The position numbers and the translations under genes are program-made. Below the pieces are notes generated by a model that saw only the letters and a program-made list of their open reading frames with translations, was not told where the DNA came from and ran no database searches. A stretch of 64,000 nucleotides of DNA from Centroscyllium fabricii (Eukaryota): assembly GCA_051313645.2 (NCBI GenBank), contig JBNRSN020000012.1, forward strand, positions 11,718,001 through 11,782,000. Reading direction: 5' to 3'. Of the stretch, positions 1 to 64,000 are shown piece after piece (positions within the stretch are counted from its first letter, which is position 1; every line of letters begins with the position of its first letter).

Positions 1-127
1 CACTCCTGGAGTTCCGCCATTGCTGCCACATGGGCAAATGTGGCAGCCACTTCCTGCACAGCAAGACCACACAAACATCAACGAAAGAATGGACTTGCAT
101 TTACATCGTGCCTTTCACTACCTCAGG

Positions 128-585
128 TCATAAGAACATAAGAAATAGGAGCAGGAGTAGGCCAATTGGACTCTCGAGCCTGCTCCGCCATTCAACAAGA
201 TCATGGCTGATCCGATCCTAACCTCAATGTTATTTTTACTCTACACCCCGTCCAGACCCATGTGATCACCTGGGAGAGGTGAAAAACCAGATAAAAAACC
301 CAGTAGCCAATTTGGGAGAAAAAAAATCAGGAAAATTCCTCTCCGACCCATCTAGGCGATCGAAAACTGGTCCAGGAGATCACATGGCCGATCTGAACCT
401 AGCCTCACGTCCACTTACCTGCCCGCTCACCATAACCCCTAATTCTCTTTAATTCCAGGAAACTGTCTATCTCAGTTTTAAATTTATTCAACGTAGTAGC
501 TTCCACATCTCTCTGGGGCAGCAAATTCCACAGCCCCACCACCCTCTGAGTGAAGAAGTTTCTCCTCATTTCATTTTTGAAAGGT
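128..585 (-). mobile_element. CR1 LINE 3' end (subfamily with an inverted-repeat insert in the 3' UTR)
   Basis: Minus-strand peptide FKNEMRRNFFTQRVVGLWNLLP typical of the CR1 ORF2 C-terminus; CATAAGAA-type tail repeat at about 128-145; near-identical copies at 5647-6137 and 25746-26415. Confidence 0.85.
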
Positions 586-614
586 CGTCCCAGAGCACCA
601 TACACCCAATGTTC

Positions 615-950
615 TGTAGCCAATACTCTTTGAAGTGTAGTCACTTTTGCAATGTAGGAAATGTGGCTACCAATTTGCGCACAGCAAGCTCCCACAAACA
701 GCATTGAGATATTGACCAGTTCATCTGGTGTTTTTTTTAAAGTGATGTTGGTTGAGGGATAAATATTGGCCCCAGGACACCGAGGAGAACTCCCCCCCTG
801 CTCTTCTTCCAATAATGGCCATGGGATCTTTTACGTCCACCCGAGAGGGCGGCAGATGGGGGGCCTCGGTTTAACGTCTCACCTGAAAGAGGGCCCCTCA
901 GTCAGTGCAGCACTCGCTCAGTACTGACACCGGGAGTGTCAGCCTCCGGC
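615..950 (-). mobile_element. Deu-domain SINE (SacSINE1/DeuSINE-like)
   Basis: Reverse complement of the core TTGCTGTTTGTGGGAGCTTGCTGTGCGCAAATTGG; more than 10 copies in the window. Confidence 0.75.
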
Positions 951-1516
951 AGGCTAGAGTTTCTAACCCCCGTGAGAACAAGTGTCAACAAGGAGCCCAA
1001 AGAGAGGGGGGACAGAAAAGAAAGGGAAGGGGGGCCACAGCTGGTTATGTCCAACGAACCAATCTTATCGATGTGGTAATAAATGAACTATCTCGATTGT
1101 CCAGACCCTTGACAACATCGAAAGAATAAGAGGGGAACAAGAGAAGTGTAATGGCCGCAATATTTTAATCGAGATGTTCACAATTATGAGGAGTTTTGAT
1201 AGAATAAATATGGAGACCCCGTATCGAGTGGCAGGAGGGTCGACAATCAAAGGACGCAGATTTAAGATAATCGGCAAAAGAACCCGGGGCGAAATGAGGA
1301 GTATAGTTTGTTTTTTTACGCAGCGAGCTGTCGTGATCTGGAATGCGCTGCCTGAAAGGGCGGTGGAAGCAGATTCAATAGTAACTTTCAAAAGGGGAAT
1401 AATTGGAGAAATACCTGAAAGCAATGTTTCCTGTAGTTTGTTTTTGGGTGTGCGGCCCCTTTAAGTGACTGCGCGACACATTCAAATTTAAATTCCAATT
1501 GAAAAGCCGGCGAGTG

Positions 1517-2045
1517 TCATAGTCAGAGAGTTTCACAGCACAGAAAGAGGCCCTTCAGCCCATCGCGACCACGCCGGCCATCAAGCCCTGTCTATTCTAA
1601 TCCCATTTTCCAGCGCTTGGTCCGTAGCCTTGTATGCTTTGGCGTTTCAAGTGCTCATCTAAATGCTTCTTGAATGTTGTGAGGGTTCCTGCCTCCACCA
1701 CCCTTTCAGGCAGTGAGTTCCAGATTCCAACCACCCTCTGGGTGAAAAAGTTCTTCCTCAAATCTCCTCTAAACCTCCTGCCCCTTACCTTGAAACTATG
1801 CCCCATGGTTATTGACCCCTCTACCAAGGGAAAAAGTTCCTTTCTATCAACCCTATCTATGCCCCTCATAATTTTGTACACCTCAATCAGGTCCCCCCTC
1901 AGCCTTCTCTGCTCCAAGGAAAACAACCCCAGCCTGTCCAGCCTCTCTTCATAGCTGACGCGCTCCAGCCCAGGTAACATCCTGGTGAATCTACTCTGCA
2001 CCCTCTCCAAAGCAATCACATCCTTCCTATAGTGCGGCGACCAGA
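1517..2045 (-). mobile_element. CR1 LINE 3' fragment
   Basis: ORF 1597-2019: ALERVQSRFTRMLPGL...LFSLEQRRLRGDLIEVYKI...FFTQRVVGIWNSLP. Confidence 0.9.
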
Positions 2046-2271
2046 ACCAGAACCTGCGCGGCAGCTCCAGACCTTTGCTTGAAAGGGAAAGAGTTGCAGG
2101 ACCGTGGGGAAAAGAGGGGGGCGGAGAGTGTGAGACTAACTGGATCGCTCTCTCAAAGAGCTGGCACGGGCACGATGGGCCGAATGGCCTCCTTCTTTAC
2201 TGCATCATTCCATGAATGTGCTTACTCCCAACAGGGGTCCCTCTGGTGTTGAGCTAACGATATAGAAACAT

Positions 2272-3070
2272 CGGCCCAACAGCGCCTGCACTTCCTAAGG
2301 AAGCTGAAGAAAGCCAGGCTGTCATCCGGCATCCTCTCCAACTTCTACCGCTGCACAATCGAAAGCATACTGACAAGCTGCATCACAGTCTGGTATGGAA
2401 ATTGCACCATCTCAGACCGGAAGACCCTGCAGCGGGTAGTCAAAACTGCCCAATGAATCACCGGTACCCAGCTACCGTCAATGGAAAGTGATGTGACAAA
2501 AGCGACTTACACATCAAATACTTTAAGCAAAGCTTTAATCAGCTATTTACAGAGTTGAGAGTTTTAACATATTTACATAGAGAAGCATTATCTCAGACTG
2601 AATAGTAGCAGAATTTATACTACTACACAGGAAGTGACATGTACAGGAAGTGATGTCACTGGAAGTTCATAAGCAGAGTTCATCCGACTTCCTGCCGGAA
2701 GTCTCAATATCATTACAGAAAGCATCTACCTCAAACGCTGCCTACAGAGGTCTCTGAACATTATTAAAGACCCCACACACCCCAGCCACAGTCTGTTTGC
2801 CCCCTGCCCTCCGGGAGACGCTACAGATCAATTCGCACCTGCACGACTAGATTTAAGGACAGCTTCTTCCCCAGGGCCGTCAGCCTCCTGAACTCTTTAT
2901 ATAAAAAAAAAAAAAAAAAACTCCGGTACCTGCACACCTGAAAATGTACTTTACTGTATGCATTTGCATGTAATTTATTTGCACTACTCTTGGGAGCGGC
3001 GAGTCTTTGTCTCGTTGTATTGTACTAGTACTCTGCAATGACAATAAAACTTGAATTGAATTGAATTGAA
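2272..3070 (+). mobile_element. Rex1/Babar-like LINE 3' fragment, interrupted by a solo LTR
   Basis: Nearly identical to 13585-14470; (AATTG)n tail; in-frame stop at about 2454. Confidence 0.8.
2489..2717 (-). mobile_element. Short solo-LTR-like insertion, family A (229 bp)
   Basis: TG...CA termini; 5-bp TSD GAAAG at 2484-2488 and 2718-2722; removal restores the Rex sequence; TATAAA and ATTAAA on the minus strand. Confidence 0.75.
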
Positions 3071-4042
3071 GATAGGAGCAGGAGCAAGCCATTCGAGCCT
3101 GCTCCGCCATTTAATGAGATCATGGCTCTGTACCCTGTCCCTGCCTTCTCCCCATATCGCTTGATCCCTTTAGCCTTTTGTAAGCAACACACATGACTCA
3201 AAAACTGGCCAGACGGCACAGGACTTTTCAGACTGACCTGGAGAGGTCCAGCTGCAAGGCAGCTTGTGTGAGACCTCACTCCCTTTAGCCAACCGTCCAA
3301 AGCTTCTCCTCGGCATTGCCAACTATAAATTGGAAAAATACGGGCTTGCCGAAGCTTGGTTCTCTCCCCGATAGCAGTGAGCTCGGGAAACACTTTGAAG
3401 GGCCGCTTGGACCATTAATACGCCAGGCTAAAGCACTGCCAATAAATTAAACGGTTCAATATTGTTCAACTTAACAGACCCGTGTTTCAGAGGAAGCACA
3501 AGAGCAATCTGTCTGAGGAAAGACGATGTGGATTTGACAGTGGTTATTTACGGCACATTGAGCATTCTCCTCCAGTCTCCACCATCACCTCAAAGTCAAT
3601 GGACTCTTCTCATCATCAGCCGTTCCTCTTCCTCCCGAAGGGGCCAGCACCTTGCTGCAATGGAGCTCCGTGGCCACTAGCCGCCCGCCCCAACCCCACC
3701 CTCCAACCGAAAGCTCTCTGCCACGCGAGGCTGGCCAGCAAATGTTGTCCAGCTGTTCCATCACAGGAGCATCACAGTGGACTTTGATCTCCAAAGATGT
3801 GCGGGTTAGGTTGATTGGCCATGATAAATTGACCCTTAGTGTTAGGGGGATTGAATATGTGGGGTTACGGGGAAAGGGTGGGATATGTGTCGGGGACAAG
3901 GCAGGGACAGGGACCCTCCCCCACCCGGCTGCTAAAGCTAAAATGTTCGCCCCCGCCCCCCTCCGCTACCCTACCCCCATCTTGGGTCCAGCTACAGGTT
4001 GTTTGACCATCCAACTTGCCCATACAGGCCAACAATGCCGGT

Positions 4043-4405
4043 GCCAGTGCTGAGGGAGTGCTGCACTGTCGGAGGTGCCGTCTTTCGGATGAGACGTTAA
4101 ACCGAGACCTCGTCTGCTCTCTCGGGTGGATGTAAAAGATCCCACGGCCACTATTTCGAAGAAGAGCGGGGGGAGAGTTCTCCCCGGTGTCCTGGGCCAA
4201 TATTTATCACTCAATCAACATCACTAAAACAGATTATCTGGTCATTTATAACATTGCTGTTTGTGGGAGCTTGCTGTGCGCAAATTGGCTGCTGCGTTTC
4301 CCACAATACAACAGTGACCACACTTCAAAAATTACTTCATCGGGTGTAAAGCGCTTCGAGACGTCCGGTGGTCGTGAAAGGCGCTATATAAATGCAAGTC
4401 TTTCT
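4043..4405 (+). mobile_element. Deu-domain SINE
   Basis: Deu core plus typical tail CGTGAAAGGCGCTATATAAATGCAAGTC. Confidence 0.75.
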
Positions 4406-4584
4406 TACTCGCTGCTTAGGCCTGTTTGAATCTTGTGGGCCTGACAGTTTGGTTCCGGCCTGCTTTAAGCCCCATTGGTGGATAAGCCCCGAATCAGAAT
4501 CCCGGAAGGCGTTACCATCAGCAACTGGCAATATATGCAAATTAATGGGAACTGCGATTTAAACTTTAACACGTCAAGAACGAA

Positions 4585-5283
4585 TGCAAGAAGTCACACA
4601 ACACCAGATTATAGACCAACAGTTTTATTTTAAATCACAAGCTTTCGGAGCTTTTGCCCCTTCGTCAGGTGAAAGAGAGAGACTGACTTAAAGAACGCAC
4701 ATATGTGATGATGGGAGAAATCCGATATCTCCCACATCTCACCTCAGCTGAGATAGACACACAAAGGCTTATTAACATATTTTAAGTGTTTCATTTAAAC
4801 ATAGCATATAGAGAGAGAGATAACAACGTGGTCTCTCCAGCTGTTTCACATCACACCTCAGCTGAGGGACATCAAAGCAATCAAAGGTGTTCCAACATAT
4901 CAGCCAGCCTGAGATCAAAGGGTGCAGTCACAAAGGGTCAAACGCTACAGTCTGCTGTAAATCCCACAGAATGATTTTTTTAAAACAAGGATTTTTCTTA
5001 CTTAAAATCGCCGAACAACCCAAAGATGTTTCGAGTCTGGATGACTCTACGTCAGGCGGGGTCACATGTAGCGCGACATAAACCCAATGTCACGGTTGAG
5101 GCCATGCTCATGGGTCCCATCATCACATGTGTGCGTTCTTTAAGTCAGTCTCTCTCTCTCACCTGACAAAGGGGCAAAAGCTCCGAAAGCTTGTGATTTC
5201 AAATAAAACTGTTGGACTATAATCTGGTGTTGTGTGACTTCTTGCATTTGTCCACCCCAGTCCAACACCGGCACCTCCACATT
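4585..5283. mobile_element. Penelope-like element remnant with inverted pseudo-LTRs
   Basis: About 130-bp inverted arms (4585-4714 and about 5115-5247); minus strand ends in GLNRDIGFMSRYM*, matching the GIY-YIG ORF end at 33384; degenerate TSD ACGTCAAGAACGAA / ATGTCAAGAAAGAA. Confidence 0.8.
4635..4672 (-). ncRNA. Minimal hammerhead ribozyme motif (Penelope pLTR type)
   Basis: Minus strand reads TCAC-CTGACGA-A-GGGGC-AAAA-GCTCC-GAAA-GC-TT-GTGA: CUGANGA and GAAA cores, stems I and II, palindromic AAGCTT stem III. Confidence 0.75.
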
Positions 5284-5646
5284 ATGTCAAGAAAGAAAAC
5301 ATTGATCTGGCGCCTTTTGCAGCCTCAGGCCGCCGCACAGCCAATGAAGTACTTGTTGAAGTGTTGTAATGTAGGGAAAGGCAGCAGCCAATTTGTGCAC
5401 AGCAAGCTCCCGCAAACAGCAAAGAGACAAATTACCAGATAATCTGCTTTTCCGCCCCCCCCCCGCCACCCAAGTGATGTTGGTTGAGGGATAAATATTG
5501 GCCCCAGGACACCGGGGAGAACCGCTCCACCCCCCCCCTCTCTTCTTCGAAATAGCGGCCGTGGGATCTTTTACATCCACCCGAGAGGGCAGACGGGGCC
5601 TCGGTTTAACATCTCATCCGAAAGACGGCACCTCCGACAGTGCGAA

Positions 5647-6137
5647 GAACATAAGAACATAAGAAATAGGAGCAGGAGTCGGCCAATCGGCCCCTCGAGC
5701 CTGCTCCGCCATTCAACAAGATCATGGCTGATCTGATCCTAACCTCAATTTTATTTTTACTCTCCACCCCGCCCAAACCCATGTGATCACCCGGGAGAGG
5801 CGAAAAACCAGATAAAAAAAACAGCGGCCAATTTGGGAGAAAAAAAAAATCTGGGAAATTGCTCTCCGACCCATCTAGGCGATCGAAAAGTGGTCCAGGA
5901 GATCACATGGCCGATCTGAACCCAGCCTCACGTCCACTTACCTGCCCGCTCACCATAACCCCTAATTCCCTTTACTTCCAGGAAACTGTCTATCTCTGTT
6001 TTAAATTTATTCAATGTAGTAGCTTCCGCAGCTCTCTGGGGCAGCAAATTCCACAGCCCCACCACCCTCTGAGTGAAGAAGTTTCTCCTCATCTCAGTTT
6101 TGAAATGGCAGCCCCTTATTTTAAGATCATGCCCCCT
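5647..6137 (-). mobile_element. CR1 LINE 3' end
   Basis: Same subfamily as 128-585 and 25746-26415. Confidence 0.85.
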
Positions 6138-8329
6138 AGTGCTGTATTGGCACGGGGCGTGTCAGCCTGGATTATAGGTTTAAGTAGATAACCAGAGGGC
6201 ACAGTTAATGTGATTAAGAACCAGAGGGCGACATGAAGAAAAACATTTTTACGCAACGAGTGGTTGGGGTTTGGAACGCACTTCCTCATCAGGCGGTGGA
6301 GACAGATTCAATAGTAGCTTTCAACAGGGAATTGAAGAAATACTTGAAGGAGAAAAATATTGCAGGGAGCTGGGGGGAAGTGGGACTAACTGGATTGCTC
6401 TTCGAAAGACCTGACGCAGACTCGATGGGCTGAATGGCCTCTGGCTGTGCTGTACTCTTCGCTCATTCTATAAGGTTCTGGAGTGGGGCTTGAACCTACA
6501 ACCGTCTGACCCAGAGGTGAGAGGGAGTGCTGCTCACTGAGTCACAGCCGACCCCGAACCACTATAGCCCTCAAGAAGCCTCCGTAGATTGTGCTGACAT
6601 GGCCCAGGATGGTGTAAGTTTCAAGACAAATAACAGTGTGTCGCCACGGCGTGAAACCTCGGCTCCAAGGGAGAAAGAGAAAAAAGGGCAAATCGAAGGT
6701 CACGCAGTTTCTCAGTGACCTTCTGTTGAGACAATAGAAAATTCAACTTCTGTGGAAGTCTCCACCTCCCCTCCCCTCCCCCATCAGAGCTTTCTGGCCC
6801 TTCACTCAGCCCAAGCGAGGGGGAGGGGGGTGTGGGAGGGGGAGCGCGAGGAGGAGGAGGGGTGGGCGAGGAAAAGATTACTGCAGATGGAAACACTCCC
6901 GACATCAAACCCTTGCACCAAAGTCCTCCCCCTGTAACCACAGCAACAGCTGTGAGCTTTGTCTTGGTTTCTAAGCATCACCGTGACAACCACAGGACAT
7001 AATCGCAGTCTCGGCAATGTTTCCGAGCATCTTGTCAAGAGGGTAGCGCACGGCGAGCGAGTCTCGGGGTGGTGCGTGGGCGGTGGGGGCGGGGGAACGT
7101 GTGGAGATCATCGTGGCGGGAAGGGTCAGTCACAATCCCCAGCTCGGCCACCCAACCGCCAACTCAGCAAGATCCACACACAAAGGACTTCAAAAAGGGC
7201 CTTCTATAACCTTTGAGGATTCCGTGCCTCCCCACGCCCCGCCAAACTGAGATGACACATCTCGAACTCGGCAACAATCAATCTCGGTCAGTGATAGCCT
7301 TGTACTCACAACGCAAATGACTCCCAGCAGCCAACAAGCAGTTCTCAGTCAGCAGTTTCGCCCCGTTTGATGTTGAATTTTCATGCTTTCTCGCTCAGTT
7401 CATTTCCCACCTGCCTTCTTGTCGACAGAACAGGCCCGCTTGCTCGTCGGGCAGCTTTTGACATGCCCGACAGGAAGGGACGCAGATCCCACTCCCTCGC
7501 TGCCACGGCACCTGCCGGTGTCCAACTTCTTTGACGGAATTTGTGTCGCCTTTGGCGCGCGAGCGCCCAGCAGCACAAGTTGCCAGTTTCTTCGCTCGAC
7601 ATAGCCTACCTTTTGGCGGGGTTGTCACCGATCCCGCGGCCAATATTACAAAGCGGAGCGGGATTGGGTGGGGGGGTTCCTCCCTGGTGTCCTACCCCAT
7701 GTTTATCCCTCGACCAGCATCACTGAAAAAACAGGTGACCCGGCCATTATCTCATTGCTGTATGCGGGAGCTTGCTGTGCGCAAATTGGCCGCCGCAGAG
7801 AGAGCGGAGCAGACATTTTTGTTTTTACGCAGCGAGTTGTTGTGATCTGGAACGCGCTTGCCTGAAAGGGCGGTGGAAGCAGATTCAATAGTAACTTTCA
7901 AAAGGGAATCGGATAAATACTTGAAAAAGAAAAATTTGCAGGGCTGTGGGGAAGTTGATGCATTGCAGCAAGTCGCCAAGGCTTCTTCGGCAGCACCTCC
8001 CAAACCCACGACCTCTTCCACCTAGAAGGGCGAGGGCAGCAGGCGCATGGGAACACCATCTAAAGATATGCGGGTTAGGTTGATTGGCCAGGATAAATTG
8101 ACCCTTAGTGTTAGCGGGATTGAATATGTGGGGTTACGGGGATAGGGTGGGATATGTGTCGGTGCAGGCTCGATAGGGATCGAGGGGTATGGGGAGGGGG
8201 CAGGGGCGGGGTACTGGGTTTGGATGATCAGCCATGATCTCATTGGGCTCGAAGGGCCAAATGGCCGACTCCTGCTCCTAGTTTCTATGTTTCTACCACC
8301 ACCTCCATGTCACACACCATCCTGATTTA

Positions 8330-9290
8330 AAAAAAAAAAAATTATTCATTGATGGGATGTGGGCGTCGCTGGCTGGCTAGGCCTGCATTTAGTGCCCATC
8401 CCTAATTGCCCTTGAGAAGATGGTGGTGAGCCGCCTTCTTGAACCGCTGCAGTCCATATGGTGTAGGTACACCCACAATGTTGTTAGGAAGGGAGTTCCA
8501 GGATTTTGGCCCAGCGACAGTGAAGGAGCGGCGATACAGGTCCTAGTCAGGATGGTGTGTGGCTTGGAGGGGAACTTGTAGGTGGTGCTGTTCCCATGCG
8601 TCTGCTGCCCTTGTCCTTCTAAGTGGTAGAGGTCGTGGGTTTGGAAGGTGCTGTTGAAGGAGCTTTGGCGAGTTGCTGCAGTGCATCTTGTAGATGGTAC
8701 ACACTGCAGCCACGGTGCGCCGGTGGTGGAGGGAGTGAATGTTGAAGGTGGTGGATGGAGTGCCAATCAAGCGGCCTGCTTTATCCTGAATGGTGTCGAG
8801 CTTCTTGAGTGTTGTTGGAGCTGCACTCATCCAGGCAAGTGGAGAGTATTCCATCACACACCTGACTTGTGCCTTGTAGATGGTGGAAAGGCTTTGGGGA
8901 GTCAGGAGGTGAGACACTCACCGCAGAATTCCCAGCCTCTGGCCTGCTCTTGTAGCCACAGTATTGATATGGCTGGTCCAGTTCAGTTTCTGATCAATGG
9001 TAACCCCCAGGATGTTGATAGTGGGGGATTCAGCGATGATAATGCCATTGAATGTCAAGGGGAGATGGTTAGAGTCTCGCTTGTTGGAGATGGTCATTGC
9101 CTGGCACTGGTGTTGTGCGAATGTTACTTGCCACTTGTCAGCCGAAGTCTGAATGTTGTCCAGGTCTTGCTGCACATGGACACGGACTGCGTCAGTATCT
9201 GGTGAGTCTTGAATGGTGCTGAACAGTGTGCGATCATCAGCGAACATCCCCACTTCTGACCTTATGATGGAGGGAAGGTCATTGATGAAA
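8330..9290 (-). mobile_element. Non-LTR retrotransposon 3' portion (CR1/Jockey-group RT, clade not assigned)
   Basis: FINDLPSIIRSEVGMFADD RT motif followed by YKAQVRCVMEYSPLAW; interrupted by stops; second copy at 18197-18963. Confidence 0.8.
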
Positions 9291-10389
9291 CAGAGAGCCA
9301 GCACAGGCACGATGGGCCGAATGGCCTCCTTCTGTGCTGTATTGTCGGGAAATCAAAACAGCGGCGACTACAATTCAAAAGTACTTAATGAGCTGTAAAG
9401 CATTTTGGGACATTTAGAAGTATATCGGCCGATCCTTCATCGTCGCTGGGTCAAAATCCTGGAACTCCCTCCCTAACGCACTGTGGGAGCACCTTCACCA
9501 CACGGGCTGCAGCGGTTCAAGGAGAAGGCGGCTCACCACCACCTTCTCAAGGGCAACAAGGGATGGGCAATAAACACCAGCCTTGCCAGCGACACCCACA
9601 TCTCAAACAAATTAAAAAGAGCAGGGGGGGGGGGGGGGTAGTGGGACTAATTGGATCGCTCTTTCACAGAGCCAGCAGAGGCACGATGGGCCGAATGGCC
9701 TCCTTCTGTGCTGTATGTCAGGAAATCGAAACAGCGACTACAATTCAAAAGTACTTAATGAGCTGTAAAGCATTTTGGGACTTCCTCGGGTTGTGGCGGC
9801 GTTGGAGAGGGGTGGGGTGGGCGGCTGGGGGGGGTGCGACGGATGACCTCTGCACTCTGGGTTAAGGGGGGGCGGGGAAAGCAGCCCCCCTTCCCCAACT
9901 CCTCATCGCTACCCAAGCTCCACTGAAAAGTGCTTTACAAACTCGACCTTGTCCCGTTCAGTGCTGCACTGGGGAAACTCATTGAACCTCAGCAATACGT
10001 TCCAGGATTCTCATTTTCAATAGACAAAAAAAAATTCACACTTTCAAGTCGCGTTTTATTCTTTTCCCATATCTGGGTAATTTTCTCCCCTTCAAGTATT
10101 TCTCCAATTCCCTTTCGAAAGTTATTACTGAATCTGCTTCCATCCTTTCAGGCAGCGCATTCCAGAGCAGAACAACTCACTGCATAAATAAACTTGTCCT
10201 CATCTCACCCCTGGTTTTTGCCAATTACCATAAATCTGTGCCCTCTGGTTACCGACCCAGTTACTCGATCAAACCCTCTCGTAATTTTAAACGCCTCGAC
10301 TAAATCGCCCCTTAACCTTCTCCGCTCGAAGGAGAACAATCCCAGCTTCCCCAGTCTCACCACGTAACTGAAGTCACTCATCCTCTGGG

Positions 10390-10860
10390 ACCTGGGATGG
10401 CAGGAATGACGTATGAGGAGAGATTGGCTCGATTGGGCTTATACTCGCTGGAGTTTAGAAGAATGAGAGGGGATCTCACTGAAACTTATAACATTCTAAC
10501 AGCACTGGACAGACTAGATGCAGGAAGGATGTTCCCGATGGTCGGGGGAGTCCAGAACCAGGGGTCACAGTCTAAAAATAAGGGGGAAGCCATTTTGGAC
10601 AGAGATGGAGGAGGAATTTCTTCACCCAGAGAGTGGTGAACCTGTGGAATTCTCTACCACAGAAGGCAGTGGAGGCCAATTCATTAAATATATTCAAGAA
10701 GGAGTTGGATATATTTCTTAAGGCTAAAGGGATCAAGGGATATGGGGAGAAGGCAGGGACAGGGTACTGAGTTTGGATGATCAGCCATGATCTCATTGAA
10801 TGGCGGAGCAGGCTCGAGGGGCTGAATGGCCGACTCCTGCTCCTATCTTCTGTGTTTCTA
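10390..10860 (+). mobile_element. CR1 LINE 3' end
   Basis: MTYEERLARLGLYSLEFRRMRGDL with frameshifts; tail ending TTTCTA. Confidence 0.85.
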
Positions 10861-11456
10861 TCTTTCTGAAAAATCTCCTCTGCACCCTCTCCCAGGCCTG
10901 GGCAGCAGAGATGTCGCCTTTCCCCGCCCATGGCTGAATAACTAGCCGACAGTTGCTGTCTGGCCTCAAAGAAAGGAACAAAAAAAAAAGACACTCGCCC
11001 TCTGGAGAAAATTGGGGGTGAAATAAAATCACATTTTAAATCTTCATCTTAAGCCTTTTGCCAGTTGCCTCAAAGTGCAGGATCCGAAAACTGCACTACG
11101 CAATTTGGCATCTGCGGCCCTCCAAACACCACAGCTGCAAGTAAACTTGTCAAAAGAAAAAAAATGCCAAAGAGAACGCACTGTGACCTTCTTTACTATC
11201 ATTTAAAACAAATGCAACTCAAGAACATATCTGTGAAGATCACGAGCCATAAATCGTATTCCCCAGGAATGACGTGGTGAAAGGGTAATTACTCCAAGAC
11301 TGAAATGTCACGGGCCTCGGCTGACAGTTTCATTTACATCCCAAAGCTACCCAGCTAATTAAGATGCCCTTCAATTCACAATTAGATCAGGACCAGAGAT
11401 AGGATATTCACAGCGGCGGTCAGAGGTGGCGAGGAGGCCGTTTACCGAGCTCCTAC

Positions 11457-11577
11457 CTGGAGGGGTGCCCGGCGGACAACCCGCTCCTCAACATGACTTG
11501 GAAAGGTCAGTTCCCCACGTCTCGTAACATCTTCCTGATGCAGCTGAATCAATCTTTTCCAAAAATCCTTTCCCGGC
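11457..11577 (-). other. Candidate host exon (121 nt)
   Basis: Non-repetitive island bounded by TCTCTTGCAG acceptor and CAG|GTAGGA donor; one open frame PGKDFWKRLIQLHQEDVTRRGELTFPSHVEERVVRRAPLQ; no homology recognised. Confidence 0.35.
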
Positions 11578-12262
11578 CTGCAAGAGATATTTAGCTCCGA
11601 GCAGGGTCTCTCTCCTGACATGATTTCTCCGGGGGCGGTTTCACGAACCTGGCCCCTGGTGTGGAAGCTGGCCCGATCGTGACTCCAGACCCACACCACC
11701 ATGGTTGGCTCTTAACCGTCCTCTGAAGTGGCCGAGCAGTGACAGTTTGTATTTATGCAGCACCATAGTAAACCGTCCCAAAGCACTTTGCAGGAGCAAT
11801 TATCGAACAAAATTTGACCCCGAGCTACATAAGCAGATATTAGGGACAGGTGACTAAAACCTCGGTCATAGAGTCATACAGCACAGAAAGAGACCCTTCG
11901 GCCCATCGTGTCTGCGCCGGCCATCAAGCCCTGTCTACTCTAATCCCATTTTCCAGCAATTGGTCCGTAGCCTTCGATGCAATGGCTTTGCTCTCTGCAA
12001 CGATGCTGCCTGGCCTGCTGAGTTTCGCCAGCGTTTTCTGTTGTTATTGTGGCTTTTCAAGTGCTCACCTAAATGCTTCTTAAATGTTGTGAGGGTTCCT
12101 GCCTCGACCACCCTTTCAGACAGTGAGTTCCAGATTCCAACCACCCTCTAGGTGTAAAAGTCAGACAGGTTGGTTTTCAGAAGCGTCTTAATGGAGGAGA
12201 GAGAGGCGAAGGAGTTTAGGGGGGGGTAATTCCAGAGCTCGGGGCCCAGGCAGCTGAAGGTA

Positions 12263-12647
12263 CATAGAAGATAGTTGCAGGAGTCGGCCATTCGGCCCTT
12301 CGAGCCTGCTCCGCCATTCAATGAGATCATGGCTGATCATCCAAACCCAGCACCCTGTCCCTGCCTTCTCCCCACATCCCTATCGAGCCTGCACTGACAC
12401 ATATCCCACCCCATCCCCGTAACCCCACATATTCAATCGCATGAACACGAAGGGTCAATTTATCCTGGCCAATCAACCTAACCCGCACATCTTTGGAATG
12501 TGAGAGGAAACCGGAGCACCCGGAGGAAACCCACGCAGACACGGGGAGAATGTGCAAACTCCACACAGATAGTACCCGAGGCCGGATTTGAACCCGGGCC
12601 CCTAGCGCTGTGAGGCAACAGTGCTAACCACTATGCCACCGTGCCAC
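12263..12647 (-). mobile_element. tRNA-derived V-SINE (HE1-like) with CR1-type tail
   Basis: A box TGGCATAGTGG, B box GGTTCAAATCC, V-domain TTCTCCCCGTGTCTGCGTGGGTTTCCTCCGGGTGCTCCGG. Confidence 0.85.
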
Positions 12648-13584
12648 CAATGAGAGAGCGATGGAAATCAGGGATGCTCAAGAGGCCAGAATTGGAGGAG
12701 CGCAGCGAACTCGGAGGGTTGAAGGGATGGAGGAGGTTACAGAGGGGAGGGGCGAGAGCCGCGGAGGGATTTGAAGACGAGGATGAAAACTTTAAAAGCA
12801 AGTCACTCGGTTGAATCAAACCGCTACAAAGTTGGTTCAAGGTGGCGGCACAACACCACCTTCTCCGGGGAACTAGGCGATGGGCAATAAATGGCGGCCT
12901 TGCCAGCGATGCCCACATCCCCAGAATGAATGAAAATAAGATTGGGAAGAGCAAGTTGTCAGAAGGGGCTTGGCTGTTCATATCACTGCAGCAGCTTTCA
13001 ATTCTACTCGGAGAGCGCCGGGCAAAATTGAATTTAGAAAGGGGATCAAAGATAACTATTTACTTAACAATTTTCAGATCCATCAAATGAGAACAAAGCC
13101 CGTCTTCATGATCAGAAGATCCACGGGCCAATTCACAGCGCAGGATTCCGGACATGAGAGACTTCCAGTGGCAACAGCACGCAACCGAACCAATGTGGCG
13201 ATGTCTGGCGATCGGAATCTAATTCGACTGGGGCTCCCTCACCTACCTCCCTCCCCCCCCCCCACACCACCCACCCCACCACACCACCCCACACCACCCC
13301 CCCGCCCCCCGCCACACCACCCCACACCCCCCCCACCCTTCCAAACAGGAAAAGCAGCCAGGAATCCTGGGCCAAAATCCTGGAACTCCCTTCCTAACAA
13401 CATTGTGGGTGTACCTACACCATATGGACTGCAGCGGTTCAAGAAGGCGGCTCACCACCATCTTCTCAAGGGCAATTAGGGATGGGCACTAAATGCAGGC
13501 CTAGCCAGCCAGTGACGCCCACATCTCATCAATGAATAAAAATAAATAAATAAACAATCCTGCTCCTGTTCCTCATCCAGGGAC

Positions 13585-14470
13585 GTGCGGCTGTCCATGG
13601 CTCCAACACGATCATCAAGTTCGCGGATGACACCACGGTGGTTGGCCAGATCACCAACAACGACGAGTCAGCCTACAGGGATGAGATCCAGCGCCTTGTG
13701 GGTTGGTGTGCCGACAACAACCTGGCACTGAACATCAAGAAAACCAAGGAGATCATAGTGGACTTCCGGAGGACTGGAAGCAGAAGACACACCCCCATCT
13801 TCATCCAAGGGGCTGAGGTGGAAAGGGTGTCCAGCTTCAAGTTCCTCGGGGTCCACATCTCGGAAGATCTCTCCTGGTCACTAAACACCTCCTCTCTGGT
13901 TAAGAAGGCCCAACAGCGCCTGTACTTCCTAAGGAAGCTGAAGAAAGCCAGGCTGTCATCCGGCATCCTCTCCAACTTCTACCGCTGCACAATAGAAAGC
14001 ATACTGACAAGCTGCATCACTGTCTGGTATGGTAATTGCACGATCTCGGACCGGAAAACCCTGCAGCGGGTAGTCAAAACTGCCCAACGAATTACCGGCA
14101 CACAGCTACCATCAATGGAAAGCATCTACCTCAAACGCTGCTTACGGAGGTCTCTGAACATTATTAAAGACCCCACACACCCCAGCCACAGTCTGTTCGC
14201 CCCCCTGCCCTCCGGGAGATGCTACAGAGCAATTCGCACCCGCACGACTAGATTTCAGAACAGCTTCTTCCCCAGGGCTGTCAGCCTCCTGAACTCTAAA
14301 AATAAACTCCGGTACCTGCACGCCTGATAATGTACTTTACTGTATGCAATTTGCATGTAATTTATTTATTTTATTTGCACTACTCTCGGGAGAGTCGAGT
14401 CTTCGTCTCGTTGTATTGTACTAGTACTCTGCAATGACAATAAAACTTGAATTGAATTGAATTGAATTGA
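13585..14470 (+). mobile_element. Rex1/Babar-like LINE, 5'-truncated, RT C-terminal part uninterrupted
   Basis: IIKFADDTTVVGQITNNDESAYRDE...KAQQRLYFLRKL...NFYRCTIESILT; ORF 13638-14327; (AATTG)n tail. Confidence 0.85.
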
Positions 14471-14504
14471 ATGCGTGAATCCTGGAAGCTCACAGTTACC
14501 GTTA

Positions 14505-15005
14505 AGCTGGCACCCTCGGGACCAGGCCGGTGTCAGACTACTGAAATTGACGAACCACTGAAGGTTCGGGAGGAGCGTGTGCAGACCAGTCAAAATGGCC
14601 GCTGCGCGCGCGCGTAGAGCAGTCCAAGTGTCCACTGCGCGCGCGTAGAACAGTGCAAAGAGTGAGAAAATGCATTTCGCGGTCCTGGGACTCTCCGGTG
14701 CTGCCAGGGAGAGTGCCGCGCATCGCGTGGTGCTGGCGGGGCGAGGGCCGCGCATCGCGGGGTGCTGGCGGGGCGAGGGCCGCGCATCACAGGGTGCTGC
14801 CGGGGAGAGGGCCGCGCATCACAGGGTGCTGCCGGGGAGAGGGCCGCGCATCGCGGGGTGCTGCCGAGGAGAGGGCCGCGCATCGCGGGGTGCTGCCGAG
14901 GAGAGGGCCGCGCATCGCGGGGTGCTGGCGGTTCGTGACCATCCCTGGGATCACGTGGGCCGGCCAGCTGAATTATCGGATGCCGGATCACCGGTGCCCA
15001 ACCTG
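14505..15005 (-). mobile_element. Tc1/mariner (Tigger/pogo-like) MITE with internal 32-bp GC-rich tandem repeat
   Basis: Right end CCGGATCACCGGTGCCCAACCTG|TA is the inverse of the left end of 58690-59124; about 7 copies of a 32-bp unit at 14697-14930; the other end is eroded. Confidence 0.6.
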
Positions 15006-15493
15006 TACACACTTTAAGTGAGCTCTCCAGTTAGGTCCACTCCCCCCGCTCTTCCCCCACAGTCCTGCGTATTTTTCCCCATTCAAATATTTCTCCAATT
15101 CCCTTTTGAAAGTTACCATTGAATCTGCTTCCTCCGCCCTTTCAGGCAGCGCGTTCCAGATCACAACAACTGACTGCGTAAAAATAATTCTCCCCATCTC
15201 CCCTCGGGATGTCCCAAAGCGCTTTACAGCCATTTAATAACTTCTGAAGTGTAGTTACTCTTGTAGTGTGGGAAACACGGCAAGCTGCCACAAACAGGAA
15301 TGAGATAAACGGCCAGATAATCTGCTTTTAAGTGTTGGTTGAGGGATGAATATTGGCCAGGAGACCGGGGAGAACTCCCCCTGCTCTTCTTCAAAATAGT
15401 GCCCTGGGATCTTTCACGTCCACCTGAGAGAGCAGACAGGGCCTCGATTTAACGTCTCATCCAAACGACGGCACCTCTGACAGTGCAGCACTC

Positions 15494-16023
15494 AATTCAA
15501 TTCAATTTGCTTTATTGGCATGACAAGATACATCCTATGTTGCCAAAGCACAGAAAAAGAACATATACAATTGGACATACATATGCATAACCAGACGTAT
15601 TGAATGAATAGCTATGCACACACATACATATATACCCGCATATAAATCTCCTATGCTCCTCTTAACTTCAGTGGTCACTGGTTGTCCCTCTGCTTATGGC
15701 AAGCTGTGACGTAGTTTGCCGCTAATTTTATACAGTCCCTCTGTTCCCCCAATAGATATGGGAGTTTTTGGTGGTCGTTCAAATTCAGGGCATGTTGTTG
15801 CAAATTTTGGGAAGAAATTTCCCCTTATTCCCTGATAGTTTTTGCAAGTTGTGAGGAAGTGCAGCTCTGTCTCCACCACTCCCTGACTGCAGTGGGAGCA
15901 CAGCCTTTCCTCTCTGGGCAGCCAAGTCTTTCTGTGTCTGCCTTTTTCGATGGCTAGGCTGTGCTCGCTAAGTCTGTACATTGTCAGGGTTTTTCTCAGT
16001 TTGCTATCTTTCACCATGGTCAG
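15494..16023 (-). mobile_element. RTE-X-like LINE 3' end with C-terminal zinc knuckle
   Basis: RLSEHSLAIEKGRHRKTWLPREERLCSHCSQGVVETELHFLTTC (CX2CX8HX4C-type); (TTGAA)n tail and AATAAA on the minus strand. Confidence 0.7.
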
Positions 16024-16447
16024 GTAATGAGATTTTGGGCTCAAACCTCTGGAGTGGGGACTCGAACCCACTACCTGCTGAGTCACGACGGACACTGGGA
16101 AGGAGCAATGAGAGACAAGGGATGAGAGAGACAGGAGGTGAGAAACAGAACACAACAACAACAACTTGCATTTATATAGTGCGTTTGAAGTAGTAAAACA
16201 TCCCAAGGAATGTCACAGGAGCGTGATCAGACAATATTTGACCACAAACCACAGAAGATGATACTAGAAAAGATGATCCGAGGCTTGGTCAAAGAGGTCG
16301 GTTTTAAGGAGCGTCTTGCAGGAGGAGAGAGAGGTGGAGAGGTTTAGGGAGGGAATTCCAGAGCTCGGGGCCCAGGCAGCTGAAGGCACGGCTGCTAATG
16401 GTGGAGCGATGAAAATCAGCGATGCGCAAGAAGCCAGAATTGGAGGA

Positions 16448-16762
16448 GGGTGGCACGGTGGCATAGTGGTTTGCACTGTTGCCTTACAGTGCTAGAGACC
16501 CGGGTTCAAATCCAGCCTCGGGTGACCATCTGTGTGGAGTTTGCACATTCTCCCCGTGTCTGCGTGGGTTTCCTCCGGGTGCTCCGGTTTCCTCCCACAG
16601 TCCAAAGATGTGCGGGTTAGGTTGATTGGCCAGGACAAATTGACCCTTAGTGTTAGGGTGATTGAATATGTGGGATTACGGGGATAGGGTGGGATATGTG
16701 TCGGTGCAGGCTCGATGGGCCGAAATGGCCTCTATCTGCACTGTAGGGATTCTATGATTCTA
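16448..16762 (+). mobile_element. V-SINE (HE1-like) nested in an L2 fragment
   Basis: tRNA head and V-domain; tail GATTCTATGATTCTAT. Confidence 0.85.
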
Positions 16763-17264
16763 TGAGCGCAGCGATCTCTGAGGGTTGCAGGGCTGGAGGA
16801 GGTTAGAGAGATGGGGGGGGGGGGTGGTGGGTGGGGGGTGAGGCCATGGAGGGATTTACAAACAAGCATGAGAATTTTCCAGAGCCTAGGGCCTAGACGG
16901 CAAAAGGCACGGCCACCAGTGCTGGGGTGATGGGAGTGGAGGATACACAAAAGGCCAAGATTGGAGAGTTAGAAATGATAAACAGCTGAGCAGGAGAGAG
17001 ACAGACTCAGTGAAAGGTCACAGATAATTAATCACAATTAACAAGCTGCATTGTCAGTAATTAGACTTTAGTTACGACTAGGATTTGCACAGTTGAGGAA
17101 ATAATAATTTGAAGGATTAAAAGTTAACATGTGATTGAAGGGAAGACCTCACTTATACAGTGAGGATTGCATGGTGACGGGCTGTAATCACATAAACTCT
17201 GGCTCACTCCCTGCGTTCAACGTGGGGTCATTAAGAGAGGGGTGCAAGACTGCAACCTATCCCT

Positions 17265-17616
17265 CCCCCCAGGGCTCTCTCTTGGGGGGGGGGGGTCGAG
17301 CACCCAGGGCCCTCTCTCGGTGGGGCGGGGGGAAATCGAGCCCCCAGGGCCCTCTCTCAGGGGGTGGGGTCGAGCCCCCAGGGCCGTCTCCTGGGGGGAT
17401 GGGGGTCAAGCCCCTAGGGCCCTCTCTTGGGGGGCGGGGTGGTCGAGCCCCCAGGGCCCTCTCTCAGCCGGGAGGTTGAGCCCCCAGGGTCCTCTCTCAG
17501 CGGGGGGGGTGGGGTTGAACCCCCAGGGCCCTCTCTCAGGGGGGGGTGGGGGTTGAGCCCCCAAGGTCCTCTCTCAGGGGTTGAGCCCCCAGGATCCTCT
17601 CTCAGGGGTCGAGCCC
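17265..17616. repeat. GC-rich minisatellite with G-runs
   Basis: About 9 variable units GGTCGAGCCCCCAGGGCCCTCTCTC(G)n. Confidence 0.85.
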
Positions 17617-17759
17617 TATGTTGCAACAGTTTACCAGCTGGGTTATTAGGAGGAAGGTTGCATTTGCCTCATTGTAACTTAATCATGGTGTCTGAGCGAA
17701 GGCTGTATAAAGCTTTGGTCAGACCCCTCTCTGGAGTGACTGCCTTCAGTTCTGGGCAC

Positions 17760-18032
17760 TGTGATGAACCTTTTGGTGTGGTTCACACTGTACGGTTATT
17801 GTATATAGTTCTGTTTAATGTTTTTGTATATATCTTACTATATATCTGTTAATGTCTTTATCTTTCTGTAAGGACCTGTACCGGCCGACCCCGCCTCTGG
17901 GTACTAGTATAAAGGAGAATGCTCCGCCCACTTATCTCTCATTCCGGGCGGACTCATCGGGGACACGGTTCAGTTCCTTGTTAATAAAAGCCACTTAAGA
18001 AACTCGCTGCCATCATAATTTGAGGCATCTCA
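17760..18032 (+). mobile_element. Short solo-LTR-like insertion, family B (273 bp)
   Basis: TGTGATG...CATCTCA; TSD GGCAC at 17755-17759 and 18033-18037; TATAAA then AATAAA inside; inverted copy at 32391-32668. Confidence 0.8.
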
Positions 18033-18196
18033 GGCACCGCACCCCAGGAAAGATAGTTTGGCCATTGAGGGGTGCAGCAACAACAACTTGTATTTACACA
18101 GCGCCTGTAACGTAGTAAAACATCCCAGGGTGCTTCACAGGAGCGATTATCAAACAAAGTTTGACACCGAGCCACAGGAGGAGATATTGGGACAGG

Positions 18197-18963
18197 TTTT
18201 TTTTTTATTCGTTGATGGGATGTGGGCGGCGCTGGCTGGCTAGGCCTGCATTTAGTGCCCATCGCTAATTGCCCTTGAGAAGATGGTGGTGAGCCACCTT
18301 CTTGAACCGCTGCAGTCCATATGGTGTAGGTACACCCACAATGTTGTTAGGAAGGGAGTTCCAGGATTTTGGCCCAGCGACAGTGAAGGAGCGGCGATAC
18401 AGGTCCAAGTCAGGATGGTGTGTGGCTTGGAGGGGAACTTGTAGGTGGTGCTGTTCCCATGTGTCTGCTGCCCTTGTCCTTCTAAGTGGTAGAGGTCGCG
18501 GGTTTGGAAGGTGCTGTTGAAGGAGCTTTGGCGAGTTGCTGCAGTGCATCTTGTAGATGGTACACACTGCAGCCACAGTGCGCCGGTGGTGGAGGGAGTG
18601 AATATTGAAGGTGGTGGATGGGGTGCCAATCAAGCTTTATCCTGAATGGTGTCGAGCTTCTTGAGTATTGTTGGAGCTGCACTCATCCAGGCAAGTGGAG
18701 AGTATTCCATCACACTCCTGACTTGTGCCTTGTAGATGGTGGAAAGGCTTTGGGGAGTCAGGAGGTGAGACACTCGCCGCAGAATTCCCAGCCTCTGGCC
18801 TGCTCTTGTAGCCACAGTATTTATATGGCTGGGCCAGTTCAGTTTCCGATCAATGGTAACCCCCCAGGATGTTGATAGTGGGGGATTCAGCGATGATAAT
18901 GCCATTGAATGTCATGGGGAGATGGTTAGAGTCTCGCTTGTTGGAGATGGTCATTGCCTGGCC
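18197..18963 (-). mobile_element. Non-LTR retrotransposon 3' portion (same family as 8330-9290)
   Basis: YKAQVRSVMEYSPLAWMSAAPT; frameshifted; nested in an L2-like element. Confidence 0.8.
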
Positions 18964-18964
18964 T

Positions 18965-19415
18965 GGTGACCAAAAGCTGGGTCAAAGAGGTCAGTTTTAA
19001 AGAAGGTCTTAAAGGAGAAGAGAGAGGCGGAGAGGTTTAGGGAGGGAATTCCAGAGCTCGGGGCCCAGGCAGCTGAAGGCACGGCCGCCAATGGTGGAGC
19101 GATTAAAATTGGGATTGCGCAAGAGGCCAGAATTGGAGGGGTGCAGAGATCTCGGAGGGTTGAACGAGGTTACAGAGATAGAGAGGGGATGAGGGCACGC
19201 AGGGATCTGAAAACAAGGTTGAGAATTTTAAAATCCAGGTGTTGCTTTACCTGGTGCCAATGGCGCAAGCACGGGGCGATGGAGCTTGGTATGAATTAGG
19301 ACACGGGGCAGCAGAGTTTTGGATGACCTCAAGTTTACGGAGGATGCCAGATGGGAGGCCGGCCAGGAGAGTGTTGGAATTGTCAGCTCTAGAGGTAACT
19401 GAGGCCTGGATGTGA
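18965..19415 (-). mobile_element. L2-like LINE 3' fragment
   Basis: Minus strand encodes GGRAFSCLGPELWNSLP; similar copies at 34720-35220 and 60035-61280. Confidence 0.7.
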
Positions 19416-20197
19416 GTGCAGCACAGATTCCCCAGAATTAAACCAGGACTAAAAGGGTTAAATTACGAGGACCGGTCGCACAGACTGGGCTTGTATTTCG
19501 TCGAGTGTAGAAGATTAAGGGGTGATCTAATCGAGGTGTTTAAGATGATTAAACGATTCGATAGGGTCGATTGAGAGAAACTATTTCCTCTTGGGGGGGG
19601 GGGCGGGGGGAGAGAGTCCAGAACAAGGGGGCGTAACCTCAACATTCGAGCCAGGCCGTTCAGGGGTGATGTCAGGAAGCACTTCTTCACACAAAGGGCG
19701 GTGGAAATCTGGAACTCTCTCCCCCAAAAAGCTGTGAATGCTGGCGGCCAACTGGAGCTTCCAAGACTGAGACTGATAGACTGGGTCAGTGTTTTATAAG
19801 GGTTACGGAACCAAGGTCCAGAACTGAAACGTTTCATCCATCAGGAAAGACTGAACCGGCTGGGACACACGTCACTCGAAAAGAGAAGACGGAGGACGAC
19901 CTAGACAGGCTCATGAGGGAGAAAGCAATGGAAGGATGTGCTGATGGGAGGAGGCTGGTGCAGTGCAGAAACACCGGCACAGACCAGCTGGGCCGAATGG
20001 CCGGTCTCTGGACAGTTTCTGTGCTATAAATTCTATGGGGAGGCGGTGGCATGGTGGTTATGTCACTGGACTAGTAAGCCAGAGGCTTAGTCAAATGCTT
20101 GGAGGATATGGGTTCAAATCCCACCACGGCAGCTGGTGGAATTTAAATTCAATTCAATTCTGAAAATAAATTTTAGTCTTAGTAATGGAGACCATGA

Positions 20198-20892
20198 TAC
20201 CCTGTTCCTGGGACTAGGGACAGGGTCACTGGCAAGGCTTGGAAGCTAAGCAGAGCCAGGCCTGGTTAGAAACATAGAAGATAGGAGCAGGAGTAGGCCA
20301 TTCGGCCCTTCGACCCATTCAATGAGATCATGACTGATCATCCAAACCCAGTACCCTGTCCCTGCCTTTTCCCCATATCCCTCGATCGCTATCGAGCCTG
20401 CACCAACACATATCCCACCCTATCCCCGTAACCCCACATATTCAATCCCCCTAACACTAAGGGTCAATTTATCCTGGCCAATCAACCTAACCCGCACATC
20501 TTTGGACTGTGGGAGGAAACCGGAGCACCCAGAGGAAACCCACGCAGACACGGGGAGAATGTGCAAACTCCACATAGATAGTACCCGAGGCTGGATTTGA
20601 ACCCGGGTCTCCAGTGCTGTAAGGCAACAGTGCTAACCACTATGCCACCGTGCCGCCCCAAACTTGGATGGGTGACCACCAGGGAATACCCGGTGCAGAA
20701 GGTCATGAAAGGAGCCCCGGGGAGGGGCAGTTGGCTGAAGATAGTCGGAATAATGGAAAGATGGAATGGCAGCGCGCACAGACGCAGCAGCTTTGCTGGA
20801 CTCTTGGGAGCTTGCAAGATCACATTCCGTTGTTTATGTACTTGTACATTGTAATAATGACAATAAAGTTGAATTATTATTATTATTATTAT
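20198..20892 (+). mobile_element. 5S rRNA-derived SINE (SINE3), interrupted by a V-SINE
   Basis: GAAGCTAAGCAGAGCCAGGCCTGGTTAG | ACTTGGATGGGTGACCACCAGGGAATACCCGGTGC matches the 5S internal control region; (TTA)n tail. Confidence 0.75.
20269..20657 (-). mobile_element. V-SINE (HE1-like), full length
   Basis: tRNA head, V-domain, CR1-type tail. Confidence 0.85.
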
Positions 20893-21650
20893 CGTCGATT
20901 GTTCCAAAATCCCATCTGGTTCACTAATGTCCTTTAGGGAAAGAAATCTGCCGTCCTTACCTGGTCTGGCCTACATGTGACTCCAGACCCACAGCAATGT
21001 GGTTGACTCTTAATGCCCTCTGAAATGGCCCAGCAAGACACTCAGTTGTAAACAACCGCTACGAAAAACAATAAGACTGCAGCGGTTCAAGAAGGCGGCT
21101 CACCACCATCTTCTCAAGGGCAATTAGGGATGGGCACTAAATGCAGGCCTAGCCAGCCAGTGACGCCCACATCCCATCAATGAATTAAAAAATGTAATTC
21201 TATGATTTAATTCAGGTGTTCAAAATTATGAGGGTTTGTCATAGAGTAAATAAGGAGACACGGTTTCCAGTGGCGGGAGGGTCGGTAACTCAAGGACACA
21301 GATTTAAAATAATTGGCAAAAGAACCCGAGGGGAGATGAGGAGAATTATTTTTCCGCAGCGAGTTGTGATCTGGAACGCGCTGCCTGAAAGGGCGGTGGA
21401 AGCAGATTCGATAGTAACTTTCAAAAGGGAATTGGAAAATTACTTGAAGGAAAATAATTACTGGACTGTGGGGGAAAGAGCGGGGGGAGTGCGACTGACA
21501 GGAGAGAATCTTTCAAAGAGCCGGCACAGGCACGATGGGCCAAATGGCCTCCTTCTGGCCTCCTTCTGCGCTGTATCATTCTAAATAAAATCAAAGGCTC
21601 TAGTTTCTACTTCCGAGTTGAGAGTTAGTAATGCAGGAACTTATCAATGT

Positions 21651-21806
21651 TTAAGAATAGTCCTGTGGAGACTCAGTGTAGCTTCCTGTTCGAGAGTCCC
21701 TGGGCAGTAACTGGGAGATGCAATCACTGCGAATGGGTTCGAGACTGGTCAGACTTCTTTGGTTCCAAAAACAGTCTCTTCCGTCGATTCCGTAATGCTT
21801 GGAATC
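21651..21806 (-). other. Candidate terminal exon
   Basis: Non-repetitive sequence after a GGCAG acceptor; frame DSKHYGIDGRDCFWNQ...SPQDYS*; no homology recognised. Confidence 0.2.
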
Positions 21807-22092
21807 CTGCCAGATTATATACATAATAAAATGACACAAATTCCGAGCTCCAACCCTGGCTCATAATGAAGGATATGAGTAAGTTCGGAGATTCAAACTG
21901 ACCTGACTCGCCAACGACCTACTTCCTGGATACGTAGAGGAGCAGATGACAGTGAGAGTCACCACATTGCTCACTGGATGGTGCTGACTGTCCCAGAGAA
22001 AGGGAGCGAGGGGCGAGCCGGAGCGAGCGAAGGGGAGGGAGAGGCGGAGAGAGCGAGGGGAGGGGGAGGCGGGTGAGCAAGGGGGAGGGGGA

Positions 22093-22519
22093 NNNNNNNN
22101 NNNNNNNNNNNNNNNNNNNNNNNNNNNNNNNNNNNNNNNNNNNNNNNNNNNNNNNNNNNNNNNNNNNNNNNNNNNNNNNNNNNNNNNNNNNNNNNNNNNN
22201 NNNNNNNNNNNNNNNNNNNNNNNNNNNNNNNNNNNNNNNNNNNNNNNNNNNNNNNNNNNNNNNNNNNNNNNNNNNNNNNNNNNNNNNNNNNNNNNNNNNN
22301 NNNNNNNNNNNNNNNNNNNNNNNNNNNNNNNNNNAGAGGGGGGTAGAGAGAGGGGGGGNNNNNNNNNNNNNNNNNNNNNNNNNNNNNNNNNNNNNNNNNN
22401 NNNNNNNNNNNNNNNNNNNNNNNNNNNNNNNNNNNNNNNNNNNNNNNNNNNNNNNNNNNNNNNNNNNNNNNNNNNNNNNNNNNNNNNNNNNNNNNNNNNN
22501 NNNNNNNNNNNNNNNNNNN
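22093..22519. other. Two N-runs (22093-22334, 22359-22519) in a purine-rich low-complexity tract
   Basis: N characters flanked by G/A-rich sequence. Confidence 0.95.
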
Positions 22520-23784
22520 AAGGGAGGTGGGGGAGAGGGGACAGTTATGTTGGGTCAGAAAGTCCCCTCTTTGTCCCCTCACTCAGCTCACCAATGCTCA
22601 TGTGCGAAGTTACAGACAGTGATCGTCAGTGGACTATTCGACCTTGGAGGTTGGCCAATCCGGTCCAGACTGGTCGTCCAATTCGCACCTCCAGTCTCTG
22701 GATTGTGACCAGCAGAAGCAGTGGCCTGATTTCCCCCCTCCCTAGTCCAGGGATGTTAATCCCACCAGCACCGCTCACGCGCGCCAACAACTCAATACGA
22801 TTATCACGCAGCACATAAAATGATACTGCACAGGAGGAGGCCATTCGGCCCATCGTGCCTGTGCCGGCTCTATGAAAGAGCGATCCAATTAGTCCCGCTC
22901 CCCCCCCTCCCCACCCCCCCATAGCCCTGAAATGTTTTCCTTTTCAAGTACCCTGAATTTATCCAATTCCCTTTTGAAAGTCACTATCGAATCTGCTTCC
23001 ACCGCCCTTTCAGGCAGCGCATTCCAGATTACAACAACTCGCTGCGTAAAAAAATGTCCCCTCATCTCCCCCCTGGTTCCTTTCCCAATTATCTTAAATC
23101 TGGCCCTTCTGGCTACCAACCCACCTGCCACTGGAAACAGTTTCTCCTTATTTACTCGTTAGACCCAGGCCCCTCTGCCCTCGCAGGAGGGTGTTAAAGA
23201 TCCCATGGCTACTATTTCGAAGAGCAGCGGGGGGGGGGGGGGGGGGCGGAGTTCTCCCCGGTGTCCTGGGCCAATATTTATCCCTCAACCAGCATCACCA
23301 AAACAGATTATCTGGACATTTATCTCATTGCTGTTTGTGGGAGCTTGCTGTGCGCCAATTGGCTGCCACTTTTCCGACATTACAACAGTGACTACACTTC
23401 ACAAACTTATTTCATTGGCTGTAAGAACATAAGAACTAGAAGCAGGAGTCGGCCATTCGGCCCCTCGAGCCGGCTCCGCCATTCAATAAGATCAGGGCTG
23501 ATCATCGACCTCAACTCCACTTTCACTCCGAATCTCCATATCCCTCGATTCCCTTACCGCCCAGAAATCTAGCGATCTGTGTCTTGGAATATACTCAACG
23601 ACTGAGCATTCACAGCCCTCTAGGGGAGAGAATTCCAAAGATTCACCACCCTTTGAGTGAACAAATTCCTCCTCACCTCAGTCTTAAATGACCGACGCCT
23701 TATTCTGAGACTGAGACCCCTGGTTCTCGACTCTCCAATCAGGGGAGACATCCTCCCTGCATCGACTCTGTCAATCCACAGAAA

Positions 23785-24188
23785 GCATAGAAACATAGAA
23801 GATAGGAGCAGGAGTCGGCCATTTGGCCCCTCAAGCCTGCTCCGCCATTCAATGAGATCATGACTGATCATCCAAACCCAGTACCCTGTCCTTGCCTTGT
23901 CCCCATATCCCTCGATCCCTATCGAGCCTGCACCGACACACATCCCACCCAATACCCGTAACCCCAACTATTGAATCCCCCTAACACTAAGGGTCAATTT
24001 ATCATGGCCAATCAACCTAACCCGCACATCTTTGGACTGTGGGAGGAAACCGGAGCACCCGGAGGAAACCCACGCAGACACGGGGAGAATGTGCAAACTC
24101 CACACAGATAGTCACCCGAGGCCGGATTTGAACCTGGGTCTCCAGTGCTGTGAGGCAACAGTGCTAACCACTATGCCACCGTGCCGCC
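23785..24188 (-). mobile_element. V-SINE (HE1-like) nested in a CR1 fragment
   Basis: Full head, V-domain and tail; CR1 sequence continues on both sides (about 23425-23775 and 24190-24312). Confidence 0.85.
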
Positions 24189-25745
24189 CTTAGAATCTTG
24201 TATGTTTCAATGAGATCACCTCTCGTTCTTCTAAACTCCAGAGAGTATCGGCCCAATCTACACAATCTCTCCTCACAGGACAACCCTCTCATCCCAGGAA
24301 TCAATCTAGTGAAAGCATAAAGGCTGTAAAGCATTTTGGGACATCCCGGTGTTGTGAAAGGCGCTATAGAAATGCAAGTTTGTTCATTTTTTGTTCTCGG
24401 TGTGTTTGAATCATTTCCACAGTGGGAGAGCGCTGGCCAGGAAAGCCACCAGGGATGGGTATGGAGAGAGAATGGGTTTGGTGGGGGGAGAGGGGGGGGG
24501 GGAAGAGCAGGGAAGGAAGGGAATGATGGTGTGCAAGGTGGGCGACAATCTTGTGGGAGTTTGCTTTGCGTGCACCTGCGAGCGGGTCTGGCGAGCTGCG
24601 GGGGAAGGCACTCGTTGTCTGAGCGGAGAGGAGAGGAGAGGAAAGGGGGCCTCTGGCAATCTGCAGCAGGAATTCGGAGACCCACAGGAATGTGAGGCTC
24701 CCGTTCACAAACCTCCAACCAGCGCCGAGAACGAGCGCAGGCAAAACAAGTGTCTTGAAGGATTACACAGTGACTGCACCAGGAATCCCAACAACTCAGC
24801 CCAACGAACAGGAGGTACAATGGAACCCTGGCGCCTTGGCTTTCAGAGAGAATTAACGCATTATTGGCATCACAATTCTCAACCGCCGCACCCACCCACC
24901 CCTGTCCCTCTTATCTCCCCCTCCCGCTCAAGACTCTGGTCAAGGACCATTCCACATTCACCAGCCACTATCTAGTCTGCTCACATGCGAGCCTGGACAT
25001 GGAGTGTTGGCAGATATTTGACTGTAAAAGGCGTTAGAGGAGCCCGAGCTTGACCTGACCTGACCTGACCCGAGCCGATTGGCGCATGCTGAATCGCACA
25101 AGTGCAACGGCAATGCTTCGGCTTAGTTTACGCGAGGAGTGGGCGAACCGCGAAGGTGCATCCGAATGGTTTGCTCGGGCAGGTGAGGCGCGAAGAGGAG
25201 GTTGATGGCGATGAGCTAGGCAGGTGCGTTGCAGCGGTTTCCACTTCTGAAGGTGATGCCGGCACGATCCCAGTATTGCAGGATGGGTCTGCAGCCAAAA
25301 CCGTTCCTTTAGAACGTAGGGAGGGGATAAGTGTGCTGTCCGAACCAAAGCCACTGGCTCCAGAGAAAGAACTTGCATTTCTATAGCGCCTTTCACAAAC
25401 TCAGGATGTTCCAAAACGCTTCACAGCCAATGAAACACTTTTTTTGAAGTGAGTCACTGTTGTAATGTGGGAAACGCAGCAGCCAATTTGCGCACAGCAA
25501 GCTCCCACAAACAGCAATGTGATAATGACTAGATAAACTGCTTTTGGGTGTTGGTTGAGAGGTAACTTTTGGTCGTCCGTACTCTTCTTCAAATAGTGGC
25601 TATGGGATTTTTTACATCCACCTGAGGGGGCAGACGGGGCCTCGGTTTAACGTCTCAACTGAAAGACGGCATTTCTGACAGTGCAGCACTCCCTCAGCAC
25701 TGCACTGGGGGTGTCAGCCTGGATTATGGGCTCAGGTCTCGCGAG

Positions 25746-26415
25746 TGGTTCACTAGGTTAATTCCGTGGATGAGGGGGCTGACATATGACGAGAGGTTGA
25801 GTAGATTGGGCCTCTACTCATTGGAGTTCAGAAGAATGAGAGGCGATCTTATTGAAACATATGAGATTGTGAGAGGGCTTGATCTGGTGGATGCGGTGAG
25901 GATGTTCCCAATGGTGGGTGAGACTAGGACTAGGGGGCATAATCTTAAAATAAGGGGCTGCCATTTCAAAACTGAGATGAGGAGAAACTTCTTCACTCAG
26001 AGGGTGGTGGGGCTGTGGAATTTGCTGCCCCAGAGAGCTGTGGAAGCTGCAACATTGAATACATTTAAAACAGAGATAGGCAGTTTCCTGGAAGTAAAGG
26101 GAATTAGGGGTTATGGTGAGCAGGCAGTTAAGTGGACGTGAGGCTAGGTTCAGATCGGCCATGTGATCTCCTGGACCAGGTTTCGATCGCCTAGATGGGT
26201 CGGAGAGGAATATCCCAGATTTTTTCTCCCAAATTGGCCACTGGGTTTTTTAATCTGGTTTTTCGCCTCTCCCGGGAGATCACTTGGGTTTGGGTGGGAT
26301 GGAGAGTAAAAATAAAATTGAGGTTAGGATCAGATCAGCTATGATCTTATTGAATGGCGGAGCAGGCTCGAGGGGCCGATTGGCCGACTCCTGCTCCTAT
26401 TTCTTATGTTTTTAT
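25746..26415 (+). mobile_element. CR1 LINE 3' end
   Basis: ORF 25770-26141 LGLYSLEFRRMRGDLIETY...; 3' UTR with inverted-repeat insert. Confidence 0.9.
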
Positions 26416-26771
26416 GAGCCTTCTGACCTTCTTAGAAAGCTTGACAGGTTAGATGTTGAGAGGATGTTTTCCCAGGCAGGAGAGTCTAGAACCAGAGGTC
26501 ACAGTCTCAGGATAAGGGGTCAGTCATTTAGGACTGAGATGAGGAGGAATTTCTTCACTCAGAGGGTTATGGAATCTTTGGAATTCTCTGCCCCAGAGGG
26601 CTGTAGATGCTGAGTCACTGTGTATATTCAGGGCTGAGATCGCTAGATGTTTGGACACAAAGGGAATCAAGAGATATGGGGATCGGGCAGGAGACTGGAG
26701 TGGAGGTAGAAGATCAGCCATGAGGGGCCGAATGGTCTTCTCCTGCTCCTATTTCTTATGTTCTTATGTAG

Positions 26772-27098
26772 AGCTACCACAGAGCCATACTAACCCTGTT
26801 CCTGGGACTAGGGACAGGGCCACTGGCAAGGCTTGGAAGCTAAGCAGAGCCAGGCCTGGTTAGTACTTGGAGGGGCGACCACCAGGGAATGCCAGGTGCA
26901 GAAGGTCATGAAAGGAGCCCCGGGGAGGGGCGGTTGGCTGAAGATTGTCGGAATGATGGAAAGATGGAATGGCGGCGCGCACAGACGCAGTGGCTTTGCT
27001 GGACTCTTGGGAGCTTGCAAGATCACATTTCGTTGTTCATGTACTTGTACATTGTATAATGACAATAAAGTTGAATTATTATTATTATTATTATTATT
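26772..27098 (+). mobile_element. 5S rRNA-derived SINE (SINE3) with Rex1-like tail, uninterrupted copy
   Basis: GCCATACTAACCCTG...GAAGCTAAGCAG...GCCTGGTTAGTACTTGGA...GGGAATGCCAGGTGC resembles 5S rRNA; 3' end TTCGTTGT...AATGACAATAAAGTTGAA(TTA)n resembles the Rex tail at about 14402-14470. Confidence 0.78.
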
Positions 27099-27159
27099 GG
27101 TTGAGCATGGACATTTGGATGAGATACTGGATGGCAGGGACATCCACAGAACCAGAGTG

Positions 27160-28715
27160 AACATCGGAACAGGAGGAGGCCATTCAGACCCTCGAGCCTG
27201 TTCCGCCATTCAATCAGATCATGGTTGATCTGCAACCTAACTCCGTATACCCGCCTTTGGCCCATATCCCTTAATAATAAAAGCTATCAATCTCCGATTT
27301 AAAATTAACAATTGAATTAGCATCAATTGCCGTTTGCAGAATAGAGTTTCAAACTTCTACCACCCTTTGTGTGTAGAAGTGTTTCCTAATTTCACTCCAA
27401 TTTCTAGACGATGCTCCCTAGTCCTAGAATCTCCAACCAGCGAAAATAGTTTCTCTCTATCGACCTTATCTGTTCCCCTTAATATCTTGAAAACTTCGAT
27501 CAGATCACCCCTTAACCTTCTACATTCCAGGGAATACAACCCTAATTTGTGTAATCGCTCCTCGTAACTCAACCCTTGAAGTCCGGGTATCATTCTGGTA
27601 AACCTACGCTGCTCTCCCTCCAAGGCCAATCTATCCTTCCTAAGGTGCGGTGCCCAGAACTGCTCCCAGTGCTCCAGGTGTGGTCTAACCAGGGTTTGTA
27701 CAGCTGCAGCATAACCTCTACCCCCTTGTACTCTAGTCCTCTGGATATAAAGGCCGGCATTCCATTAGCCTTTTGAATTATTTTCTGTGCCTGTTCATGA
27801 CATTTTAATGATCTTTGTACCTGGACCCCAAGTCTCTTTGTCCCTCCATTGTTTTTAGCTTTTCACCATTTAGAAAGTTCCCTGTTCTATCCTTTTTAGG
27901 CCCAAAGTGGATGACCTCACATTTGCTTACATTGAAATCTATTTGCCACAGTTTTGCCCATTCACTTAATCTGTCGATATCCCTTTGTAATGTTATGTTT
28001 TCATCTACACTGCCTACAATGCTGCCTATCTTTAAAAAGTCACACAACACCAGGTTATAGTCCAACAGTTTTATTTTAAATCACAAGCTTTCGGAACGCT
28101 GCTCCTTCGTCGGGTGACCTTCGTCAGTTTGCCACCTGAGGAAGGAGCGGCGCTCCGAAAGCTTGTGATTTAAAATAAAACTGTTGGACTACAACTGATG
28201 TTGTGTGACTTCATGCATTTGTCCACCCCAGTCCAACACCGGCACCTCCACATCATGCCTATCTTTAAGTCATCTAAGTCGTTAAATAAATACTGTGAAT
28301 AGTTGAGGGCCAACACAGATCCCTGTGGGATACCACTAGTCACATCCTGCCAATTTGAGTACCTGCCCATTATCCCCGCTCTGTCTCCTGCCGCTCAGCC
28401 AATTTCCTAACCAGGTCAATAATTTGCCCTCAATTCCGTGAGCTTCTACCTTAGTTAATAGTCTCTTATGTGGGACTTCATCAAATGCCTTCTGGAAGTC
28501 CACATCTATAGACATTCCCCTGTTCACTATTTTAGTCACCTCTTCAAAAAATGCCATCAGGTTTGTCAGGCATGACCTAACTTTCACAAATCCAGGCTGG
28601 CTTTCTCTGATCAACTGAAAAATTTGAGAGGTGTTCAGTCACCCTATCCTTAGATATCGACTCTAAGCAATTTCCTGACAACAGGTGTTAGGCTAACTGG
28701 TCTATCATTCCCTGG
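27160..28715 (-). pseudogene. Degenerate CR1 ORF2 (RT) remnant
   Basis: Fragments DFQKAFDEVPH, TSGIPQGSVL and RLRGDLIEVFKI separated by frameshifts and an inserted mini-element. Confidence 0.85.
28036..28255. mobile_element. 220-bp fold-back Penelope-derived mini-element with two opposed hammerhead motifs
   Basis: 13-bp TSD TGCCTATCTTTAA (28023-28035, 28256-28268); inverted arms of about 80 bp; hammerhead motifs at 28081-28117 (-) and 28132-28168 (+). Confidence 0.8.
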
Positions 28716-29145
28716 TGATCCCCAATTTCAGGAACAAAGGGCAAAAAGTTGGGACCGAACAATTCCAAACTCTCTAGATTCCAAAGTCACTAGTTTCAGC
28801 AGCTCGGAATAACTGGATTGGCCGCTTCACAGAACAAAGCATTTCTACTCAAGTGCAAGTCATACTCTTAACAAAATTCAATTAACTCGTTGATGAGAGA
28901 TTGTCGAGTCACTAACTATGTGCAACAGAGATGGGCTTTGAGGGACCAAAGCTTACCAACTGACGAGGACCACTTTGGTGCCAACCATCAGAAATAACCT
29001 GAGGGTTCACACGACGTCTTGGAAAAGTAAAGACCCTTTGGGTCAATTGATGTCATCCAAAAAGAATCAGAGTTATACAGCACAGAAAGAGGCTCTTCGG
29101 CCCATCGCATCCGCGCCGGCCATCAAGCCCAGTCTATTCTAATCT

Positions 29146-29972
29146 CATTTGCGGACGACACCACGGTGGTTGGCCAGATCACCAACAACGATGAGTCAGC
29201 CTACAGGGATGAGATCCAGCGCCTTGTGGGATGGTGTGCCGACAACAACCTGGCACTGAACACCAAGAAAACTAAGGAGATCATAGTGGACTTCCGGAAG
29301 ACTAAAAGCAGAAGACACACCCCCATCTTCATCCAAGGGGCTGAGGTGGAAAGGGTGTCCAGCTTCAAGTTCCTCGGGGTCCACATCTCGGAAGACCTCT
29401 CCTGGTCACTAAACACCTCCTCTCTGGTAAGAAGGCCCAACAGCGCCTGTACTTCTTAAGGAAGCTGAAAAAAGCCAAGCTGTCATCCGGCATCCTCTCC
29501 AACTTCTACCGCTGCACAATCGAAAGCATACTGACAAGCTGCATCACAGTCTGGTATGGAAACTGCACCATCTCGGACCGAAAGACCCTGCAGCGGGTAG
29601 TCAAAACTGCCCAATGAATCACCGGCACCCAGCTACCGTCAATTGAAAGCATCTACCTCAAACGCTGCCTATGGAGGTCTCTGAACATTATTAAAGACAA
29701 CCACACACCCCAGTCTGTTCGCCCCCCTGCCCTCCGGGAGACGCTACAGATCAATTCGCACCCGCACGACTAGATTCAAGAACAGCTTCTTCCCCAGGGC
29801 TGTCAGCCTCCTGAACTCTAACAAAAAACTCCAGTATCTGCACACCTGAAATGTCCTTTATTGTATGCAATTGTATGTAAATTATTTGCACTACTCTCGG
29901 GAGCGGCGCGTTTTCGTCTCGTTGTATTGTACTAGTACTCTGCAATGACAATAAAACTTGAATTGAATTGAA
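29146..29972 (+). mobile_element. Rex1/Babar-like LINE fragment nested in a CR1 tail
   Basis: FADDTTVVGQITNNDES; one frameshift and a stop; (AATTG)n tail. Confidence 0.85.
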
Positions 29973-30644
29973 TTTTCCAGCATTTGGTCCGTAGCCTTGT
30001 ATGTTATGACATTTCGTGCTCATCTAAATGCTTCTTCAATGTTGTGAGGGTTCCTACTCACAATACTCTAAGCAATTTCCTGACAAGAGATGTTAGGCTA
30101 ACTGGTCTATAATTCCCTGGTGAGCCTCAATTTCAGGGACAGAGGGCAAAAAGTTGGGACAGAACAATTCCAAACTCTCTAGATTCCAAATTCCTCATCA
30201 TAGGAACAGGAGGAGGCCATTCAGCCCCTCCAGCCAGTTCTGCCATTCATTTACATCATGGTTGATCTGTATCTCAACTTCATTTACCCACCATTGCTCC
30301 AGATCCCTTGATCGCCTTTCCCAACAGAAATCTCAACGATTTCAGTCTTGAAAGCTCCAATTGACCCCCAGCATTCGCAGCTTTTTTGGGGGGGGGGGGG
30401 GGGGGGGGGGGGGGAGGGAGTTTCAGATTTCCACTACCCTTTGTGTGAAGAAGTGTTTCCTGACATCGCCCCTGAACAGCCTGGCTCTAATTTTAAGATT
30501 GTGCCCAGTCTGCACACAAGATCAGACTGTGCTGCCAACTGAGCCAAGCGGACACCTCAATGCTTGACACAGGGACGCTTTCTGAGTCAGCTGACCTCAG
30601 TAAGGGGGCAGTACAATTTGCCTTAACCCACCTCCATGGCTTAG

Positions 30645-31710
30645 GTGTCAGCCGTGGCTCAGCGGGCAGCACTCTCGCTGCCGAGTCAGAAGGTTGTAGG
30701 TTCAAGTCCCCACTCCAGAGACATGAGCGCAAAATCCAGACCAACAGTCCCAGTGCCAGTGCTGAGGGAGCGCTGCACTGTCAGAGTTGCCGTCTTTTGG
30801 ATGAGACGTTTAAACCGAGGCCCCAGCTGCCCTCTCAGGTGGACGTGAAAGATCCCACGGACACTATTCTGAAGCAGAGCAGGGAAGTTATCCCCGGTAT
30901 AACAACAGAAACTGCTGGAAGAACTCAGCAGGCCAGGCAGCATCGGTGGAGAGAGAAAGAGAGTTAACGTTTCAGGTCAATGGCCTTTCATCAGAACTGG
31001 AGGAACCAGGAGAGGAGATAGATTTTGAAGCTAGTAGAGGCTAGGGATAGGGGGAGGGGCTGAAAGAACAAAGGAAAAATCAGCGACCGGCTAGACGGTG
31101 GGGAGGTAAGAGATATTCGGAGAAATTGAAGGAAGACAGGATGGCTCGGGATAGGTGCGAACGGCTCTGGCAGAGTAAAGAAAAAAGAAAAAAGCCCAGA
31201 CAAAAGTGTGGATTAAAAAAAGGAGAAAATATATATATATTAAAAAGTGTAGTGTTGGGGGGGGGGGGGGGGGTCGATGTTATGATCTAAAATTGTTGAA
31301 CTCTATGTTCAGTCCAGAGGGCTGTAGAGTGCCTAAGCAAAAGATGGGGTGCTGTTCCTTGTGTTTATGTTGAGCTTCCGTGGAACAATGCAAGAGGCCA
31401 CAGACGGTGAGGTCTGAATGGGAGTGGAGTGGAGAATTAAAGTGACAGGCCACCGGGAGCTCGGGGTCCCCCTTACGGACTGAACGGAGGTGTTCCGCAA
31501 AGTTATCCCCGGTGTCCTGGGCCAATACTTATCCCTCAACCAACATCACTAAAAACAGATTATCTGGTCATTGCTGTTTGTGGGAGCTTGCTGTGCACAA
31601 ATTGGCTGCTACATTTCCTACATTACAACAGTGACTACACTTTGAAAGTACTTAATTAGCTGTAAAATGCTCTGGGACATCCGGAGGTCGTGAAAGGCGT
31701 TGTATAAATG
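30645..31710 (+). mobile_element. Deu-domain SINE interrupted by a Penelope fragment
   Basis: tRNA-like head GGTTCAAGTCCC and Deu core lie on either side of the insertion. Confidence 0.75.
30899..31499 (-). mobile_element. Penelope-like element 3' end (family 2) with hammerhead motif
   Basis: TSD AAGTTATCCCCGGT (30885-30898, 31500-31513); GIY-YIG C-terminus AEHLRSV...PVACHFN...GTLQPSGLN; motif AGTT-CTGATGA-AAGGCCATTGACCT-GAAA-CGTT-AACT at 30962-30998. Confidence 0.8.
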
Positions 31711-32390
31711 GGAGACTCTCTTTCCCACACACACACAAAAGGATGAGGTCCCTTTAAAGCTTGAGCCTTTTGCAAACTTCAAGCTAACAGGCAATATTTT
31801 AACAGATTAACCGGCTGGTCAATGAAAAGGCTGGAATGTGAACCGAGATCCGAGGCAGCCAAATAAACAGGGGCAGCATTAACTGGGAGAAACCCGAAAC
31901 CACGACAAGTCAACTTTCTCACAATGCTTGCAGTGTGCATCTGCTGCACAGGCAGGTTAGTCAGTCCGCTCACACGACGGACTCCAAATGAAAAGTCCTT
32001 CCCGCACAGTCTTCGAGTCACAGTACCACCAGCTATCTGCAGGTCTTTTGTCCGTTGCTTTTTCCTTCCCAGCCCACCGCTTCCCTCTGCCGCGATTGCC
32101 AAGGAGCTGTTTTTTCAAACCGTGACTGCTCCCCTCAATGATCCGGCCAGAGTGCGCCGAGCCTTTCGGAGGAGGTCGGTCCCGGCTTCAATTCCCACTC
32201 CGTGCGGAGCCAACTGCTCTCAACTGTGTCGACCGTGGCTCAGTGGGTAATAGCGCTCTCGCTTCGGAGTCAGAAGGTCATGGGTTCAAATCCCCACTCC
32301 AGAGACTTGAGCACAAAATCTAGGCCGACACTCCCAGTGCAGTACTGAGGGAGCGCTGCTCTGTCAGAGGGTCCATTTTGTGGATGAGAC

Positions 32391-32668
32391 TGAGATGCCT
32401 CAAATCAAGACGGCAGCGAGTTTCTTAAATAAGTGGCTTTTATTAACAAGGAACTGAACCGAGTCCCCGATGAGCCTGCCTGGAATGAGAGATAAGTGGG
32501 CGGAGCATTCTCCTTTATACTAGCACCCAGAGGCGGGGTCAGCCGGTACAGGTCCTTACAGAAAGGTAAAGATATTAACAGATATATAGTAAGATATATA
32601 CAAACACATTAAACAGAACTATATACAATAACCGTACAGTGTGAACCACACCAAAGAGGTTCATCACA
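32391..32668 (-). mobile_element. Short solo-LTR-like insertion, family B (278 bp), inside a Deu SINE
   Basis: TSD GAGAC (32386-32390, 32669-32673); inverse of 17760-18032. Confidence 0.8.
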
Positions 32669-33738
32669 GAGACGTTAAACCGAGGCCCAGTTTGCCCTAT
32701 CAGGCGGACATAAAAGATCCCACAGCACTATTCAGAAGAGCAGGGGCGTTCTCCCCGGTGTCCTGGACAATATTTATCCCTCAACATCAATAAAAACAGA
32801 TTATCTGGTCATTAGCTCAGCGCTGTTTGTGGGAGCTTGCTGTGCGTAAATTGGCTGCCTCATTCCCCCACACCACAACAGTGACCACATTCTTTGAACT
32901 TAAGAATTAGGCCACACGGCTCCTCGAGCCTTCACCACCATCAATAAATTCACGGCTGATCTTCGACCTCAACTCCAGTTTCCCGCCTTATCCCCATATC
33001 CCTTGATTTGAAGTGCCCAAAAGTCTATCGATCTCAGCCTTGAATATACATGGTACATACTCATGTGACTCGGCCAACGTTGTCTACCTCATGCGTTGCA
33101 GGAAAGGATGCTCTCGAGCATGGTACATCGGCGAGACCATGCAGACACTACAACGGATGAACAGACACCGCACAACAATCGCCAGGCAGGAGTGTTCCCT
33201 CCCAGTCGGGGAACACTTCAGCAGTCAAGGACATTCAGCCTCCGATCTTCGGGTAAGCATTCTCCAAGGCGGCCTTCGAGACGCACGACAACGCAAAATC
33301 GTCGAGCAGAGGCTGATAGCCAAGTTCCGCACTCACGAGGACGGTCTCAACCGGGATATTGGCTTCATGTCGTGCTACATGTGACCCCACCTGACGTAGA
33401 GTCATCCAGACTCGAGTCGTCTTTGGCTTGTTCTCACTACATAAATGCTGCTCGATTTCCAGTAAGGAAAATCTTTATTTTTAATCATTCTGTGGGTTTT
33501 CACAGACACCAGACTGCAATATTTGACCCTTTGTGACTATACCTCATTGATCTCAGGCTGGTGCCTGATTGATATCAGGCTGGTGCCTGATTGATATCAG
33601 GCTGGTGCCTGATTGATATGTTAAAATATGTTAAAACACCTTTGTCTGCTCTGTATGTCTCTCTGCTGAAGTGTGATGTTGGAAAGATTAGAGTGCTCTC
33701 TCCCTTGTATATATGCTGTCTTTAAATGAACTTCTCTT

Positions 33739-33775
33739 TCACCTGAGGAAGGAGCAGCGCTCCGAAAGCTTGTGA
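33739..33775 (+). ncRNA. Minimal hammerhead ribozyme motif
   Basis: TCAC-CTGAGGA-A-GGAGC-AGC-GCTCC-GAAA-GC-TT-GTGA. Confidence 0.78.
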
Positions 33776-33800
33776 TTTCAAATAAAGCTGTTGGACTATA

Positions 33801-34185
33801 ACATAGAAGATAGGAGCAGGAGCAGGAGTAGGCCATTCGGCCCTTCGAGCCTGCTCCGCCATTCAATGAGATCATGGCTGATCATCCAAACCCAGTACCC
33901 TGTCCCTGCCCCGTCCCCATATCCCTCTCGAACCTGCACCGACACATATCCCACCCTATCCCCGTAACCCCACATATTCAATCCCCCTAACACCAAGGGT
34001 CAATTTATCCTGGCCAAATAACCTAACCCGCACATCTTTGGACTGTGGGAGGAAACCGGAGCACCAGGAGGAAACCCACACAGACACGGGGAGAATGTGC
34101 AAACTCCACACAGATTGTACCCGAGGCCGGATTTGAACCCGGCTCTCTAGTGCTGTAAGGAAACAGTGCTAACCACTATGCCACC
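33801..34185 (-). mobile_element. V-SINE (HE1-like)
   Basis: tRNA head, V-domain, CR1-type tail. Confidence 0.85.
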
Positions 34186-34719
34186 GATTCCTGGTGTTGT
34201 GTGACTTCTTGCATTTGTCCACCCCAGTCCAACACCGGCACCTCCACATCTTGAATATACTCAATGACTGAGCCTCCACAGCCCTCTGGGAGAGAGAATT
34301 CCGCGTCGACATCCAACAGGATACGCACATCCAGTGGGTGTGGGTGACCCCCTTTCATCGTATGGGTTGTGGGAGCCCATGAACCCCTCCCGCTGTGCAG
34401 GACTGACCCCCCCATTGGCTGGTATAAAGATGGTCACGGCCATGGAAGGAGTACTCACGCCAGACTGTTAATCAGCCTCCCACTGCTTCACACTGCTCTC
34501 CAAGGGGAAGAGCGCGGACATGAAAAGCAAACAAACTTGGTAAATAAAGCATCAGACAGGCTTTTGTTCCACAACAGCTCCTCTACATCGTACTTGCTGT
34601 TCAATCAGTTCAATTCCTCCGCCTTGCCTCCTAGCTCATACACTCAACTGCACCCTTTACTTAGTCAATCACATGGCAGACAGCACTGGTCACAAAACAT
34701 GGGCAGCAATATGTCAGCA

Positions 34720-35220
34720 ATATGTCTGCTGCCCATATCCTAACTCACACCAAGTCCCGTTCACTCATCAGCCCCTGTGCTCGTTGACCGACACTGGCTC
34801 CCAATGCGGCAACGCCTCGATTTCAAAATTTTCATCCTGGTGTTCAAATCCGTCCACGGCCTCGCCCCCCTCCCTATCTCTGCAACCTCCTCCAGCCCAA
34901 CAACCCTCGGGGATCTCTGCGTTCCTCCAATTCTGGCCTCTTGCGCATCCACGATTTTTTCCGTTCCACCATTGGCGGCCGTGCCTTCAGCTGCCTGGGC
35001 CCCCGAGCTTTGAAATTCCCTCCCTAAACCTCTCCACCTCTCTCTGCCTCCTTTAATACCCTCCTTAAAGCCTACCTCGTTGACCAAGCTTTTGGTCACC
35101 TGCCCAAATATTTCCTTATGCGGCTCCGTGTCAAGTTCCTATCGGATAACGCTGCTCTGAAGCGCCTTGGGACGTTATAGTGCGTTTAAGGCGCTATATG
35201 AATGCAAGCTGTTGTTGCAG
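34720..35220 (+). mobile_element. L2-like LINE 3' end
   Basis: HWLPMRQRLDFKIFILVFKSVHGLAP motif; tail GCGCTATATGAATGCAAG. Confidence 0.8.
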
Positions 35221-35291
35221 CTATCGTGCTCTAATTGGAGGAACAGCTTGCAGACACGTCCCATCTCACTCACATACGAATATCGACTCAC

Positions 35292-35465
35292 CTAGACCTG
35301 ATGGTGCCCCGAGAGAAAGTGGAGCGAGAGATGAAAACGTGAAAAATCTCGAGGAGAATGTCTGAATAGGAATAGCGCTGCATTGTCTTGGCAAATTGAG
35401 GACTGGCTGGACAACTGGCAGACCTGACCATTGAGTCGAACGTTGGTTGTCCAGTCTGTTCACAG
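35292..35465 (-). other. Candidate host exon (174 nt, phase-symmetric)
   Basis: CACTTAG acceptor and consensus AG|GTGAGT donor; non-repetitive sequence; two open frames. Confidence 0.4.
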
Positions 35466-36620
35466 CTAAGTGAGACAATCAACAGAACCCCTCAATGGTA
35501 CTTACAAACATATTAACTTGCATTTCCATAGCGCCTTTCACGATCTCAGGACGCCCCAAAGCGCTTTACAGCCAATGAAGTGTTTTTCTGAAGTGTAGTC
35601 GCTGTTGTAATGCAGGAAACGCGGCAGCCAATTTTCACACAGCAGGATCCCACAAAGAGACTTAGTTTGGGAACTGAAAATAAAACCATTAAAATTCCAT
35701 TTTTTTGAGATTTTTTTCTCTCTCCTGGGAATCAAGACCATCACATTCTTGATATTTCAGGAATTCCCATGTTGGAAGAAACGTCCTCTCCGCGGAAAGC
35801 AGGTGAGGAACACTGAAACAGGAGGAGGCCATTCAGCCCCTCGAGCTTGTTCCGCCATTCAATCAGATCACGGCTGTTCTGCATCTTAACTCCATCTACC
35901 CGCCTTACTTCCATAACCCTTAATATACTTGGTTCACAAAAGTCTGTCGAAATCAGGCTTGAAATGGAGGCCCCCCGAGGAAACAACACCAAGACGGACC
36001 AGAAAGGTCTCTTTGGGCAGAGTTCGTTAGTCAGTGGTTCTAAGCCACTGTTGACGATTGGCTCATTAACAGGACCGGGAGAGGAGCCCGGTCATAGAAT
36101 GACATTGAAATTACAATTTGTAAACTAGTCGTTTGGCCCAAGCAATCTGTGTTTATCCTCCACACCATCAGTAGTGCTAAACCCACCTTGTTCCCATAAT
36201 CCTTAGCTCCCCTTCCCTTCAACCATCTGTCAAACCCTAGACTTAAAGGTTGTCTCCAAAGGAAGATTGGTTCAAATCCCAGCGGCCACCAATTACAAAT
36301 TAGGAAGTTATGGGGTAGGTCAGGGTCAACAGATATTCGAATGACAACAACGAAAGAACTTGCATTTATATAGCACCTTTCATGACCTCCAGGCATCCCA
36401 ATGCGCTTTGCAATTAATCACGCACTTTTTGAAGTGTGGTCACTGTTGTCATGTAGGAAACACAGCAGCCAATTTGCGCACAGCAAGCTCCCACAAACAG
36501 CAATGTGATAATGAGCAGATAATCTGTTTTAGTGATGTTAGTTGAGGGATAAATATTGGCCTCAGGATGCCGGGGAGAACTCCCCCCTGCTCTTCTTCAA
36601 AATAGCGCCATGGGATCTTT

Positions 36621-37020
36621 TGAGAGTGGATCTCATTGAAACTTATAAAATTCTAGCAGGACTAGACAGACTAGATGCAGGAAGGATGTTCCCGATGGTG
36701 GGGGGAGTCTAGAACCAGGGGTCATAGTCTGAGAATAAGGGGTAAGCCATTTAGGACAGAGATGAGGAGGAATTTCTTCACCCAGAGAGTGGTGAACCTG
36801 TGGAATTCTCTACCACAGAAGGCAGTTGAGGCCAATTCAGTAAATATATTCAAGAAGGAGTTGGATATATTTCTTAAGGCTACTGGGATCAAGGGATATG
36901 GGGAGAAGGCACGGACAGGGTACTGAATTTGGATGATCAGCCATGATCTCATCGAATGGCGGAACAGGCTCAAGGGGCCGAATGGCTGACTCCTGCTCCT
37001 ATCTTCTATGTTTCTATGTT
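36621..37020 (+). mobile_element. CR1 LINE 3' end nested in a Deu SINE
   Basis: ESRTRGHSLRIRGKPFRTEMRRNFFTQRVVNLWNSLP; TTTCTATG-type tail. Confidence 0.85.
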
Positions 37021-38149
37021 TTACTTCCACATGACAGGGTAGACGGCTTTTCGGTTTGACGTCTCATCCGAAAGGCGGCACTCCCTCAGTACAGGCACCG
37101 GGAGCGCTGGCCTGAATTATGGGCCCAAGTCCCTGGAGTGGGGACATAAACCCACGACCTTCTGACTCAGAGGTGAGAGTGCCACCCAAACTAGCCCCCG
37201 GCTGACGCTGCACCAAGGAACCTCACTGAACCAGAGTATCAAACGGGTACAAGAGACAATACAATGCGTTTCTGGAGAGAGAAGGGATCGAGGGGCAGGG
37301 TGACAAAGTGGGTAGATTGATCCATCAATAAAGGGTGGAGTAAGCGGAGCCAACTGGCCTTTTTCTCCTCAAGCCCCGGGGTCACTGCTGCCCATCTCCC
37401 TGTCGCTGGTCCATAGCTGGGCCCACGGAGTTCCAGGTTAATCAGCTGGCTTCACTCACAGCCACAGGCCGTGGGTGGGCTACTGGAGACCAGGAGTGGA
37501 CCAGGATTGGATTACATAGAATTACGTGGGGGGTGTAGTTAATACGGAGGAAGAATGCGACCTTGCAGAATGAAACATAGAAACTAGGAGCAGGAGTAGG
37601 CCATTCGGCCCTTCGAGCCTGCTCCGCCATTCAATGAGATCATGGCTGACCATCCAAACCCAGTATCCCACCCCTGCCCTCTCCCCATTGCCCTCGATCC
37701 CCATCGAGCCTGCACCGACACATATCCCAACCTATCCCCGTAACCCCACATATTTAATCACCCTAACACTAAGGGTCAATTTATCCTGGCCAATCAACCT
37801 AACCCGCACATCTTTGGACGCGCAATACCAGATGAATTTCAATATAGATCAGTATGAGATGCTGCATTTTGGGGCCTCCTTGGGAAATCAGAGTCTAAAT
37901 GGGACAGAGGAGCAAAGGGACCTGGGGGTACAGATAAACAAATCACTAAAGGTTGCGACGCAGGTTAATAAGGCCATAAAAAAGGCAAACAATGGGGTTC
38001 ATTTCTAGAGAGATAGAATTGAAAAGCAGAGAAGTGCCGTTAAACTTGTAATGAACTTTAGTTAGACCTCACTAAGAGAATGGAGCACAGTTCTGGTCGC
38101 CATATTATAAAAAGGATATACAGGAACTGGAGAAGGTGCGAAAAATATT

Positions 38150-39350
38150 TACCATTTTAAAAGGATGTAATAGCTGAGCACTTGGAAAACAGCGACAGGA
38201 TCGGACAAAGTCAACATGGATTTACTAAAGGTAAATCGTGCTTGACTAATCTGCTGGAGTTTTTTGAGGATGTAACTGGGAAAATAGATAAGGGAGAACC
38301 AGTAAATGTGGTGTATTTGGACTTTCAAAAGGCTTTTGATAAGGTCCCGCATAAGAGATTAGCGTGTAAAGTTAAGGCACATGGGACTGGGGGCAAGGTA
38401 TTGACTTGGATAGAGAACTGGTTGGCAGACAGAAAGCAAAGAGTTGGAATGAACGGGTCTTTTTCAGAGTGGCAGGCAGTGACTAGTGGGGTACCGCAGG
38501 GATCGGTTCTTGGACCCCAGCTATTCACAATATACATTAATGATCTCGACGAGGGAACTAGATGTAATATCTCCAAGTTTGAAGACGACACAAAGCTGGG
38601 TGGGCGTGTGTGCCGTGAGGAGGATGCCGAGAAACTCCAGTATGATTTGGACAGGTTGGTTGATTGGGCAGAAGCATGGCAGATGCAATATAACGTGGAT
38701 AAATGCGAGGTTATCCACTTTGGTGTCAAAAACAGAAAGGCAGACTATTATCTGAATGGCAATAGATTGGGAGAAGGGGAATTGCAACGAGACCTGGGTG
38801 TTCTTGTGCACCAGTCGCTGAAGGTACGCGTGCAGGTGCAGCAGGCGGTTAAGGCGGCAAATGGTATGTTGGCCTTCATAGCGAAAGGGTTTGAGTACAG
38901 GAACAAGGATGTCCTGCTGCAGTTGCACAGGGTCTTGGTGAGACCACACCTTGAGTACTGTGTGCAGTTTTGGTTGCTTTATCTGAGGAAGGATGTTCTT
39001 GCCATGGAAGGAGTTCAGCGACGATTCACCAGACTGATATCTGGGATGGCAGGAATGACGTATGAGGAGAGATTGGGTCGATTGGGCTTATACTCGCTGG
39101 AGTTTAGAAGAATGAGAGGGCATCTCATCGAAACTTATAACATTCTGACAGGACTGGACAGACCAGATGCAGGAAGGATGTTCCCGATGGTCGGGGAGTC
39201 AACCAGGGGTCACAGTCTAATGATAAGGGGTAAGCCATTTAGGACAGAGGTGAGGAAGAATTTCTTCACCCAGAGAGTGGTGAACCTGTGGAATTCTCTA
39301 CCACAGAAAGTAGTTGAGCCCAAGTTATTAAATATATTCAAGGGTTAGAT
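38150..39350 (+). pseudogene. CR1 ORF2 reverse transcriptase, 5'-truncated (388-aa open frame)
   Basis: QHGFTKGKSCLTNL, YLDFQKAFDKVPH, SGVPQGSVLGP, ISKFEDDTKL; no endonuclease domain; C-terminus cut by a SINE insertion. Confidence 0.9.
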
Positions 39351-39352
39351 AT

Positions 39353-39745
39353 GGGCGGCACGGTGGCATAGTGGTTAGCACTGTTGCCTTACAGTCCTGG
39401 AGACCCGGGTTCAAATCCAGCCTCGGGTACTATCTGTGTGGGGTTTGCACATTCTCCCCGTGTCTGTGTGGGTTTCCTCCGGGTGCTTCAGTTTCCTCCC
39501 ACAGTCCAAAGATGTGCGGGTTAGGTTGATTGGCCATGATAAATTGACCTTTATTGTTAGGGGGATTGAATATGTAGGGTTACGGCGATAGGGTGGGATA
39601 TGTGTCGGTGCAGGCTCGAGAGGGATATGGGGACAAGGCAGGGACGGGGTGCTGGGTTTGGATGATCAGCCATGATCTCGTTGAATGGCGGAGCAGGCTC
39701 GAAGGGCCAAATGGCCTACTCCTGCTCCTATATTCTATGTTTCTA
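39353..39745 (+). mobile_element. V-SINE (HE1-like), full length
   Basis: GGGCGGCACGGTGGCATAGTGG head, B box, V-domain. Confidence 0.85.
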
Positions 39746-41131
39746 TATAGATACATAGATACATAGAAAATAGGTGCAGGAGTAGACCATTCGGCCCTTC
39801 GAGCCTGCACCGCCATTCAACACGTTCATGGCTGAACATGCTACATCAGTACCCCATTCCTGCTTTCTCGCCATATCCCTTGATAGTTCTTACGCTAAAG
39901 GTATCAAGGGGTATGGGGAGAAGGCAGGTACGGGGTACTGAGTTTGGATGATCAGCCATGATCTCATCGAATGGCAGAGCAGGCTCGAGGGGCCGAATGG
40001 CCGACTCCTGCTCCTATCTTCTATGTTTCCAAGTACCAGGATGACACCAGAATTGAGAGGTTATACCGAGCAGGAAAGGATGAACAAGCTGGAGCCCTTT
40101 TCTCTGGAAAAGAGAAGGCTGAGGGGTGACCTGATCGAGGTCTTTCAGTATTATGAAGGGGTTTGATAGGGTAGACGGAGAGAAGATGCCTCCACTTGTG
40201 GAGAGTCCAGAACTAGGGGCCATAAATATAAGACAGTGACTAATAAATCCAATGGGGAATTCACGAGAAACTTCTTTACCAAGAGAGTGGTGAGAATGTG
40301 GAACTCGCTGCCACAGGGAGTGGGTGATGCATTTGAGGGGAAGTTATATAAGCACATGAGGGAGAAAGGAATAGAGGGATATGCTGATAGGGTGAGATGA
40401 AGTGGGGTGGGTGGAGGCTCATGTGGAGCATAAAGACCGGCACGGACCAGTTGGGCCGAATGGCCTGTTGCTGTGTAATTCTGTGCTTAGCTGCGAGGAA
40501 CCTCACCGATGAAGAACATTTCGCCCCATCTCGCACCACTTCACCTGGCCTGTGTGCCCAGACACCCACCCCACCCCCGATCAATGTCAACCAAATCTGT
40601 CACAGCAGCAACAACCAAGGGTTATAAATTGCACATGGGCCTAAAAATACATCAGTGGAGGAGATAACTTCCATAAAATGTTGAGAAAATTAAGTCAAGC
40701 GCCAGAGATTTATGACTTGTCACCTCACACCCGTGGATGTGAGCACCATGACAGGGCAGCGAGAGCGCAGCCTGGAGCTAAAATACCAAACATTCCAAAG
40801 ACTCTCGCACACAAAACAAAACAGGCCAAGTCTGGAAATTTTCGTCCCGTCTATGCTTTGTGGTCCCGACATGTTACAACACAGAATGAAAAAGAGCAAA
40901 TCAACGTCAGCGGTTTCACCAGCGAGGACGACAGCGGGTTTGGACAGTCTTGCACGATCTGGGAATTCTGCCCAGGCCCACAAGGAGCGATGTCACCGGG
41001 ATCGCAGTACGAAGGGTGTGTCAAGGGGGTCTGAGGCGGGCGTAATTACGCAAAGGAGGGCTCCCGGCGCAGAGGCCAACGTCATTTGGAGATCGGGGGG
41101 GGGGGGGCAACATTCTAACACTTGACAGTTT

Positions 41132-44100
41132 CAGACCTGTACCCACCAGTACTGTACCCCAGTGTTATACAGTGACAGACCTGTACCCACCAGTACTGTA
41201 CCCCAGTGTTATACAGTGACAGACCTGTACCCACCAGTACTGTACCCCAGTGTTATACAGTGACAGGCCTGTACCCACCAGTACTGTACCCCAGTGTTAT
41301 ACAGTGACAGACCTGTACCCACCAGTACTGTACCCCAGTGTTATACAGTGACAGACCTGTACCCACCAGTACTGTACCCCAGTGTTATACAGCGACAGAG
41401 CTGTACCCACCAGTACTGTACCCGTGTTATACAGTGACAGACCTGTACCCACCAGTACTGTACCCGTGTTATACAGTGACAGACCTGTACCCACCTGTAC
41501 TGTACCCGTGTTTTACAGAGACAGACCTGTACCCACCAGTACTGTACCCCAGTGTTATACAGTGACAGACCTGTACCCACCTGTACTGTACCCCAGTGTT
41601 TTACAGAGACAGACCTGTACCCACCAGTACTGTACCCCAGTGTTATACAGTGACAGACCTGTACCCACCAGCACTGTACCCCAGTGTTATACAGACAGAC
41701 CTGTACCCACCAGTCCTGTACCCCAGTGTTATACAGTGACAGACCTGTACCCACCAGTACTGTACCCGTGTTACACACTGACAGACCTGTACCCACCAGT
41801 ACTGTACCCCAGTGTTATACAGTGACAAACATGTACCCACCAGCACTGTACCCGTGTTATACAGTGACAGACCTGTACCCACCAGTACTGTACCCGTGTT
41901 ACAGTGACAGACCTGTACCCACCAGCACTGTACCCGTGTTACAGTGACAGACCTGTACCCACCAGTACTGTACCAGTGTTATACAGTGACAGACCTGTAC
42001 CCACCAGCACTGTACCCGTGTTATACAGTGACAGACCTGTACCCACCAGCACTGTACCCCAGTGTTATACAGTGACAGACCTGTACCCACCAGTACTGTA
42101 CCCGTGTTATAGTGACAGACCTGTACCAACCAGTACTGTACCCGTGTTATAGTGACTGACCGGTACCCACCAGTACTGTACCCGTGTTATACAGTGACAG
42201 ACATGTACCCACCAGTACTGTACCCGTGTTATACAGTGACAGACCTGTACCCACCAGCACTGTACCCGTGTTATACAGTGACAGACCTGTACCCACCAGT
42301 ACTGTACCCCAGTGTTATACAGTGACAGACCTGTACCCACCAGTACTGTACCCGTGTTATACAGTGACAGACCTGTACCCACCAGTACTGTACCCATGTT
42401 ACAGTGACAGACCTGTACCCACCAGTACAGTACCCGTGTTATACAGCGACAGACCTGTACCCACCAGTACTGTACCCGTGTTATACAGTGACAGACCTGT
42501 ACCCACCAGTACTGTACCCGTGTTATACAGTGACAGACCTGTACCCACCAGTACTGTACCCCAGTGTTATACAGTGACAGACCTGTACCCACCAGTACTG
42601 TACCCCAGTGTTATACAGTGACAGACCTGTACCCACCAGTACTGTACCCGTGTTATACAGTGACAGACCTGTACCCACCAGCACTGTACCCGTGTTATAC
42701 AGTGACAGACCTGTACCCACCAGCACTGTACCCCAGTGTTATACAGTGACAGACCTGTACCCACCAGTACTTTACCCGTGTTACAGTGACAGACCTGTAC
42801 CCACCAGTACTGCACCCGTGTTACAGTGACTGACCGGTACCCACCAGTACTGTACCCGTGTTATACAGTGACAGACCTGTACCCACCAGTACTGTACCCC
42901 AGTGTTAGTGACAGACCTGTACCCACCAGTACTGTACCCGTGTTATACAGGGACAGACCTGTACCCCCCAGTACTGTACCCCAGTGTTATACAGTGACAG
43001 ACCTGTACCCACCAGTACTGTACCCGTGTTATACAGTGACAGACCTGTACCCACCAGCACTGTACCCGTGTTATACAGTGACAGACCTGTACCCACCAGC
43101 ACTGTACCCCAGTGTTATACAGTGACAGACCTGTACCCACCAGTACTGTACCCGTGTTATAGTGACAGACCTGTACCCACCAGTACTGCACCCGTGTTAC
43201 AGTGACTGACCGGTACCCACCAGTACTGTACCCGTGTTATACAGTGACAGACCTGTACCCACCAGTACTGTACCCGTGTTATACAGTGACAGACCTGTAC
43301 CCACCAGTACTGTACCCGTGTTATACAGTGACAGACCTGTACCCACCAGTACTGTACCCCAGTGTTACACAGTGACAGACCTGTACCCACCAGTACTGTA
43401 CCCGTGTTATACAGTTACAGACCTGTACCCACCAGTACTGTACCCGTGTTACAGTGACAGACCTGTACCCACCAGTACTGTACCCGTGTTATACAGTGAC
43501 AGACCTGTACCCACCAGTACTGTACCCGTGTTATACAGCGACAGACCTGTACCCAGCAGTACTGTACCCCAGTGTTATACAGTGACAGACCTGTACCCAC
43601 CAGTACTGTACCCCAGTGTTACAGTGACAGACCTGTACCCACCAGTACTGTACCCGTGTTATACAGTTACAGACCTGTACCCACCAGTACTGTACCCCAG
43701 TGTTAGTGACAGACCTGTACCCACCAGTACTGTACCCGTGTTATACAGGGACAGACCTGTACCCCCCAGTACTGTACCCGTGTTATACAGTGACAGACCT
43801 GTACCCACCAATACTGTACCCGTGTTATACAGTGACAGACCTGTACCCACCAGTACTGTACCCGTGTTATACAGTGACAGACCTGTACCCACCAGTACTG
43901 TACCCGTGTTATACAGTGACAGACCTGTACCCACCAGTACTGTACCCGTGTTACACAGTGACAGACCTGTATCCACCAGCACTGTACCCGTGTTATACAG
44001 TGACAGACCTGTACCCACCAGTACGGTACCCGTGTTATACAGTGACAGACCTGTACCCACCAATACTGTACCCGTGTTATACAGTGACAGAACTGTACCC

Positions 44101-46864
44101 ACCAGTACTGTACCCGTGTTATACAGTGACAGACCTGTACCCACCAGTACTGTACCCGTGTTATACAGTGACAGACCTGTACCCACCAGCACTGTACCCC
44201 AGTGTTATACAGTGACAGACCTGTACCCACCAGTACTGTACCCATGTTATACAGTGACAGACCTGTACCCACCAGTACTGTACCCGTTATACAGTGACAG
44301 ACCTGTACCCACCAGTACTGTACACCAGTGTTATACAGTGACAGACCTGTACCCACCAGTACTGTACCCGTGTTATACAATGACAGACCTGTACCCACCA
44401 GCACTGTACCCCAGTGTTGTACAGTGACAGAGCTGTACCCACCAGTACTGTACCCGTGTTACAGTGACAGACCTGTACCCACCAGCACTGTACCCGTGTT
44501 ATACAGTGACAGACCTGTACCCCCCAGTACTGTACCCGTGTTATACAGTGACAGACCTGTACCCACCAATACTGTACCCGTGTTATACAGTGACAGACCT
44601 GTACCCACCAGTACTGTACCCATGTTATACAGTGACAGACCTGTACCCACCAGTACTGTGCCCGTGTTATACAATGATAGATCTGTACCCACCAGTACTG
44701 TACCCGTGTTATACAGCGACAGACCTGTACCCACCAGTACTGTACCCCAGTGTTAGTGACAGACCTGTACCCACCAGTACTGTACCCGTGTTATACTGGG
44801 ACAGACCTGTACCCCCCAGTACTGTACCCCAGTGTTATACAGTGACAGACCTGTACCCACCAGTACTGTGCCCGTGTTATACAATGATAGATCTGTACCC
44901 ACCAATACTGTACCCGTGTTATACAGTGACAGACCTGTACCCACCAATACTGTACCCATATTATACAGTGACAGACCTGTACCCACCAGTACTGTGCCCG
45001 TGTTATACAATGATAGATCTGTACCCACCAGTACTGTACCCATATTATACAGTGACAGACCTGTACCCAGCAGTAATGTACCCGTTTTATACAGTGACAG
45101 ACCTGTACCCACCAGTACTGTACCCGTGTTATAGAGACAGACCTGTACCCAGCAGTACTGTACCCAAGTGTTACAGTGAAAGACTTGTACCCATCAGTAT
45201 TGTACCAGTGTTATACAGTGACAGACATTTACCCATCCGTACTGTACCCGTGTTATAGTGACTGACCTGTACCTACCACTACTGTATATCAGTGTTATAG
45301 TGACAGACCCGTACCCACCAGTACTGTACCCCAGTATTAGTGACAGACCTGTACCCACCGTAATGTACCCGTTTAATGCAGCGACAGACCTGTACCCACC
45401 AGTACTGTGTCCCAGTGTTACAGTGACAGACCTGTACCCACCAGTACTGTACTCCAGTGTTATACAGCGACAGACCTGTACCCACCAGTACTGTACCCGT
45501 GATATACAGCAGCAGACCTGTACCCACCAGTACTGTACCCGTGTTATACAGTGCCAGACCTGTACCCACCAGTACTGTACCCGTGTTATACAGTGACAGA
45601 CCTGTACCCACCAATACTGTACCCGTGTTATACAGTGACAGACCTGTACCCACCAGTACTGTACCCGTGTTACAGTGACAGACCTGTACCCACCTATACT
45701 GTACCCGTGTTATACAGTGACAGACCTGTACCCACCAATACTGTACCCGTGTTATACAGTGACAGACCTGTACCCACCAGTACTGTGCCGTGTTGTACAA
45801 TGATAGATCTGTACCCACCAGTACTGTACCCGTGTTATACAGAGACATACCTGTACCCAGCAGTAATGTACCCCAGTGTTATACAGTGACAGACCTGTAC
45901 CCACCAGTACTGTACCCGTGTTATAGAGACAGACCTGTACCCAGCAGTACTGTACCCAAGTGTTACACAGTGAAAGACTTGTACCCACCAGTATTGTACC
46001 AGTGTTATACAGTGACAGACATTTACCCATCCGTACTGTACCCCAGTGTTATAGTGACTGACCTGTACCTATCACTACTGTATATCTGTGTTATAGTGAC
46101 AGACCCGTACCCACCAGTACTGTACCCCAGTATTAGTGATAGACCTGTACCCACCGTAATGTACCCGTTTAATGCAGCGACAGACCTGTACCCACCAGTA
46201 CTGTGTCCCAGTGTTACAGTGACAGACCTGTACCCACCAGTACTGTACTCCAGTGCTATACAGCGACAGGCCTGTACCCACCAGTACTGTACCCGTGATA
46301 TACAGCAGCAGACCTGTACCCACCAATACTGTACCCGTGTTATACAGTGACAGACCTGTACCCACCAGTACTGTACCCGTGTTATACAGTGACAGACCTG
46401 TACCCACCAGTACTGTACCCGTGTTATACAGTGACAGACCTGTACCCACCAGTACTGTACCCGTGTTATACAGTGAGACCTGTACCCACCAGTACTGTAC
46501 CCGTGTTATACAGTGACAGACCTGTACCCACCAGTACTGTACCCGTGTTATACAGTGACAGACCTGTACCCACCAGTACTGTGCCCGTGTTATACAATGA
46601 TAGATCTATACCCACCAGTACTGTACCCGTGTTATACAGAGACAGACCTGTACCCACCAGTACTGTACCCGTGTTATACACTGACAGACCTGTACCCACC
46701 AGTACTGTACCCCAGTGTTATACACTGACAGACCTGTACCCACCAGTACTGTACCCCAGTGTTATACAGTGACAGACCTGTACCCACCAGTACTGTACCC
46801 CAGTGTTATACACTGACAGACCTGTACCCACCAGTACTGTACCCCAGTGTTATACAGAGACAGA
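41132..46864. repeat. 5.7-kb tandem satellite, 42/44-bp unit (40-bp variants), roughly 130 copies
   Basis: Unit ACAGTGACAGACCTGTACCCACCAGTACTGTACCC(CA)GTGTTAT seen directly. Confidence 0.97.
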
Positions 46865-47310
46865 TGTGCTGGGTTGTCTTTCCACAGTTCACGTGGATAC
46901 AGTGACCAATATTTTCCACTGATGAAATCTGCAGCCAATGATTGTCCACCTGTTCATGACTAATCCGAGTGAGAATGCCGATATGGACTAAGAGCAGTGG
47001 CAGAATAAGCTGCTCTCTGGGTCATTGAACCGCGTCTGTGCACCGGCCCTAATTACACATCTCCAGAGTTAACCCATCACCACCGGTTCGAGCCGCTGGC
47101 CTGTTCCCCCTGCCCTGGAACCCCTCCTCCCAGCAGTGTTTCCTGTGTGCGCCGCCGACTCGTTCCCATCCGCTCGCACCCGGGCTGGTCTCCCGATCTC
47201 CCGCCCGTAGGTGCTCTCCATTGCCTGTTCATTGCTTCCTTCGCCTGCGCTCAGGCCCAGCGATGCCACACCCCCCCGGTGCACAGCCGATGCTGGTAAT
47301 CCCATTAATG

Positions 47311-47850
47311 CAATTTTGGTCACCTTATCTGAGGAAGGATGTTCTTGCCATGGAAGGAATGCAGCGAAGATTCACCAGACTGATACCTGGGATGGCAGGA
47401 ATGACGTATGAGGAGAGATTGGGTCGATTGGGCTTGTAGTCGCTGGAGTTTCGAAGATTGAGAGGGGATCTCATCGAAACCTATAAAATTCTGACAGACT
47501 GGACAGACTAGATGCAGGAAGGATGTTCCCGATGGTGGGGGAGTCCAGAACCAGGGGTCACAGTCTAAGGATAAGGGGTAAGCCATTTAGGACTGAGATG
47601 AGGAGGAATTTCTTCACCCAGAGAGTGGTGAACCTGTGGAATTATCTACCACAGAGGGTGGTGGAGACCAGTTCATTAAATATATTCAAGAAGGAGTTGG
47701 ATATATTCCTTAAGGCTAAAGGGATCAAGGGATATGGGGAGAAGGCAGGGACCGGGTACTGAGTTTGGATGATCAGCCATGATCTCATTGAATCAGGCTC
47801 GAGGGGCCGAATGGCCGACTCCTGCTCCGATCTTCTTTGTTTCTATGTTA
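47311..47850 (+). mobile_element. CR1 LINE 3' end
   Basis: QFWSPYLRKDVLAMEGMQRRFTRLIPG through to the tail. Confidence 0.85.
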
Positions 47851-48349
47851 AGCCCCAGGGGACGACCAAAGGTACATCGTTCGCACAAGGTGGGAGAGTT
47901 ATGGTGCTAAAGCAATTGAGCTTCAGTGGCCCAAGCAGCCTCCTCTTGGCATCTGACTTGTCAGTGGCTGCAGCACTGGTGATTCAACACTAGATGCTGC
48001 TAGCGCCCTCAACAGCTGTTGTATCTTGGCTGCACAGCTCACTACAGACACCTAGAGTTAAAGTATGGCCATTACAGCAACTGCCCTTCCCCAGCCATTC
48101 TCTTGCCTATGGCATGTGGCCTCCATCCATCCTGAAAACTGACGGGTTAGGAAGTCCTGCAGCTCAGTGTCCAATCCGTGGGGAGATAACTGGTCTCAGT
48201 GGGCAATCCTGGCTTCAGTACGCCAACGTTGTGCTGGGGATTGACCCCAGCCCTGGTTCCTGCTCATTAACCCATGACCCCTGCAGATATCCCCAAACCG
48301 AGGCCCCGCATGCCCTCTCAGGTGGACATAAATGATCCCACGGCCACTG

Positions 48350-49047
48350 CAGGTCCGACACCGTTAATCTGGAACCGGCGGGACCAGGCTGATGCCGGAC
48401 AAGTGAAAAACCCAAACGATTGAAGCTTCGGCGAGCGCATGCGCAGACCATTCAAAATGGCCACCGCGCAGGCCGGCGGCCATTTTGAATAGTCTGCGCA
48501 TGCACTCGCCGAAGAATCAATCGATCGTTCGGGGAGGCCCGGGCATGCGCAGCCAAGCGCGGTGGCCATTTTACGCATGCACAGCCAAGCGTGGCGGCCA
48601 TTTTGCGTATGCGCAGACCAGTCTGGCAGTGGCCCAGGCTTGCGCAGCCAAGCGCGGCGGCCATTTTACGCATGCACAGCCAAGCGTGGTGGCCATTTTG
48701 CGTATGCGCAGACCAGTCCGGCAGTGGCCCAGGCTTGCGCAGCCAAGCGCGGCGGCCATTTTACGCATGCACAGCCAAGCGCGGCGGCCATTTTGCGTAT
48801 GCGCAGACCAGTCCGGCAGTGGCCCAGGCTTGCGCAGCCAGGCGCAGCGGCCATTTTGCGCATGTGCAGACCAGTCGGTCAGTCAGGGAAAGGACCAGGC
48901 ATGCGCAGCCAAGCGCGGCAGCCATTTTGCGTATGCGCAGCCAAGCACGGCGGCTATTTTGCGCATGCGCAGACCAGTCGGCCGGATTCGTTCCGGACGA
49001 CTGAAGTTTCTGGATTACCGGTGCCCAGTTTAACGGCGCCGGATCTG
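48350..49047. mobile_element. Tc1/mariner-type MITE with internal 95-bp CpG-rich tandem array
   Basis: Imperfect TIRs CAGGTCCGACACCGTTAATCTGG / CCAGTTTAACGGCGCCGGATCTG; inserted at the TA of a Deu SINE (CGGCCAC-TA-TTT; left copy reads TG). Confidence 0.7.
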
Positions 49048-49299
49048 TATTTGGAAAAAGAGCGGGTGGGATGGGGGGTGGTGGGGGTGGGGAGGTTCTC
49101 CCTGGTGTCCTGGGCCAATATTTATCCCTCAACCAAAATTCAGATTATCCAGCCATTTGTCGCATTGCTGTTTGTGGGAGCTTGCTGTGCGCAAATTGGC
49201 TGCTGCGTTTCCTCCCTTACAACAATGACTACACTTGAACAAAAATACTTGACTGGCTGTGAAGCGATTTCGGACGTCCTGAGGTGGTGGAAGACACTC

Positions 49300-49980
49300 T
49301 AGAAATAGAAACATAGAAAATAGGTGCAGGAGTAGACCATTCCGTCCTTCAAGCCTGCACCGCCATTTAATGCGTTCATGGCTGAACATGCTACCTCAGT
49401 ACCCCATTCCTGCTTTCTCGCCATACCCCTTGATCCCCCTAGTTGTGAGTATTATATCTAACTCCCTTTTGAATATATTTAGCGAACTGGCCTCAACAAC
49501 CTTCTGTGGTAGAGAATTCCACAGATTCACCACTCTCTGGGTGAAGAAGTTCCTCCTCATCTCAGTCTTAAATGGCCTCCCCTTTATCCTTAGACTGTGA
49601 CCCCTGGTTCTAGTCTTCCCTAACATTGGAAACATTCTGCCCGCATCTAACTTGTCTAAACCAGTCAGGATTTTAAACGTCTCTAAGATCCCCCCTCATT
49701 CTTCTGAACTCCAGAGGATACAAGTTCAGTTGATCCAGTCTTTCTTGATATGTCAGTCCGGCCATCCCAGGAATCAATCTAGTGAACCTTCGCTGCACTC
49801 CCTCAATAGCAAGAATGTCCTTCCTCAAGTTAGGAGACCAAAACTGCACACAATACTCCAGGTGTGGCCTCACCAAGGCCCTGTACAACTGTAGCATCAC
49901 CTCCCTACTCCTGTACTCAAATCCCCTTGCTATGAAGGCCATCATGCCATTTGCTTTCTTGACCGCCTGCTGCACTTGCA
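49300..49980 (-). mobile_element. CR1 LINE 3' portion
   Basis: LYRALVRPHLEYCVQFWSP...RMRGDL. Confidence 0.9.
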
Positions 49981-50627
49981 TTCCCAGAAATGCACGTTTT
50001 TTTTCTTTCAAAGTAGCCCCCCCCTCCCGCCCGCCCGCCCGCCAACAGACAATCGCCTTTGGGGGAATGGGGGAAACGATTGGGGAAAAATTGAAAAAAA
50101 ACACTTCCTCATCAATCACCCAAACTCTTGGGGTTTGCTGCACAGAACCGACTGAATGAAATAAAACTTTTTATAGATACACGTATCTACAGACTCTCGC
50201 TAATGGTGGCTGGGGGTGGAATGGAAGGCTGACACTTCACCAGTAACTAAATATTTTGAGAGGTTAAAATCCATATGTTAGTGCTTGTAGAAATATTATA
50301 TTCAGTCGGAGCATCTGTCTTAAATCTCGAGCTGGAGGGAGGCCAAGACTGTGAGTGTAATCCTGTCAAAGCTTTTTCTGTAGCTCAGGGCTATTAGTAC
50401 AACATTCAAGCATCACTCAAGCAGAGCCACCCTGTCTATTGCATTCACTGGTGGACAGGTACGCTGCAGCACGGATTGCAGAGAGGGCTTCACTCGACAT
50501 TTTGCTTCTACCCAACCCCTCTCCGAATCCTAATGTGGTCCTCCTACCATGGTCACCCCGAAGTTCAATTGAGGAGGCCCCGTGTACCTACCCCCACTTC
50601 TAAAAAAAAAAAAAAAACCCTCTATGC

Positions 50628-51005
50628 AGACACTCCCGGTGCAGTGCTGAGGGAATGCTGCACTGTCACAGGGGCCGTCTTTCGGGTGAGACGTTAAACC
50701 GAGGCCCTGTCTGCGCTCTCAGGTGGATGTAAAAGACCCCACGGCCACGGTTTCGTAGACGAGCAGGGGGAGTTATTTCCCAGTGTCCTGGGGCCAATAT
50801 TTATCCCTCAACTAACATCACTAAAACGGATTATCTGCTCATTATCACATTGCTGTTGGTGGGAGCTTGCTGTGCGCAAATTGCCTGCCGCGTTTCCTGC
50901 GTTACAACAGCGACCACACTTCAAAAAGAATGTACTTCATTGGCTGCAAAGCACTTTGGGACGTCCAGTGTGGGCGTGTAAGGTGCTTTCGAAATGCAAG
51001 TCTTG
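50628..51005 (+). mobile_element. Deu-domain SINE
   Basis: Deu core and tail present. Confidence 0.75.
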
Positions 51006-51522
51006 CTTTTTCCCTTGGGATATGGGCCTCGCTGGCAAGGCCGGCATTTATTGCCCATCCCTAGTTGCCCTCGAGAAGGTGGTGGTGAACCGCCTTCTTG
51101 AACCGCTGCAGTCCGTGTGGTGAAGGTGCTCCCACAGTGCGGTCAGCGAGGGAGTTTCTGGGTTTTGACCCAGCGATGATGAAGGAACAGCGATATACTT
51201 CAAGTCGGAATGGTGTGTGTGACTCGAATGGGAACTTGGAGGTGATGGTGTGCCCTTGAATTTCTGTAGCGCCTCTCACTTCATGAGGTCTCAATGTGCC
51301 TCACAGCCGATGAATTCGTTTTTAAAGTACAGTCACGATTGTTAGGTATCCATTTTTCACACAGCAAGGTCCCACAAATGGCAAACAATATAAATTACCA
51401 GATAATTAAGTGATACTGGTTAAGGAATAAATATTGACCGGGTAGAACTCCCCTGCTCTTGTTTGAATAGTGGCATAGGATCTTTAAGGTCCTCCTGAAC
51501 CTCGGTTTAACATCTTAAAGAC

Positions 51523-52102
51523 AGCACCTCCGACAGTGCAGCGCTCCCTCAGTACTGCCCCTCCGACAGTGCAGCACTCCCTCAGTACTGCCCCTCTGGC
51601 AGTGCAGCGCTCCCTCAGTACTGCCCCTCCGACAGTGCAGCGCTCCCTCAGTACTGACCCTCTGACAGTACTGCCCCTCTGACAGTGCAGCACTCCCTCA
51701 GTACTGCCCCTCTGGCAGTGCAGCACTCCCTCAGTACTGCCCCTCCGACAGTGCAGCACTCCCTCAGTACTGCCCCTCTGGCAGTGCAGCGCTCCCTCAG
51801 TACTGCCCCTCCGACAGTGCAGCGCTCCCTCAGTACTGACCCTCTGACAGTGCGGCACTCCCTCAGTACTGCCCCTCTGACAGTGCAGCGCTCCCTCAGT
51901 ACTGCCCCTCCGACAGTGCAGCACTCCCTCAGTACTGCCCCTCCGACAGTGCTGCACTCCCTCAGTACTGCCCCTCCGACAGTGCTGCACTCCCTCAGTA
52001 CAGCCCCTCCAACAGTGCAGCACTCCCTCAGTACTGCCCCTCCGACAGTGCGGCGCCCCCTCAGTACTGCCCCTCCGACAGTGCAGCGCTCCCTCAGTAC
52101 TG
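51523..52102. repeat. 33-bp minisatellite amplified from within a Deu SINE (about 17 copies)
   Basis: Unit GACAGTGCAGCACTCCCTCAGTACTGCCCCTCC; SINE sequence continues on both flanks. Confidence 0.92.
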
Positions 52103-52820
52103 CTCTGGGAAGGTCAGCATAATTATGGGCTCGAGTCTCTGGAGCCGGGGCTTGAGCCCATGAGCTTCGAGCAAGTGGTCGGAGAGTTACTGGATATGAT
52201 CAGGAGCAGATCCATCTCACATTTTGTGTCTGTCCCTGTGAGGTGCTGGATTTACCGCCTTTCCCACAGAAGACGACAACCAGTTCAGAAACTCAATCGG
52301 TTTTAATTAACTGCTAAGGGCCTGGGTCAGCAGTTATATTCTGCACTGCAGGCTGTAACCCATGCTTAATGACTTGTGCTGTCCGATGCAATAAAATGTA
52401 AAGATAACCCAGTCGTGTCGGAACCCAGGGAGAGGCCAAGACCCAAAAAGTTAACTGCGGTTGTTGCTTTGTTTCGGCCTCAGCTCTCGCTTCTGAGTCA
52501 GAAGGTGATGGGTTCAAGTCCCACTTCCAGAGAATTGAGCCCATTATCCAGGCTGACGCTCCAGTGCCAGTGCTGAGGGAGTGCTGCACTGTCGAAGGTG
52601 CTGTCTTTTGGATGAGATGTTAATCCGAGGCCCCGTCTGCCCTCTCGGGTAGATGTAAAAGATTTACACTGGTCATTATTTCGAAGAAGAGCAGGGGTGT
52701 CCTCCCCGGTGTCCCGGCTAATAGTTATCCCTCAAGCAGCATCACTGAAAACAGATTTTCTGGTAATTTATTACCTTGCTGTTTATGGGACCTTGCTGTG
52801 CGCAAATTGGCTGTGTTCCC

Positions 52821-53801
52821 TGATGTGATAATGGAGTCTGATACATCAATAGCTTAATTTAATCCACTGCATTATCATTATGTACAAAGCCGGGTTTTAC
52901 CAATTCAATTCAAGTTTTATTGTCATTGCAGAGTACTAGTACAATACAACGAGACGAAGACTCGACTCTCCCGAGAGTAGTGCAAATAAAATAAATAAAT
53001 TACATGCAAATTGCATACAGTAAAGTACATTATCAGGCGTGCAGGTACCGGAGTTTCTTTTTAGAGTTCAGGAGGCTGACAGCCCTGGGGAAGAAGCTGC
53101 TCTGAAATCTAGTTGTGCGGGTGCAAATTGCTCTGTAGCGTCTCCCGGAGGGCAGGGGGGCGAACAGACTGTGGCTGGGGTGTGAGGGGTCTTTAATAAT
53201 GTTCCGAGACCTCCGTAAGCAGCGTTTGAGGTAGATGCTTTCCATTGACGGTAGCTGTGTACCGGTAATTCGTTGGGCAGTTTTGACTACCCGCTGCAGG
53301 GTTTTCCGGTCCGAGATAGTGCAATTACCATACCAGACAGTGATGCAGCTTGTCAGTATGCTTTCTATTGTGCAGCGGTAGAAGTTGGAGAGGATGCCGG
53401 ATGACAGCCTGGCTTTCTTCAGCTTCCTTAGGAAGTACAGGCGCTGTTGGGCCTTCTTAACCAGAGAGGAGGTGTTTAGTGACCAGGAGAGATCTTCCAA
53501 GATGTGGACCCCGAGGAACTTGAAGCTGGACACCCTTTCCACCTCAGCCCCTTGGATGAAGATGGGGGTGTGTCTTCTGCTTCCAGTCCTCCGGAAGTCC
53601 ACTATGATCTCCTTGGTTTTCTTGGTGTTCAGTGCCAGGTTGTTGTCGGCACACCAACCCACAAGGCGCTTACCATGCTTCCAGGTGAAGCGTTCCCCCA
53701 TACTGAGCAGTTCCAGTATTTATACTAACAGAAAACAGGAAGTGGCATGTACAGAGCTCACCCCTTAGCCTTCCCCCGGAAGTCTGTTCAATATTACCAC
53801 A
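52821..53801 (-). mobile_element. Short solo-LTR-like insertion related to family A (about 208 bp net), containing a Rex insertion
   Basis: TGATGTGA...TACCACA; TSD TTCCC (52816-52820, 53802-53806); ends resemble 2489-2717. Confidence 0.7.
52903..53669 (-). mobile_element. Rex1/Babar-like LINE 3' fragment
   Basis: Near-identical to 13692-14470; TSD TTACCA (52897-52902, 53670-53675). Confidence 0.85.
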
Positions 53802-54313
53802 TTCCCTACATTACAACAGTGACTATACTTCATAAGGCCCTGTCACACCTTGACGTTTTAGCCAGCGTATGCAAATTTGGCGAAAACGTTGGTTTACGTC
53901 GGATACGTTATGGGTAAGTTTTGTATACGTTAAGAGCACGCTGGCATACGTCATTGAGTCAAGAAATTTTGAGCATGCACAAAATTTCTCGACGTATCCT
54001 GCGTATGACTCACACGTTCCGCATACGCTGGCCATAAGTTGTAGGCACGTTAGGCGATCGTTGACACACGTCGACACACGTTACTTGTAAGTTAGTCATA
54101 AGTCAAAATACGTCGAGATAATGTCTAGCGTACCCGGAACTTATTTCTAACCTATGAGTAATGTGCTTTGAACCTATGTGTAACATATCTCCAACGCATA
54201 TTGACGTATGTAGACGTATTTGACGTCTTCCTGACGACCACAGAACTTACTGAACGTGTTTCTAACTTACAGCTACCGTATAATGGCGTATTGGCAGCGT
54301 TTAGGGGAATTGG

Positions 54314-54351
54314 TATATAAAAAATGGGGTTCACAGGAGGAACCCGTCAGT
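54314..54351 (+). promoter_or_regulatory. Putative TATA box plus initiator of the transposase gene
   Basis: TATATAAA at 54314-54321 and TCAGT at 54347-54351, upstream of ATG 54395. Confidence 0.5.
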
Positions 54352-54394
54352 GTTCCAGACTCCATGGTGAGCAGATGTCCATGTCATCCGAGAG

Positions 54395-55881
54395 ATGGAG
54401 GATCCGGCAAGACGAGAATACCTACTAGCTGTCCTCCAACATCAACATGCCCTCATCGATTTGACACTGTACCAGTTGCGTGCCAATAGAGCCAGGAGAA
54501 GAATAGGTGAACGGAGGAGAAGGAACTGGGTGAGACCATGGATCGGGAGGCGACGGCAGTTTGGCATGTATGACCAGCTCATGGTGGAACTCCGTAACGA
54601 GGACCATGCATCCTTCACCAACTTCCTGCGTATGCCCCCAGCGATGTTCGACGAGCTGCTAGCCAGAGTGGGTCCAAGGATAACCAAGCAGTACACTTTC
54701 TACAGGGATCCGCTTGAGCCTGGCATGAAGCTGGCACTGACTTTGCGTCACCTTGCCTCTGGAAACAAGTATGCCTCGATGAAGTTCGCATGGAGGGTCC
54801 CTCACAACACCCAGTCCCTAGTGGTCAGAGAAGTCTGTCAAGCCATTATTGACGAATACGTGGATGAGGTGATGGTTTGCCCAAGTACTCCTGATGGTTG
54901 GCGCGCCATAGCTGACAAGTTCTTCCAACGATGGAACTTTCCCCATACATGTGGGGCACTTGACGGGAAGCACGTGGCCTGCCGCTGTCCTCCAAAGACT
55001 GGGTCCCAATACTACAACTACAAAGGATTCTACTCCATTGTTCTGATGGCGCTTGTGGATGCTGACTACAAATTCATTTGGGCAGATGTCGGCGGTACTG
55101 GATCTGCATCAGATGCGCAGATATACAATGACTCTGAGCTGAAGGAATGCGCTGAAGACGGTACCCTTGGTTTCACTGACCCTGAGCCTCTTCCCAACGA
55201 CAACCAGGACGTGCCTTACTTCTTTATCGGTGACGATGCCTTCGCCTTACGACCAACCATGATGAAGCCATACAGCCTCCGTGGTCTGACGAATGAACAA
55301 CGCATCTTCAACTACAGGCTTAGCCGAGCAAGGAGGGTAGTAGAAAATGCATTCGGCATCCTGGCTAACAGATTCCAGGTTCTGCTAAGTACCATGCAGC
55401 ATCACCCCTCCACTGTCAAGCTCATTGTCAAAGCATGCTTGATCCTGCACAACCTCATGAGGACCAGGTAATTCATGTTTACATAGCATATATTATACAG
55501 TATACAATGAAATTTAACTTTTAGCCTATGCTTATAAACATTATATGATTTAACTTAAATTTTACATGTATCATTATATTACTTTTTAATGTACAGCGCA
55601 TTAGAATATATGTTTTTATTATAGGTGCGCTTTATAAGTAAATAAAATCAAATTCAAATTCCAGGTACCCAGGACTACAGAACCAGCAGCTTGACCGGGC
55701 AGAGAATGAGAACCGCGACCTTGTTCCAGCAGCATGGCGACAGGGACATCAGTTGGAGGATACACAGACAGCTACTGGCCCCAACACTGCCTCCAAGGAC
55801 GGAAGGAAACAGAGGAATCTCCTCAAGCACTGGGTTAACTCCCCAGCTGGCGCAGTTCCGTGGCAAGATAGGATGATTTAG
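54395..55881 (+). CDS. Harbinger transposase (DDE_Tnp_4 / HARBI1-like nuclease), two exons 54395-55467 and 55665-55881, 429 aa
   Basis: GALDGKHV, GSASD, FIGDDAF and RARRVVENAFG motifs; AT-rich GT-AG intron 55468-55664 whose removal extends the frame to ...HWVNSPAGAVPWQDRMI*; AATAAA at 55909-55914. Confidence 0.9.
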
Positions 55882-56189
55882 ATATTTGTATTACTGCATT
55901 GTTCAGGCAATAAAGGACCTCAGAGACTTTCCTCCTGAAATGAACATCTTATAAAAAGCCTTTTTTTCCAATTATCCACTTTTCAATATACATGTACATT
56001 ATATTATTATACCTTTTTCAAAGTGTATGAATTTATTATTGTTAATTATTGTTTATGATTTAAATTATAAAACAATATCAACAAACATCAAGAGTTTGCT
56101 TAATTTGATCGTCGGCGAAACACTGCCGCGCGCTATGCATAAGTTAGACTATCGTTGGGCATAAGTTGTGAACGCCGACAACACGCTAA

Positions 56190-56942
56190 AGGCCCTGTCA
56201 CACCTAGACGTTTTAGCCAGCGTATGCAAATTTGGCTAAAACGCTGGGTTACGTCGGATACGTTATGGGTACGTTATGCATACGTTACGAGAACGCTGGC
56301 ATACGCTGGGCATACGCTGGGCATACGTTGCATACGTCGTTGTACTTCGAGTCAAGGCCCTGTCACACCTAGACGTTTTAGCCAGCGTATGCAAATTTGG
56401 CTAAAACGCTGGGTTACGTCGGATACGTTATGGGTACGTTACGAGAACGCTGGGCATACGCTGGGCATACGTTGCATACGTCGTTGTACTTCGAGTAAGT
56501 CGAGAATTTTTGAGCATGCACAAAAAATCTCGACTTATCCAGCGTATGACTCACACGTTCCGCATACGCTGGCCATACGTTGTAGGCACGTTAGGCGATC
56601 GTTGAACACACTTTACCTGTGCCCCTGTGATGCCCTGTCACAACTTGACGATTTAGTATGCCAACGTATCAAAATTTATCTAAAACGTCGGCGATACGCT
56701 GCCGCGCGCTATGCATACGTTAGACTATCGTTGGGCATAAGTTGAGAACGCCGACAACACGCTAAGCATTCGTTGGTATAAGTTATCTGTAAGTTATCGA
56801 TACGTTCTGTGTACGTTACTAATACGTTATACATACGTTATGAATACGCTATTATACGCCCAAAACTGAAAAAAAGTCAAAAGTTCAGCGTTTTAGCCAA
56901 ATTTGCATACGCTGGCTAAAACGTCTAGGTGTGACAGGGCCT
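56190..56942. mobile_element. Non-autonomous Harbinger MITE nested in its cognate element
   Basis: 57-bp perfect TIRs starting AGGCCCTGTCACACCTAGACG; TSD TAA (56187-56189, 56943-56945); the empty-site sequence ACACGC-TAA-GCATTCG is present at about 56757-56772. Confidence 0.9.
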
Positions 56943-57164
56943 TAAGCATTCGTTGGTATAAGTTGGTATAAGTTATCTGTAAGTTATCGATACGCTCTGT
57001 GTACGTTACTAATACGTATGCATACGTCCAACTCGTTATGAATACGCTATCAAACGCCCAAAACTGAAAAAAACATCGATAGTTCAGCGAACGCCAGCGT
57101 TTTAGATAAATTTGCATAAGTCGGCATGCGCTAGCTAATTCGTCAAGGTGTGACAGGGCCTATA

Positions 57165-57622
57165 AAAACATAGAAGATAGGAGAAGTCGGCCATTCGGCC
57201 CCTCGATCCTGCTCCGCCATTCAATGAGATCATGGCTGATCATTCAAATTCAGTACCCTGTCCCTGACTTCTCCCCATATCCCTTGATCCTTTAGCCTTA
57301 AGAAATACATCCAGCTCCTTCTTGAATATATTTAATGAACTGGCCTCCACCGCCCTCTGTGGCAGAGAATTCCACAGGTTCACCACTCTCTGGGTGAAGA
57401 AATTCCTCCTCATCTCTGTCCTAAATGGCTTACTCCTTATCCTTAGACTGTGACCCCTGGTTCTGGACTCCCCGACCATCGGGAACATCCTTCCTGCATC
57501 TAGTCTGTCCAGTCCTGTTAGAATTTTATAAGTTACGATGAGATCCCCTCTCATTCTTCTGAACTCCAGCGGGTATAAGCCAAATCAACCCAATCTCTCC
57601 TCATATGTCATTCCTGCCATCC
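57165..57622 (-). mobile_element. CR1 LINE 3' end (host of the Harbinger insertion)
   Basis: ORF 57240-57554; flanked by duplicated TACTTCA within a Deu SINE. Confidence 0.85.
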
Positions 57623-58689
57623 TTACTTCAAAAGTACTTCATTGGCTGTGAAGCACTTTGGGCCGTCTTGAGGTGGTAAAAGGCGCTATAGAAATGCACG
57701 TCCCTCTTTGTTGGTTGTTAAGTGAGTAAACCATGAAGAAACCGAGCCAAGTACCAGATCCTGATGCCATCGCCTCCAGCATTCAGACGATCTAAGGCGA
57801 GATATTTACGTTCAGCTTCCTCCGATGCCTCGGCAAGTTTATCCAGGGAGTTCCGGAGTGTTCCGAATGCCAGGATAGTCCCCGGTATATGCTGAGTCAG
57901 CTGGGATGGCAAGGTTCCATCGGCTTAAGTGCCTCAGAGTCAGAGGGCGGGGAAACCCTTGACGAGGTTCCTGCTCCTAATCCAGCGTGCCAGCCACTCG
58001 TGCTGGGGGGGGGTGGGGGGGGGGGGGGGGGAGGGCGGTCAGGATTGAGCTCGACATGTCATGCCCACTGCAGTCAAATTAGCATTCATGGTCAGGGCTC
58101 CTTGCTGGGAAGCCCTCCGGGACCTTGCCTGGAGGCTGGCAATCTGACTCAAGCCAGAACCTGATCCTGGGAGGGGGAGAGGGGGGGAGCGGGCAACGAG
58201 GAGGAGGGGGTGATGAGCTGGCCAATGATCAGGAGCAGCCACCCTGCCCGATACTGCTCCCCATTTACCCTCGGGGAGGGGGTCACTGAGGTCAGCTGGA
58301 GGGTCACAGAGGGGATGCAGGAATGACGCATGAGGAGAGATTGGGCCGAGAGAAGGCAGTTGAGGCCAATTCATTAAATATATTCAAGAAGGAGTTGGAT
58401 ATATTTCTTAAGGCTAAAGGGATCAAGGGACATGGGGAGAGGCAGGGACAGGGTACTGAGTTTGGATGATCAGCCACGATCTCATTAAATGGCGGAGCAG
58501 GCTCGAGGGGCCGAATGGCCGACTCCTGCTCCTATCTTCTATGTTTCTATGGATCAGCCAACTCAGTCTGGACTGCCGGTCCGAACCTGGAGCCTTCCTG
58601 GTCTGACAGGTCACAGAGACTAGTCTACCCTATGGACACATCAGACAACCTCCAAGAGTACAGGAGTGACTGACTGCACTTTAAATGTA

Positions 58690-59124
58690 CAGGTTGAGCG
58701 CCGGTAATCCGGCACCCGATGGTCCGGCAGCTTCAGTGGTCTGGCACGATGAGAAACCGGCGCTCTTCATTTTGCGGAGCAACCGCTCGGCGCCGCCACT
58801 GTTTCCCGGGAAGGGTGAGTGAGTGCTGAAGGCGTCGGGCGTTTGGGTTTCTGCTTTTTATAGGTTTTATAAGTGTTCTACCGCACGTTCCGGGCCCCGG
58901 GGAGTGTTTTACCGTGTGCTCCGGGCACCGGGAAGTGTTCTACTGCGCGCTCCAGGCCCCGGGGAATGTTTTATCGCGCGCTCTAAGCCCTGGGGAGTGT
59001 TTTTCTGCGCGCTCCGGGCCCCAGGGAGTGTTCTACTCTACTGCGCGCTGCCCCCGAACCTTCAGTGGTTCGGAATTTTCAGTGGTCCGGCACCAGCCTG
59101 GTCCCGAGAGTGCCGGATTACCTG
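58690..59124 (+). mobile_element. Tc1/mariner (Tigger/pogo-like) MITE
   Basis: TA|CAGGTTGAGCGCCGGTAATCCGGCAC ... GTGCCGGATTACCTG|TA; internal repeats of about 30 bp GCGCGCTCCGGGCCCCGGGGAGTGTT. Confidence 0.7.
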
Positions 59125-59164
59125 TATTTCATTGACTGTAAAGCGATGTGGGGGCATCCTGGGA

Positions 59165-59465
59165 ACCACACCTGGAGTACTGGGAGCAGTTCTGGGCACC
59201 ACACCTGGAGTACTGGGAGCAGTTCTGGGCACCACACCTGGAGTACTGGGAGCAGTTCTGGGCTCCACACCTGGAGTACTGGGAGCAGTTCTAGGCACCA
59301 CACCTGGAGTACCGTGAGCAGTTCTGGGCTCCACACCTGGAGTACTGTGAGCAGTTCTGGGCTCCACACCTGGAGTACTGTGAGCAGTTCTGGGCTCCAC
59401 ACCTGGAGTACTGTGAGCAGTTCTGGGCTCCACACCTGGAGCACTGTGAGCAGTTCTGGGCACCG
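59165..59465 (+). repeat. 33-bp minisatellite derived from CR1 ORF2 (PHLEYCVQFWAP codons), about 9 copies
   Basis: Unit ACACCTGGAGTACTGTGAGCAGTTCTGGGCTCC; runs directly into a CR1 3' end (59465-59970). Confidence 0.9.
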
Positions 59466-60087
59466 TACCTTAGGAAGGATATATTGGCCTTGGAGGGAGT
59501 GCAGCGTAGGTTTACCAGAATGATACCCGGACTTCAAGGGTTAAGTTACGAGGAGAGATTACACAAATTAGGGTTGTGTTCCTAGAATTTAGAAGGTTAA
59601 GGGGTGACCTGATCGAAGTTTTCAAGATATTAAGGGGAACGGATAGGGTGGATAGAGAGAAACTATTTCCGCTGGTTGGGGATTCTAGGACTAGGGGCAT
59701 CGTCTAAAAATTAGAGCCGGACATTTCAGGAGTGAAATTAGGAAACACTTCTACACACAAAGGGTGGTAGAAGTTTGGAACTCTCTTCCGCAAACGGCAA
59801 TTGATGCTCGATCAATTGTTAATTTTAAATCGGAGGTTGATAGCTTTCTGTCAACCAAAGGTATTAAGGGATATGGGCCAAAGGCGTGTATACGGAGTTA
59901 GGTCGCAGATCAGCCATGATCTCATTGAATGGTGGAACAGACTCGAGGGGCTGAATGGTCTACTCCTGCTCCAGGTTGTGAAAGATGTTCTAGAAATGCA
60001 AGTTCTTCCTTTCAATCTGTTTTGTGTTAGCTGATCTCAGCCCGGCCTCCCGTCCGCCCTCCGTAAACTTCAGCTCATCCAAAACTC

Positions 60088-60880
60088 CTCTGCCCCGTGT
60101 CCTAACTCACACCCAGTCCCGTTCACCCATCACCCCCTGTGCTCACTGCCCCGTGTCCTAACTCACACCAAGTCCCGTTCACACATTACCCTGTGGTCAC
60201 TGCCCCGTGTCCTAACTCACACCCAGTCCCGTTCACCCATCACCCCCTGTGCTCACTGCCCCGTGTCCTAACTCACACCAAGTCCCGTTCACCCATTACC
60301 CTGTGCTCACTGCCCCGTGTCCTAACTCACACCCAGTCCCGTTCACCCATTACCCACTGTGTTCACTGCCCCATGTCCTAACTCGCACGCAGTCCCGTTC
60401 ACCCATCACCCTGTGCTCACTGCCCCGTGTCCTACCTCACACCCAGTCCCATTCACCCATCACCCACTGTGTTCACTGCCCCATGTCCTAACTCACACCC
60501 AGTCCCATTCACCCATCACCCCCTGTGCTCACTGCCCCATGTCCTAACTCACACCCAGTCCCATTCACCCATCACCCACTGTGTTCACTGCCCCGTGTCC
60601 TAACTCGCACGCAGTCCCGTTCACCCATCACCCTGTGCTCACTGCCCCGTGTCCTAATTCACACCCAGTCCCGTTCACCCCTCACCCCCTGTGCTCACTG
60701 CCCATGTCCTAACTCACACCCAGTCCCGTTCACCCATTACCCTGTGGTCACTGCCCCGTGTCCTAACTCGCACTCAGTCCCGTTCACCAATCACCCCCTG
60801 TGCTCACTGCCCCGTGTCCTAACTCGCACTCAGTCCCGTTCACCCATCACCCCCTGTGCTCACTGCCCCATGTCCTAACT
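60088..60880 (+). repeat. 54-56-bp minisatellite amplified inside an L2-like element (about 14 copies)
   Basis: Unit CCCCGTGTCCTAACTCACACCCAGTCCCGTTCACCCATCACCCCCTGTGCTCACTG; single-copy version at about 34730-34790; L2 spans about 60035-61280. Confidence 0.9.
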
Positions 60881-61559
60881 TGCACCAAGTCCTGCTGACT
60901 AACACTGGCAACGCCTCAATTTTAAAATTATCATCCTTGTTTTCAAATCTCCTCCATGGCCTTGCGTACCATACCGCCCCTGCCCCCCACCCCACCCCCC
61001 CCACCATCCCCAACCCCCACGACCCTCCGAGATCTCTGCGCTCCTCCAAATCTGGCTTCTTTTGCATCTGTGATTTTAATCGCTCCACCATTGGCGGCCG
61101 TGCCTTCAGCTGCCTGGGCCCCGAGCTCTGGAATTCCCTCCCTAAACCTCTCCGCCTCTCTCTGCTCCTTTACAATGCTCGCTTAAAACCCACCACTTTG
61201 TTCAAACTTTTGATCATCTGTCCCCAATATCTCCTGATGTGGCTCGGTGTCAAATTTAATCTGGTAATCGCTCCTGTAAGGAGTACCTGTAATGGAATTA
61301 GTCCCAGTGGCAGAGAGAAGGGGAATCCGCCCAGGCTCCCCTGCACCCAGTCTCCAGCCCCCCGCTCCCGTGTGAACCTTGTGTGTCGCAGTTGATGGGG
61401 TCGGAAGGAGGCCGTGCGATGGGGCAATAGGAATGACACAAACCCCGCCATTACAACCTGGGCTAAGAATCGACCGTGGATGGAAAAGTTTTCATCTCAT
61501 AAACTACCACACAAAATTTGCAACAGAACAAATAAATGACTCAGGATGTCAGCTGGCAT

Positions 61560-61639
61560 GTTGCCGTGGCCACGCAGCGGCAGCTTGTGCAGCATGAGCT
61601 CGGGAATGGGAAAAGGCCAGATGAGGTTGCCATGGTGAC
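61560..61639. promoter_or_regulatory. Pair of RFX X-box-like motifs
   Basis: GTTGCCATGGTGAC (61626-61639) and GTTGCCGTGGCCAC (61560-61573) in non-repetitive sequence. Confidence 0.35.
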
Positions 61640-61844
61640 ACCTTACGATAGGCCTGGGCTGCTGGTGGCTTTGTCAAGTGGGAGGGACGGAGAGGGGGAA
61701 TTTGAGCCGATGCCCCTAGAAACATCTCGTGTACGTCGGTCAGGTATTTCAGACCTTTCCGGCCTAAGAACAGGTGAACTGCTTTTCTCCCCCCCACCCC
61801 GCCCACACCACCTCCGCAAACCCCTCCTCCCTCCCTACACAAGA

Positions 61845-62530
61845 ACATAAGAATTAGGATCAGGGGTAGGCCATTCGGCCCCTCGAGCCTGCTCCGCCAT
61901 TCAATGAGATCATGGCTGTTCCCCATCTCCACTTTCCTGCACTATCCCCATATCCCTCGATTCCCTTCATATTCAAAAATCTATCGATCTCTGTCTTGAA
62001 TATAATCAACGACTGAGCCTCCACAGCCCTCTGGGGTAGAGAATTCCAAAGATTCACCACCCTCTGTGTGAAGAGATTCCTCCTCATCTCAGTCCTAAAT
62101 GGCCGACCCCTTATTCTGAGACTGTGACCCCTGGTTCTAGACTCCCCAGCCAGGGGAAACATAGAAACATAGAAGATAGGAGCAGGAGTAGGCCATTTGG
62201 CCCTTCGAGCCTGCTCCACCATTCAATGAGATCATGGCTGATCATCCAAACCCAGCACCCCACCCATACCCTCTCCCCATATCCCTCGCTCCCTATCGAG
62301 CCTGCACCGACACATATCCCACCCTATCCCCGTAACCCCACATATTTAATCCCCCTAACACTAAGGGTCAATTTATCCTGGCCAATCAACCTAACCCGCA
62401 CATCTTTGGACTGTGGGAGGAAACCGGAGCAACCGGAGGAAACCCACCCTGCATCTACCCTGTCAATCCCTCCAAGTATTTTAGGTTTCAATGAGATCAC
62501 CTCTCATTCTTCTAAATTCCAGAGAATATA
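61845..62530 (-). mobile_element. CR1 3' end with nested partial V-SINE (about 62158-62447)
   Basis: ESRTRGHSLRIRGRPFRTEMRRNLFTQRVVNLWNSLP. Confidence 0.8.
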
Positions 62531-62639
62531 TGCAATGGGCTTTCATTGTTTTTTTTTAAAATCCATTCCGATTTTCTCGTCTCAACTCCTGAAGGCAGCG
62601 AGTCACCCACTGCCACATCACCCACTGCCACATCACCCA

Positions 62640-63611
62640 CGTTTTCCAACTGCGATTCTACATCCTGAGAGCCGGCAGGCTGTTCGACCCCAGCGAGCCA
62701 ACAAGAGCGCACACCCCACCAGCCTCCACATTCAACGGATCATCCTCCGACATTTCGCCACCTCCAACGTGATCCCACCACCAAACACATCTTCCCCTCA
62801 CCTCCCCTTTCAGCATTCCGCAGGGACCGATCCCTCCGCGACACCCTGGTCCACTCATTTATCACCCCCAACACCCTTTCCCCTTCGCCCGGCACCTTCC
62901 TGTGCAAGCGCAGGAGATGCAACACCTGCCCTTTTACCTCCCCCACTTCCCACTATCCTGGGCCCCAAACACTCCTTCCAGGTGAAACAGCGATTTACTT
63001 GTACTTCTTGCAATCTAATATACTGTATTCGCTGCTCACGATGTGGTCTCCTCTAAACTGGGGAGACCAAACGCAGATTGGTTGACCGCTTTACGGAACA
63101 CCTCCGTTCAGTCCGTAAGGGGGACCCCGAGCTTCCAGTAGCCTGTCACTTTAATTCTCCGCTCCACTCCCACGCATTCCTCACTGACTTCGGCCTCCTG
63201 CATTGTTCCAATGAAGCTCAGCGTGAGCTCGAGGAACAGCACCTCATCTTTCGATTAGGCACTTTACAGCCTTCTGGATTCAGCATCGAGTTCAACAGTT
63301 TCAAATCATAACCTCGGCCCCTATCATTTTTTTCTCTCTATTGCATGACAGCTGTCAATCATTCTGCCATTGCCATTTACACTTCATCTAGAGTCATCAT
63401 TTGTTTCTCAACTTCTCCCATTTCCATCTCCTTTTGCCTCGCACCATCATCCCTTTTGTCTCCTAATCTCTCCGGCCTTCCATCCTATCACAGACCTTCC
63501 CGTTTGTCCTTCCCTCCCCTCCCCCCTTTCCCGGCCCCTGCACTTGCTTAAGAGCCTGTTCCATCTCCAGCTTTTTCCAGTTGTGATGAAGGGTCATCCA
63601 CCTGAAACGTT
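62640..63611 (+). mobile_element. Penelope-like element remnant (family 2): GIY-YIG region plus pLTR
   Basis: FTCTSCNLIYCIRCSRCGLL*TGETKRRLVDRFTEHLRSV; degenerate hammerhead GTGATGA-AGGGTCATCCACCT-GAAA-CGTT at 63579-63611. Confidence 0.8.
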
Positions 63612-63850
63612 GGGGGTGAATTTCATCTGGCCGTGAGGCGGGGTTTTGGGCGGCCTGGCCGGCAAAATAGCAGGAGCCGCGGGTCCCGCCCCCGCCGCCG
63701 CTTTCTCATTTTCCCCCGCCCAAATTTCGCGCCCCGTAACCTTCCCGCCGCCGGCCGGCGGGGATAGGTTGTCACCTCGTTAAGGGCCCTTAATTGGCAT
63801 CTTTAAAGCCATTTTATGGGCCCTCAGCCATTTTGCCCCGTTTCCCACCC
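63612..63850 (+). mobile_element. Possible left end of a GC-rich DNA transposon
   Basis: Abruptly interrupts the Penelope tail; starts GGGGGTGAATTTC and is CpG-rich; the other end is not in the window. Confidence 0.35.
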
Positions 63851-64000
63851 TAACCCCGTCACCTTAAACCCCGCTGGGTGAAACCCAGCAGGAGCACAGC
63901 GCTGGTTATTACTTTCTCCTTAAAGGTGTGATGGACATGCTGTCAAATGCTTGGCATGCCTCCAGCACCTTAGAGGAGTAAGTAACTCCGTTCTGTCTGC

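Follow-up and report, generated by a model that had tools for sequence, protein, structure and literature searches.

In the 64-kb stretch of shark DNA analysed here (the window) lies a PIF/Harbinger element that encodes a DDE transposase and no second gene (Table 1). Its 21-bp terminal inverted repeats (TIRs) are perfect and it is bordered on either side by the same target-site duplication (TSD), as a first-pass annotation made from the letters alone had stated; the duplicated triplet, ATA, is atypical for the family, recurring in 1 of 137 other left flanks, for which the consensus is TNA. That annotation also described about 300 bp of AT-rich sequence as all that follows the stop codon, and here it overlooked a nested MITE of the same family, which consists of a 165-bp 5′ piece and a complete 588-bp MITE beginning at 56355, and whose empty site is spanned by 144 alignments. 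Without the insertion the native element measures ~2,574 bp, a length shared by 27 of the 29 other best copies (of the remaining two, one has a nested MITE of its own and one is broken off). Retention of CpGs, likewise noted, holds for the subterminal regions (observed/expected ratio 1.5–1.7) but not for the two exons (0.60 and 0.42), and across the window the majority of 2-kb bins lie between 0.33 and 0.76. The TATA and polyadenylation signals exist, albeit as mere consensus matches. The lack of a Myb/SANT partner gene was recognised correctly: tblastn of the whole 64-kb window with the family's own MADF exons returned no match, and the element's TIR pair does not enclose both genes of an autonomous Harbinger.

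Table 1. Parts of the Harbinger element in the 64-kb window, numbered from the first letter of the window.
Feature	Position	Strand	Remark
Left TSD, ATA	53832..53834	+	
Left TIR, 21 bp, perfect	53835..53855	+	
Left subterminal region, CpG-rich	53835..54274	+	Common to MADF-only and two-gene copies; the match to MADF-only elements is interrupted at its end
TATA-like box	54314..54319	+	Consensus match only; within the segment absent from MADF-only elements
Transposase exon 1	54395..55467	+	N-terminal helix, residues 4–42; DDE core D190, D280, E317
GT-AG intron, 197 nt	55468..55664	+	
Transposase exon 2, including stop	55665..55881	+	
AATAAA polyadenylation-like signal	55909..55914	+	Consensus match only
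AT-rich segment	55932..56105	.	Between the parent's two convergent genes; retained by transposase-only and MADF-only elements alike
T1-type deletion junction	56105..56106	.	Site where the parent's 1.62-kb MADF gene was lost
Nested MITE of the same family	56190..56942	+	753 bp; TAA duplicated at 56187–56189 and 56943–56945
Right TIR	57141..57161	-	
Right TSD, ATA	57162..57164	+	

The surroundings of the element hold two LINE remnants on the minus strand, at 53033–53719 and 57165–57584, one of which matches Pfam ALKBH8_N (E = 1.6e-19); the other has no Pfam match and is presumably a CR1-like 3′ end, going by its resemblance. Further long stop-free frames of 276–405 aa occur on the plus strand of the window, at 38161–39348, 43210–45258 and 62040–63056.

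Is the transposase gene intact? Removal of the predicted intron leaves a stop-free frame of 429 aa, as had been proposed, and the protein is a member of Pfam DDE_Tnp_4 (IS5-like; E = 9.8e-31). Among 87 family copies, D190 and E317 are present in all and D280 in 86; together we take them to be the catalytic residues, by their likeness to familiar motifs. Structure prediction places an N-terminal helix at residues 4–42 (pLDDT 90). A sequence search for relatives of solved structure yielded none, and a fold search returned nothing at E ≤ 0.001, the weak top match being piggyBac (E = 0.008). Several lines of evidence bear out the intron. Homologous proteins (P0001, P0128) are continuous across the predicted exon junction, and two sister subfamilies carry frame-breaking deletions, of 14 nt and 91 nt, within the intron (183 and 106 nt left) that preserve the GT and AG ends and leave the exons open. 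The annotation had further called for reads across the 55467/55665 junction. Four sequencing runs (X15–X18; that they are RNA is a guess) were compared at this site. A 197-nt skip from GT to AG was found in one contig each of X17 and X18, with relatives ~92–97% alike; in X15 and X16 the intron is still in place.

Where, then, is the missing partner gene? When aligned to intact copies with both genes from this 7.2-Gb genome, the element proves to be a deletion derivative, as earlier proposed, and the longer copies with a MADF frame for which the annotation had suggested a search turned out to be 4.2-kb Harbinger elements with two convergent genes. The second gene encodes a MADF domain (PF10545), found in a two-gene copy (L093) as well as in a MADF-only copy (L061). 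A genome-wide MADF search yielded 6,062 candidates; 15 of the best 30 loci carry the ends of the window element and, when extended, none of these 15 contains the transposase. Such MADF-only elements keep the left 440 bp, skip the transposase gene together with the TATA box, and at the very position of the window element's junction bear a MADF gene of two exons, encoded on the opposite strand. The family hence comprises transposase-only and DNA-binding-only derivatives, both in multiple copies and with common ends.

Exact junction matches reveal the scale of this split. The deletion of the window element (T1) occurs 568 times genome-wide, a second MADF deletion (T2) 1,378 times and the transposase deletion of the MADF-only elements 1,936 times; a transposase motif has 2,243 matches. 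Set against these gene-bearing copies, the 40,988 TIR ends in the genome imply that most of roughly 20,000 elements are MITEs. The same deletion joints recur in a DNA run (X1) and a second run of unclear kind (X2), both maybe from the host species, and are therefore not assembly artefacts. Among the first 53 transposase-motif matches on one contig (C1), 47 were transposase-only, 4 two-gene and 2 unclassified; 13 lay at T1 junctions, and the other 40 comprised 30 T2 copies, 4 T1 variants, 4 two-gene copies of a subfamily termed F2 and the 2 unclassified. Conversely, 35 of 35 MADF-junction loci were devoid of the transposase, and the first 20 matches to that junction included 12 full MADF frames (404–437 aa), 6 early stops and 2 unparsed cases. 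The transposase frame is open in 28 of 40 T1 copies (the first 42 listed minus 2 sampled before, with one of the 40 lacking both genes) and in 28 of 30 T2 copies.

Intact two-gene copies are few. A two-motif pattern had 11 matches, an undercount given that it misses F2; 7 of them are 4.2-kb elements with both genes, 2 are MADF-deleted and 1 is transposase-deleted. A second pattern intended for F2 was unspecific (1,521 matches, including single-gene copies) and was dropped. Both frames are open in 3 of the 11 pattern matches, all belonging to the F1 subfamily and to the 4.2-kb set, and in 1 of 4 F2 copies (L092, L093, L099 and L175 in all). The annotation understated the scale: the window element has ~2,000 transposase-only copies for company, and theirs is the family's majority form. 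As to the partner it was said to need in trans, the cognate MADF gene does exist, in ~1,900 MADF-only and a few two-gene elements; that these complement it is what the selection and end-sequence data below suggest.

A second Harbinger family (family B: L076–L080; ~3770–7860 in L077) encodes a transposase 52–53% identical to that of the split family, which in tblastn matches in one piece across the split family's intron position. The other 15 of the best 30 MADF loci appear to belong to it (5 of them were extended), and a convergent MADF gene lies beside the transposase in 5 of 5 extended loci, so that family B lends itself as a natural control. Might the window transposase borrow its partner from such a second two-gene family, or be undergoing domestication by the host? 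Although family B is on hand as a lender, its TIRs differ from those of the split family, in which cognate MADF genes are plentiful; and the window copy, which has hundreds of near-identical mobile counterparts whose TIRs are intact, is unlike a HARBI1-type gene, which is single-copy and has lost its TIRs. We regard both variants of this idea as highly improbable.

The family is young, as the annotation surmised: its best 30 copies differ by 0.3% pairwise, and sampled T1 copies by 0.17% in private changes. The suggestion of a horizontal arrival gained support as well. The transposase shares 94–95% identity with proteins of hagfish and 91% with those of shrimp and periwinkle, and MADF exon 1 matches a priapulid protein at 86%, whereas the host's RAG2 is 91% identical to that of one named shark and 78–82% to those of other sharks and rays. 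In the protein phylogeny that had been recommended, which has 29 rows, the four from the family group together as a single clade (97/90) nested within a hagfish–shrimp–snail clade (96/95). Identity above the level of a host gene and a tree at odds with host relationships are thus both seen, at the protein level. None of the 120 matches listed, nor of the listed members of 7 clusters, is named as a shark protein, most matches being unnamed; Harbinger was reported as undetected in the elephant shark (Etchegaray et al. 2022, PMC9179366), and our literature search found no earlier report of a Harbinger burst in an elasmobranch.

How many arrivals were there? The majority sequences of the four subfamilies lack two residues that are present in five outgroup proteins, and 0 of 50 copies listed carry an insertion. 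F1 and T2 differ at 22 sites, and at 21 of these the outgroup proteins have the state of the two-gene F1. Taken with the single family clade, the shared deletion and the outgroups' agreement with F1 make one horizontal arrival of an F1-like element the simplest reading of the sequences.

From this putative founder, 87 near-complete transposase sequences form a ladder of F1, T1 and T2, with F2 as a side branch, and 27 full-frame MADF genes form a second ladder. These samples are small relative to the ~2,000 copies of each kind and come mostly from one contig, and the tree is approximate owing to recombination; we limited this effect by counting distinct variants and set aside branch-wise parsimony counts, which recombination inflates. 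Private changes per copy amount to 0.23% in F1, 0.17% in T1 and 0.06% in T2. Within T1 the window copy is basal, and its right end is of the ancestral type; three successive right-end variants (early, middle, late) appear in the same order in the transposase-only and MADF-only lineages. T2 retains bases lost in T1 and yet nests within it, a combination that, as we infer, requires recombination with a copy that has the MADF gene. That F2 is a re-fusion of both halves was rejected, an F2 MADF gene (one row) branching outside the MADF-only ladder.

Relative to F1, the T2 transposase has diverged by 3% and the latest MADF genes by 12.5%, that is, 10–50 times the private divergence of any copy. Such a gap would also arise if the subfamilies had diverged under selection in another host, such as a parasite or prey species, and entered the shark one after another. 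Near-identical relatives do exist in several other organisms, and horizontal transfer is known to impose purifying selection (PMC7070016). Serial import from an unsampled donor would leave the selective signature described below and is the main alternative to selection within this genome. We nonetheless deem it quite unlikely: every rung of the ladder is present as a multi-copy subfamily, in order of age; the two-residue deletion is family-wide; the outgroup majority has the derived T2 state at just 1 of the 22 sites; and the two closest outside relatives compared (X15, X16) carry ancestral states.

Are the transposase-only lineages under selection? We classified distinct variants as shared if 4 or more of the 74 transposase-only copies carried them, and used the Pfam-defined DDE core. 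Within this core, shared variants comprise 8 nonsynonymous and 12 synonymous changes (omega 0.22, p ~0.001; also 0.001 after dropping the codons used for sample selection), compared with 29 and 4 outside it (Fisher p 0.0005). The contrast is stable at sharing thresholds from 3 to 10, singletons are near neutral, and F2 repeats it independently (core 3:5, outside 15:0). Of 30 shared amino-acid changes, 1 falls in a column with conservation of at least 90%, as opposed to 30 of 82 singletons (rank test p 0.0005). Judged by these variants, the transposase-only lineages show purifying selection on the DDE core and avoidance of changes at conserved residues. Outside the core, the amino-acid excess is not significant for transposase-only copies alone (p 0.11–0.27) but reaches p 0.003–0.015 when they are pooled with F2; 9 of the majority changes between F1 and T2 fall in residues 9–38, inside the predicted N-terminal helix. 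Synonymous CpG changes make up 0 of 16 shared and 12 of 41 singleton changes (p 0.013), a shortage consistent with unmethylated source copies or with mutation in the course of repair. For the MADF gene the sign of selection is weak (26 nonsynonymous to 14 synonymous changes in the domain, p 0.03–0.09; elsewhere omega 0.45–3.1, none significant). Altered DNA-binding specificity as the selective link found no support, the presumed MADF recognition helix being nearly invariant.

The signal in the core bears on who supplies the proteins. Were it the two-gene copies, the solo-ORF elements would be passive passengers whose frames are open through youth alone. Four two-gene copies do have both frames open, and private changes of 0.06–0.23% are so few that open frames are to be expected regardless. 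Against this stands the purifying selection on branches that lead to transposase-only copies and nothing else. The two-gene subfamilies, moreover, are older (0.21–0.23% private changes, compared with T2 as the youngest), 3 of 4 F2 MADF frames stop early, and neither the T2 transposase nor late MADF genes occur in the two-gene copies sampled. Supply by two-gene copies therefore strikes us as unlikely.

The explanation we consider probable is instead that a two-gene PIF/Harbinger, likely after a single horizontal entry, was largely replaced by reciprocal halves that likely complement each other in trans, the window element being a transposase-only derivative. In Harbinger3_DR and Ping/Pong both proteins are required, and the Myb/MADF protein binds subterminal DNA as well as the transposase (PMC2836001, PMC9710019); by analogy, transposase-only copies would need a MADF protein from elsewhere, for which the MADF-only copies, far outnumbering the two-gene ones, are the most likely source. 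Together with the selection signal and the shared end variants, these parallels suggest that the halves mobilise the family in trans. The MADF protein of MADF-only copies would bind the subterminal repeats and recruit the DDE transposase of transposase-only copies, whereupon the two halves, along with more than 10,000 MITEs, could be cut and pasted. Gap repair at donor sites may then produce deletions, end swaps and the faster divergence of lineages. The least certain step is how selection reaches a trans-acting gene: a few unsilenced copies in germ cells might be both the source of protein and the favoured substrate, akin to the argument made for LTR elements that open copies are both expressed and mobile (Zhang et al. 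2020, PMC7070016).

The TSDs offer a glimpse of how the ends may be cut. We evaluated 137 simple loci among L002–L202, skipping 24 that were nested, truncated or duplicate. The left flank is TAA or TTA in 112 of the 137 and TNA in 135, consistent with 3-bp TWA targets. In 40 loci the two 3-bp duplications are unequal, in 39 of these at the middle base only; since divergence is under 1%, mutation does not account for this. Flank swapping or misassembly is unsupported, as a contiguous empty-site homologue exists for 15 of the 40 loci with a mismatch and for 34 of the 97 without, and a left/right bias among the first 30 copies vanished in the full set (11 vs 10). A staggered cut through the duplications has been proposed (Gilbert et al. 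2015, PMC4561436). If excision proceeds in this way and the overhangs are carried into the next TNA site, mismatched duplications would result, and overhang retention with independent repair of the two ends predicts 0.65 × 0.5 = 33% mismatches, compared with 29% seen. At two matched loci (L072, L145) both ends differ from most or all empty-site homologues, as carry-over also predicts. The unequal duplications fit a carry-over of donor overhangs and parallel piggyBac at non-TTAA sites.

How does this family compare with known systems? The window element itself is of a known kind, and its solo-ORF architecture has been published; new are the near-symmetric split with its succession, selection and shared ends. 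Both ORFs were present in all fish Harbinger elements studied by Etchegaray et al. (2022, PMC9179366), PMC5741667 had nothing to add about split elements, and our literature search found solo-ORF Harbingers only in sea kraits and Caenorhabditis inopinata, its one other match being a paper on domestication. For Harbinger-Snek of the sea krait L. colubrina, Galbraith et al. (2021, PMC8437027) counted 2,263 intact copies with the transposase alone, 452 with the DNA-binding gene alone and 269 full ones. As is likely for the shark family, it arrived in a vertebrate horizontally from marine invertebrates, and it too has short non-coding variants; its solo-ORF variants are called possibly non-autonomous, and the words 'purifying', 'complement' and 'in trans' are absent from the main text of that paper. 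In the shark the halves are near-equal in number, and the measurements extend to the succession of lineages, to selection and to the end variants held in common. Harbinger-1M_cIno of C. inopinata likewise gave rise to DDE-only and MADF-only elements from one two-gene parent, with trans action proposed (Sato et al. 2026, PMC13668399), but it has one intact DDE locus, 14 intact MADF loci and a dead two-gene copy; in the shark each half numbers ~2,000, and a few two-gene copies are intact. Harbinger3_DR and Ping/Pong/mPing share with the shark family the 3-bp TWA targets, the mobilised MITEs and a proposed staggered TSD cut (PMC2836001, PMC9710019, PMC4561436); unlike the shark halves, they carry both genes in a single element. 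Non-matching TSDs, in Ping/Pong-type work a matter of engineered constructs, are found here in natural insertions, providing natural evidence on the cutting of PIF/Harbinger ends.

The usual view holds that the proteins of DNA transposons are public goods, such that their genes drift within a genome and persist only by jumping between hosts (PMC7070016, PMC13558583). Neutral evolution within the genome is the stated expectation, the mechanism leaving no space for cis-preference (Zhang et al. 2020, PMC7070016; PMC13558583 for the expectation), and neutrality is what Zhang et al. found for DNA transposons inside genomes. We found no report of in-genome selection on a Harbinger, by title and in literature mainly outside subscription journals. 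A split family is the expected extreme of the public-goods case, yet its transposase-only lineages show selection. LINE-1 elements evolve as a single-lineage succession with a fast-changing N-terminal part. They, too, are under purifying selection within one host lineage, given their cis-preference (Zhang et al. 2020, PMC7070016), whereas the shark family is a DNA transposon. We tentatively raise the possibility that the latter operates as a two-partner cooperative in a LINE-1-like fashion, with a succession of master subfamilies, a core under purifying selection, adaptive change in the N-terminal helix, lineages diverging 10–50 times faster than resting copies, and ends traded in step, all inside one vertebrate genome. 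If true, cis-preference can in effect exist in DNA transposons, whose decay once they have invaded would not be inevitable. As the family preserves all intermediate subfamilies and thousands of young copies, the question of selection is directly testable, and the transposase and MADF variants represent a natural series for mix-and-match assays.

Several further observations concern individual copies. One locus (L126; G000:C1:327664280-327667680) has both deletion junctions and neither gene in ~1.2 kb, and is likely a recombinant of both halves. Run X17, from another organism, shows at high depth a different transposase-skipping joint on L093 (1899 to 3603), possibly an independent split or a MITE. 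In L072 (4000–6680), a LINE, presumably CR1-like by its motifs, whose endonuclease/reverse-transcriptase frame runs uninterrupted for 898 aa, is inserted upstream of the MADF start codon. Finally, family members are often nested or adjacent (L025, L064, L165, L194), with eight TIR ends within 2.5 kb at G000:C1:34964462-34966995, which suggests a preference for the family's own subterminal TAA sites.
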